A DNA stretch of 64,000 bases from assembly GCF_009914755.1 (NCBI RefSeq), contig NC_060926.1; one strand, 5' to 3'. The first letter of the stretch is position 1. Each line of letters opens with the position of its first letter. The stretch comes from the human T2T-CHM13v2.0 reference genome, Homo sapiens. The notes beneath the pieces are model-generated. The model had not been told where the DNA came from. It saw only the letters and a program-made list of their open reading frames with translations, and made no database searches. Positions 1 to 64,000 of the stretch are shown piece after piece. Made by a program: the position numbers and the translations under genes.

Positions 1-1709
1 TATAATTAAGTTTACTAATCAGTTGACCTTAGAATAGGAGGATTTCCCTGGATTATTCAAGTTGGCTCAGTGCAATCACATGAGCCCTTAAAGCAGAATA
101 GGAAAACAGAAGAGGAGTAAAAGAGAAAGTAGAAGAGCTCTGATGCATGAGGACTCAGCCTGCCATTGCTAGCTTCTAGATGAAGAAAGACAGATGGAAA
201 ATATAACAGATAAATTAGTTCTTTCAATAACCAGTGAGCGTAGAAGAGGACCCTGGGCCCCAGATAAGAACTGCAGCCCCAGATAATACCTTGATTATAT
301 CACAGTAAGGCACTTACTAGAGAATCCAAACACATTGTGCCAGACTTCTGGCCTACAGAACCATGACATAAATAATAGCTGTTGTCTTTTTTTTTTTTTT
401 TTACTTTAAGTTCTAGGGTACATGTGCGCAACATGCAGGTTTGACACATAGGTACACATGTGCCATGTTGGTTTGCTGCACCTATCAACTCGTCATTTAC
501 ATTAGGTATTTCTCCTAATGCTATCCCTCCCCCTGCCCCCCACCCCCCGACAGGCCCCAGTGTGTGATGTTCCCCACCCTGTGTCCAAGTGAGCTCATTG
601 TTCAATTCCCACTTATGAGTGAGAACATGCGGTGTTTGGTTTTCTGTCCTTCTGATAGTTTGCTGAGAATGATGGCTTCCAGTTTCATCCATGTCCCTGC
701 AAGGGACATGAACTCATCCTTTTTATGACTGCATAGTATTCCATGGTGTATATGTGCCACATTTTCTTAATCCAGTCTATCATTGTTGGACATTTGGGTT
801 GGTTCCAAGTCTTTGCTATTGTAAATAGTGCCACAATAAACATACATGTGCATGTGTGTTTATAGTAGCATGATTTATAATCCTTTGGGTATACACCCCG
901 TAATGGGATTGCTGGGTGAAATGGTATTTCTAGTTCTAGATCCTTGAGGAATCGCCACACTGTCTTCCATAATGGTTGATCTAATTTACACTCCTACCAA
1001 CAGTATAAAAGTGTTCCTATTTCTCCACATCCTCTCCAGCATCTGTCGTTTCCTGACTTTTTAATGATTGCCATTCTAACTGGTGTGAGACGCTATCTCA
1101 TTGTGGTTTTGATTTGCATTTCTCTGATGGCCAGTGATGATGAGCATTTTTTCATGTGTCTGTTGGCTGCACAGATGTCTTCTTTTGAGAAGTGTCTGTT
1201 CATATCCTTTGCCCACTTTTTGATGGGTTTGTTTTTTTCTTGTAAATTTGTTTGAGTTCTTTGTAGATTCTGGATATTAGCCCTTTGTCAGATGGGTAGC
1301 TTGCAAAAATTTTCTCCCATTCGGTGGGTTGCCTCTTCACTCATGATAGTTTCTTTTGCTGTGCAGAAGCTCTTTAGTTTAATTAGATTCCATTTGTCTA
1401 TTTTGGCTTTTGTTGCCATTGCTTTTGGTGTTTTAGTCATGAAATCCTTGCCCATGCCTATGTCCTGAATGGTATTGCCTAGGTTTTCTTCTAGGGTTTT
1501 TATGGTTTTAGGTCTAACATTTAAGTCCTTAATCCATCTTGAATTAATTTTTGTATAAGGTGTAAGGAAGGGATCCAGTTTCAGCTTTCCACATATGGCT
1601 AGCACTATATGTGTCCAGTTTTCCCAGCACCAATAATGGCTGTTTACTTAAGCCACTAAATTCATGGTCATCTATTTAATTTGCTACCTAGCATTAGAAA
1701 ACAAATACA
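1..1709 (+). mobile_element. MLT1D/E-like MaLR solo LTR, split by an L1PA insertion (LTR parts ~1-383 and ~1632-1709)
   Basis: MLT1 motifs CCTGGATTAT..CAATCACATGAGCCCTTAAAGCAG and GACTTCTGGCCTACAGAAC; the LTR resumes after the L1 with TTAAGCCACTAAATT..TAGAAAACAAATACA. Confidence 0.75.
384..1631 (-). mobile_element. 5'-truncated L1PA (L1PA5/6-like), ORF2 C-terminus plus 3' UTR
   Basis: Poly(T) then TACTTTAAGTTCTAGGGTACATGTGC. ORF remnants [22 protein letters not shown] and WIKKMWHIYTMEYY. 13-bp TSD AATAATAGCTGTT (371-383) / AATAATGGCTGTT (1632-1644). Confidence 0.97.
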
Positions 1710-2859
1710 GGGCCAATATGTAAATTAAGCAGTACATACAAGGATTCACTATGAACAATAACAATCTTTCCAAACATGTTTTGTTTTTGCTGTTATCATT
1801 GTTTCCTTTAATACCAATTCCCTGTATCCCCTGGTTTTCAGTCTTCTTTTTTTTGTTTTGTTTTGTTTTGTTTTGCTTTTGACACAGGAAGCATATTTAA
1901 GAAAGTTCCCTTTTGGTGATCCTCTTTATCTGAGAAAAGTTTGTTAGCCATCCTCTCAGAGAAGGTAGACAAAAAACTATCAAGTCTCCTGCAAGGCTCA
2001 CTGTCCCTAGATCTATGTTCCTTGTCTGAAAGAAAGGCATGTATCTGAGATTTGTTCTGAAGGACTTTTATAGGCAGCCATTCCCTTTAGGATTTAGCGT
2101 TCTCTCATTTCTAATTCTCTGTAGATATGATCCATTCATCTGGCTGTAATTCCAGGTTGGCTCTGGGATTGCCTATGCCTCTGGTGCCTCATTTTGGAGC
2201 CTGTGGAATAGGAACATCAGGTTGCTTCATCATTATTTCTTCCCTTTGGCTCTCTGCATGCTCCTCCTTATTTGTGACTATATTACTCTGGAGACCTCAT
2301 TCCAGACTCTTCACACAGTCAACTAGAAGAAACTAGAAGATAAATTAAAATCCTTGGTCTAATTTTGAGCTGAAAAACAGACTGGTCCTTCATCATGTAT
2401 TTTTTTTCTGCACACCTCTCTCACTAGAAAAATACATCACATCTAAAAGGATGGATTTTAATCAAGAGAAAAAAACAAGAACTGTTCTTTCTCCCCCACT
2501 CTCCATACTTCTATTTTTTAAGAAATCATATTCTATTTTTATATCATCTGTATCTCAAACTGTCTTCAAAAATAAAAAGCCTTCTTTATTAAAAATACTT
2601 TACATCTACCTCTATTACATTTAAGTAATTAGTTAAATATCATAATAAAAGGAGATTTTTGTCTTTGGTGACTTGGCACACATACTTCAAAACTGAAAAC
2701 TTCCCCTGACTACCATTAAGAGTGTTCTTAGTTACAAAGTAGTTTTGGGTTGTAAACACTGACAAAATGTATTTGTCTACATTCTGGCTCAACTAAATAT
2801 GCAGAACATGTAGTACTTGGGAATTCATGCTATTGAAAATAGTCAACCTCAGTTTTGTG

Positions 2860-2940
2860 TTTCAGCTCTGTCAATTACTAACCCAGAACTTGTGTAAATT
2901 ATTTAACCCTTCAAGCCTCAGATTTTTCATCTATAAAACT
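2860..2940 (+). mobile_element. MIR fragment
   Basis: TTATTTAACCCTTCAAGCCTCAGATTTTTCATCTATAAAA core. Confidence 0.65.
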
Positions 2941-3244
2941 CATTCCTTCATTACACATACTTGCTGAGCACTCACCATTTTTGTTATCATTATTGTTATT
3001 ATAATGCTCTTCAAATTCACAGAAGATAATTAACTATTTCACTACATTTGACTGAAATGATTATAGAGCACTCAACTGGTTGGAAACAATAAGTAACAAG
3101 CCATAGCTCAATTGGCACTCTAAGGTCAAGTATGGGGACATAGTGTCTAGTGTCTCCTTCTATGTTCCCATAGCATCCTGGGCTTATGGGCTTGGTTGCA
3201 TTTTTTACCATATATATATATATGGCTACACTTGAAGTGAAGAG

Positions 3245-3346
3245 CTATTCTATTCATCTTTCTATTTCCAGCTCCTAGTATAATACAATGCACAATATAG
3301 TGGGCTTAATGAATGTTTTTTAAGTGAATGAGTGAATAAATGAATA
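3245..3346 (+). mobile_element. L2 3' end fragment
   Basis: TTCATCTTTCTATTTCCAGCTCCTAG..GCTTAATGAATGTTTT..TGAATGAGTGAATAAATGAAT tail. Confidence 0.6.
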
Positions 3347-3874
3347 ATGAAGCATATGTACTGAGAAACAGGAAAACAATTAGAGTAAATAGAAAAACAA
3401 TTAGAGAAAAAAAAATCAACCTGGAGATACACTCTGCCCTCTCACCCATCACAGTAAATCTATAAAGCAGGACACATTTGGAAAGGAGTTGAAAGCAGAT
3501 ATACCGGAGCTAGAATTCTATAAAGTTTGGGATGGTAGTAATTAAAGAACAGAAGTGACAAGCTGAAGAGTAACAGAAATGCAGTCTCAGAACATGGTAA
3601 ATGGATCAGAAAACCTATATCTTTAGACTAAACTTTAAGCAACTGTAGAAAGGGATGAAGCACTTTGAGCCATTTTTAACATATTAGCACTGATACTAAT
3701 AAACGACTATCCTTGCTGGGCCAGAGGGAAGGATCAAGGCAAGAAAGCCTGCCTACAACATACAACCATGTCAGTTAACATAGATATGGACCTGACCAAA
3801 GAAGATAGAGCTCTAGTCAGTCAAAGTTAAGCTTTACCAGGGCTTTTGTAAATAAAACTGAAGGCTCGGTTTAT

Positions 3875-4164
3875 GGCCATATCGTTCTAATTTCTGCCTC
3901 CATGTTCACTGTGTCTTTTCCTCTATATCTTCTGCTCTGCCGTCTGTTCACCTCTGTATATTATTAGAAGGACACTGTCATTGGAGTAGACCCACCTCAA
4001 TCCAAAGACAATTAGCCAGGATCTTACTTCAAGATTCCTAACATAATTACATCTGCAAAAACCCTTTTTTCTAAATAGAGTAACATTCACAGATTCCAAG
4101 GATTAGGACATAGACTTTTTTGGAGTCGGGGGACGAGGGGAGAGACAATATTTAACCCACTACA
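3875..4164 (-). mobile_element. MLT1C/D-like MaLR LTR fragment
   Basis: AAGGACACTGTCATTGGA, ATTACATCTGCAAAAACCCT, GATTAGGACATAGAC, ending AACCCACTACA. Confidence 0.75.
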
Positions 4165-4370
4165 AGAAGGAATACTTCACAACTTATTTTATGAGACTTA
4201 TATTACTCAAATGCCAAAACCAGGCAGTGACATGACAAGAAAAGAAAACTACAAAGCAATCTTTGTTATGAATGTAGATGCAGAATTCTCAACATAATAC
4301 AGGCAAACAGATTCCAGCAAATTATAAAAATTTGCTTTTGGTCCATGACCAAAAAGAGAGAGTGAGGGGA

Positions 4371-4407
<37 letters not shown>

Positions 4408-4995
4408 CAATAGACAGAAGAACAAAAGCCACATGATGATCTCAACAGACATAGAATAAATATGCAAGGAATGTTTGACAACATTCACACTCTTTCGCAA
4501 TAGAAATACTCAACAAACTGGGAATAGAAGGGAAATTCCTCAAAATGATGAAGGAAAACTACAACAAACCCCCTGTTGACATTGTACATATGGCGAGAGA
4601 CTGGATGCTTTCTTCCTGAGATCAGAAAAAAGCAAAGGTATCATCTTTTGCCACTTCTATTCTGCATCATACTGGAAGTTCTACTCAGTTCCATTGGGCA
4701 AAATAGATAAATAAAGTCACCCAGATTGGAAATAAAAAGAAGTAAAACTATCTCTACAGATGTCATGATCTTGCATACCGGAAATTCTCAGGGACTTACT
4801 AAAAATCTATTAGAACCAATAAACAAGTTTGGCAAAGTTGCAGAATACAGGATCAACATACAAAAATCAATTTTATTTCTACACATTTGCAATGACTAAC
4901 AAAATATAATTAAGAAAATATATACAATAGTATCAAAAATAATAAAACATTTAGAAATAAATTTGACAAAAGCAGCCCCAAACTTACATTCCTAA
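4165..4995 (+). mobile_element. Old L1M ORF2 segment (host element, resumes at ~11430)
   Basis: CCAAAACCAGGCAG..AAAAGAAAACTACA..GATGCAGAATTCTCAAC; GCAGAATACAGGATCAACATACAAAAATCAAT. Confidence 0.85.
4355..4402. repeat. (GA)n microsatellite
   Basis: Read directly. Confidence 0.9.
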
Positions 4996-6028
4996 GGGAA
5001 AAAACTCATTATTTATTTATCTTATAACTGTAAGTTTGTACTCTTTAACCAACATCTCCCCATTTTCCCCACCCCTGATGCCTAGCAACCATCCTTCTAA
5101 TCTCTGTTTCTATGAGTTTGACTTTTTAAAATTTCACATATAAATGAGATGATGCAGCATTCATATTTCTGTGTCTGGCTTATTTCACTTAGCATTATGT
5201 CCTCCAGTTTCATCCACTTTGTTGAAAATGGCAGGGTTTCCTTTTCTAAGGCTGGATAATATTTTGTTGTATTTATCTATGTATATACACAACAATTTTA
5301 TTATATATTTACTCACTGATAGACACTTCGCTTTCTTCCATATTTTTACTACTGTGAATAATGCTACAATGAACATGGGAGTACAGATATCTCTTGGAGA
5401 CACTGATTTTATTTCCTTTGGATAAATGCCTGGAAGTGGAGTTTCTGGTTTATATAGTAGCTCCATTTTTAATTTTTAAAGGAATTTCCATACTGTTTTC
5501 CATAATGGTGGTGTCACAAACAATTCCGCAAACATTCCACCCCAGTAATATATAACTGTTCCCTTTCCTTCACACCCTTGGCAACACTTGTTATCTTTTG
5601 ACTTTTTGATAATAGCCATCCTCACAGGTGTGAGTGATGTCTCCTTGTGATTTTAATTTGCATTTCCTTGAGGATTAGTGATATGGATCACTTTTCCATA
5701 TACCTGTTGGCCATCTGTATGTCTTCCTGGGAAAAATGTCTATTCAAAGTCCTTGATCCATTTTTTAATCAGGTTAATTGTTTTGTTTTGTTTTGTTTTT
5801 CTACTGAGTTGTATTAGTTCCTAATATATATAGGATATTGACCCCTCATTGAATATATAGTTTCCAAACATTTATCTCGATTCCGTGGGTTCTTTCATAT
5901 TTTGCTGATGGTTTCCTTTGCTGTGCAGAAACTTTTTGGTTTTATGTAGTCTCTCTTATTTATTTTTACTTTTGTTGCCTATGATTTTAGTGTCGTAGCC
6001 AAAAAATCTTTGTCCAAACCAATGCCCA

Positions 6029-6398
<370 letters not shown>

Positions 6399-9316
6399 TT
6401 AATCCATTTTCAGTTGGAGTTTCTGTATGGTACAAGGATACAATTTGCTTTTTTAAATTACATGTACATACCAGTTTTCCCAGCACCATTTATTGAAGCA
6501 ATTATCTTTTTTCCATTGTATATTCTTAGCATCTTTGTCAAAGATTAGTTGACCATATATGCATGAGCTTATTTGGGGGATTTCTATTCTTTTCCATTGG
6601 TCTATAATGCTTTGATTGCTATAGTTTTGTAATATTATTTGAAATTGGGAGGTGTGATGCCTCTGTCTTTGTTCTTCTTATTCTACAGTGCTTTACCTTT
6701 TCGGGGTCTTTTATAGTTTTATACAAATTTTAGGATTTTTTTTTCTATTCCTGTGAAAAATGCCATTCGAATTTTCATAGGAATTACACTAAACCTTTAG
6801 TTCACATTGGGTAGTATGGACATTTTGACAATATTGATTCTTCCAATCCACGAACATGGGATATCTTTCCATTGATTTGCATCTTCATCAGTTTCTTTCA
6901 TCAATATATTATAGTTTTCAGCATACAGAACTTTCACTTCCTTAGGGGAATTTATTCCTAAGTGTTTTATTCTTTTTCATGCTATTGTGAATGAGATTAC
7001 TTTCTTAATTTCTTTTTCAGGTAGTTCATTTTTAGTGTATAGAACTGCAACTGATTTTTGTGCTTTGATTTTGTATCCTGCAACTTTACTGAATGCATTT
7101 ACTTGTTCTAAAAGGTTTTTGGTAGAGTCACAGGGGTTTCCATATATATGATAATGTCATTTGCAGAGACAATTTTACTTCTTCCTTTCCATCCATTTAG
7201 ATGTCTTTTATTTTTTATTTGTTTCTAATTACTCTGGCTAGGACTTCCAGTACTGTGTTGAATAGAAGTGGTGAGAGTGGGCATTCTTGTCTTATTCCTG
7301 ATATTAGAGAAAAAGGTGATCAACTTTTCACCAATTGAGTATGATATCAGCTGTGAGTTTGTCACATATGGCCTTTATTCTTTGGAGGTACATTCTTTTA
7401 TATCTAATTTTTTTAGAGTTTTTATTATGCAAAGATGTCAAATCTTATCAAATAGTCTCTGCATCTATTAAGATGATTGTATGATTTTGTCTTGTATTCT
7501 ATTAATCAATGTATCACATTTATTGATTTGTTTATGTTTAATCATACTTGCATCCCAGGGATAAATTCCACTTGATTAAAATGTATGAAACTTTTAATGG
7601 GCTGTTAAATATCACTTGCCAGGATTTTGTTGAGAATTTTTACAAGTATGTTCATCAGAGGTATTGAGGTACTGGCCTGTAATTTTTTGTTCTTATAGTG
7701 TCCTTATCTGGCTTTGGTATCAGGGTAATGCTGACCTTATAACATGACCATAAAATGTTACCATCTGTTGAATTTTTTTAAACAGCTTGAAAAGGATGAT
7801 ATTAATTCTTAAATATCATCCTTTATTTCACAGTTTCAACAGTGAAATAATCGGGTCCTGGGCTTTTTTATTGGAGGTACTTTTTATTACTGATTCAATC
7901 TCCTTGCTCATTTTTGGTGTGTTCAGATTTTCTATTTCTTCATGATGAAGTCTTGTTATGTTGTATGTGTCTAGTTACTTCTAGATTATTCAATTTTTGG
8001 CATGTATTTGTTCATAGTATTCTCTTTTTTTGTATTTCTGGGGTATCAGTTTTAATGGTCTCTTCTTTCATTTCTGATTTTATTTATTTGCATCTTCTTC
8101 GTATCTTAGTCTAGCTAAATGTTTGTTAATTTTATCTTTTCCAAAAGTCAACTCTTATATTCATTGATTTTTCTACTGGTTTTCTAGTCTCCATATCATT
8201 TAATTCTGCTATTACAATTACTATTTTCTTCCTTCTACTAACTATTAGCTTAGTCTGTTCTTTTTATAGTTTTTGATGTGTAATATTAACTTGTTTTATG
8301 AAATCTTTCTCTTTTGATGTAGACATTTATTACTATACACTTTCTTCTCAGAAGTGCTTTTGCTCCATCCCATAAGTTTTATTATGGTGCATTTCCAATT
8401 TTTTTGGTCCTAAGAAATTTTTTTAATTTCTCTTTTAATTCCTTCTTTGACATATTGGTTTTTCAGAAGCATGGTGTTTAATTTATATATAATTGTGATT
8501 TTTCAAAAATTCGTTTGTTATTGATTTCCTGTTTTATACCATTACAGTATGAAAAGATACTTGAAATGATTTCAATCTTCTTTAATTTGTGAAGATTTGT
8601 TTGGCCTAACATACGATCTCCACTGGAGAATGTCTCTAATATGTATGCTTGAGGAGAATGTGTATCTGCTGCTATTGGATGAAATGTTCTGTATATATCT
8701 GTTAGGTCCATTTGATCTAAAGTGTAGTTCAAGTCCAATGTTTTCTCATTGATTTTCAGTCAGGATCATCTATCCATTGTTTAAAGTAGGACATTGATAT
8801 CCCCTAATATTATTATATTTCTGTCTATCTATCCCTTCAGATCTATTAACATTTGCTTTAAAGATTTAGGTACTCTGATGTTGGGTACATATATATTTAT
8901 AATTTTATAACCTCTTGATGAAGTCACCCTTTTATCATTATATAATAACCATCTTTGTCTCCTTCACAATTTTTGACATAATGTCTGTTTTGTCTGAAAT
9001 ATCTTTTTCTATTCTTTCACTTTCCATCTATGTGTGTCTTTGATTTTTGACAGTTTGATTATAATATGTCTTAGTGAATTCTTATTAGGGTTGAATCTCA
9101 TTGAAAATATTAGTGCTTTATTTATGGATGTTCATATCTTTTCTCAGATTGGAGAAGTTTTTACCCTTTTTTAAAGTAAATTTCTGTCCCTCTTTCTCTT
9201 CTTCATAAAATTTTATAATATGAAAAATGGTTTTCAATGGCATCTCATAAATCTTGTAGACACTCATTCTTCTTTTTTTCTTCTCTGACTGGATATTGTC
9301 AAATAAACTGGCCTGA

Positions 9317-9982
<666 letters not shown>

Positions 9983-10256
9983 TTCTATTGCATTTTTAAA
10001 TTTTCATTCCTTGTATTCTTCAGCTTCAATATTTCTGTTTGGCTCTTTTTATGATTTCTAACCTAACTCTCTGTTAAACTTCCATTTTAATCATGTATTT
10101 TTTTCCTGATTTTGTTAAGTTGTCTGTTTGTTCTCTGTTTCCTGGGCTCTCTTAAAACAATTATTTTGAATTCCTTGTAAAGAAATTCATAGATTTCTGT
10201 TTCTTTGAGGTTGGTTACTGGAAAATTATTGTGTTCCTTTGGTGGTTTCAGTTTTC

Positions 10257-10257
<1 letters not shown>

Positions 10258-10311
<54 letters not shown>
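10258..10311. repeat. Pure (TG)27 microsatellite
   Basis: Counted directly. Confidence 0.98.
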
Positions 10312-10313
<2 letters not shown>

Positions 10314-11429
10314 CCTGTTGCCTTGCATTGATATCTCCATATTCAATGGAGCAGACAACTTTTCCAGATTTTACGGACTGGATAAGTAGGGAAACATCCC
10401 CAAAATGGGTGGATGTAAGGTCATCGAATGGGTGGTGTCCAGCAGTTCCAGTTCCAGGGAGGGCACAGTGGCATAGTTTTTATGCAGTTCTGTTACCTGA
10501 GGCAGTGTTGGCAAATATTGCAGGAGTATTCGGCTGCCAATGTTGTGGGTGTCTGCAGTGGCCACAGGGGATGTTTGGGTTTCTAGTGGTGAAGACTGCT
10601 GAGATTCTCCTGATCTCTCTTGGCACTGGTTCAGGTTCACAGGTACTTTCATGATGGCACATGAAACACTCACACAGCTGGAACCTGGATCATAAGCACA
10701 TGTATAGTGACAGTGGCTCTGGGATTCAATGTGCAAGATAGCCTGTCACTGTGGTGGCTCCAGTGTCTGAGTCACACTTGCTTATGGAGCAGCAGTGGAG
10801 CTGGGGTCCGGAGCACAGGTGTATGCAGAACAACCATGGTCCTGGGCTCATGGCAGGTTTATCCTGCAGTGACAATAACTCCAGTGTCTGATGCATGGGT
10901 ATGCACAGTTTGATCACAAAGCAAGGGTCTAGAGTGCAAACATGCAAGGAGCAGCCACAGATTTGGGGTCCATGGCACATGTGGATTGGGTGGCCTGGTG
11001 GTTCCAATCCCAGGGTGATACAACAGTGCCTCTTTCTAGGGGTAGGAGACAGAGCATAGCAGCATCTCCTTCTCCAGAGCATCTGCAGTCCATGACTTTT
11101 GATTACATCAGTGGTGAATGCTACCTGTGTCCTCTGCAGGCCATCAGAGACCATGGTGGCACTCACCATGTGGCTGAGACTAATATCCTCAATGCTGCTT
11201 CTTTGTTGCTAGCTATCTCCAGATGTCTCAGGCACTCAAATCTCTCAAACCATCTTTTCTGTGCAGATATTCTCCTTTTTTTTTTTCTTCACCGTGTTAC
11301 TGCAGGTTCTTAATCGGACCCATGAGCCACCGCGAGGCTATTTTCATTGATAGATAGCTATCTAATTGTAGATTTTTGTGGGAGAGGAAAGACTGATATT
11401 TTCTATTCTGCCACCTTGCCGATGACATG

Positions 11430-12525
11430 ATGGTCAACAAGAGCGCTGAGACAATTCAAAGGGGAAAGATAATGTTTTCAGTAAATGGCATGTGGGCAAC
11501 TGCATATATACATGTAAAATAATTACAGAGGGCCCTTTCCTTACTCCATAACCAAAATTTAACTAAAAATGCATCACAGATCCAAATGTAATAGTTAAAA
11601 CCATAAAACTCTTAGAAGAAAATATAGTCATAAATTGTGACCTTAGTAACAACAAAGACCTCTTAGATATGATACCAAAAGCATAAGTGGCAGAAGAAAA
11701 AAAAAGCTAGACACATTGGACTTTATCAAATTTAAAAATTATTGTACTGTAAACAATGCCATCAAGAAAGCAAAGATACAACCTACAAAATGTAAGAAAA
11801 TATTTGTAAATTAAAAAATCATATATCTGAGAAGGCATTTGTGTCCAGAATATATAAAGGACCCTTACAACTCAATAAAATAACAAGATAAGTAAACCAA
11901 TTAAAAAATAGGCCAAAGACTTTATATGCATTTCTCCCCAGAAGATACTGGTATTTTCTGAAAAAGATAACTGTACCCTTACCATATGACGTAGAAATTT
12001 TATTCCTGGATATCAGCTCAAGAGAATTGAAGACATATGCTTACACAAAAATGTAGACATGAATGCTCATAGCAATTTTATTTATAATAGACAAAAGCTG
12101 GAAGTAAGCCAAAGGCCCATCAACTGCTGAATGGATAAACAAAATGTGTTAATTTATAAAAAGAAACACCAGTTAACTGTAAAAAGGGATTAAATATTGA
12201 TACATGTAACAATGTGGATGAACCTAGAACCATTATGGAACATGAAAAAACAGGCACAAAAGGCTAAATATTGTATGATTCCATCTGTATAGAATTTCTA
12301 GAAAAGACAAAATAAAAGAAATAGAAAGTATACCTACCTGGCACTAAGATAGAAATGGTGATTGACTGCAAACAAGCATAAGGGAACTTTTTGGGTGATA
12401 GAAGTGTTCTAAAACTAAATTTTGAGGATGGTTGCACAGGTCTGCTAGCTTACTAAATAATATTGAACTACACATTTTTATAGATTAATTTTATGATATG
12501 TAAATTACATCTCAGTGAACCTGAC
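11430..12525 (+). mobile_element. Old L1M (MB/MC/ME-like) ORF2 end and 3' UTR
   Basis: GACAATTCAAAGGGGAAAGATAAT, TATTGTATGATTCCAT, GGTGATAGAAGTGTTCTAAAACT, TATGTAAATTACATCTC. Confidence 0.85.
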
Positions 12526-12680
12526 AAATTAGATTTATAATTAAAAACTTCATTGATTAAAAGACATATTAAGACACACAAACTGCTAACCACAGAATCT
12601 GTGATGATATGTACATTAAAGACTATATAATTAAAATATGTTTGTATATTTTAAGAGACTACTAAAAGAATAAGTGATTT

Positions 12681-13066
12681 ACTTATTTTTTTATTTATAT
12701 TTTTATTTATTTATTTATTTGACAGACTGTTGCTCTTGTGCCCAGGCTGGAGTGCAATGGCACGATTTCAGCTCACTGAGATCGCCTCCCAGATTCAAGC
12801 GATTCTCGTGCCTCAGCCTCCTGAGTAGCGGAGATCGCCTCCACCGCGCAGGTTCAAGTGATTCTCGTGCCTCAGCCTCCTGAGTAGCTGGGATTACAGG
12901 CATGCACCACCACACCCAGCTAATTTTTTATTTTTAGTATAGATGGGGTTTCTCCATGTTGGTCAGGCTGACCAACAGATGAGGTCGAACACCTGACCTC
13001 AGATGATCTACCCACCTTGGCCTTCCAAAGTGCTGGGATTACAGGCTTGAACCACCACGGTCAGCC
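12681..13066 (-). mobile_element. AluSp/Sq with an internal duplication and fold-back insertions
   Basis: TGCTCTTGTGCCCAGGCTGGAGTGCAATGG and CTCCATGTTGGTCAGGCTG; perfect 15-bp TSD AAGAATAAGTGATTT (12666-12680 / 13067-13081). Confidence 0.95.
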
Positions 13067-13081
13067 AAGAATAAGTGATTT

Positions 13082-13850
13082 TTAATTAGATCAAAGCTCA
13101 TGAATTCTCAAAGGAGGATGTCTAAATAGCCAATAAATATATAAAAACAATTTGTTAGTAATCAAGAAATTACAGATAAAATTACATTGCCATACCATTA
13201 CACACCCATCACAATGGTTAAAATGAAAAAGACAGTCAATACCAACCACAGGAAAGGATGTGAAAAATAGAAACTCTTGAATATGTGAATGCAAATTGGT
13301 AAAGTCAATTTGCAAAAAAAAAACTGTTTTGGATCATCTAATAAGCTAAATAGTAATACCTCATGATGCAGCATTTCTATTTCTAAGTGGTAGAAATGCC
13401 TATGTAGGTTCACCAAAGATATGTATAAGAATGCTTACAGGAGTGCTATTATAAATGGTCCCAAACTAGTAATACAAATATACGGATAATATATTTTGTT
13501 ACATTCATACTATACAATGATGAAAATTAATGAATTATTTCTTTATGCAATATGGATAAAATACAAAAATTATAAATCTAAATGACAAAATCTAGAGCTT
13601 TGACTACATTTAAAGCTTAGCAAGACTAAGCTATGTATTAGAAGTCAAGATATTTGTCATATTTGGGGAGGAGGAGTTGTGTAGTAACCTGCTGGAGGCA
13701 TGAGAAGAGCTTCTGGGATGCTAATAATATTCATTTCATAATCTGCCTGGTATTTATCTGGGTGTGTGTATTTTGTAATAGTTAATCAAGATATAAAATT
13801 ATGATTTCTACATATATTTGTATATATGCCATTTTTTAATAAAGAAGTCT
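13082..13850 (+). mobile_element. L1ME-like 3' region (also ~12530-12665, left of the Alu)
   Basis: TACCATTACACACCCATCACAATGGTTAAAAT, CACCAAAGATATGTATAAGAATG, TTCTGGGATGCTAATAATATTC. Confidence 0.75.
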
Positions 13851-14924
13851 ATTTGGGAACAAAATGGATAATGGCTTACCCAAGCCAAACAGCAACAGTG
13901 GAAAAGCTTCCATAGACTCTCCTATCTTCTAACACATGTTGCATTGTCTTACCATGCCACTGTATTGCCCATTGCTACTCTTAATAGAGTCAAATTAGAT
14001 ACCTTTAACAATGTGAGTTTATAATAAAAATAATCATGTTCTTTTCAGCATATCTTGGTAACACATTATAGTGCTCAGTTTAGCTTATTTTTCTTGACTC
14101 ATCTTAGAATGCTTGTCGACTCATAACCTACAGAGAAATATCTAAATCTAACAATTAACTTCAAATCATGATGCAGAACTATGTATAAAGTAAATTCCAT
14201 TTAGTATTTACCCCTGAGATTATGTCATCCAGTCTATTCCTGAGATTTTACCATTAATTTTAGTTCTGAAGTACTTGGTTTTTATCCACTGACAACAACA
14301 TGAACAAAATTCTGCCTTATTATTTTCTTTCAATAATTAAAACTTCATAAAAACTTGCTACATTATGTGAGAGGTCAATATCATTATTTTTACTATGAAA
14401 AATATAAAATTAAATTATTACTGTCCAACTTGGGCCTTCTCATAACTTTCAGATTGCCTATATATCCTGCCTGCTCTAACTATCAGAGCCACAGTTATTT
14501 TAGTTCCTCCAGTTAAAGCAACATAAGGATATATCGCAATTATGATTCTTTCACATAATTAACCTGAGATATTATCTATTTTGACACTTAGAAATACTCT
14601 AGCTTTGTCCTACATTGATTTTACTTTACAGATTACCCATTCTGTCTCTGTAAGTCTTTGTCAAACTAATAAAATTATGACCTAAAACTATAGGCCATAC
14701 TATTTTACAAGATTGTCTTATCATAAAGGAATTACTTTATGAGAAGAGAAATTAATGGAGTAGCAAATCTACTTAGTCATTTTTGCACATAAATTTAAGT
14801 AACTCATGGAAAATACTTTCCACCAAAGGAGAACACTTAAGTTGAATCCAAGCCAATATGATGCTAGCAGTTTCTCCTACCCCCCCATTGCATTCACTCC
14901 TTTTCATGTCAGGTCTGCGAGCCT

Positions 14925-15015
14925 GTTGAGAGCACCATATGTGTTTTGTCTTTGTAACCTCGACACCCAACAAAGTGTATGGTACATAAAAAGTGCTTAA
15001 TAAGTATTTGTTGGA
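14925..15015 (+). mobile_element. L2 3' end fragment
   Basis: GGTACATAAAAAGTGCTTAATAAGTATTTGTTG. Confidence 0.6.
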
Positions 15016-17010
15016 CAAATGTCAATTGTTCTTCCAGAATACATCTTTCCCTCTGGAAATCTGTAAGCATTTTTAGCTCCCCACAACTTAGCACATTTAC
15101 CAATACCTAGAGGGAAGACTAATGAAAAACAGACTTACGGTCTAATAGTTACTTGATTACCAAGTGAGAAAGACTCAAAACTCAGAACTCTTCCATGTTA
15201 CAGTAACTTCAGAGTCAGCCAGATCAAGTCTTCAGAGACTTAACTGCAGATACTGGAGAAAGACTGGACCCTAATACCTAAGGAACAGTAAAATCCCAAG
15301 TCTAAATATTGTCCTTTTCTTCCCTACAGTGCAAAGTTTTGAATTTTCTGAATTCAACTTTCTCTGATACTCTAGTCTTTAAAAGCAAAGTGGTCAATGA
15401 TGACACAAATAAACTTATTAAGGATAAATTCAAAGAAATATCTTAGTGCAGATGTCCTGGGCACAGAAAGCATTCACCTCTCTGTCCAAGATTTGGTCCT
15501 TCTATAGTTTGTACAATGAAGGTGGACTTAGAAAATAATAACCTAGAAGCTGGAAAAGGCCGACTGCCAGCACTAACATGCAAATGTGCAATGCTGATTT
15601 TAAATGTCACTTAATATGATATAAACTACAATAATTTTAACTCCAATTCTCCATGCCATCAGGCTGGTAGGAAATTTCTTCTCAGCTTGACCCTAGTATG
15701 TGGTATATTTATGGAATGTCCAGAAAACAAGGAAGGGACTTATTCTCTCCGACTTATTATGGTGTGATTTAACATCTTGGTGGCCCAAGCCACGTTTCTG
15801 CTTTTGGTCCTGCAACTCTCTGACTGTGCCAGGTGCCAGAAGTGAGTAGTCAGGCCTCATTGCTGAGGTTGACAGCTCCAGTACCTAAGACACTAGCACA
15901 CATCACAGGCACCGTATTTCTCACCTTCTCCTCAGTGTTCTGTAGTGAAGGGCTCAAGTCTCCGTTGCTCATGGGACCCATTGAACTCTTTCCATTCTAA
16001 AGAATTGCACTTCTCTTTCTTCTTACCCTTGAAAGACTTTGTTTCCCTATATAATTGAGATGTCCAGTATTGTGTCTTCCATTTAAAACTTTTCCAAAAG
16101 ACAGGAAGAATAATTGATTTCAGGATATTTCCACTTTTGCTCTACAATAATACCCTTAGACTCAGGGGAGGACAGGGAATATACAAAAATATTTTAATTC
16201 AAAGTAATATTTCTATAAAATATTCTGCTACCCCAATATTCCACTGAGTGTTTAGATAATATAAGGAACAGTCAGATTTTATCATTCAAGTTTATTATAT
16301 CTCATTTAGTTCGTTGTGATAGAATAATATTTGTTCTGAATAGTTTGGGATTCACTTCTGTAATTTAGATTTAGTATCCTGGTAGCATACTATTGTTTGT
16401 GAATTCATACTGAAAGTTCTGTAATGTTGTTTACATACGTAAATAAAATAGGTGAAGCAAGCAATAAAAAAAGCCAATTGTTTCTGTGCACTTACTATGT
16501 CCATGCAGTATTTTAAGCTCTATGTGGATCTCTTCTTGATGGTAGAAATAATGAGAGAATAACTAAAATGTTTTTAGTCATCTCAGAAGAAAATGAATCA
16601 AAGTTTACCTGATATTTTGTCATGTTCTGTACTTTCAATGCAAATATTTATTTTCAGTTTGATGAACTTGGACTATTCTAGTCTGGGGGAAAAGGAGAAG
16701 AAGAGGGGAAAGAACTATGGAAACTAACAAGGATGCAGGGGTTACCTAGATCCTTTGGGGAAAAGGAACCCTATAGAAAATAACAATTATTTCTCCTAAT
16801 TTGTTTGCTCAAACCCACTTTGCGTATGTGCTAGTTCTTCCTCTGCACGTTTTGGAGAAGTTCTTTCTGTTCTTTTCTCATCACCCTTAGTTCATTAATA
16901 TTTCACCAAACATTTTCTACACAAAAAGAGTCTTAATTTGGAACCTGAAATACCCAGCCCAGTGTCAGAATTATATGACTCCCTCTTCTTATTCTATTTA
17001 AAATTTCTTT

Positions 17011-17320
17011 GGCAGGGCACAGTGGCTTACACCTGTAATCTCAGCATTTTGGGAGGCCAAGGCAAGAGAATCACTCAAAGCCAGGAGTTTGAGACCAACC
17101 TGGGAAGCAAAGAAAGTCCTGTTTCTACAAAAATTAAAAATTAAAAAAAATAGCCAAGCATGTTGGCATGCACCTGTTGTCCCAGTTACTCAAGAGCCTG
17201 GGTGGGAAGATTGCTTGAAGCCAGGAGTTCAAGGTTACAGTGAGCTATGATCATGCCACTGCACTCCAGCATGGGTGACAGAGTGAGACCTTGTCACCAA
17301 AATCAATTAATTTAATAATT
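17011..17320 (+). mobile_element. AluJ (Jo/Jr-like)
   Basis: CCAGGAGTTCAAGGTTACAGTGAGCTATGATCATGCC; dimeric structure with A-rich linker. Confidence 0.93.
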
Positions 17321-19649
17321 TAATTAAATTCTTCCCAGCCCTGCAGTGAAGAGGGGAGACCCTTGATGTGCTTGCCTTCCAGCTCTCCCTGCATCTCCTT
17401 GTCCTCTCGGGCAGTAGTTTCAGATCCTTCACGGTAGAGGAAATGGTATTGGAGGAAGGGCACACCTCCCCTCAACAACAGTGATGTATTGGGTATTTAC
17501 AGCTAGTTCTTTCTCTCAAGGGTATGTGGAGAGCTCTTGTTAGCTTTGCATAGATGGGCCTACTGGAGATCTTTAACTTTCTTTCCTTCATGCATTCACT
17601 GTCCCAGTGTAGCTGGTTACTTCTAATTCCTCCCTTAGTCCCTGCAGAGCCAGTGGTCCTCTCCCTCTCTGGGGACTATTTGCTCCATTGGGCAATTCTC
17701 TAAAGGATCAAAGATGGCCTAGACTAGCTCCCTCTTGGGGAAACAATCCATTCTCTGTACTAAACTTCATCCTCTGATATAGAATGCTTCTTCTGGACAC
17801 TCCTCTAGAGGCAAATTTTTGGTACCTGTACCTCAAAAACTCAAAGGAACATAGATCAATTATTCTGAGTGTTTCTCTTGAAGTTCCCTAAATGCTCTCC
17901 CTTCCTGTATGGGCAAGGAAGAGGGTGTCAATCACATGCAGCATATTAACAAATCTCTCCCCAAAAGCCTTTAAACTGAAACAAGTCTCCTTGCTCAACC
18001 TCTGCAGCCTTAACAGGTAGATTTTAATATCTGAATCTATCTTTAGTTAGGTATTAAGATCTCAAAATTGAGGTCTCAAATTAGAGGACTTCCTTGGCCA
18101 GCTGAGTTATCACCTTTGCTTTGTATAACTGTCTGTGTTTGGGACCTTCAGCCTAAAATGAAATAGAAAGAGTCTCATTTTGCCATCCTATTTCACATTG
18201 ATGTAGCACCTAATTATCCTTCATGCAGCAAGTCAGCAAACACAACATACTCCTCCCTGCCTCACACCATTACTTACGCAGGATGAAAACAAGTTTTTCA
18301 GAGTTGCTACCACCCACATTCCAATTAACTCTTTTGCAGGGCCAATTTACTTCTCCACGATACTGGACCCAATTAAGACTCCATAATAGATGGCTTAGAT
18401 ACCTCTGGGGGTGATGAAAACATGAGGAGGAAGCCAAGTTACAATGGATGTAAACCCATTCAAGAGTGGATGTAAATGAAATCAGCTGGTAGCTATCCAA
18501 TTTACATATTTAGCATCCAGCTTGTGCTTGGCATATAGTAGACACTCACAAAATTGTAGTTTTCATTTCTTTCCTACTGAACCTCACTTTTCAATTAAAG
18601 AGGACAATACCAAAAATTTTCTTATTTTTCCCCAGACCAACAATCATTCTGAGGAGGAAAATCACATGAGACAATGTACGTGATTTCACAAAAGCATTGC
18701 ATTATCTCTTTTGTCTGTGCATGCTTGCCACCCAGAAATATGCTATGAAACTAATTATTTGATGGAATGAATTAAAAACTGACTTTGAAAATGGGACTAA
18801 AATTATATCTACATCAAGCCTGGGAGGAATGCATAGAAGATAATAGTTTCATTTAACACAAGAAAAATAAGAACAAAGTAGTTGTGGGCCTTACCCAAAG
18901 TTGCACAACCCAGAGGCAGAGGGGTTAGTAGGTTCTACCAAGGTCTCCTCATTTCAACACTAGATACAACAATGAGGGAGGCATGATGAGAATTTCTAGT
19001 CCCCAGGTTTAAAAGAAAAGTCAGGAGTTAGAGTTGAAGCCCTGGTGATCACTCTCATTCTTCATAGACACAGCTATCCATTAAAACAACTACGAACATA
19101 ACTCATCACTGAGGGAGACTGTAAAATCTGTCCTCATCAAAGAAAGAAACAGAAGATTGCCAGGGATTTGTACATAATTCAGGATATAGCGCAACATTTT
19201 TCAGGCCTCTTAGGCAATGCCATTTTACTTATAAACAGTTTGGAGAAGGAATATTTATAGCCCTTCGACCTCTCCCACTGGCCCTGAAAGAAATTGAATT
19301 TCCAACCAAATGCATTTACAAGGAGAGAGCTATTCATTCTAATAAAACCACATGGTAAGTACATTAAGTAAGGAAAAAAATCTTTTGATGAACGGAAATA
19401 TTATACCCACAGGAGGGGCAGCAGCCTCAGTGAAAGTTAAGTTTGGCTGTGTCTGATCTCATGTTCCTCAATTTTCCCAGCTCTTAAAGCATGACAATAC
19501 TACAATTAAGCTGCTTTAGGATGACACAAGTTCAACTAGCCAGTGGGCCCAACTTTAGCCTTTATATTTGGATTGTGAGGTGACTTATGAAGAAGAAAAT
19601 TTCCACAGACTCTTTAAGAGGAACATCAACTTCCTTTTTTTAACCTGAA

Positions 19650-20147
19650 AGTTTATTTTATTTATTTATTTTAATTTTTAACTTTTAGCTTTTGTGGGTA
19701 CATGGTAGCGGTATATATTTATGGAGTACATGAGATATTTTGATACAGGCATACATTGCATAATAAGCAAATCAGGGTAAGTGGGGTATCCATCACCTCA
19801 AGCATGTATCCTTTCTTTTTGTCACAAACAATCCAATTAAAATCTTTAGTTATTTTCATATATATAATAAATTCTTGTTGATTGTAATCACCCTGTTGTA
19901 GTATCAAACACTAGATCCTATTCATTCAATCTAACTTTATTTTGTACCCATTAACTATCTCCACTCCCCTCCCCAACCCTCCACTCTCATGGCCTTTCTC
20001 AGCTTCTGGTAACCATCATTCTACCTTCTACCTTCATGAGTTCAATTGTTTTAATTTTTAGCTCCCATAAATAAGTGCGAACATGTGAAGTTTGTCTTTC
20101 TGTGCCTGGCTTATTTCACTTAACATAATGACCTCCAGTTCTATCCA
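19650..20147 (-). mobile_element. L1MA (MA2-4-like) 3' end
   Basis: GTACATGAGATATTTTGATACAGGCAT..GGGGTATCCATCACCTCAAGCAT; CTGGCTTATTTCACTTAACATAATGACCTCCAG. Confidence 0.9.
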
Positions 20148-20686
20148 AGAATACCAAATTCAAAACTACATTTAAATGTACTACATGTATAGCTCTAGCA
20201 CCAGAATTAAAACAATGCATATGCCAAAAGGTAGGTAATATAATATTTACCTTCGAGAAAGTTTATCTATTTGGAGTGAAAAGACCATTGCATGTAGTAT
20301 AGAACATTACAAAACCAAATACAATTGGATGTTAAAACAGACTATAAACTATTAATTTCACCAAGTTCAGATGAATTCCTCTGTGGCATGGCAGTGAGGC
20401 TGGTGAGAAAAATGTGAGTTCAAATCTTTGAAGAAAATACAGAATGAACTTGGAAATTGAGAAGGAATGAGGAAGACAAAGGTACTAATGATTGCATCCT
20501 TGCTCCTGAAGTAAAAGAGTTAGTGAATTTTGGTGACATTTACTGAGATGTGGAACACAGAATGAGAATTGAGAGAAAATATGATGGGTCAATTTAAATG
20601 TAGTTTAACATAGAACATCCAAAAAAGAAAAGTCCAGCAGCAATCTAGTTACACATATGGAGTCCAGTAGGGATATACGTGCTAGA

Positions 20687-20687
<1 letters not shown>

Positions 20688-20718
<31 letters not shown>
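20688..20718 (+). repeat. Pure A31 tract
   Basis: Counted directly. Confidence 0.95.
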
Positions 20719-20721
<3 letters not shown>

Positions 20722-21311
20722 ACAGTTGCTAGGGAATTCGGATTAGCCCTGAGATCATAACTGTTTGCTTTCCTTCCAGATTATATCAGTTAATAATTCC
20801 TTGTGATTGTGCCAAACTCTAAGCTTGCTTTTAAAGAGAGATGTATTATATTTAACAATGCATACAACAAATATGGCAATAATTCAAATATGTGATTGCT
20901 TTAGGAAAGACAGTCCCAATCTAAACGTGGTTGTCAGATCAGAGTTACACCTGTAACTGACTCCTCAGATTTATTTTGTTACTGCTGGGAACATTTCTGG
21001 AATACAGTCCCTGAAAAGAATCAGAACTAGACTTCTACAGGCCAGGTAACAGAAAACCTGATTTCCCCACCCTGGTAAAGCCAAAAAAAAAATATTCTGC
21101 AAGATCCAGTTTATTGTGTCTGCCGAATTGGGAGTTGGTATGCTCTGGAACTACGGTCACTCCTTCCAATACTAGTCAGTGGGAGAGATAGTTCTGCTAG
21201 GTGAGCCACAGACAGCTTCAAAGCCAGAGAAATCTGGGTTTGGTAACTATCATAATGTTGACCGAGAAATAATGAAAAACGAATAGAAATAAAATTAAAG
21301 AGAGATGGGCT

Positions 21312-21321
21312 ACACACACAC

Positions 21322-21354
<33 letters not shown>
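21312..21354. repeat. (AC)n(AG)n compound microsatellite
   Basis: Read directly. Confidence 0.9.
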
Positions 21355-21357
<3 letters not shown>

Positions 21358-22084
21358 CAGCCCTCAGTGACTATGTCATAAATAGGCATGGAAAGTTCCA
21401 GCTAAGCATGGAGAAGATGAGATGAAATTATACATCAGGCAGAAGATGGGACTATGAAAGTACATGACAAGAAGAAGTAGTTGTTTCTTTATCTTACACA
21501 AAAGTTCCCTCATTTTGCTATGTGCCAGAAACCAAAATCAATTTCCTTTCTTTCTTATCAGCAAAATAAAAAGGCAAGTCTAAATATGTTCTGATGAGAA
21601 TTAGAGAGAAAATTCCAGTTCTTCTCAACAAACATAAGCAGTTGATGAACTCGCCAGCAGAATGAGTAGAGGAAAACAATAAGCATCCTGAGAAACATCA
21701 ACATATAGGAAATGGGTAGAGAACAAGATGCCTGCATAAGTATTCCAGAGAAGATAACAGAACTTAACTAAAATTAGCATTATAAACTGCTGGGAAATGA
21801 GAAGCCTTAGGGGACCTGAGTTTAATGATGGATGAGAGTGCTGTATGATTAAATTATTATTGGTATATAATTAATGCAACAAGACTGAAATTCAGTGTGT
21901 AATAAAGAAAAGGATGCACTAGGAGGATTGAGTGTGCAGAGAAGGACCCCACAAGGATAAGAGGGATCACCCTGATCTCAACAGGAACAGGTTACAGGAA
22001 AGAAGAGAAGCAGAAGTTTCTTTCCTTCTGGAGATAGCAGAGAAAAGTTTTTGACTTGGTTGCTTGGATATAAAGAAAGTTTCA

Positions 22085-22410
22085 GGTCAGGCGTGCTGGC
22101 TCACGCTTGTAATCCCAACACTTTGGAAGGCTGAAGTGGGAGGATTGCTTAAACCCAAGAGTTCGAGACCCGCCTGGCCAATATGGCAAAACTTTGTCTC
22201 TAGGTAAAAAAAAAAAAAATTTAAAAATTAGCCAGGCATGGTGGCACGTGCCTATAATCCCAGCTACTCGGGAGGCTGAGGCAGGAGGGTTGCTTGAACC
22301 CGGAAGGCCTTGAGCCCAGGAGGCAGAAGTTGCAGTGAGCTGAGATCATGTTACTGAACTCCAATCTGGGTGACAGCAGAGCTAGACTGTGGAAAGAAAG
22401 AAAAAAAAAG
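22085..22410 (+). mobile_element. AluJb-like element with a 16-bp internal duplication
   Basis: GGAGGATTGCTTAAACCCAAGAGTTCGAGACC; CTTGAACCCGGAAGGC (22293-22308) followed by CTTGAGCCCAGGAGGC (22309-22324). Confidence 0.92.
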
Positions 22411-22547
22411 AAAGAAAAAGAGGAGGGGGTGATGAGGAGAGGGAGGGAAAGAAAGGAAGAAAGAAAAAGAGGAGGGGGTGGTGAGGAGAGGGAGGGAAAG
22501 AAAGAAAAAAAGAAAGGAAGGAAGTAAGGAAGGAAGGAAGGGAGAAG
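22391..22547. repeat. Purine-rich GA tract containing a 49-bp tandem duplication
   Basis: Units at 22408-22456 and 22457-22505. Confidence 0.9.
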
Positions 22548-23868
22548 CAACTGGGAAGTTAGTTTCTAATCCAATGAATCTGGGAGATGGTCAGTGCCAA
22601 GGAAGATGGGAGATATCTGGGCTGACATGATGGATCTGAGAGACAATACTCAACCACAGTCACAACCAAGGCTCATGAAGATGGACCGTGGTGGGAGCTG
22701 TGCTGGAAGTAAGGATGGAACTCTAGTCCTCTCCCAATGGAGAGATGAGGAGGCCATTAGGTCAAGGCAGAATGTTCAGCTGTGGATCAATGTGTGCTCT
22801 CATGAGGTTTTTACAAGAGGATTAAGCAACATAAGCCTGTATTCTGGGAAAGGGTATGGAATCATTGAATTTGGATACCCATTTTGGTTCCCACTTGGTA
22901 ATATCATGAAGACTAGAAAAATAAAGAAACAGATAAACTGATCTTGTGGGCAAGGATGGTATTCAAAACATTTCATAGCCAGTAAGTCATGGGCCCCAAC
23001 CAATCATCAGGGGTCAATCAGAATGCACATAAGCTATAAGTTACTCTTATAGCTATCCCAGTGGGTAACAGCAGAATTTCTATCCTGCCTGTGAGTGAGA
23101 TTTGCTCTTTGAGGTCATCATCCCTGGATGAAGCTGCTGGTAAGCTTCCAGCTTGCTTTAAAAAGGCATCTGTTTCTAAGCAGGCTGAATAATCCATGCT
23201 GCCATATTATTTACTCTACTAAAATCATTTGTAAATTTTACATTAATAAGATGGTACAACAGTAAAATTCTTACCAGCTTGATGACAACAAACATACATC
23301 CAAGTCCTGACAAATATGTCTTTGAAACGTCCTTTTTTTTTTTTCACTTGCATTGACTTTACCACTGGTATGTACCCTTCTGGACTTTTCTGCCCATATT
23401 CTACTGACTTTTCTAACTATATTTCTCATCTATTTAATCCATCCTTCACATTGCCACCAGAAACAGTGCTAAAATTATTTACTATCTGCAAAAAAATAAC
23501 AACTACTTCCCTCTAAAAAAAAAAGATACACATTTCTCCCTGTGGTACTCAAAACTTTTAAAAAAATCCTAATCTTCCTTTATGTCTGCATCCTTTATTA
23601 CTACTCCGTTCTCCATCACTCTCACCACTCTATCACTTTTCCTAATTTAAGGGCTGGATAAATCCTGGGTCTCCATAGATTACTTCACTTCTATGGCCAT
23701 GTCATCTCGATGTCAGCTTGTGTCTCCCTGCCCTTAGATACTGTAGAAGATTAATTATAGTTCTCAATTATTAAACTGCTGCATTTTGTAAGAGGATCAT
23801 ATCTTTCTGCCACACTGACATCAGGCTCAGCTGTGTGACTCATTTGGCCAATAAAATGTGAGCAGAAC

Positions 23869-24304
23869 TTTATTAGTCCATTCTCACACTGCTATGAAGA
23901 AATACCTGAGACTGGGTAATTTATTAAGAAAAGAGGTTTAGTTGGCTGACAGTTCCGCAGGCTGCACAGGAAGCATAGTGGCTTCTGCTCAGCGTCTGGG
24001 GAGGCCTCAGCAAACTTACAATCGCGGCAGAAGGCAACAGGGAAGCAGGCATGTTTTACATGGCTGGAGCAAGAGCAAAAGAGAGAGAAGGGAGGTGCTG
24101 CACACTTTTAAACAACCAAATCTCTTGAGAACTCACTATTCAGTACCAAGAGGGGATGGTGCTAAACCATTCATGAGAATTACACCTTTGTGATCCAATC
24201 ACCTCCCACTAGAGAGGTGTTGTGTTGAAGGCGTTACACCTCCAACATTGGGGATTACAATTTGACATGATATTTGGGTGGGGACACAGATCCAAACCAT
24301 ATCA
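23869..24304 (-). mobile_element. MSTA/B MaLR solo LTR
   Basis: TATTAGTCCATTCTCACACTGCTAT ... GGGGACACAGATCCAAACCATATCA; 5-bp TSD AGAAC/AGAAG. Confidence 0.93.
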
Positions 24305-24479
24305 AGAAGTAATATTGCTTTGCAGAAGATTTAAAGGCTCCTAACACCACTCTTTTCCTCTTACCATGAGAACAGCATGTCCCAACCAGCAGCTGCTTCC
24401 ACAGCATAGATTAATAGAATGAAGCTGTGTGGTCAGAGCTGCAGCTGACCCACACCCAGCATGAAGCCTGAGCTACATT

Positions 24480-24784
24480 CTTTCTTTTTTCATTTTTTTT
24501 TTTTTTTTGAGACAGTGTCTCACTCTGTCACCCAGACTGGAGTGCAGCGGTGCAATCTCGTCTGACCGCAACCTCTGCCTCCCAGGCTCAAGCAATTATC
24601 CTGCCTCAGCCTCTTGAGTAGCTGGGATTATAGGTGCATGCCACGACTGCCCAGATAATTTTTTAATAGAGACGGGGTTTCACCATGTTGGCCAGGCTGG
24701 TCTCAAACTCCTGACCTCAAATGATCCACCCGCCTCGGCCTCCCAAAATGCTGAGATTTCAGGTGTGAACCATCACACCTGGCC
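24480..24784 (-). mobile_element. AluS (Sx/Sz-like)
   Basis: CCTGACCTCAAATGATCCACCCGCCTCGGCCTCCC; partial TSD TACATT. Confidence 0.93.
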
Positions 24785-25489
24785 TACATTACTTCTGCAT
24801 ATTACTTATCCAAGGCTGATCGATGCAAAAATCTGGTTAAATAAGTCCCAAATACCAAGTACTGCAGTACTCAGTCCTCCCTGAGGTGCCATGATTCACT
24901 TCCTTTTACAAACTCTCTCTACTTTCACTTCATTGGTGCTACCTGGGTTCTGTTCCTTAAAAAACTTAGACCCAAAGCAAAACTCCTTTACTTACAATTC
25001 TGTGTAAGAAATCTAATCATACTTTTTGTTAGTAGTTCCTGAGTTTGGTAATATTTAAGAAAACTTGAATGCCTGAGAGACTGGATCACATCTCACAGCA
25101 CACAGTCTTTTAACACTCAGTTCCAGCTCCTCATATTCCACCTTCTTCCAAAACCTCACAGCAACTCCTGACCCTCTCCACCTACCACACATGCTCTCCT
25201 GGAAAGGTAGGTCAGCACCCAGCACCTGTTGTGTCCATGTGTGTCTTGGAACAGTTCCATCAGGGCAGCCTGTTTTCCCTAGACCTACTGTTACAATTTA
25301 TTTAAACCAAAATTTCATTTCTATGAAATTATATTTTAATACTATTACAACTAATGTTCAACCTCAGAAGATTATATCTAGCATGCTATCAGACTTTTAA
25401 ATTGCAAAAGCACTTTCATGTCCATTATCTCATGGTATCACCTCTGTTTTGCCTTCAATCTCTATGAAGACAAGTGCCATGGCTCATAG

Positions 25490-25582
25490 ATATCACTGAG
25501 CATGCAGCTCTTAGCACAGTGTCTGACATATGATGGACACTCAGTCAGCGTCTGTGGGTGAATAATGAATGAATAAATGAAC
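25490..25582 (+). mobile_element. L2 3' end lying between minus-strand MIR pieces (~25405-25680)
   Basis: CTTAGCACAGTGTCTGACATATG..GAATGAATAAATGAA. Confidence 0.6.
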
Positions 25583-26239
25583 ATAGCTTTTAAGTAACAA
25601 GCCAAGGATCATATATCTTATAAGGAACAGAATTCCAGTTCATGTCTCGGATTCCAGTCTCTATGACCTTGCTCCACTCCTCCTGGGTCTCAGACTCTTT
25701 TGCTATGGATATGTGTAAAAAGAGGTCGATGAACACAGTCTGATGGTTTTAAAGAGAGGGTCAAAGTGCTAGACAGGTATTGGGCTAAAAAATATGAAAG
25801 TGTCTTCCAATCTAGAATTTTAGTAAGAAAACTAACAGTACTCAGAGACTTGCTATTAGTATCTATGAAATGAAATTCCTCCTTTAGAAAATTTTGTTTA
25901 CATCACTGAAACTGTGGATGCAGATCATATAGATTCAGAAAACCTTGATCTTTCAAAAGGACAATGTAGACTGAGATGTCAAAGTCATAAATTCTGCCAG
26001 CAAACGCTGCCTTCCCCACTCTGCAATGATAGAAGACAAGTTGTTTTTGTCTGCTAAATAATTCATCCACTTCAGTGTGTACAAGTTTACAAACACAAGA
26101 GGATTTACACCTTTATAACCACACTAAACGCTCCATTTTAAAAGCCTGGTGTCAGTTTTTATAAATGCATAGGTTCATTATTCCCTGGTTGCTGTTGTCA
26201 AAGTGAAGAGAATCATTATTCTCCCCTAGAAACATCACA

Positions 26240-26395
26240 CAGAGTCAGACAACTTTATGAAAGTTTTGGCTCAACTGCTTATTCATTGTGTGACCTGGGG
26301 CAAGGCATATACGTTTCAGGTTTGTGATCTCTAAAGTAGGGTTAATAATAAACATAAGTGAATAGTGAGGATCAAGTGAGATAAGATAATAGCTT
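26240..26395 (+). mobile_element. MIR
   Basis: TGTGTGACCTGGGGCAAG..GTGAGGATCAAGTGAGATAA. Confidence 0.65.
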
Positions 26396-27603
26396 TCAAA
26401 CCACATTTTAGGAAGACTCTTGGGTGAAGAGAGAGGTCAAGCAAGAGAGGGTACAGCCCCTGCCCCACCCTCCACTGCTTTGTCTAGAGAAAGTCAGCCT
26501 TCAAATTTGCAGATCTTAGCTTCGGGCCTTCGAATTCCCAGCTCAATTACCTGGCCACCACACCAGTGTGCACACTCCCTTACAATTGTCCAATGCTGTA
26601 GAGTGCACAGAGCACATTTATATACATTATTGTACAGCTAATCCTTACCATGATACAGGAAAATTACCTTTCCCACTTGGGAGCTGAAAGACTGAAGTCC
26701 TAAAAGATTAAGTGGCTAAGGGTGGTTCCCAAGATAGGTCAGCAGCAGCAGCCCCCAACCAGATAGTTGTGCTTTTCCTGAAACTCTGGGAAACCCATAC
26801 ATTCCTGTTTTCTATAATACACAAGATACCACCTTTAATTTGAAAACTGTTTGCCTTTTCAGGTGACCTGTGTTCTCACAATAAACAAGGCACTTTCTCA
26901 TTTTTCTTAAAAGAATGAAACTTCTGGCTTATCTTAAGAAGAAGGTGAAAGCATCCATTCAATATCTGATAGGATTTATAGCACAGCCCCAGTTTCTATT
27001 TCTAAGGCCATAATAAACACATTGTCCTCAGACCACAAGGATAGTTATCCCAGCCCTGGCACAGCATATTGGGATAGACTGTTGTCTCTAGAGGGAAACA
27101 ACAAATGTATCAGCATAAGTGTCACCTAATTTTCCTGCTAATGATACTAACTTTCTTCCCATTTGAGAGGGGCAGCTATCTGAAATTTTTTGTTGTTGTT
27201 GATAACATTCTCTCTCCATCTCCGTCTTAATTCTGAATGTCTGTCCCTGGGGTATATTAAAACATTTCATATTCTCACTGAATTAATTTATTCATCTATT
27301 AAGCAAGCAATAAGCATTTACCCTATGTTGTCTTTGGAGGTAGGCATTGTTAATACCAAATATATAAGAAGCAATTACTGCCATCAAGATGTTGGCAGTC
27401 CTGCTGGGGAGAACTGACTTGTATAAATACAGAGCAGAAAGAGATAAGCACATGTGAGAGGTATAAAGAGCTCTGGGAATTCAGATAGGAAAAAAACTGC
27501 TTGTGACGTGAGTTATCAGAAGCAGTTTCTAGGGTAAGAAGGGACTGATGCTGCAAGTGAATTAGTAGGTGGGATCTCACCAGGGGAAAATAAGGAAGAG
27601 CCT

Positions 27604-28070
27604 TGATATGGTTTGAATCTGCATTCCCACCCCCCCACCAAATGTCATGTTTAAATGTAATTCCCAGTGCTAAAGGTGCGGCCTAGCAGGCGGTGTGGCC
27701 TAGCAGGAGGTGATTGGATCACAGGGGCGGTTTCTAATGGTTTAGCACCATCTCCCTAGTGCTGTTCTAGTGACAGAGTTCTCAGGAGATCTAGTTGTTT
27801 AAAAGTGTGTAGAACCTCCCCCATCTCTTTCTCTTTCTCTTGCTCCTGCTCCCAGCCATGTGAAGTGCTGGCTCCTCTTTCACCTTCTGCCGTAATTGTA
27901 AGTTTCCTAAGGCCTCCCCAGAAGCCAAGCAGAGGCAGATGCTGCCATGCTTCCTGTACAGCTTGCAGAACCATGAGCCAATGGTTCATGTAGCCATGAG
28001 CCAATGGTTTCTGTGTAAATTACCCAGTCTCAGATATTTCTTTATAGCAATGTGAGAACAGACTAATACA
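27604..28070 (+). mobile_element. MSTA/B MaLR solo LTR with two internal duplications
   Basis: TGATATGGTTTGAATCTG ... TTCTTTATAGCAATGTGAGAACAGACTAATACA. Confidence 0.93.
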
Positions 28071-28159
28071 AAGCTGTTCGTGATGGAAAGAATGACAAAG
28101 TCAAAGGGAGAGTCTGAGAAGCTTGGAGGAAGCACAGTGCAACAGCAAAAATATCAGTA

Positions 28160-28270
28160 GGTAGAGTCAGGAAGTCTGGAGTTTCTACTTTAGTTCCAAC
28201 TGCTTACTTGAACAAGTTATTTAATCTCCCTGTATCTCAGTTCAATCATTTCTAAAATAGAAAATAAAAT
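28160..28270 (+). mobile_element. MIR fragment
   Basis: CTTGAACAAGTTATTTAATCTCCCTGTATCTCAGTT. Confidence 0.65.
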
Positions 28271-28697
28271 AGGTATCCTGTTATAAAAATAATGTCTGGT
28301 TATTAATTTATATACATTAACTGACATAATTGGCTTGAAAAAGTTGAGTTGACAGGAGTGAGTTAATAATTAGCGGTGCTTTTAAAGGCCGCTTGGAAAC
28401 TTAAGTTGGACGCTAAAGCCAACTTTTACAAAAGAGAAGAAGATAACACAAAATAACATAAAAGGTGACCCAAGTGGACATCAATATAATGAATTAAATG
28501 AGAAGTCAAAACCTCAAAGGCTCTTATTTACCTCATATTATTTATTTCATGGCTCTTATAGTCTATTAGAGAAAATGAAATTATATTATCTCTTTTAAGA
28601 TGTGTGATTCACGTTCCTATATGAAAAGGAAGCAGTGCTTTTACCTCCAAGAGGAAAATCTAGTTATAAGAACTAGGATTAAAAACAAAGAAAAGGC

Positions 28698-29510
28698 TTT
28701 CCTAAAGCAGACACACACATGGCCAAGAAGCAAGTGAAAAAAGTGCTCAACATCACTAATCATTAGAGAAATGCAAGTCAAAACCACAATCAGATACCAT
28801 CTCATACGAGTCAGAAAGGCTATTATAAAAAAGTCAAAAAATAACAGATGCTGGCGAGATTGTGGAGAAAAGGGAACTGGAACACTTATACATTGCTGGT
28901 GGGAATGTAAATGAATTTAGCCAATATGGAAAGCAGGTTTGCAACTCCTCAAAGAACTTAAAACAGAATTATCATTTGACCCATCAATTCCATTCTTGGG
29001 TATATACCCAAAGGAATATAAATCATCCTATCATAAAGACACATGTATGCATACATTCATCACAGCACTATTCACAATAGCCAACATATGGAGTCAACCT
29101 AAATGCCCATCAAAGGTAAACTGGATAAAGAAAATGTGGTACATATACACCATGGAATACAATGCAGCCATAAAAAAGAATAACTCATGTCCTTGCAGCA
29201 ACATGGATGGAGCTGGAGGCCATTATACTAAGCAAACTAATGCAGGAACAGAAACCAAATACCACATGTTCTTACTTACAAATAATATACATGGACACAA
29301 AGAAGGGAACAACAGACACCAGGACCTACTTTAGGATGGAAGTCGGGAGGAGGGTGAAGATCAAAAAATTACCAATCAAATACTATGCTTATTATCTGGG
29401 TTATGAAATCTTCTGTATACCAGACCCCCATGATATGTTATCTTCCTATATAATAAACCTCACATGTATGCCTGAACCTAAAATAAAAGTATAAAAAGAA
29501 AACAAAAACA
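28698..29510 (+). mobile_element. 5'-truncated L1PA15/16-like element
   Basis: CAACATCACTAATCATTAGAGAAATGCAA; ORF remnant WIKKMWYIYTMEY; 3' UTR ending CCTGAACCTAAAATAAAAGT. Confidence 0.92.
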
Positions 29511-29514
29511 ATTT

Positions 29515-29695
29515 CTTTGTGTAAATTGACAGACATTTTGAAATGATGTGGAAATTCAGTCAAGAGTAGCCAAGATAATTAGAAGAATGATGTCCGAGAA
29601 CTGACTCAAATGGATATCAAGTGAATATCAAGATTTCTTATAAAACTACAGTAATTACTAGATATGGTGTTAATGTAAGGGTGAACAAATAGACT
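29515..29695 (+). mobile_element. L1M/L1ME ORF2 fragment
   Basis: ATAAAACTACAGTAATT..ACAAATAGAC. Confidence 0.55.
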
Positions 29696-31124
29696 ATTAG
29701 TATACTTGAAGCATGCACTATGGAAGTCACACTTTCCAAGTCCCTTTCCCTGTCTCCATGCTTTCTCATCCACCATCAGGGTTGTAGCTGTATATCACAG
29801 TAATGAGACCATCTCTGAAGTCAGATTCCCAGAATTAGACACCCAGGAAGAACCAGAATACTCTTTGCAGCCTCTAAGGCTTGTCTTGTGACCCACCAAT
29901 GTCCTGTGCCCATATTATCATAGATGCCAGCTGACACTCTCAGAGGCATCCTTCAAATTAGAATAAAATTGTTCTAATACAGCATGAAACCCTTTACTCT
30001 GATACAAAAGATGCAGCCATATCATAAAGGTACATGTTTGGGGAGAACTGCAATATCAACACACATCTAATCAAAAGCTTGGCCAGTTCTAGCCACCACA
30101 TTGTGATTCTTAAGCAGGTAGTACTTATTCTCTCTTTTCCTGCTGCCTCTCCATAGTACACCAAAACTTCCAGAATGCTCACTTTTTTTCCAAGAGAAAT
30201 AATCTCTGGATATCATCAAGGTTATCTCAAGTCTCAAGTACTCCCTATGGTCATCATCAGCTTCCCTCCCAGAATAAACTTGCATACTGACGATATTTCA
30301 CCTTAAAACAATCTACTATTCCCAGGACCCTCATTCAAGACAGGAGGTTTAACAAACTGTACTTCTAGAAGTATCTTGGGAACCAATTAAGAATGAGAAT
30401 TTTAAAACTAAAACATAAGTGATCTACTAAGAACATGAAATAAGAAGAGCAATGACTTGCTGTTCCTTAAATGGATAAGAGATAAAAGGAAACATTTTTT
30501 GTCAGGGTGATTTTATTCAAATGTAGTATGTGATTTATTCTCTGCAATGCATAAATAAACTTCAGAAAAAGAGAAGGACGACATAGAGTTGGGAACAGAA
30601 GTAAATCAGAGCTGTGCCAATATTTGCAAAGACCTGCTATCACACGGTACTGTGTTCATAGGGAAAATCTGTTATAAGTAATATCAAGAGTGTCCTAAAA
30701 GACTTGTGTTGAGCATAAATGCATCCGTAGTATGCCCTTGTTTTTCCACTTCTCATACTCTATGTCTTGGCCAGTCACAAATACTCACTAGTAGTCATCA
30801 ATACTATTCATCTATGCCCCAGTCCTATAGAGTCCATGTGCTTCTCTGTCTGAAATCCTCAAAATTCCTTCTGTGCATACACACGAACACAAAGTCCAGG
30901 CCCAGGTAAACATCTCCATTTTTGACTGCTACTTATTTCTTTTTAAAGTAGATTGTAGCACATTTAGATGGATCAAAGCTTAAAAATCTCCCTCCCAGCT
31001 CTGTTATCCAGCCACTTATTACTCTCCCCTGTCTATTCTTCACTCCAAAAGGATATTTTATAAATATGTGTGCAGGTTCCCATATTTTACACAAACCATG
31101 ACATTTTAATGGTTTGTTGCTTCT

Positions 31125-31255
31125 TGTGTGTAAAATGGGAGATAAATAATATGACCAGCTGGGGTTGTTGAGTAAATCAAATGGGCTAACATACATGAAG
31201 CATTTCGAATAGTGCCTGGCACAGAGCAAGCTCCATGTAAGAATTAGCTATTATA
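31125..31255 (+). mobile_element. MIR
   Basis: TGTAAAATGGGAGATAA..AATAGTGCCTGGCACAGAGCAAGCTC..TTAGCTATTAT. Confidence 0.8.
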
Positions 31256-31524
31256 ATCTTCATCTTCATCTTAATCATTGCTTTCATGTCTCCATAAAAA
31301 TAAATATAATTTTACAGCATGTCTGCTGGCTCTATCATATTCCTCTACATCATTTATTTAGAGATGTTCCTATTAAAGGAGATTTAGTCATTATACTTTT
31401 TCTGTATTACAATGGACATACTCAAGAACTTATTTTTGTGCACTTGTCAAACTACCTGCATAGAAGGAAATCTTAGCAATGAAGTTAATGGCAGTGTTTT
31501 AATGGCCTTTAATAGAAATTTATG

Positions 31525-33495
31525 GGTAAGATAGCAGCATGAATACACACAAGAGCTTTCCCTCTAACTTCAAACTACTACAGGTAGACTTCATTTTTTT
31601 GTTGTTGCTCATAAGTCAGAGGGGGAATTTTATAGGTCCCAGGAATTAAGAATAAACCTTAGGCATGGTGGTGACCAGTGCTTGAAGGTCTAGTATGCCT
31701 AGGGGACTGGAATCTGAAACAAACATTAGGAGCTGGGGCTTTAACTTCCACAAGGAAGCTACAGTCTGATTCCCAGATGTTATAAGGATCCACAAGGGAG
31801 CATCAACTGAACTGAAAAATACCTACCTCCTAGGATCATAAGAAAGATGAAAGCCATATTTTTGTAAATATGAAGACATTTAAAGAAATAATAAGTATAT
31901 CCCAGGCTGTGATTGGAAAAGATAATTGTGACCAGAAATCAGACCACTTGCTCTTTTTCCAACTTTATACTAACTGAATACTTTTTAAAATCCAGAGTTA
32001 AGAACCTAGCCTAAAAGTTAGCTAATACTGAAGAATCCCATGGAACCTGGGCAGAATCACCTGTGAGATCTTTTCACAGGGAATCTTTCAATGACAAAAG
32101 CATATATAGAGAAATTCTATAATATGCATCTCCAGTGTTAGTTATGATAAAGAATAACACCAAGACAGCCTCAGAAATTCACAAACAGAAGGAGTCACAT
32201 TGTGGAAATAAAGATAACAGAATAAATGGACAGAACTTTAAAGTAGGTGTGTGTAAAATGTTTAGGGTAATAAGATACAAATATTTAAAAGGCAAGAAAG
32301 AGAGATTATAGAACAAGAGAAGCCAAATAAAAACTACAAATTAAAAAAATAAAATCATTAGGAGATATAATTATTTCAGGAAAATAATAATAAATTTGGA
32401 AGGATATCTGAAAAATAACCAAAATATAGTACTGAATCTTAGAGGTAAGAAATGTAATAAAAAAAAGTTAAGAACATGAAGAACGGTTGTCATTTCTGAT
32501 ATAACTTTTACATGAGTTCCAGAAAAAAAGTAGAGAAAATGGAAGAGAAGCAATATGAAGAAATTTGAAGAAATAATAGTTGTAATTTAAGGAAGATTTA
32601 AATCTTCAAATTTAAAAGGCACAGAAAAAAAGTACAAATAAATACAAATACATTCTTACATATATTTAGTGAAATGTTGAGTTTCAAGGATAAAGAGAAG
32701 AGTTTAAAACTGCTAATGAGAAAGGAACGATTACTTGCATAAGAACATTATCAGCCTCTGTTAATAATGGAAGAAAATGAAAACAAAAACACTTCAATAT
32801 ATTCAGAGAAAATAACTACCAGAGTCAAATATATATGCAGCTTGACAAAATTGAGGGCAAAATAAAAACACTTTGTGTCATCTAAAGATTAAGAGAACTT
32901 GTTATTCAAAACTATTCTTCTACTAAAAGAATCAATAAAGTCTGTATTCTAAAAATCTGAAAGGGAGAAAAGGGATATAAGAAGCAATGATGTACAAAGA
33001 TATCAACAGAATATTTGGCAAGCCTAAATATATATTTAGCAAAATTAACTATTACTGTAAGTTTAAAAACACTATGGAATTAAAAATAAAATTGAAGACT
33101 ATCTGTGGGCTTATGTGTGTGTGTTGGGGAAGAATGTTGTCGAGATGGGAGCTTCAGTATAAGATTTTATATATACATATATTGGGGTTGTGATTAAAAC
33201 AATAAACTTAGATTTTGATTAAAATAAATGTACATATATAATTTGTATTTTGATTACAATATGAAGTTATGTGTGAGAGAGTAATCACCAATTGAATAGA
33301 AATAGAAACTCTACATATAACTTCCAAACTAATAAAGGAAAAGGGCATAATAATAAAACATGTTACTTCAAAGCAAAATAAGAGAAACAAATAAAAAAAT
33401 GACACATAGAAATAACAAATATGTCCAAATATATTAGTAATCACAATAAACATAAACAGACTAAACTCACTAGTTAATAGATAAAGACTTTCAGC
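31525..33495 (+). mobile_element. Very old L1 (L1ME-like) 5' region: 5' UTR, ORF1, inter-ORF and ORF2 start
   Basis: A-rich ORF1-like tract (GAGGGCAAAATAAAAACACTT); 33425-33493 reads PNILVITININRLNSLVNR*RLS, like the L1 endonuclease N-terminus. Confidence 0.6.
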
Positions 33496-33710
33496 TTTAG
33501 AATAGACTAGTTGACATTAGACTACTGCTGCCTCATAGAACAATTTAAACAGCCACATTAAAAAAAAATTATCTGGTTAAGGACAGCTCGGACAACAATA
33601 ACTAGAAAGGCTATGACTTCTAAGAAAGAGGAATCTCAGAAAAGTAAAATGACCTTTATACAGTGCTCTCAAAAGACAAAAATCAAAACATAGGAACTTG
33701 CAGACTACTA

Positions 33711-33960
33711 TGTAAATGAGTCTAAAGTACCCCTGTGTATTGGCCCATGAACTGTTTATTTCTTCACTACAGGCTGAGACCCACTAGCTCAAAAGCCTAC
33801 CTGCTCTAAGCTTAAAGTTTTACATGTAAAATTGTTTTTTAAATGGTTCAAATAATTAGATGTGTAGTCATTTAGAAACTGTATTACATAACCTACAAGC
33901 TCACTGGACAGTAGTCACTTATTGATAAGACAGAACCTTGTAGTTATAAGGCCCCAAACT
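33711..33960 (+). mobile_element. Possible ERV LTR fragment, family not identified
   Basis: TGTAA start and abrupt compositional change between L1 pieces. Confidence 0.25.
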
Positions 33961-33964
33961 GCTT

Positions 33965-34475
33965 TGGTGAATTCATTTATCAGTTCTAACAGATAATTTA
34001 TGGATTCTTTAGAGTTTTCTATATATAAGATCATATCAACTGCAAACATCTTACTACTTCCTTTCCAGTTTGGATTTTTTTTTCTTGGTCTGATTTTCTC
34101 ACTAGTACTCCCAGGATAGTTGAATAAAAGTGCTGGGATTGGGCATCTTTGCTCACACCAGATCTTTGAAGATAAACGTTCAGTTTTTCCCCACTGGTTA
34201 TTATGTAAGCTGTGCATTTTTCATGAATGGCCTTCCTTATGTTGAGGAAATTTGCTTCTTTACCTATTTTGTTGAGAGTTTTTATCATGAAAGGATGTTG
34301 AACTATGTCAAATGCTTATTTTTTGCATCTTTTGAGATGATCATATGGTTTTTGTCTTTCATTCTGTTAATGAGAGGTATAGCATTAATTTCCATGTGGA
34401 AACTAACCTTGCACCTCAGGGATAAGTCCCTCTTGGACATGGTGTTTCATATTTCTGATGTGTTATTGAATTTGG
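33965..34475 (-). mobile_element. L1M ORF2 fragment
   Basis: ORF remnant MIKTLNKIGKEANFLNIRKAIHEK (34031-34288). Confidence 0.85.
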
Positions 34476-34479
34476 TGGT

Positions 34480-36050
34480 GTTTTTAGACAAAGAGAGAAT
34501 CTTCCACCAACAAATTTTCACTGAAATAAATACACTAGAGAGAGGTGTTCCAATGAAAGAAAAATGATCCCAGAGCCTATCAAGTAAATGCAGGTTAGAA
34601 TAAAAAAAGAAAAATAGATAAGTAAGTAGATGTACATGAATATTGACAAAATGTTAACTATACAAAATAATTATAATACCTGTGAAGTTTAAAATGTAAA
34701 TAACATTAAAAGACATGACAAAAATAGTGCAAACTGCAGGAGGGTATAAATGAATTAGAAAACATAATGGGAAAAACTTGGGTTGCATTCCAAATAGGAC
34801 ATATAAAAACAAGCACAATTGAAAAAAACCCACAAAATACTCAGGAATAACACACCTGACAACATAAGTAAAGGCAAGCACAATGCTAGGAAAACTATAA
34901 AAATTTAACAAAGACAGGGGAAAAACAAATACTATATATTTTTCCTGGAGAATTATTCTGTTTTTTAAAGCAAATGCACAAATTCTAACCAATTCAAATG
35001 AAAATCATGGCAGGAGATATTTCTTTATATAAAGAAACTGATTCTAAAAGTCATCCAGAATGAAATATGTAAGAAAATATTTTTTTAACTTTGAAATATA
35101 AAAAGTAACTAACCTACACCAAAACATAATTTTAATCTCTAGTGATTAAAATAGTACTACAACTTCACTGGAATAGTACAATACAACAGTGAAACTGAAT
35201 TGTAAATTCAGAAATTGTTGCATATATATAAAATAATTTATTATAAATTAAACACAATAAGAAGAAGACATATTACTTAATAAATTATACTTCTACAATA
35301 GTGGTTTACTAGGGGAAAAAGAAGAGGTAAGTCTCTATATCATACCTTATATAAAATAAAGTCCAGATAAATTTATTTTCCTAAGTAGTCAAAAGAAAAT
35401 AAAAAACGTAAGAAAAACTTTTTATGATATTGAGATGGAGAAGACTTAAAGAAATGTAAAGTAAAACAAAACAAACGTTGACATCTGCCAAACTATCACA
35501 ACTTATTTGAATATTATAAAGTATTATTAAATATTAAATATTATTCGAATAATATATGATTTAAATATTAATATTTAATTATTATTCAAATCATAATATT
35601 TAATAGGTTATCTTATACCTCTTTAATGAGTGTGGATAGGTACAGAATTTCTGGAAAGTAATTTGAACAATATGTATCAAAATTCTACCTTTGGCCAATT
35701 AATTTCATGTCTGTGGAAATAATCCCAAATGCAAAAAAAAAAAAAAATTTTAAGGATATTTTTAGCCATATTTAGAAGAATGAAAAACTGAAAGACCTCA
35801 ATGACTAACAACAAAGGAACAGCTAAATATTCATGCTACCTTCCACACAGTTGGCATATTACATTCACCAGGGACTTCTGATTAACCTGAGACAATGCTT
35901 ACACTTAGGTGGAAATGATATTAAATTACACAGGCAGAATGATTTAGACAATAAAAAAAATACAGCTACACACATATACTTAACACTTCTAAATATAAAA
36001 CAAATACACTTCGAAAAATGGCCAGGAAGAAATATGAAGCAATAGCAAAG
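34480..36050 (+). mobile_element. Degenerate L1M/L1ME fragments
   Basis: AAACTGATTCTAAAAGTCATC, TTTCTGGAAAGTAATTTG..TATGTATCAAAAT. Confidence 0.5.
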
Positions 36051-36054
36051 GTAA

Positions 36055-36388
<334 letters not shown>

Positions 36389-36759
36389 CGGTGAGTTTTA
36401 AGTAATGGGTTTGGATGAATGATTTTCGTTTTTCTTTTACAGACATCTGTCATCTGCCAGACAAACAAATTAGATAAAAAATTTCTATCTTACATTCTAA
36501 GATGTGAAGAAAAATGTTAAAAAATAGAGAACTAAAATCTATAATATAACAAAACTAAATAAATCTTTAAGATGTATTGCTATTGTAACCAAAGGAAATA
36601 CACACACACACACATATTTAGAGATGCTGATTAGCAAAAAGTAGGGAACTAGGCCAGCAGCCCCTGGTGCCCATCTTACAGAACCTTGAACGACCAGATC
36701 TCCCCTGTCCACCCAACCACACAAGTCTGGTTGCGTTACAGACTAATATAAATCCCCTA

Positions 36760-36869
36760 GTGGATGACCAACTCATTCCATTCTCCCAGGACTTTTCCGG
36801 TTTTAGCACTTCAAAGTCCTCTGTCCCAGGAATCCCCTACCTGGCAAACTGGGATGGTTTGTCACTCAA
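36760..36869. mobile_element. MER81 (hAT-Blackjack MITE)
   Basis: GATGACCAACTC..CCGGTTTTAGCACT..AAAGTCC..GGCAAACTGGGATGGTTTGTCAC with degenerate terminal inverted repeats. Confidence 0.8.
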
Positions 36870-37279
36870 CAACTTTAAAACAATAAAAACCATTTGTTCA
36901 CTCTTGTATCAGTTGATTCACAACAAGGGTGTAGCCAGTGAAACTGCTGTTGATTTTAAAAATGTGCTTATTGGTCAGAGCATCTGCATGTGGGTTTGGT
37001 ATTCCAAGTTAGAATAACCCCTTCACAAGTCATGGGGAGTAAGAATCGAGATGTTTCCATGGTATAAGTGAAACTACTACAATAATGTACACTGGATTAG
37101 CACCATTCAGAGTTACTAGAATAATCCCACATACCTCTCACATTATCCTCAGATTTTTCTCCTTAATGCTGGGTAAAAACATGCGTTACTTCTTGTTGGT
37201 GTTCTTTCTGCTAACAAGTATCCATCATCATCTATTTCTAGGCATCTGTTGTAGTGATTGCCATTTTCTAAACACAGAC

Positions 37280-37435
37280 AGCAGATTACCGGGGGCAAGA
37301 TGTTTTACACACATTATCTTGTTTATTCTAAAATAACCCTGGAATATATATATTATAACTATTTTACAGATGTGTTAACTGGCATTCTGAGAGGTTAAGT
37401 AATTTATACAAAGCCAAAAAGCCAGGACAGGGCTG
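37280..37435 (-). mobile_element. MIR
   Basis: ATTTTACAGATG..AGAGGTTAAGTAATTT. Confidence 0.75.
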
Positions 37436-38069
37436 GTAGGGGAACAATGGTTTGCCTGGTGGCAACATTCAATTTCTTACTAATTTATTCTAAAACTTAC
37501 TTTAAAAAACTTTATGAGTCATCAAACACAAAGTTAGGCTTTAAAAAGTGATTAATTCTTATAACCTCTAGTTTTTTTTAATACCACTTTTTATTCTGAG
37601 CTGAAAAGATTTAAGTCATATGATCTAAAGTGATTTAAATGAGAGGAATTATGTGTCTATTTCATCTAGGCACACAAATGTCTCCCTGCTATACATTGCC
37701 CTCTAAATAGAAATTGCTCTAAATTAAAAAAAAATTTAATAGCTGAAATAATTATATAGTTTCTAGGTGAATCATTCTGTAACTTTTTAGTCTTTGGGAA
37801 GATTCCATGTTTCTGGTGTTTTTTTATGAAATAGTTTCCAGCTACCCACTTACGTCTTTGGTAAAATTACAGCTCCTTATTAAATACATTTTTTACTCAA
37901 TACAGTTGATCTACTTAGTCATCAAGCCTGTATTTAAAGTGTACACTAATATCAAATATGCATATTAAAGTTTATATCACAGCCTTTAATAGCCTCATGA
38001 GGCATTTAACCACATTTAACTAGATAGTACCCTAGGAAAAGGCCGAATTTAAACCAAAAGTTCTGCTGA

Positions 38070-38350
38070 TTCAACTTAATTGAATTTCACAAATATTTAT
38101 TGTGTTCCTCCTTCCGAAACAGCAGGCAGTCATCCTGCTTCCAGAAATGAGGTATTGCTTCTGTCTCAATGAACTCTCCATCTTGAGAGACATACCAGCA
38201 AATAAACATGGTGTAGCAAAAGTATCAGTAGACATGTGTGCAAGATATAGAGGTGAGATTGAGCAGGAAGTGATTCAGAAGGTGGAAAAGAATACCAGGA
38301 AGGGCTGTGTAGAAGACATGATACCTAAGCTGGATTTTGAAGGATGGATA
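38070..38350 (-). mobile_element. L2 fragment
   Basis: CACAAATATTTATTGTG..CTAAGCTGGATTTTGAAGGATGG. Confidence 0.65.
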
Positions 38351-40224
38351 GAAAAAGCTACCATATGGGAACCCCTAGGACCTGTTCTCATTGATGTGAT
38401 CCCTCTCCACTTCACTTTCAGCTTTGGCCAATTGGAGCAATACAAATGTGCCACATATAATCACCCCCTTCACCCCTGGAGATTTTGTTATCTTTAATCC
38501 AATATCAATGCCATCATCCTGCTTTGCCTATATTATATGCATTCTCCATTGTCAGATGCCTCTACTTTCAGGAAACTTGCTCTATCACAACTAGACATAA
38601 ACTTTCACTGCCTTCTGAAATAAGACTTAGTTTCTCAGTTACATCACTTATTAAATTCTACACTGTCTTTGGGTTATTGTAATCATTGTTCTATCCTTAA
38701 TAAGTGGTATGCCTTCTGAAGAGATAGAACAGGCTGTGTTAATATCTGCACTTCCTTCTTCCCACTTTCCCCACTCATCACTGACCACAACACTGAGCCC
38801 CTAGTGTCTGCAAAAGAGAAGCGTTTCCATAAACGGCACCTCACTGATGAAGGAGTTTTGCCTGAGAGATGAGCCATTACATCCCTTGGCAGGAAGCATA
38901 AAAATGGGTCTTCACTTCCTGTAGTGGACACGCTCCTGATTTGCAGTGTAGGTGGAATTTGAAATAAAACCCAACATGTCTTTATTTAAGGGGAATTTTT
39001 TCATAAGAAATTAATCATTCACTAATGCTTATATTCTGACTTTCAGAGACTCAGAAACTGAAAGAAATATTTTTTCTTGATTTGTCTTCAGGACTGACAC
39101 TGACAGCACTTGGCTTATTTTAAGCTCTACAATATAGAGGAACACCTGACCCTGCCTGGAGTCTAGAAAAAAGAACAAGACCTGAGATATTTCAGGAAAT
39201 CCAAGGTAAAAAAATAAGCAAAAAGGTGTTGAATGTTTCTGAGTGGTCAAAAAGAGAAAGGACTGAGATAAGGCATCAGGTTTTATGGGGAGGAGATCAT
39301 TTAGCTAAATCAACCAAACTTAAAAACAAATTAGTTTCAGCAGGAAAAAGCGAAAACTAACCATTATTTTTTGGAAAGATAAAGAAGTTCAGAAAATGCA
39401 AAACAACTAAAAAATTATAATATTTGAAATTAGAATTAAGATTAATCCCAAGAAAAAGCTTGGCAAATAACCCAAGTATCTCCTAGGACTCGGTAAATGA
39501 CATGTTTCATCTTTAAAGGATCACAGTGCCTGTGTCTTTTCAGAACTTACACAATGAAGAAAGTAAGGTGTTCTCATTTCTCTATTTTATTAAAAAATTA
39601 AAATTTGAAAAGTAATCATATAGCCCATTCCTAAATTTTCCCTTAACATTATGCAGACTCTATAATTCTTATTTCAAGTCTTGGCAGTCAGCTAAGAACT
39701 AAAACAACAACAAAAAATGCTATAAGAATTTCTCAGGGAGCTTCAATTATGCATTCCACTTTAGTGCACAAAATAGTTCCTTGTAAAATGAAATATCTCA
39801 CTAAAGCTAAGAGAGAAGGTTGATGAAAGAAGTGAACTTTGCTTTTCAAGGTCATTTCATACTATGTCCTTTTGACTATGTTCTAATCTCTTCCACATCC
39901 TGCGATTATTTTTTTGGTGAGAAAAATAGGAAATTACTTTCAAAAGATTTATGTTTGTGTCTATCATGAACCCACTTTAAATATATGTTTAAGAACTTTG
40001 ATCAGAAGATTTTCTAAGATGAAAACAGGTCCAGAGAGTTCCTTGAGAACCTCTGTCGGAGCTGCTAGTAAACTCATAGATAACCAAGTATATAGCTAAG
40101 AAATTGTAATACTCAGTGTGATATTGGAGCTTAATTTTTTTTTTCTTCATTACATGAAAGAAAATTCAACATGTGTTCACAGCTTGGAAAAAATATTATA
40201 AAGGTAAAATATCAAACTCCAGTA

Positions 40225-40650
40225 TATTGATTAGGATAGGAAGACTGCTATAGCAAACAAACCTTATAATAAATATTGGCTCAATTACAATAGATGTTTG
40301 TAACAGCTTTAGGCTACTGTAATGGTCCATGGAGTGGCCCCGATCCATGCAATCATTCAAGGATCCAGGCTCTCAGAGAATCTTCTGTCTGAGAACATGT
40401 GGTCCCCAAGGTCACCCTCTTTGTTATAGGCAACCATCAGAGAAAAAGTGTAAAGGCACACAAGTGTTGATGGAGCAGGTCTGGAAAAGACATAGACTAC
40501 TTTTGCTCATATTTGCCAGTCATGTGACCGCACATGAAGGTGGGAGTGGGTTGGCAGATCTACAATTCTGGACTTGGCAGCAACTTCCCAGTAGCCATTC
40601 TACAATGTAGAAGAGGAAGAACAAATATCTGGGGACAGTTTGTCGTCCCT
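40225..40650 (-). mobile_element. LTR33/MLT1K-like old LTR
   Basis: GACTGCTATAGCAAACAAACC, CAATCATTCAAGGATCCAGGCT, GGCAGCAACTTCCCAG. Confidence 0.5.
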
Positions 40651-40939
40651 ATCATGATCCTGTACATTGCAGGGAGTAGTCATAAGTACAACCACTTCGG
40701 TCAAAATGTCTTGTTCCGTGCAGGGAAATCTGGAGTCAGATAAGTTCAGAATATGTCTCCAAGTTCTTTGCTCTTTCTTGTTTGTGAATGAATAGCTGAT
40801 GCTTCTTGAAATAAATAAATATACCCATTTACTTGAAGCTATTGGCAGGATTCAGTAAGATTTCCAATACAAAGTCAACACCACCAGCCCAAATCACACA
40901 AACACAAATTATCGATTTTGGATTAAAGATGGTGATTTA

Positions 40940-41041
40940 CACCTAAACCTGGGAGACAGAGGTTGCAGTGAGCCGAGATCATGCCACTGCCCCCAAGCCT
41001 GGGTGACAGAGCAAGACTCCATCTCAAAAAAGAATAAAATA
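40940..41041 (+). mobile_element. 5'-truncated AluS (3' part of the right arm only)
   Basis: GAGGTTGCAGTGAGCCGAGATC..GACTCCATCTCAAAA; perfect 15-bp TSD AAAGATGGTGATTTA (40925-40939 / 41042-41056). Confidence 0.95.
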
Positions 41042-42524
41042 AAAGATGGTGATTTAAGCACACCCTTCCCCTCTCTCTCAATTCAAATCCTTGGAAATGA
41101 AAAGATAAAAAATGTTAAACTGGGCTAGGTAGACATCAAAGGTTAAAGACAGAAAATTCATCCAAATTATAGACCATAGTAAGACACACCAGAAGGTAAA
41201 GAGATTAGTAACTCAAACAACATTGGACATGAATGAGTCAGTTCTGATCATGACTTTCTGGAGCACATGGCCTTGCCTTGACCTCTTAGATTGTTACTAA
41301 CCTATATAAACCCTTCAATAATTGGTAAAAATTAATTTTTTAAGCTCATTTACATATTTTTACCAAAGACAGGTCCGACAATTTTGTAACCTGCTTTTCT
41401 ACTTACACGTTTGTGTCATTAAATATTTTTCTCTAATATTATTTAAATGCTGTATGGTGTACTATAATATAGATTTACCATTATTTATTTAATACTGAAG
41501 TTAATATATAGTCATGATCTAAGCTCCATCCTAATTTTGTACCATATCTCATTTAGTCCTCACAATCATGCTATGCAGTGGATATTATTATTATTACACC
41601 CAACTTAAAAATTTATAAACATAAACTTTATGATATAACCTACCTCTTACAAGTTTATACATTGATTCTACTCTTATATACCTGCTTCCAAAATCTGTGG
41701 CAGGCTCAACTCTATTTCCCAAGTAATCACTGCATTTCAAGCATTTTTTTGTGCTCCAATACTTACCTGTGCCACAAAATTGGGAAGACAAAAGCAATTC
41801 AGATCACCACAGAAAAAAAATCACATTTAGCAGCCTACACCATAAAATGCAGTTTATTGCTGCCCCCAAGCTAGCTTTCAGAAAATACTTCCACATGATC
41901 TACGGCTTAATCCATAAATGGCCTAAGAAACTGGACTGCTGCCATGCAATGAATCCAAGAAGAGGGCTATTTTAAAGCTTCCTTCTTGAGCAACAACAAC
42001 AAAAAAAATAATGCGGGCTTCAAATGCTTGCTTTTTAAAAATAAGACAAAACTGAAAAGGTTGTTAATTTAGCTTCATAAAGAAAGCACTGAGTTTACTT
42101 AATAGGTTATAAGGGTACACTGTTATGCTAACGGTGAACATTTCTATTGTGTTAACTATTCATAAACATTTTGATGGGTAACCTTCACACCATCTGCATG
42201 TAAAGCAGGTATCCTTTCATCAAAAGAGATGCTCACAGTCAGCCTATCCTTCAAGATCTAAGTTAAAAGTCCTCACTTTTGTGATTATACTGTGCACCCT
42301 TGCAGTTTCTTTCCTGTCCTTCAGGTCCCAGGGAGCCTTATTAATTTTACAGATGCACCTCTCTCTGTGTTCAGTTAAGATAGTAAATGAGGAACCTGTG
42401 TTTCATACGCAAATTCTTGTTTAACGCAAAAAAATAGTGGCGAATGTCTTACACTTTAAAACTTTCTCAGAAACAGAAGTCATCATGAAGCGTGCAGAAA
42501 AGAAAATTGAGAGTGGGTTGGCAA

Positions 42525-43160
42525 TCATTTAGTGAGAGCTTTTTGTGCTCAGCACCACAGGAAAAGGTAGAGTAAGAACATTGCCAGGAGCTCAGTATCT
42601 TAAAGAAGGGGTGAGATCATTACAATTCCTTTAACACAAGCAAAACTAAAAAGTGTCATAGCAGTGAAACACAAAATGTGACATGCATGCTCCAGGGAGG
42701 AAAAGATTATACCTGTTTGGAAGAGTAATAAGGAAAGTTGCACTTGAAATGGACCTAGGTGGATTAATGTAATTTCTGGGACTGGAAGTGAAATTGATGA
42801 ATGGTGTTTCAGCCAGAGGGAACACATGGGGTCTGTTTCACATGGGAGAAAGTTCTGTAGAGCTCAAGAAGAGTCCGTGTGTAGAAGACGATAAAACATA
42901 AACTCTGATGTGCCATAGAGTTTGTATTTAAATTCATCGAAAATTTTTATGTAAGGATGTCATATTTGATATATTTGGGACTCAGGAAAAGTGAATATTG
43001 TATATATGTTTATGTTGGCTTGGAAGAAGCTTCTGGGAAAATAGTGCAGTTTGTCTTGGTCTTCTAACATAATAAGGTCTCAATGGGAAGGAAAAAGAGA
43101 ATCAAGATAGTAGATATGTTTTGGAAGTAGGATTTGTAAGACATAGAAAATTCACAGACT
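42525..43160 (-). mobile_element. L2 fragments
   Basis: CATTTAGTGAGAGCT..; TTTCAGCCAGAGGGAAC; GATATGTTTTGGAAGTAG. Confidence 0.55.
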
Positions 43161-43694
43161 GAGCCCAGAAATCAAATAGGCTTTAGAAATATTATCATAC
43201 CAGATTCAAAGAGAGAAAGCTATTAGACATTGTATTGGTAACATACATATATAATGTATATCTCTTAGGTTTATATTATGGAATTTCAATAAGCTCCTTT
43301 TTTGTCAGTTTAATTACCTTCTCTGTATCCTGGTATTGGGTCCATTTTACCAATAAGAAATCAAAAAGCAGTAAAGTATTGCTCCCAACACAGCTGAAGT
43401 TGCTTGGGTGCCTGGTTCTCTAAACTACAGATCAGTGAATCACTTTATAATTTCTCAGAAAGCCAGACGGGTGTTTTAAGTGTACTTGTGGGATTCTCAC
43501 TTGAATAGCTCCCATCTGGGAATGGATTAATTAAAGGGATAATGGAGGTGTATTATATCAACCTCTGCAGATGTGAAGAATTATTATTTTAGCTCTCCAC
43601 TTTCTGCACTCATCTAAATCAGATTTTCAGCACGTTTTAATAGACAGCAATTATTATGCACTCACTCTGTAATGTGATTTAGCCTTGCTTAAGG

Positions 43695-43960
43695 AAAGGC
43701 AGCATAGTAATACAGGGGTTAAGAGTGTGGGCTTGGACATGAAGTTTCCCCAGGTTTAAATCCTATTTCTAGCATTTTACTTCCCATTTGATCTTGAACA
43801 AGTTACTTAACATCTCTGTACTTCAAGTTCCTTGTCTGTAAGATGGAGATGGTAATAATAGTATCTTCATTACATGATCCTTCTAAAGATTAGAGGCACT
43901 CTTACCTGTAGCAACTAGAAGAGTGCCTATCACATAGAAAATGCTCATTGAATATTGATT
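43695..43960 (+). mobile_element. Near-complete MIR
   Basis: GGCAGCATAG..GGTTAAGAGTGTGGGCTTGG..CTTGAACAAGTTACTTAACATCTCTG..CTGTAAGATGGAGAT. Confidence 0.85.
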
Positions 43961-44533
43961 ACAACATTTATGCATCCTGTGTCCCAAACTAGAAAGTAAG
44001 ATCTTTGAGAATAGGGAATGACTTAAGTAATTCATTTTGAACCCTTTCTGATTTTCAACATAATACACTTAGGTTGAGTATAGTAAAACTATTAGAGAAC
44101 ATTTCGATCTGCAGAGATTCTCTGATACCACAAACATTCAATAAATGGGAAGGTCTGAATGGAGCTATAAACCTAATAAATTTTGAAGAAAGAAAAATCT
44201 GAAACTGAGGGTTCTAGAGAAATTGAGACTGTGTGAAGGGAGTTGCTTTTGGCTATTATTTCTTTCCTCCACATACTGTAAGTAAACTGCAGTGGTATGG
44301 TTGAGGCCACAGACTAGTTAATTTTGCTTACTGTGAGGAAATTGGATCTGAAAAGAAATGCCCTGTCTAAAGCCAGACTTGAGTTTCAAGGGCAAATCTG
44401 TGAAGAGTTGGAGAAGACAAGGAACCCAGATCCTTCAATGAGCATGGAACACATAGCCAACCAGACCATAGCTTATAAGTTCTACACTTACTAGCTATGT
44501 GACAAACATAATACCTTTCCTTACATACAACTG

Positions 44534-44572
44534 CTCTCTCTCTCTCTCTCTCTCTCTATCTCTGTCTCTGTA

Positions 44573-44620
<48 letters not shown>

Positions 44621-44621
44621 A
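44534..44621. repeat. (CT)n(CA)n compound microsatellite
   Basis: Read directly. Confidence 0.92.
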
Positions 44622-45574
44622 AACAGATTTCCTAAGGCAAGGTTTTGATGAGATCTTACCAGTAATAATTCAGGGACATAGTGACTATAAATCTCATATT
44701 TCTGAGTGCCTATGTAAAATTTATGAAATAAAAATTAGAATTTCTACAATATATAACCTTAAATATCTATGGCTTGTTTTGACCTTAATATGACAGCTCA
44801 TACACATTTTTATGTATGGTATGATATGTTTCTAAGCATCCTCTTATTTGATTAAAGAATTCTATGTATTTATGAGCTTTTATTTTCTGAAAAATGCATG
44901 TTTTAAAGTTTTGAGAAGTATAAAAATGGCTGAATCATGAATTGGATCTCAAAGAAACCTAGAATGAATGCTAATGACACATAAGAAGAAAGATCAAGCT
45001 GACTAGAAAATAGAGTTAGACCTCTTCCGTGATAAAGGACAGAGGACACTGACGGAAGACAAGCCATGAAAAATGAGCAGAGGACATTTGTCTATACCAA
45101 CCAAATGGGGGAACCACTCAAAGCAGCAATGCAGATGAGCACTGCGTCAGAAACCCACATGACGGTGCCACTGCTTCAGGGCAGATGACTGGGAACAAGA
45201 GTTAACTAAATCAGGTCAATTCAGTTATAGTGTATTAACAACAACGGGATGGAGTGGAGTGGAATATGATCCACCAGGCACAAGCGATGTGCACTAAGGT
45301 CTTTGATCTTCAGTCTCCTCGTGTCTAAATCGAGATGATAACAATCTCACCAAGTGATTTCAAGGCAGTGTGTCTAACCTACAACCGATCCCTCTCCCTA
45401 GGAACACGGCTTCTTTCTGCCAACTGGTGTGGTCCATTATCACCCCAGGGATGGGAAATGGGAGTATTGACCGCTCCAACAACTTGCCAGCAGCTCCCTA
45501 GGAAAGCCAGAAACTCAAAAAATTTCCTCCTCACTGCAGAGGAAGCCAGGTCTAAGTAAAAATAATGTTACTAA

Positions 45575-45633
45575 TGTAGCTGATATTTATGAAATGTTTA
45601 CAATGTGCCAAGGGCTGTGGTAAACACTATATG

Positions 45634-45691
<58 letters not shown>

Positions 45692-45890
45692 TATATATAC
45701 ACACACATATATATACATATATAATTGTCTATTTAATCTTCAAGACAGACTTATGATATAGATATGATTACTCTTCCTGATTTATGGAGAAGAAAACTGA
45801 GCCTCCAAAATGTTAAATAATTTGGTTCAAAATGCACAGCTTGTTAAGTGGCAGGGCCAGTCCTTGACCCTAACCATTGCACCACACTGT
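45575..45890 (-). mobile_element. MIR containing a (TA)/(CA) microsatellite at ~45628-45723
   Basis: GTTTACAATGTGCCAAGG..GAAGAAAACTGAG..GTTAAATAATTTG. Confidence 0.8.
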
Positions 45891-48280
45891 CTCCGAATGA
45901 GCTAGTTCTTGTGCAGCTTGAACAAGAAGCTTTATCGAGTATAAATCACATGAGGCTTTATAACACCATGTTCTCAGAGTCCTCCATGACTAGCTCTGCT
46001 TCAGACTCCAGAGGCCTAATGCACCTGCCCTGGTAAAGGAAATCTTAGGAAGACTGAGAGCCTGGCAGTCTAATGGAAAAATAGTTTAAATAGAAAAGAG
46101 GGAATCTTAACTTAAAATTAACATTTATTTCTTCTTTGTTCCTTCATCAAATGTTATTTCCTGTGTCTTGTTTAAAATTAATGTACTGCTTATAATTCCT
46201 AGTGTTACTAAGAATGCATTTTTGAGAAAAAAGAAAAACTGAGGTACCTCTCATTCTACGCTTGCCTATGAACAGATGTCTATTTTGGCTGAATCACTAA
46301 AAAGTGAATCTACTAATAACTAAGGCACGTCTTTTAAAAGGCAAGCATCAAAATCAGCCACCGTGTGCAAAACCTCAAATATAAATAGCAAGCAAACAAA
46401 ACAGAAGTTATTTGCAGAGGCAGCCACTGCAACAGAAAAGTCTTCAGGGGTAAGCAGACCTGGGTTCAAGAGCCTCCAAGTGATGTCTAAACGCTACCAC
46501 TTGGGCCCAAGACTTCTTCCCAGACTGCTTTTACAATATTGTTGGACTGGGACCTCCCTGGGTGGCTTACTCATCCTCACTACCAGTCATTCAAGTCTTA
46601 CTCCTCCATAAAGGCCACCTTAAACGCCCCCTCCTCATCAAGCACACCCTGACTGCCCATCCAGAAGCCATCGTATCTTCTTTGCCTCCCTTGACATTTA
46701 CTTTGCCCAAATGGGCTGGAAATACATGCCATGAAATCGTTACCTGTGAGCTCTTCTCTGGCAGGGCCATTTCTGAGTCTCTCAGGGGCCTAGGACATCA
46801 CCTGACCATAGTGGGTGCTCAATGCACTTGGCTAAAGCAACACCTGAAATCATAAGCATAGTTCATAGCATCCACCGAACCACTCAGAAAGAAAAATGGT
46901 ACGGTTAATACTTATCAAGTATCATGATGAAGTGAAATAAAAAATGCAGAGATGTAACTTATGAAAGTGGAATGAGTTCACAAAGGGCCTCGTGGCTTTT
47001 ATCATTTGGGGACATCTTTAATGTTCCAGGCCCTGAGCTCATGTGAGTAAACTATAAAACCAGACCTGAATATCAAATGCATGGAAGTCAGCCAAGATGA
47101 AAAAAAAATAAGGGCCAGACAAAATTGGCAGAATGAAAGCACCATAAAAGGCAGAGACTAACACCAAAGGGACAGCGGCCATGTGGGTGGGAGAGACTGA
47201 AGAAGGAGACCACCTGACATGCACAGGCTTCAGTTCCCAATTCACTGAGCCAAGAACTCAGAACTAATCAAAGAAAGGCTGCCACAGGACTACACAAAGC
47301 AGATGCCGCATGCCCTCCTTTTATGAAGCTTTTCCTTTATCTGCTGTTTCCAACCGAGCTTACTGCCTCCAATGACAGGTGAAGCGCTTCTAAGACTAAG
47401 AAGGAAGCCATGTTCTTGTTATACCCCTGCCTTATCCACAGGCAGGCACCACCATGCCTGAGCAGCTTACGCAAGCAATCAGTTCTCTTCCCATTTATAT
47501 TTATATTTACATTCACTTATATTTTTGTTCACCAGGACATCTTGTTTTTTTGACACAAATAGCACCAGTAAAACCAATCCTCAACTGGGTGGAGAAAGCC
47601 GAACCAGTGACTGGGAACCTTCTAATAATTTCTCTGCTTCCAGCTTCCTAGCATTCCAGAAAACTCCCGTCCACCTAAGGAGATACCACAATCACAGGTA
47701 AAAATCTTCCATATGTTCCTCAACCATAAGGATGTCCCCTCCAGACCTCCAATTAAAGGGGGAACAATTGACCAAGGGCCCCAACTGCTGTGCTCTGAAG
47801 TCTACCCCAAGGCTGCACCCAGGCCACTCTCCCCACCGGCTGTTGCCAGCCAATGCCTGAGAGCAGCAGAGGTACAGGCCCATTCTGGGGAGACCTAGGA
47901 CTGTTTGGGTGGTTAAAGTTGGCTTGAGGAGTCTCCAATGCCTTTACACCCAATCCTTAGACTTCAGGACAGTCTGGGATGCTTTTATTCACCCCATATT
48001 CACTCCTTCACTCAAGATCACAGGGCGACTTCTCTCCCACACTTTCCTGACCTGACTCCCTCCTCATTTTCTCTTCCAGATGTTTTGTGTAATAATCTTG
48101 TCTTGACACCTGATTCTCAGAAAAACCAGCTAACACTTGCCCTACACAACTATACATTTGCTGATTTAGTCACTTTTGAAATATTTGCTAACCATATACT
48201 ACTTCTAAAGCACTATGCTAATAAGCACTCTGGGGCTACAAAAAAGAAACTGAGCCCTGACCTCAAAAAGCCACAGAATA

Positions 48281-48589
<309 letters not shown>

Positions 48590-51183
48590 TTAGGAGAGAA
48601 GATAAATACATAGATATTGGTAAGTGCTATATTAGAGGAAAGTGCACAAAAGTGTGGAAGCCCATGATGGAGTGATGTGGAAAGCAAATGTGGAGGATTC
48701 ATATAGGCTTCTGAGCCAAATACTAAACTAAAAAGAAGGGTTTCTCAATAAGCTTGTCTCCTTTGTGGATTAACTCTTGAAACAAATCCCAGTGCTACAT
48801 TGTTAGGTGGGCACCTGTGAGAGAAAGATCTATAGGCACAAGACAGTGACACTGGGGCAGAATCACACTCCTACGCTTTTGAAGTAAATTTCATTTATCT
48901 TTAGAAAACAGCTTGGCTTGCAAAACCCCCAGAAGCTATGCAGAGCCCTGAGAAACAATGAAAGAGCAAAAAGAAACTTCTGCTTCAACATAAAACATCT
49001 CCTCAACGTCATCATATGCAAGAGGTATTTAACATTTTAATTAGTCCTTGAGGTTTAAAAATAAATATCAAAAATATGGATATTTAAGTGGAACCTATTA
49101 TTTTGTCAAAAATAAAGAATCCCATTTAGGAGAAAAAAGTGAACTCACTGGGAGGCAATATGTGGCTATGCCCCAGTCTGTTCTCATCCTCTTGCTTCAG
49201 GCTACACTGAGAGAGATGTGGCAGAAAAGAATGACACCAGAGCCCTAAGCCTGTTTCTAGTCCTGGCATCACCCCTGTCTCAGAGCAACCTAGAGCAACT
49301 GCTTTACTTCTAGACGTGTTTTCTCATGGTTCGAATTATCTCTAAGTTCACTGCCAGCTTTAACCTTTTAAGTCCTTAAATTTAATGAACTCATAAGAGC
49401 AAATGGAAAGTTACAGCCTCATCAAAAGAGAGTTTGCAAATGATGACTGCAGGTGAAGAAAGGGGAATTTGGCATGGGAGGCATGAGGCAACATGTGTGT
49501 TTGCCACCGGTCAGGTGGCTTTCTGTGCCATTAAATGGATATGACCTCTTATCTGTCACTAAACCAGAACGGCAGCAACAGAAGGCACCCAACATTGTAG
49601 GTGAAAAACCAAAGCCCGGAAGAACTTTAGATTCTAAGCAGCAATTAAAGGTGTTGTCTTAGTTGACAGTGAGGCCTCCTCGTCACAAAGTGGACAAGAG
49701 TACTCCCTGCATAGCCTTTCGCATACACAGTCACACCTCTGGATGTCAATCTGAAGAGAGAAGGTAACAAGGAGTCCTCAAACTGCACCCAAACAGAGGA
49801 AAATGGTCTCAAGTGATAGTCTGTGGATGAGATCAAAGCTAATAGTTTTAAATATATTTCTCAAGAAAGTTGAACACTTTGAAGTCTAACACTCAGAAAG
49901 ATCACTCTAAACACATTGTAATGGAATGTGAGTCACCAAGTACAAGGTGGGTGTAGAAGAGCAAAAGCAAAAAGTTACACCGGAGACAAGGTTTAGGGTG
50001 TTGAGGATTTGTTTTTGAAACTTTCTTGTTATTTTGCTAACAGGAACACTCTTTGTCTTCCCACTCAGAATGTCATTCCAGGGCCAACATCAAATCAGAG
50101 AACTAGGCCAAATGTCTGGGTCCCCTGGAAGTAGCAATAGCTTTTAAAAATTAGAGGCAATTTATTTTTCTTTGAGTCATAAGACTATAGAACATTAGAT
50201 TTAGGAGGAATCTCTGAGGTCATCCAAGTGCACATCCCTCATGTGTTGGGCAAAGTGCAGGCATAAGTGAATTGTCAATGGTCATGTACAAGATTGGAGT
50301 CAGGTCTCAGAAGAGAATTTTCATGTCTCAGCTCCATGCTCTTCCTATCATAATATGCTATTTGTGTTAATAATCATCCCAGAATGCAAAACCATCCCAT
50401 TATCCCCTTAGGCTAGACGTGTAGTCATACTACCCAGAATCACAATTTGCTGAGGGCACTCGGTAAATGTCTGCTGAATGAAGACATCCTTTCCAGGAAT
50501 ATGGCCAAGCCATGTTTTGCAGGTATTCTGAACTCTCAAAACAAGCTAAATGGTCTGTTATGTGTCACTAAGTAACAAAAGATGAAAAGAAAAGGGCTAT
50601 ATTTTTTAGTTCATTTCTAGGACATTGTGGGAGTTGCACATCTGAAACAAGTCTCCCGCTTCCTTTTCTATCAAGGCTATCATTCAGTCAAGGAAAAGTT
50701 CCTTAATGTACTTTAAAATGTGCTTTATATTTTCAAGGACAATGCTAAAACTGCCCAAAAGTGAACTTTTTAAGAAAGCAGCAGCCGCTAGCATCAGAGT
50801 CCATCAGAACCTTCATTCTCCATGTAAGTAGTGTCTGCTTTGATCTTACCACAGCATAAAGTGCCCCTCTCCTCTGAGAAAGGGCCCATTGGCTTGAACT
50901 CTGCATGGCCCAGAAAGTCCCAGACCCAATAATCTAAGGTAAAATTAGAATTTATGAAAATGAATGTAACTGGAGATTCGGAGTGAGTGTAGTCAGAATC
51001 ACCCACCTATGAATATTGGAGTATCTGAAGACATCTTCTCTATCTCCACTTTTCTCAGATAGTGACCTCACCCAGCCTCAGGGCTTCAAATACAATCTAT
51101 GTGCAGATAAAAGCTAATACACATCTTATCTCCAACCTCTCCCTGGACTTCGTAGTCATCTATCCAGCTGCTTACTTGACATC

Positions 51184-51597
51184 TGTTATAGATTGAATCA
51201 TGTCCCCCCAAAATCCATGTTTCCTAATACTTAGTACTTCAGAACATGACATTACTTGGATAGAAAATCTTTATAGAGGTAATTGAGTTACAATGAGATT
51301 ATTAGTGTGACTCTTAATCCAATATAATTGGCATACTTACAAGAAGAGGAAATGTGAACACAGACACACATAGAGAGAAGATGATATAAAGACATATAGA
51401 GAGAAGACAGCCACTGACATGCCAAGGTGAGAGGCCAGGAACAAATCCTTCTGTCACAGATGTTAGAAGGAACCAACTCAGTCAACACCTTGATCTCGGA
51501 CATCTAGTCTCCAGAACTGTGAGGCAGTAAGTTTCTGTTGCTTAAGCCACCCAGAAAATTTGTATTACCTTGTTGCAGCAGCCCCAGCAAACTAACA
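51184..51597 (+). mobile_element. MLT1B solo LTR
   Basis: TGTTATAGATTGAATCATGTCCCCCCAAAATCC ... CTCCAGAACTGTGAG..TTAAGCCACCCAG..GCAGCCCCAGCAAACTAAC; approximate TSD ACATC/ACGTC. Confidence 0.9.
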
Positions 51598-52366
51598 CGT
51601 CTCTGTTTAAATATCTAATAAATGCCCTAAATTTAACATGTCCAAGCCCCCAGCTGAGATTCTACTTGTTTCTGCCTGGTGCTCTCCAATATCCCCAATC
51701 TCAGCAGATGAAATTCCAGTCTACAGCCAACAACAATGAAATCACTCTTGAATCACCAGTTTTTCTCCTATCTGTTAAAATGTTTCATTTCTAAAATAAT
51801 TCTGTATTTGATTACATTCAAATTATATCCAAAAATAGGTCACTGCTCACCTCTGTTCACTTTTGTCACCTAAATCAAGCTACCATCACCTCTCACCTGA
51901 ATTTTTAGAATTGCCCCCTTACTTGTCTCTTTCCTTCCACACTTTCCCTCCCATAATCAAATCTCCACACAGCAGAAAGAGTGGTCCTTTTAGAAGGCAA
52001 GAGAGATTTGTGAATCTTCTGCTCAAGATCCCACAAGGGTTTTTTTTAATCTATATTTATTTGACGTACTACCAAGTTATACAATGATCCACTTGCGTTT
52101 TCATCCTGGGTAACCTTCAGACCTCTTCTTCTATCTCTTTCTGCATTTCACTCCTTCTGTTCCAATAAATCTAACCTCCTTGCTATTCCTCAAACAGTCC
52201 AGCCATGTTCCTGCCCCAGGGCTCTTGAACTTACTGCTCCCTCCTAGCAGAATCATCTTTCCTGAGATACCTGTTGCCTTATTGTCTTTCCTTATTAATG
52301 TTGCTGCTGAAATAGCACCTGATCCAGAAAGTCTTTATGACTTCCTATCTAAATAGCATCCTTTGT

Positions 52367-52824
52367 TGTAAATGGAGAAGTAAGTCCCCCTCATGGAGTC
52401 TTTAAGAATCATTTCAAAATAGCCATGGAAATCACACTCAGAGAGGCATATGAAATTAGAGGATTTATTATACTCACAGATCCTAGAGGAGAGAGGCACA
52501 CCATGCCATGCCAGGGGCCACTTGAGAGAAGCTCCCAGGGAGTGAGCTCAACTGAGCAGATGGCGAGCTGAACAGGGGAAAGTGAGGACCTGTGGGCAAG
52601 TGGCCTTATTGGGGGTCAGAATGGAGTCCACAAGCCAAAGGCACAAGGGGGTTTCATTGGTGTGGTTGAATGTCATTAGGTCCCATTCAGGAGTGGGCAA
52701 GAAGGGGCCCTTTTGGAAGGGAACAGCCCTGTCTGTCATACTGGTGCACCTGGACAACCAGGCAGGGTGCTCATAGCCTGCTCGTGGGAATGTTGAGGCA
52801 TCAAGGCAATATAAAGATTTAACA
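52367..52824 (-). mobile_element. ERVL-type solo LTR (MER70/MER76-like; family uncertain)
   Basis: TG...CA ends inside a collinear L2; TTTATTATACTCACAG (reverse poly(A) signal) and CATGCCATGCCAGGGGCCAC. Confidence 0.55.
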
Positions 52825-54569
52825 ATTTGCAGTACATACCCCCATATATTTCATTGCTTATTGTTATGTTTCTCCCACAAGACTCTCCGAAAGACCAGAC
52901 ATTGTGTGTTCTGTTTGTTGCCGTGATCCTATCACCCAGAATAGTACCTGGCATCTAGTATGTGTTCATGAAATATTTGTTGAGGAAAATTTTTAAAGGA
53001 GAGAGGGGAAGGATGAAGGAAGAAAGAAAAGAATTCCCATTTATCTGAGTATGTCAGTAAACCCATGGGGCAGCCTGAGAGATGACTATTTTCATGAAGA
53101 ATAAGGAATCTTTTGAGACTAATCCTAAGGGAAAGAAAAAGCCTGAGATTGAGTCAATAAGTGAATTCTGAGTCATCAAGAGGAAGGTTGGGTCTAATTA
53201 TAGCATGGTGACGATTACTAGGCTTTGTCTTCTGGTTCAGTCCTCACTGGACTCAGATCTAAATCTTTTAAGAAACAGAGGGGTTATAAGTAAAATATGA
53301 AAAAGCTTTTTAATTAAAGTTCTGTACAACTTTGGGAGCTACATGCATTGCTGGAGCACTGAGGGAGATGGACATCTTTGACCATGCATTACAGGGCAGC
53401 CTTCGTGTCTTGAAGGCTAAAGTGTACTGATGGAGTCCTCAACAGAAACTATAGTATCACACTGTGCCCCAGGGAGCTTAAATTTCCCAGAGGACATTGG
53501 AGACCTGCAGAGACTATGGGGCCCAGTAGAGAAACAGCAATAACTAGAAAAACTGCAGTGACAGACAAAGTAAACTCTGTACCCAAGCAGAGCAGACTTT
53601 TTTCTTGAGAACTAGTAACTTACTCCCCAGGGACTTCTAGAAATTCATAGGAGGGCAATAGTTTAGTGAGCCAAAGGTACGATGTTCTGTAGGTCTATCT
53701 ACAAGCCTGTGAAATTTCAGTTTATATTACTATGATCTCTTTTGCACCCTGAAACTTGTGAGTTCCAGAAAAATTCAGCATATATGTATATCATATGCTT
53801 TAGGTAATGACATTTGAGATATCAATCTTCCAAATATTGAACATGACTTAGCCTTTTCCTGCCACCTGAGGATTTTTATTAGCAGTATTAAGCATAGTGC
53901 TGTCTACTGTTGATGCCCTCAAGCCTTCTAAACTATATTATGGTATTCACCCCTGAACTAAATAGCCCTATTGGGCACTTGTGTCTGCTTGGTTCATTTG
54001 TGTCAGAATAAGATATTTAAAATTAGAACTGCTAGTGGCTACTTTTCATTGCTGTCAATGTACCTGTTTCTAAAAATGGCATATTTCTTTCCATTTTTTT
54101 CTTTCCATTCTGCCATGGGAAACCAAATCTCAAGCTATAATTCATGTTGAGTTACCAAATACATGGAAGTCAAACAATATTCCAGAAAATGCTATAGAGA
54201 ATAAAAGATGAGTAAGATGCCACGTCTGTCCTCTAGGACAAGTGGATGAGCACCAGAGGGGCTCTCATCTGAGAAAAATACTTATGCTTTAGTCCATGAG
54301 TTTTGCCACATCCATTGTGCCTAGGCAAAGGCTGGTTATACATGGTTCATGATTCCTGGCTGTAGTTCAGATGAGATGCAGTTACTGAGAGACAGCTTCA
54401 GAAGAGTAAGATTTTGCTGTGTGTATACACTTTTTGACACATACACACACGCATGCACACACAGGGTAAATTCCCAAATCAACAGTGTAGTAAGAGAATT
54501 ATTATTATAAAGCATTCTAGATAAAGCAGCTTGATCAGGAAATCCACATCGTTATGCTGGCTTGCAATA

Positions 54570-54770
54570 GAAGCTAGCATTTATTAAGTGCCCATTCTAG
54601 TCAGGAACTTAGCTATGCCGTTATATATAACATCTCATTTGATTCTCACATCATCTCTCCATGAAAATAGGTGCGGAAAGCAAATTCAGAAAGTTTGACT
54701 TTGAAAAATAGACAAAACCAGGATTTGAACCCAAATTGCAGAATCCTCAGCCTACATTCTCAATCACACC
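54570..54770 (-). mobile_element. MIR
   Basis: AGCATTTATTAAGTGCC..CATCTCATTTGATTCTCAC..CAGGATTTGAACCCA. Confidence 0.75.
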
Positions 54771-54978
54771 ATCCTTTTTTTCAGCCCTTGCAACAGAAAA
54801 TCACTTGAAAGGAACTTACTCTACCACGTTGCCCTTTAAGGCCAGGTGGACAAACATTGTGGAATTATTCTTTCCTAAGTAAAGACATTCCCAGACCATG
54901 AAATCCTCACTCTGGAAGTTTCTGATTGGGGAATTAGGCCAAATACAGGTTACATCATAAGACTTTGAGTATCCCTTT

Positions 54979-55034
54979 ATTATGAAATGCATTATTTTTA
55001 TTCAACATTATGAAATGCATTATTTTTATTCAAC
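54979..55034. repeat. Perfect 28-bp tandem duplication
   Basis: ATTATGAAATGCATTATTTTTATTCAAC x2. Confidence 0.95.
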
Positions 55035-56309
55035 CTATTTGTATTTTTATTCTTCATTCTTTCCTAAAGAAGAAATTAAGGCAATGATTTTAATAACTTG
55101 GGTTCTGTTACTTAACTGAAGTTTTATCATACCCAAATTAAATACATATCTCCTCCTTTCTATCCCCACAGGTACCAAATAACTATGACATATTTCTTTA
55201 GTTGAAAATACATTCATAAAAGGTGTGGGTATAAAATATCGAAGCTAATTTGTATAGAATTTTGGTCAGATTCAATAAATATTGGCTGGTTGGCAATCCC
55301 CTGATAGAGGCACAATGATATAGAAACGAGATGAGGCCCTGCCCTGCCTGGTAAAGCTTATAGCTTAATCCCAGGCTCTCCTTGGGATTAAGAAAGTCTT
55401 GCAAGGAAGTTAGAGGCAAAGAGGGAGATGAAGAGAGTTACATTCATAACCAAATTTAAATGAGTAGAAAAATATATATTTTGGCCAAGAACATTGACTA
55501 CTTTATGGGGAAATTGTTTGCTGCTCAGTTAATATGACTCTTGTGGGTGCGAGAAGTAAAGGAGAACTCAGAAATGAAAGGAAAGCAGTGGTGTGGCTGC
55601 ACGGTCCTCTCAGGCCAAACCCATTCTCAGAAGCTGGGATGAGTCAGGTGCGAAGAGAATGCAAGTTGCTCCAAGCCCATACCTCCTTTTTAAAACAAGG
55701 AAGGTAAAATGTTCTTAGGGTGCTAGACCCTGGCATCTTGAAAAGGAGTCATTTAACATAGTTCAAAGGCAAAGAAAGCCCTGGCCTAACCCTTCGTCTA
55801 TTCCTGCTAAGATGGGGAAGATAGGGCATGAACAGGAGGCAGTAGACATGAAGGTACTAACTGATATGAGCCCAGGCAAGAAGGAAGGGCGACCAAAATG
55901 GTATGTTTGACATCGAACCCAAAGTACTTCTGGCACTAAGGCAGAAACTAAGTAGAGTTTCTCGAAAACTCAAAAACTATCTATTATTTGTCTCTCTCTC
56001 TCTAGAGAAATGGAAGCTTCCAAAAAGAGCATTCCAGAGACAGTCTCTGGCAGCCAGTGAACTATGCTCAGTAGGGCAGAGCTATGACTCTGTGTCCAAG
56101 ATCACCAGCGTCTCATTTTAACGAAGAACGGATATGCAAAAAAAACCTTTGACTATCTTTGTTTTCCTTGTTATACACAGAGTTTGGAGGGAGCATATGT
56201 ATACATATGCCTGCTTTCTAAGATGTTCCCATGCTCAACAAAGCTACAATGTGACACGTGCTGCAGTAGCACACATGGTGAACATGCTGCCCAGTCTAGG
56301 GGTTCAGTC

Positions 56310-57197
56310 TCCTTTCTTTTTTAATTTTTATTTTATGGTGAGGGGTATATGTGCAGGTTTATTACATAGGTAAATTGTGTGTCACAGGGGTTTGGTGTAC
56401 AGATAATTTCATCACCCATGTGATAAGCATAGTACCTGATAGGTAGTTTTTTGGTCCTCTCCTTCCTCTCACCCTCTACCCTCAAGGAGGCTCTCAAGTC
56501 TGATATTCACACTCTATGTGTTGTTTTCTTTCTCAGCATGTGCTATAAAATGGAATTACCTATTGACAGGAGTGTTTTTTGTTTAACATCTCCCACCACA
56601 TTGTAAGTTCCATGCAGGTGGAAATAATTTCTGCTTTACTAGTCGTTGAACACCCAGCTTCTAATTTAATGCCTGGCTTATAACAGGCTTTCAAAAATAT
56701 TTTTGGAATAAATTAATTAAATGAGACACTGTAGGTGGCAGGGTCTATTCCAATGTCTAAATTATGTTTTTACAGGATCAACAGTGTCTGTTGTTCCCTT
56801 CTTTGAGTCCATATGTTCTCTTTGTTTAGCGCTGTCTTAGATGTGAAAAAATGCAGTATTTGGTTTTCTGTTCTTGTGTTAGTTTTCTAAGGATAATGTC
56901 CTCCAAATCCATCAATGTTGCTGAAAAGGACATGATCTTGGTTTTTTATGGCTATGTAGTATTCCATGGTGTATCTGCACCACATTTTTTTTATCTAGTC
57001 TACCCTTGGTGGGCATTTAGATTGATTGCATGTCTTTGCTATTGTGGACAGTGCTGCGACAAACATACGTGTGTATGGGTCTTTATGGTAGAATAATTTA
57101 TATTCCTTTGGGTATATACCAGTCATTCTAACCAGCATGAGATGCTATCTTATTGTGGTTTTCATTTGCATTTTTATTTGTTTACTGATGTTCAGCA
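56310..57197 (-). mobile_element. 5'-truncated L1PA15/16-like element, interrupted at 56490-56781 and internally deleted near 57120
   Basis: GGGGTATATGTGCAGGTTT..GGGGTTTGGTGTACAGATAATTTCATCACC; CACCCTCTACCCTCAAGGAGG resumes as CAGTGTCTGTTGTTCCCTTC at 56782. Confidence 0.92.
56490..56774 (-). repeat. Inverted copy of 59193-59478 (left arm, inserted copy)
   Basis: Manual alignment to the reverse complement of 59193-59478 gives 12 substitutions and one 1-bp indel. Confidence 0.97.
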
Positions 57198-57199
57198 AA

Positions 57200-57335
57200 C
57201 TGAACTGTGAGGCTCAACTCTGCCGCACATATTCTATCTGGCTATGGAAAAATCACTTCATAAATCTATGCTTCCATTTTTTTTTTTTTTATTTCTAGGA
57301 TGAGAAGGATGGACTAGAGGCTATCTAAAATACAT
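57200..57335 (+). mobile_element. MIR3-like fragment
   Basis: GGAAAAATCACTTC..ATGAGAAGGATGGACTAGA. Confidence 0.55.
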
Positions 57336-58366
57336 TATCTCATATACTTCAATTCTCGATATGAGAGCTCCCCACCCAATTTCTACAGCCCGCACCCTCA
57401 GGTCAGCAGCCGGGGGTTTTAATTCAGTTCTTGTGGCTGTGTTCACTGTGTCACCAATGGATATGAGGACCCAGTGCCAGGCTTGGTGTCATCTAAACTT
57501 ACACTTCCCAAGAGACCCAGTTTATTGCTATTTCTTGTAAAGCCATTTTTGCAATTTCTATCTTAATTTGATCTCATTTCAATTAATGTTTCAAGTGTAA
57601 TTTCATTAGACAATGTCAATCACTTAATAAAAATCAAGATCTACTGCAGTTATTGTTTTTCTTCCTTCTGTTTCATAATTTCCTCGTTAAAATCACCATT
57701 TGTGTGGCAAGGTTTGCCATTTGCATAGTTTTGATCCTCATTGTTTCCAAAACTGGTATCTTTTGCCCTTAAAATTGTTATCTTCACGCATGCAGATTTC
57801 CCTGCTTTCCCTTTTAAATATTATTTGGTTAAGGTGGTTATTGCCTTTGTCATGTAAAACTTTACAGAACTGTCATCTTCTGTCTTGACTTTATTTTTCC
57901 CTTCTTATTCAATTTCCCCCATTTTCCCAGAACACTTTTTTTTTTTTTGAAGTACAGAGATGTAATTGTTTCTCTTCACATTATGTGCTTGACAAAAGAA
58001 TTATTTTCTGTTTTGCTACCTCCCCTCCTCCACCAGAAAATATTTTCTTTATCTTCCCAGGAGCCACCCACATCTGTGTCCACCTGAACCTGACTCTGAG
58101 CATAGGGATGTGTGATTTCCACATACCATTTACACAAACTTCCATGTGGATGCTGGAGTGGAGGGAGGTTGTAAAAAGTAATTTGGAGGTTGGAAATCAC
58201 TGTAATAATCTTGTTCTTTTCTTTGATTTGTAAGCAGACACACAAGAGAAGCCTGGTACACTCTCCTCTTCTAAATGTATGCCTTGAACCTGAGGCCTCA
58301 AGGATAAATCTGAGATAGCAAGAATAAAACAAGAATAAAAGCTGTTCACCAGCTTGCCTAGAATGG

Positions 58367-58453
58367 CAGGGTGACCAACTCATCCTGGTGTGTCTGCAAC
58401 TTTCCCAGGAGAAAGTCCTGCAACATGGGGAAACTCTCATTCCCAGGCAAACC
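58367..58453. mobile_element. MER81 partial copy
   Basis: CAGGGTGACCAACTCATCCTGG..GAAAGTCCTGC..CCCAGGCAAACC. Confidence 0.75.
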
Positions 58454-58802
58454 TCTTATATGGCACAGAAACCTCCTCTTCTCTATTGGATCTGGATGAC
58501 CAATGACCTCTTTCAGCTGTGTGCCTTCAGCGAAATGTTTCTTCTTTGTCTGACTAAGCAACATGACTGTCCTCAATTTGTGTATGTGTGTATATAAAGG
58601 GGGTGACTGGGAGTGGGTATGAGCAATGGGAGAGGATCAGAGGTTGGGAAGCCAGAAGAGAGAAAAAAATCCTCACGATAATCTGAGAGATATGTAAACT
58701 CACAGGGATATCTGAACTTCTCTGTCTTCATTATCGTTATGTCAGGGTCCTCTGGTCATTACCTGCCTCAGCATGGAATGCACAGAGATAAACATCTTGA
58801 TC

Positions 58803-58935
58803 ATTACATATATATATATTTAACATATATTAAATTACATATATTATATATTAATAACATATTATAGATTATAATTTATATATTTTAATATTTATATTAA
58901 TAACAAAGTTTTATTTATATATATATTATATATAT
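58803..58935. repeat. AT-rich low-complexity (TA)n-derived tract
   Basis: Read directly. Confidence 0.85.
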
Positions 58936-59104
58936 GACTTGGTTATTAAAAGTCCCAAGACAAGCATTTGCAGTGGAAATTCAGTAAGGGAAGATTTAAC
59001 AGTCTGAGAGGTGGATGGCAAGACATGCTTCATGGGGGAGGTTGCTGCTATGTGGGTGTTATTTGGATAGACATAGAGAAGTAGGATCTAGGTGACTCTC
59101 CTGC

Positions 59105-59775
59105 CTGCTTATGCATTTACTAGTTCAATAGATAGCTGTTGAGTACATATATGGCATGATAGATACTCTGTTGAGTGCACAGTGTAAGATGATGTAAAAA
59201 CATAATTTAGACATTGGAATAGACCCTGCCACCTACAGTGTCTCATTTAATTAATTTAATCCAAAAATATTTTTGAATACCTGTAATGAGCCAGGCATTA
59301 AATTAGGTGCTGGGTGTTCAACTACTAGTAAAGCAGAAATTATTTCCACCTGCATGGAACTTACAGTGTGGTGGGAGATGTTAAACAAAAAACACTCCTG
59401 TCAATAGGTAATTCCATTTTATAGCACATGCTGAGAAATAAAACAACATATAGAGTGATGAATATCAGACTTGAGGGCACATGATTTCCTTCGGGAATTC
59501 AGCAGAGGCTCTCTCTGGGGAAAAGACGCTTGAGCTGAGACCTGAGTGATTAAGAAGAGGCAATTAGATGTCAGAGTGAAGAACATCCCAGGAGGTTGTC
59601 ACAGACCATGTGGTGGCCCCAACACAGAAATGAATGTGATGTGACAGGGATCTGGCCAAAGATTATTGAGCAAAGGGAAAGTGGTTCAGGGTGGAGTGGG
59701 AAGGGTGGGCAGGAGCACATCATGCTGGGTGCTGTGGCTCATGATAAGGGATCTGGATTTTATTCAAAGTGTAAT
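59105..59775 (-). mobile_element. Two abutting L2 pieces (junction ~59243); the second resumes at ~62850
   Basis: CATTTAATTAATTTAATCCAAAAATATTTTTGAATACC..GCCAGGCATT; TTGAGCTGAGACCTGAGTG; GGATTTTATTCAAAGTGTAAT. Confidence 0.8.
59193..59478 (+). repeat. Inverted repeat right arm (probable donor copy)
   Basis: Continuous with flanking L2 sequence on both sides, unlike the left arm. Confidence 0.95.
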
Positions 59776-59784
59776 CTATTTTCA

Positions 59785-62285
59785 AAAAAATAAACTTTTA
59801 TTTTAGAGCAGTTTTAGATTTAGAGAATTATTGAGAAGATAGTACAGAGTTTCCATATCCCCCACATCCAGTTTCCCTGTTATTTATATCTTACATTAGT
59901 ACAGTCCATTTGTCACAATTAATAAATCAATATGAATACATTACTACTCACTAAAGTCCACACTTTATTTAGATTTCCTCAGTTTTCTCCTAATGTCCTT
60001 TTTCTCTTTTATTATCCCACTAAGGATGCCACATTAGAATTAGTCATCGTGTCTCATTAGGCTCTCTTCATTGTGACCTCCTCAGATTTTCCTTGTTTTT
60101 TTATAACCTTAAAAGTTTTGAGGATTGCTGGTTAGATATTTTTTAAAATGTCCCCCAGTTTGGGATTTGTCTGATGTTTTTCTTATGATTGGACCGGGGT
60201 CACGGGTCATTGTGAGGAACACACAGAAGCAAAGTGTCCTTCTCATAATGTCATGTCAAGGGTACATATTATCAATATGACTTATCACTGTGCATATTGA
60301 CCTTGATCATCCAGCTTGAGGAACTATTTGTCAGGTCTTCCTACTGTAAAATTATTCTTTTTTCCCTTGGCATACTGTTTAGGGGGAAGTTCCTATGGGC
60401 AGCCCACATTTAAGGAGTGGAAAGTTAACCTCTACCCCCTTAAACACAGAAGATGTACATAAATTATTTGGGATTGTTATGTATGGAAGATTTGTCTACC
60501 CTTTCTCATTTATTTATATATTCAATTATTTATTTATATCAGCATGAATTAATGGATATTCATTTTATACTTTGGGTTATGATTAAACACTATTTTATTT
60601 GTTTTGTTGCTCGGTTGCTCAAGCTCTGGCCATTGAGGGCTCCTTCACTTGGTTCTTACGTCTCTTTGACATGCCCCTGACTGTGCGATTCATTTGTTGG
60701 TTTTTGAGCATTTTGTTACCTTCTGGCGCTACAAGATTTTCTAGTTTTAGCTTACGTATTTTCTGCCCCAGTCCTAGAATCCATTATTTCTTCAAGAAAC
60801 CCTGTTTCTTTTTGTTGGAGAATGGTGTTAGAAACCAAGATCTGGGTTGCAGATATACCCATTGTGTTGTTGCTTCAGACCTGCTTCAGCTAACACAGCA
60901 GAGTCACATGTGTGTGCCTGCTAACCTGTGTTACATAGACATGTGTTTAGATATAAACACAGATCGATACATATTTCCATATGTGATTATTTGTGTCTAT
61001 ATTAAGCTAAACATGAGTTTATACTGATGTCTCCAACTCTAATCCACTGCCCATGGATCTACCCACATGAAACTTATAATGTGATGAGAGAGACAGAGAG
61101 AGATGATCTTAGGTTGGTGCAAAGGTAATTGCTGTTTTTGCCATAACTTTTGCACCAACCTAATAAATAAACACTCTGATAAATAGATAATTCCAACTCT
61201 AATCCATGACCCATGGACTATTCTAACCTTCTACTCTTGCTTGTCTGTAACCTTGCACTGTAACAGTGAGAATCAGTCTCCCACTATTCACCATTCATTC
61301 AACTAATTGTTGAATTCCATATACTTGTATATGGTTTCGGAGTTGTTAACCCATAGCCCCATGGAAACAACTTATTATCTACAGTATGGTGATTTCTTCC
61401 TTTTGCCTGTAGTCTTATAGACTCCACTAATTTCCAAAGTTACTTAGGTCAGTACTTCATTTCCACATCCCTTTAGGGTGGTTGTTTCTTACATTTGCAA
61501 TACATTTATATTATTTTTTATAATATTCTGCATTTCATCCTGAAATCCTCTGATCTTCTACATAATGTTTACAAATGTATATACATTAAAATTTTTATTT
61601 GTTCTATAAAGTTCTGTAGGTTTTAACAAATGCTTAATGTCTGGTATTCACTGCAAGAGTATCATGCAAAAGAGTTTCATGCCCTAAAGCATCTTCTGTG
61701 CCTCACCTATCCAACCCTGCCTTTGCCCCCACACTCTTAAATAATCTGGGTTATCATTAATCTCTTTATTACCTTTACTGTTCTGTCTTCTCTAGGGTGT
61801 CATATAATCAAAATTCTATGCTATACAGCTTTTTCAAATGGTTTCTTTTACTTAGCAATATGCACTGAAGATTTATCCATATCTTTTCCTGGCTTGAGAG
61901 CCCATCTCTTTTTATTCCTGAATAATATCCCATTTTCTGGATGTGCCACAGTTTATTTATCCATTTGTCCACTGAAGTACATCTTGGTTGCTTCCTGGTT
62001 TTGGTGAGTATAAAGAAACCTGCTATAAATATTTGTACACAGCTTTTTGTGTAGAAATTGGCTTTCAAATCTGTCAGGCAAATACCTAGGAACATATATA
62101 CTTGATGGTATGGTAAGACTATGTTTACTTTTATAAGAAACTATAAAGCTGTCTTCCAAAATGTCTGTTTTATTTTGTCTTTCCACCAGCAATAAAGGAG
62201 AGTTCTGTTGCTCTGCATCCTTCTTAGCAGTTGGTGTTGTCACCTGTTTCAATTCTAGTCATTCAAATGAATGTGTAGTAGGGTT
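59785..62285 (-). mobile_element. L1MC1/2-like long 3' UTR plus ORF2 end
   Basis: AAACTTTTATTTTAGAGCAGTTTTAGATTTA..GATAGTACAGAGTTTCCATAT; ORF remnant DKWINKLWHIQKMGYY. Confidence 0.88.
61109..61163. mobile_element. MADE1 (Hsmar1-derived MITE), internally deleted to 55 bp
   Basis: TTAGGTTGGTGCAAAGGT ... ACTTTTGCACCAACCTAA followed by TA. Confidence 0.93.
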
Positions 62286-62507
62286 TTTATTAAAGAAAAA
62301 ATACATGCACAATTGTCAATTGCCCAGTGAGTCTTTGCTCAACATGTTTTACAGAATGAAGACTTAGAAGACTTTATATGTGCAGCCATGGATATAGTAT
62401 AGACCCTGAACTTTTGTCTAAACTTGAGGAAGCCATTTCTAGGATTGGGCTAGGCCCCCTACATAAACTGGAAAAATCCAGCTTCTTTTCCTTCAATCAA
62501 CCCAGAC

Positions 62508-62829
62508 CAGAGATTAAAAACTCAAATGCCTAATAAAACCAGGAAGGTATATTCTTTAGTGAAGTGGGCTGTGTAGAAAACAACAGCAGGGCAGACTGGG
62601 AGGAGCGAGTCTTGTCCATTTGGAACCACTTCTGTGTTTCAATTGCTGGTTTACACAGGGAATCAGACATAGTGTGAGCAAATATAATTTTTCAAGGGAC
62701 TCTGGGAATCTGAGTTTTATGCAAAATCTTCTGATTTTTAAATGTAGGCAGCTAATTAAAATCCTCTTCAGGACAAACAAAACATAGAGGCTCAAACCTT
62801 TAGGCTGACAACACCAATTTAAACCTTTA
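62508..62829. mobile_element. MER102 (hAT-Charlie)
   Basis: AAACTCAAATGCCT..AGTGAAGTGGGC; TTTTATGCAAAATCTTCTGATTTTTAAATGTAGGCAGCTAATT; ACAAACAAAACA. Confidence 0.8.
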
Positions 62830-62849
62830 TATATAAAGAGTGGTTTATT

Positions 62850-63200
62850 CATGAAGGCATTTTGTAAAGGTTTTTAATCCAGAAAATTTCATGAGCTGAA
62901 TTATGTTCCAAAAACCCTGTTAAAATAGTGTTGGAGAGATGCAAGAGAGGTCAGTTAGAAAAACATTTTAGTGATACAGGCAGATTATGCTGCTTGGACT
63001 AGAGTGTTGCAGTACAGATGGACAGAATTGGACAATTTGTGAAAGATGTGAGAAGTAGATTTTATTTCTACTGATGAGTTGGATAAGGATAGGTTGGGGT
63101 AAAGGAGGACCATGGATCAAAGCTGACTACCATGTTTCTACAATGAACTAGGGAGATATGGTGTTTACTGAGACAGAATAAACTGGCAAAGGAGCAAGAA
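62850..63200 (-). mobile_element. L2 continuation
   Basis: AAGGTTTTTAATCCAG, TGCTTGGACTAGAGTG, GGTGTTTACTGAGA. Confidence 0.7.
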
Positions 63201-63239
63201 AAAATGTTATTGAGATGAAAGGAAGAAGAAGGTATGTGG

Positions 63240-63365
63240 TATTATTATCTCTACTTCATGGTTAAGGAAACTGAGACCTTGAGAAGTTAAGTAATTTGCC
63301 CCAAATCACACAGAAAATATCTTGTAGATCTAGAAATCAGACCCAGGACTTCTGATTCTCAATTC
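63240..63365 (-). mobile_element. MIR
   Basis: AAGGAAACTGAGACCTTGAGAAGTTAAGTAATTTGCCCCAAATCACACAG. Confidence 0.85.
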
Positions 63366-64000
63366 AAAACTACCTAATTGTCCCTAATGTGTTTCATTGT
63401 TTTTAACCTAACATGGATTTGAACAAGAGAAGCCTAATCATTTTTAGGTACCAGATTTGGTAGAAAGGCTGGTACTTCACTGACCATTATATTATAATAA
63501 TGCAGCTCTGATGGACTCTAACCCAGAGGAGGGATGAAGAATCACAAGTATTGATTGGGTAAAAAATTACAATTTTGTAAACCTGCTATTATGCTATGAG
63601 GAAGGATAGGAAAGAGACTGAGGAAAATGATAAGACAATTGTACAGGGTATTAAACTACTAGTGCAAGACAACCGCAAGTCATGTTTTGATTTATCTTCT
63701 TTAATAAACACCTGAGAAGTTTGTGAGATCAACATCAGGTTTCTTCTGTGCAGTATGGCTTCTACATTTCTAAATTATAACCAGAAAACTGGTCGTATGA
63801 GGAATACAGGGACAGAGAGAAACAAAGATGTGCTATTTGGAGAAAGTGAGCAGGAGCAGAACCCTTATCTGAGAAGCAGCTTCTCATCTGATGTCTCTTC
63901 TGGGAATCTGTAGCAAGCATGTTTCTCTAAGGTGAGAGCCTCAGCCCTCAGAGAGAATCTCTCTGCCCCTAAGATGGGAAGGAATGCTGATAACCAGATA

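What the first reader, a model, noticed from the sequence alone, without database searches (positions are those of the whole stretch)
56490..59478. Hidden ~285-bp inverted duplication: local genomic DNA copied backwards into an L1 3' UTR
Seen: 56490-56774 is the reverse complement of 59193-59478 (12 substitutions and one 1-bp indel by manual alignment, ~95% identity). The left copy splits an L1PA15/16 3' UTR between CTCAAGGAGG and CAGTGTCTG. It has no poly(A) or TSD, a possible GCCC microhomology at one junction and a 7-nt filler (GGATCAA) at the other. The copied DNA spans the junction of two separate L2 pieces. Established: L2 activity predates L1PA16, so a repeat masker would show an implausible L2-inside-L1PA nesting and hide the event. 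Inference: a locally templated insertion (synthesis-dependent end joining or fork template switching) much younger than either repeat.
Basis: partly seen in the sequence, partly recalled or inferred. Interest (0 to 1): 0.8.

Follow-up and report, generated by a model that had tools for sequence, protein, structure and literature searches.

The report
Old local inverted duplication inside L1
A 285-base piece of nearby DNA was copied backwards into an old L1 repeat 2.4 kb away, a real but ordinary example of the commonest kind of small inverted duplication in human genomes.

Summary
Window 56490-56774 is the reverse complement of 59193-59478, with 12 substitutions and one 1-bp indel. These are the only two copies found in the whole T2T genome.

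The left copy is the insertion. In 29 of 29 other L1 copies the two flanks are contiguous.

The right copy is the source. It lies inside a much older dispersed repeat that runs unbroken across the duplication boundary.

The junctions show a 4-nt microhomology (GCCC) on one side and a 7-nt filler (GGATCAA) on the other. There is no poly(A), no target-site duplication and no loss of L1 bases.

This matches the published 'inverted duplication' class of human structural variants:
- duplicated stretches under 1 kb inserted within 5 kb of the alternate copy (PMC4617611);
- median length 284 bp, with 1-15 bp microhomology and a suggested replicative origin (PMC12350158).

Not confirmed here: the names L1PA15/16 and L2, and the 'two L2 pieces' claim. 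The exact pathway (fork template switch versus break repair) and the date remain inferred. No primate orthologues were available.

The parts
56313..56489 (-). Proximal piece of an old L1 3' end. The element lies on the minus strand, and its A-tail reads as a T-rich run at about 56313-56335.
   Evidence: It aligns to the in-window L1 at 29501-29325 and to 29 genomic L1 copies up to the breakpoint.
56490..56493 (.). Junction microhomology. It reads GCTC now. Both the source (59478-59475) and the majority of other L1 copies have GCCC here.
   Evidence: These four bases can be assigned to either the L1 or the copy.
56490..56774 (+). Inserted inverted copy, 285 bp.
   Evidence: It is the reverse complement of 59193-59478, with 12 substitutions and 1 indel. 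It matches only positions 286-540 of the repeat-family profile, plus about 30 bp of the source's flank.
56775..56781 (.). 7-nt filler GGATCAA at the right junction.
   Evidence: It is absent from both the source and the other L1 copies. No convincing local template was found.
56782..57200 (-). Remainder of the same L1, collinear and in the same orientation. It resumes at CA GTGTCTG with no base lost or duplicated.
   Evidence: 39 of 39 other scored genomic matches were at 81-84% identity.
59193..59478 (-). Source segment of the duplication.
   Evidence: It is the only other copy in the genome and is embedded in a contiguous older repeat.
59223..59769 (-). Ancient dispersed repeat (L2-like 3' end; the name is recalled, not tested) that contains most of the source and extends 291 bp beyond the duplication boundary.
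   Evidence: A 16-mer at 59530-59545 occurs 95 times in the genome against 0 for the reversed control. The profile matches 59769-59223 in one piece. 7 of 29 loci align across 59478/59479.

Best explanation
This is an old, probably fixed, local inverted duplication. A 285-bp stretch at 59193-59478 was copied at the DNA level and inserted in reverse orientation 2,418 bp to its left, into the 3' end of a pre-existing L1. The stretch comprises the last ~255 bp of an ancient L2-like repeat plus ~30 bp of its flank.

Most likely course (inferred):
1. A nascent or broken top-strand 3' end ending in ...GGAGGCCC at 56493 left its template.
2. It annealed through the 4 nt GCCC to GGGC on the top strand at 59475-59478, for example on the lagging-strand template of the same fork after leading-strand stalling.
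3. It copied leftwards to 59193.
4. It came off, acquired 7 nt (GGATCAA), and resumed on the original template at the very next L1 base.

This is a FoSTeS/MMBIR-type replicative template switch. It produces the 'inverted duplication' class seen as polymorphic structural variants in human populations.

Shown: the duplication, its direction (right to left), its uniqueness, the junction anatomy, the absence of retrotransposition marks, and that it is younger than the host L1.

Inferred: the replicative pathway and the date.

I put about 0.9 on the event as described. Given the event, I put about 0.55 on a replicative switch and about 0.3 on break repair.
For: - Identity and coordinates.
- Only two copies in 3.1 Gb.
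- The L1 flanks are contiguous in 29 of 29 other copies, with the majority reading AGG-CCCCA-GTGTCTG. The insertion is therefore clean, and GCCC is shared between target and source.
- The source is part of a dispersed repeat that continues beyond the duplicated part. A 16-mer outside the duplicate occurs 95 times against 0 for the control. 7 of 29 loci align across the boundary in one hit. A profile from 28 of 29 loci matches 59769-59223 in one piece, but matches the left copy only from profile position 286.
- The left copy also carries the 30 bp beyond that repeat's 3' end (56745-56774 = 59222-59193). It is therefore a copy of this locus, not of the repeat family.
- Relative ages: the copies are 95.8% alike, the L1 is 81-84% like its closest relatives, and the inserted repeat has a median 55.5% identity to its relatives.
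- Fit to the known class. In PMC4617611 (passages read), 54% of 229 validated inversion sites were inverted duplications, nearly all under 1 kb and inserted within 5 kb. In PMC12350158 (passages read), 277 inverted duplications had a median of 284 bp, mostly with 1-15 bp microhomology, and a replicative origin was suggested.
Against: - Nothing in the sequence separates a fork template switch from break repair with templated synthesis. Only one junction has microhomology, and the other has a 7-nt filler of unknown origin.
- The microhomology depends on the majority state of other L1 copies. The 5-mer at that spot varies among the 29 copies.
- The date is soft. 7 of the 12 differences sit within 50 columns (P=0.03). 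This could mean gene conversion homogenised the rest (event older than it looks) or error-prone copying (event younger than it looks).
- No orthologous primate sequence or second human assembly could be examined.
- The profile used for direction was seeded with the source itself, so its full-length match to the source is partly by construction.
Confidence: 0.6

Rival explanations
1. Double-strand break repair rather than a fork error. A break in the L1 was repaired by end joining after one 3' end primed on the nearby sequence by microhomology and was extended (synthesis-dependent or polymerase-theta-type templated insertion). Alternatively, a free local DNA fragment was captured. In both cases the filler was added at the second junction.
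For: A 4-nt microhomology at one junction and a 7-nt filler at the other are typical of end-joining products. Templated inverted insertions at breaks are documented in yeast, but mostly at 5-34 bp (PMC11724301; abstract in the search listing only).
Against: The insert is long for templated end joining. No target base was lost, whereas breaks are usually resected. The population class of the same size and spacing is attributed by its authors to replication.
Confidence: 0.28
2. Reverse-transcriptase origin. The piece entered either as an RNA-derived insertion or by template jumping while the L1 itself integrated.
For: The host is an L1, and the insert sits about 180 bp from its 3' end.
Against: - There is no poly(A), no target-site duplication and no A/T-rich cleavage site at the junction.
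- The L1 resumes at exactly the next base.
- The copies differ by 4.2%, while the L1 differs by 16-19% from its closest relatives.
- The source lies 2.4 kb away, and the copy includes non-repeat flank.
Confidence: 0.03
3. An inversion of the 2.4-kb spacer with staggered breaks left inverted duplicates at its ends, or the arms later flipped the spacer.
For: Inverted repeats flanking a segment are the footprint of that mechanism (recalled from the Drosophila literature; not read here).
Against: The two L1 halves on either side of the left copy are collinear and in the same orientation, and they abut at adjacent L1 positions. The spacer is therefore in its ancestral orientation relative to the left flank.
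Confidence: 0.02
4. Not a real event: two independent copies of the same old repeat, or an assembly artefact.
For: Most of the segment belongs to a dispersed repeat family.
Against: Family members are about 55% alike, whereas these two are 95.8% alike and also share 30 bp of flank. An artefactual duplicate would be near-identical, not 4% diverged with an indel.
Confidence: 0.01

Closest known systems
Inverted duplications ('Inverted Dup' / inv-dup) of the 1000 Genomes structural-variant maps (Sudmant et al. 2015, PMC4617611; Schloissnig et al. 2025, PMC12350158)
   Same: Size: 285 bp against a published median of 284 bp and 'under 1 kbp'. Spacing: 2.4 kb against 'within 5 kbp'. It also shares the inverted orientation, the short microhomology (4 nt against 1-15 bp) and the absence of retrotransposition marks.
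   Different: Those variants are polymorphic and young. This one is about 4% diverged and presumably fixed. Its polymorphism status was not testable here.
Non-tandem duplication, opposite strand (Frith & Khan 2018, PMC5829575)
   Same: Both are localized duplications inserted nearby in the opposite orientation. That survey counted 21 of 166 supported rearrangements in this class, and the authors discuss template switching (MMBIR/FoSTeS) as a possible cause of complex rearrangements in general.
   Different: Those were found as differences between a person's reads and the reference. This one is in the reference itself.
Short-range template switches in great apes (Walker et al. 2021, PMC7954356)
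   Same: Reverse-complement copying of nearby sequence during replication creates inverted repeats that become fixed in ape lineages.
   Different: Those events span tens to hundreds of nucleotides around the switch point and usually replace sequence. Here 285 nt were copied from 2.4-3 kb away and added as a pure insertion.
Nested-transposon chronology (TinT, PMC3014933)
   Same: [quoted passage not shown] An old repeat inside a younger L1 therefore flags a non-transposition event.
   Different: TinT treats such cases as absent or noise. It is not a method for finding duplications.

Membership tests
Inverted-duplication SV class (PMC4617611, PMC12350158) | Duplicated stretch under 1 kb | tested here: met
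   285 bp.
Inverted-duplication SV class (PMC4617611, PMC12350158) | Inserted in inverted orientation within about 5 kb of the other copy | tested here: met
   2,418 bp lie between the copies, which are in reverse-complement orientation.
Inverted-duplication SV class (PMC4617611, PMC12350158) | Junctions with 1-15 bp microhomology rather than long homology | tested here: met
   The left junction has GCCC, 4 nt shared by the source and the L1 majority. The right junction has a 7-nt filler and no homology.
Inverted-duplication SV class (PMC4617611, PMC12350158) | Not produced by retrotransposition | tested here: met
   There is no poly(A) and no target-site duplication, and the copy includes flank beyond the repeat's 3' end.
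Inverted-duplication SV class (PMC4617611, PMC12350158) | Segregating in human populations | not testable with these tools
   Only one human assembly is held. The 4.2% divergence suggests the event is fixed.
FoSTeS/MMBIR replicative template switch | Microhomology at the switch point and a template in physical proximity | tested here: met
   4 nt of microhomology, with the template 2.4-3 kb away on the same strand.
FoSTeS/MMBIR replicative template switch | Occurrence during replication, or several serial switches | not testable with these tools
   The 7-nt filler may be a second short switch, but no template for it was found nearby.
LINE-1 (host element) | Sequence similarity to the genome's L1 copies across the breakpoint | tested here: met
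   The first look gave 8841 candidates. 39 of 39 other scored matches were at 81-84% identity, and 29 of 29 fetched copies align on both sides of the breakpoint.
LINE-1 (host element) | Subfamily L1PA15/16 | not testable with these tools
   No repeat library is held. Pfam gave 0 families for the 3 minus-strand ORF fragments at E up to 0.01.
L2 (inserted and source repeat) | Member of an ancient, highly diverged dispersed family | tested here: met
   The 16-mer occurs 95 times against 0 for the control. 28 of 29 loci join one profile. Median identity to the source is 55.5%. The name L2 is recalled, not tested.
L2 (inserted and source repeat) | The copied DNA spans the junction of two separate L2 pieces | tested here: inconclusive
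   The profile of the family's last 541 positions ends at 59223 and finds nothing in 58950-59225 even at E up to 100. A piece from another part of L2 would not be seen by this profile.
L1-mediated (TPRT) insertion | Poly(A) tail and target-site duplication | tested here: not met
   Neither is present at 56490 or at 56774-56781.

The most novel reading that the evidence does not exclude
The new copy may keep a footprint of error-prone copying. Among the 9 differences that the repeat family can polarise, 7 are derived in the inserted copy and 2 in the source. The 12 differences include two adjacent double substitutions and a cluster of 7 within 50 columns. If orthologues showed that these changes were present from the first appearance of the insert, this would be a preserved record, millions of years old, of mutagenic synthesis during a template switch. 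Old-repeat-inside-younger-repeat nestings could then be mined genome-wide as an archive of such events.
Probability: 0.12. Interest if true: 0.4.

Novelty: new member of a known kind. Interest (0 to 1): 0.15.

Why it matters
On its own it matters little. There is no gene or annotated element at either copy, and the class is the commonest inversion-type variant in humans. It is a clean, fully resolved old example: source, target, microhomology, filler and empty-site state are all recoverable. It shows that such events persist and can be recognised long after fixation through a reversed nesting order of repeats. That may be useful for a genome-wide count of fixed template-switch insertions, and as a caution for repeat chronologies based on nesting.

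Tried and rejected
- **Filler origin.** I looked for k-mers of 8-14 nt overlapping GGATCAA elsewhere in the window. A 13-mer recurs at 4846 and an 11-mer at 54478. The contexts show no further similarity. I treat them as chance.
- **Longer right end.** Past 56774 the local alignment goes on for 14 more columns with 4 mismatches and a gap. Error-prone synthesis at the switch remains possible.
- **Pfam on the L1 ORF fragments.** Three minus-strand fragments gave 0 families, so no protein-level name was obtained for the L1.
- **Whole-genome DNA search for relatives of the source repeat.** The query 59380-59640 returned only the two local copies. Its relatives are too diverged for that tool. The 16-mer pattern search worked instead.
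- **In-window nhmmer.** Using the source as query gave only two weak extra hits.
- **Second L2 piece.** Not detected.
- **Clustering tests.** Adjacent pairs gave P=0.07, and 7 differences in 50 columns gave P=0.03. These are suggestive only.
- **Polarisation.** The 7:2 split has a one-sided binomial of about 0.09 by my own arithmetic. It is biased towards the source, because the family alignment was seeded with the source.

Full report
**Observation.** The window holds exactly one inverted pair in 55000-61000. A local alignment places it at 56490-56774 against 59478-59193, with 12 substitutions (6 transitions, 6 transversions) and one 1-bp indel in 286 columns. It is the best of 34 non-self pairs in the window; the next best are ~300-bp pairs at 91% identity or lower. 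A search of the whole 3.1-Gb assembly with the 285 bases returned 2 candidates, both scored: the copy itself and the right copy at 95%. That tool skips very common words, so absence elsewhere is strong but not absolute.

**The left copy is an insertion into an L1.**
- The flanks 56313-56489 and 56782-57200 align to another L1 3' end in the window (29501-28744). That L1 has only 5 bases where this one has the 292-bp block.
- A genome search with 56782-57120 gave 8841 first-look candidates. Of these, 40 were scored: the window itself and 39 others at 81-84% identity.
- I fetched 29 of them (L004-L032) and aligned about 115 bases around the breakpoint. In 29 of 29 the two flanks are contiguous, with the majority reading AGG-CCCCA-GTGTCTG. 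One copy, L020, has a 6-nt insertion of its own there.
- Read against this, the L1 in the window runs ...AAGGAG G-C-T-C | insert | C-A-GTGTCTG. No L1 base is lost or duplicated.
- The four bases at 56490-56493 (GCTC now; GCCC in the source and in the L1 majority) belong equally to target and source. This is a 4-nt microhomology.
- The seven bases GGATCAA (56775-56781) belong to neither.
- Neither end of the insert has an A- or T-run, and no flanking direct repeat exceeds 4 nt.
- The L1 lies on the minus strand, and its tail reads as a T-rich run from 56313. Minus-strand ORF fragments look like the end of ORF2 to my eye (recall), but Pfam gave 0 families for the 3 fragments. The subfamily name could not be tested.

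**The right copy is the source.**
- A 16-mer at 59530-59545 lies outside the duplicated part. It occurs 95 times in the genome against 0 for the reversed control, so that flank belongs to a dispersed repeat.
- Of 29 fetched loci carrying the 16-mer, 10 gave a significant single-sequence nhmmer hit to the source region. 7 of the 29 align in one piece across the duplication boundary at 59478/59479 and end between 59221 and 59312. Of the other three hits, two stop at 59505 and one stops at 59475.
- A profile built from the hits recruited 28 of 29 loci. It matches 59769-59223 in one piece (positions 2-540, E=3.5e-94). It matches the left copy only over positions 286-540 (56491-56744, E=3.1e-37).
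- The profile was seeded by the source, so its full-length match is partly by construction. The boundary-crossing alignments of other loci are the independent part of the evidence.
- The left copy is therefore an internal-to-3' fragment of that element plus the 30 bp that follow it at this locus (56745-56774 = 59222-59193). This is a DNA copy of this place, not a new insertion of the repeat family.
The profile finds nothing in 58950-59225 even at E up to 100. It covers only the family's last 541 positions, however.
- The name L2 rests on my recollection of that family's 3' end.

**Relative ages.**
- The two copies are 95.8% alike.
- The host L1 is 81-84% like its closest relatives.
- The source repeat has a median 55.5% identity to 31 aligned segments of its family, with a range of 48.8-72.3%.
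- So a fragment of the oldest family sits inside a younger element, and the duplication is younger than both. This reversed nesting contradicts the rule stated in PMC3014933 that older inactive elements are not inserted into younger ones (passage read).
- From 4.2% divergence and recalled primate divergences, I place the event roughly between the orangutan and macaque splits. This is soft, for two reasons.
- First, 7 of the 12 differences fall within 50 columns (P=0.03), and there are two adjacent double substitutions (P=0.07). Gene conversion of the rest would make the event older than it looks. Error-prone copying would make it younger.
- Second, polarising with the family alignment gives 7 differences derived in the left copy, 2 derived in the right and 3 uninformative. 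This is suggestive of a mutagenic copy, but it is not significant and it is biased towards the source.

**Mechanism.**
- Geometry: the inserted top strand equals the bottom strand of the source. A top-strand 3' end ending in GCCC at 56493 must therefore have paired with GGGC on the top strand at 59475-59478 and been extended leftwards to 59193.
- That is a switch of a nascent strand to the opposite template strand about 3 kb ahead. It fits a stalled leading strand switching to the lagging-strand template of the same fork (FoSTeS/MMBIR; named in PMC5829575, passage read).
- The clean return to the next L1 base favours a replicative detour over a resected break.
- End joining after templated extension at a break, or capture of a local fragment, gives the same junction types and cannot be excluded.
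- Retrotransposition, an inversion with staggered breaks, independent repeat copies and assembly error are each contradicted by the data (see the rival explanations).

**Comparison with what is known.**
- Sudmant et al. [quoted passage not shown]
- Schloissnig et al. 2025 report inverted duplications as the most common inversion class: 277 events with a median of 284 bp, most with 1-15 bp microhomology, suggesting a replicative origin (PMC12350158; passages read).
- Frith & Khan 2018 list 21 opposite-strand non-tandem duplications among 166 supported local rearrangements (PMC5829575; passages read).
- Walker et al. 2021 describe fixed short-range template switches in great apes at a smaller scale (PMC7954356; passages read).
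- The present case is 285 bp, 2.4 kb away, with 4 nt of microhomology, and sits in the middle of that class.
- I did not find, and did not search exhaustively for, a catalogue of old fixed examples.

**Verdict.** The event is an ordinary member of a known kind, and no gene or annotated element is involved. Interest is low.

Noticed in passing
window 57120-57137: The host L1 lacks roughly 150-200 bp here relative to the in-window L1 at 29017-28857. This is an internal deletion about 340 bp to the right of the insertion. Whether it belongs to the same event is unknown.
   Followed up: no
window 56659-56708 / 59308-59259: 7 of the 12 differences between the copies fall in this 50-column stretch, including two adjacent double substitutions (P=0.03 and P=0.07). 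Possible explanations are partial gene conversion elsewhere in the arms or an error-prone patch.
   Followed up: partly
window 4846-4858: The 13-mer TACAGGATCAACA, which spans the copy end, the filler and the L1 restart, recurs here. By recall this lies in another L1 fragment. It is probably chance.
   Followed up: partly
window 28735-29501 and 612-1154: Two further old L1 3' fragments, 77-81% identical to the host L1.
   Followed up: partly
window 52826-53018 and seven weaker places (43902, 14935, 25457, 55982, 3249, 52186, 31186): Further matches of the ad hoc profile of the source's repeat family. These are other fragments of the same ancient family.
   Followed up: no
window 6029-6326 and 36092-36388: A pair of ~300-bp repeats in opposite orientation at 90.7% identity. 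They also match several other ~300-bp repeats in the window at 78-85%. By size and copy number they are Alu-like (recall).
   Followed up: no
window 58920-58945: A short AT-rich simple repeat lies between the two arms and overlaps the masked stretch 58799-58940.
   Followed up: no
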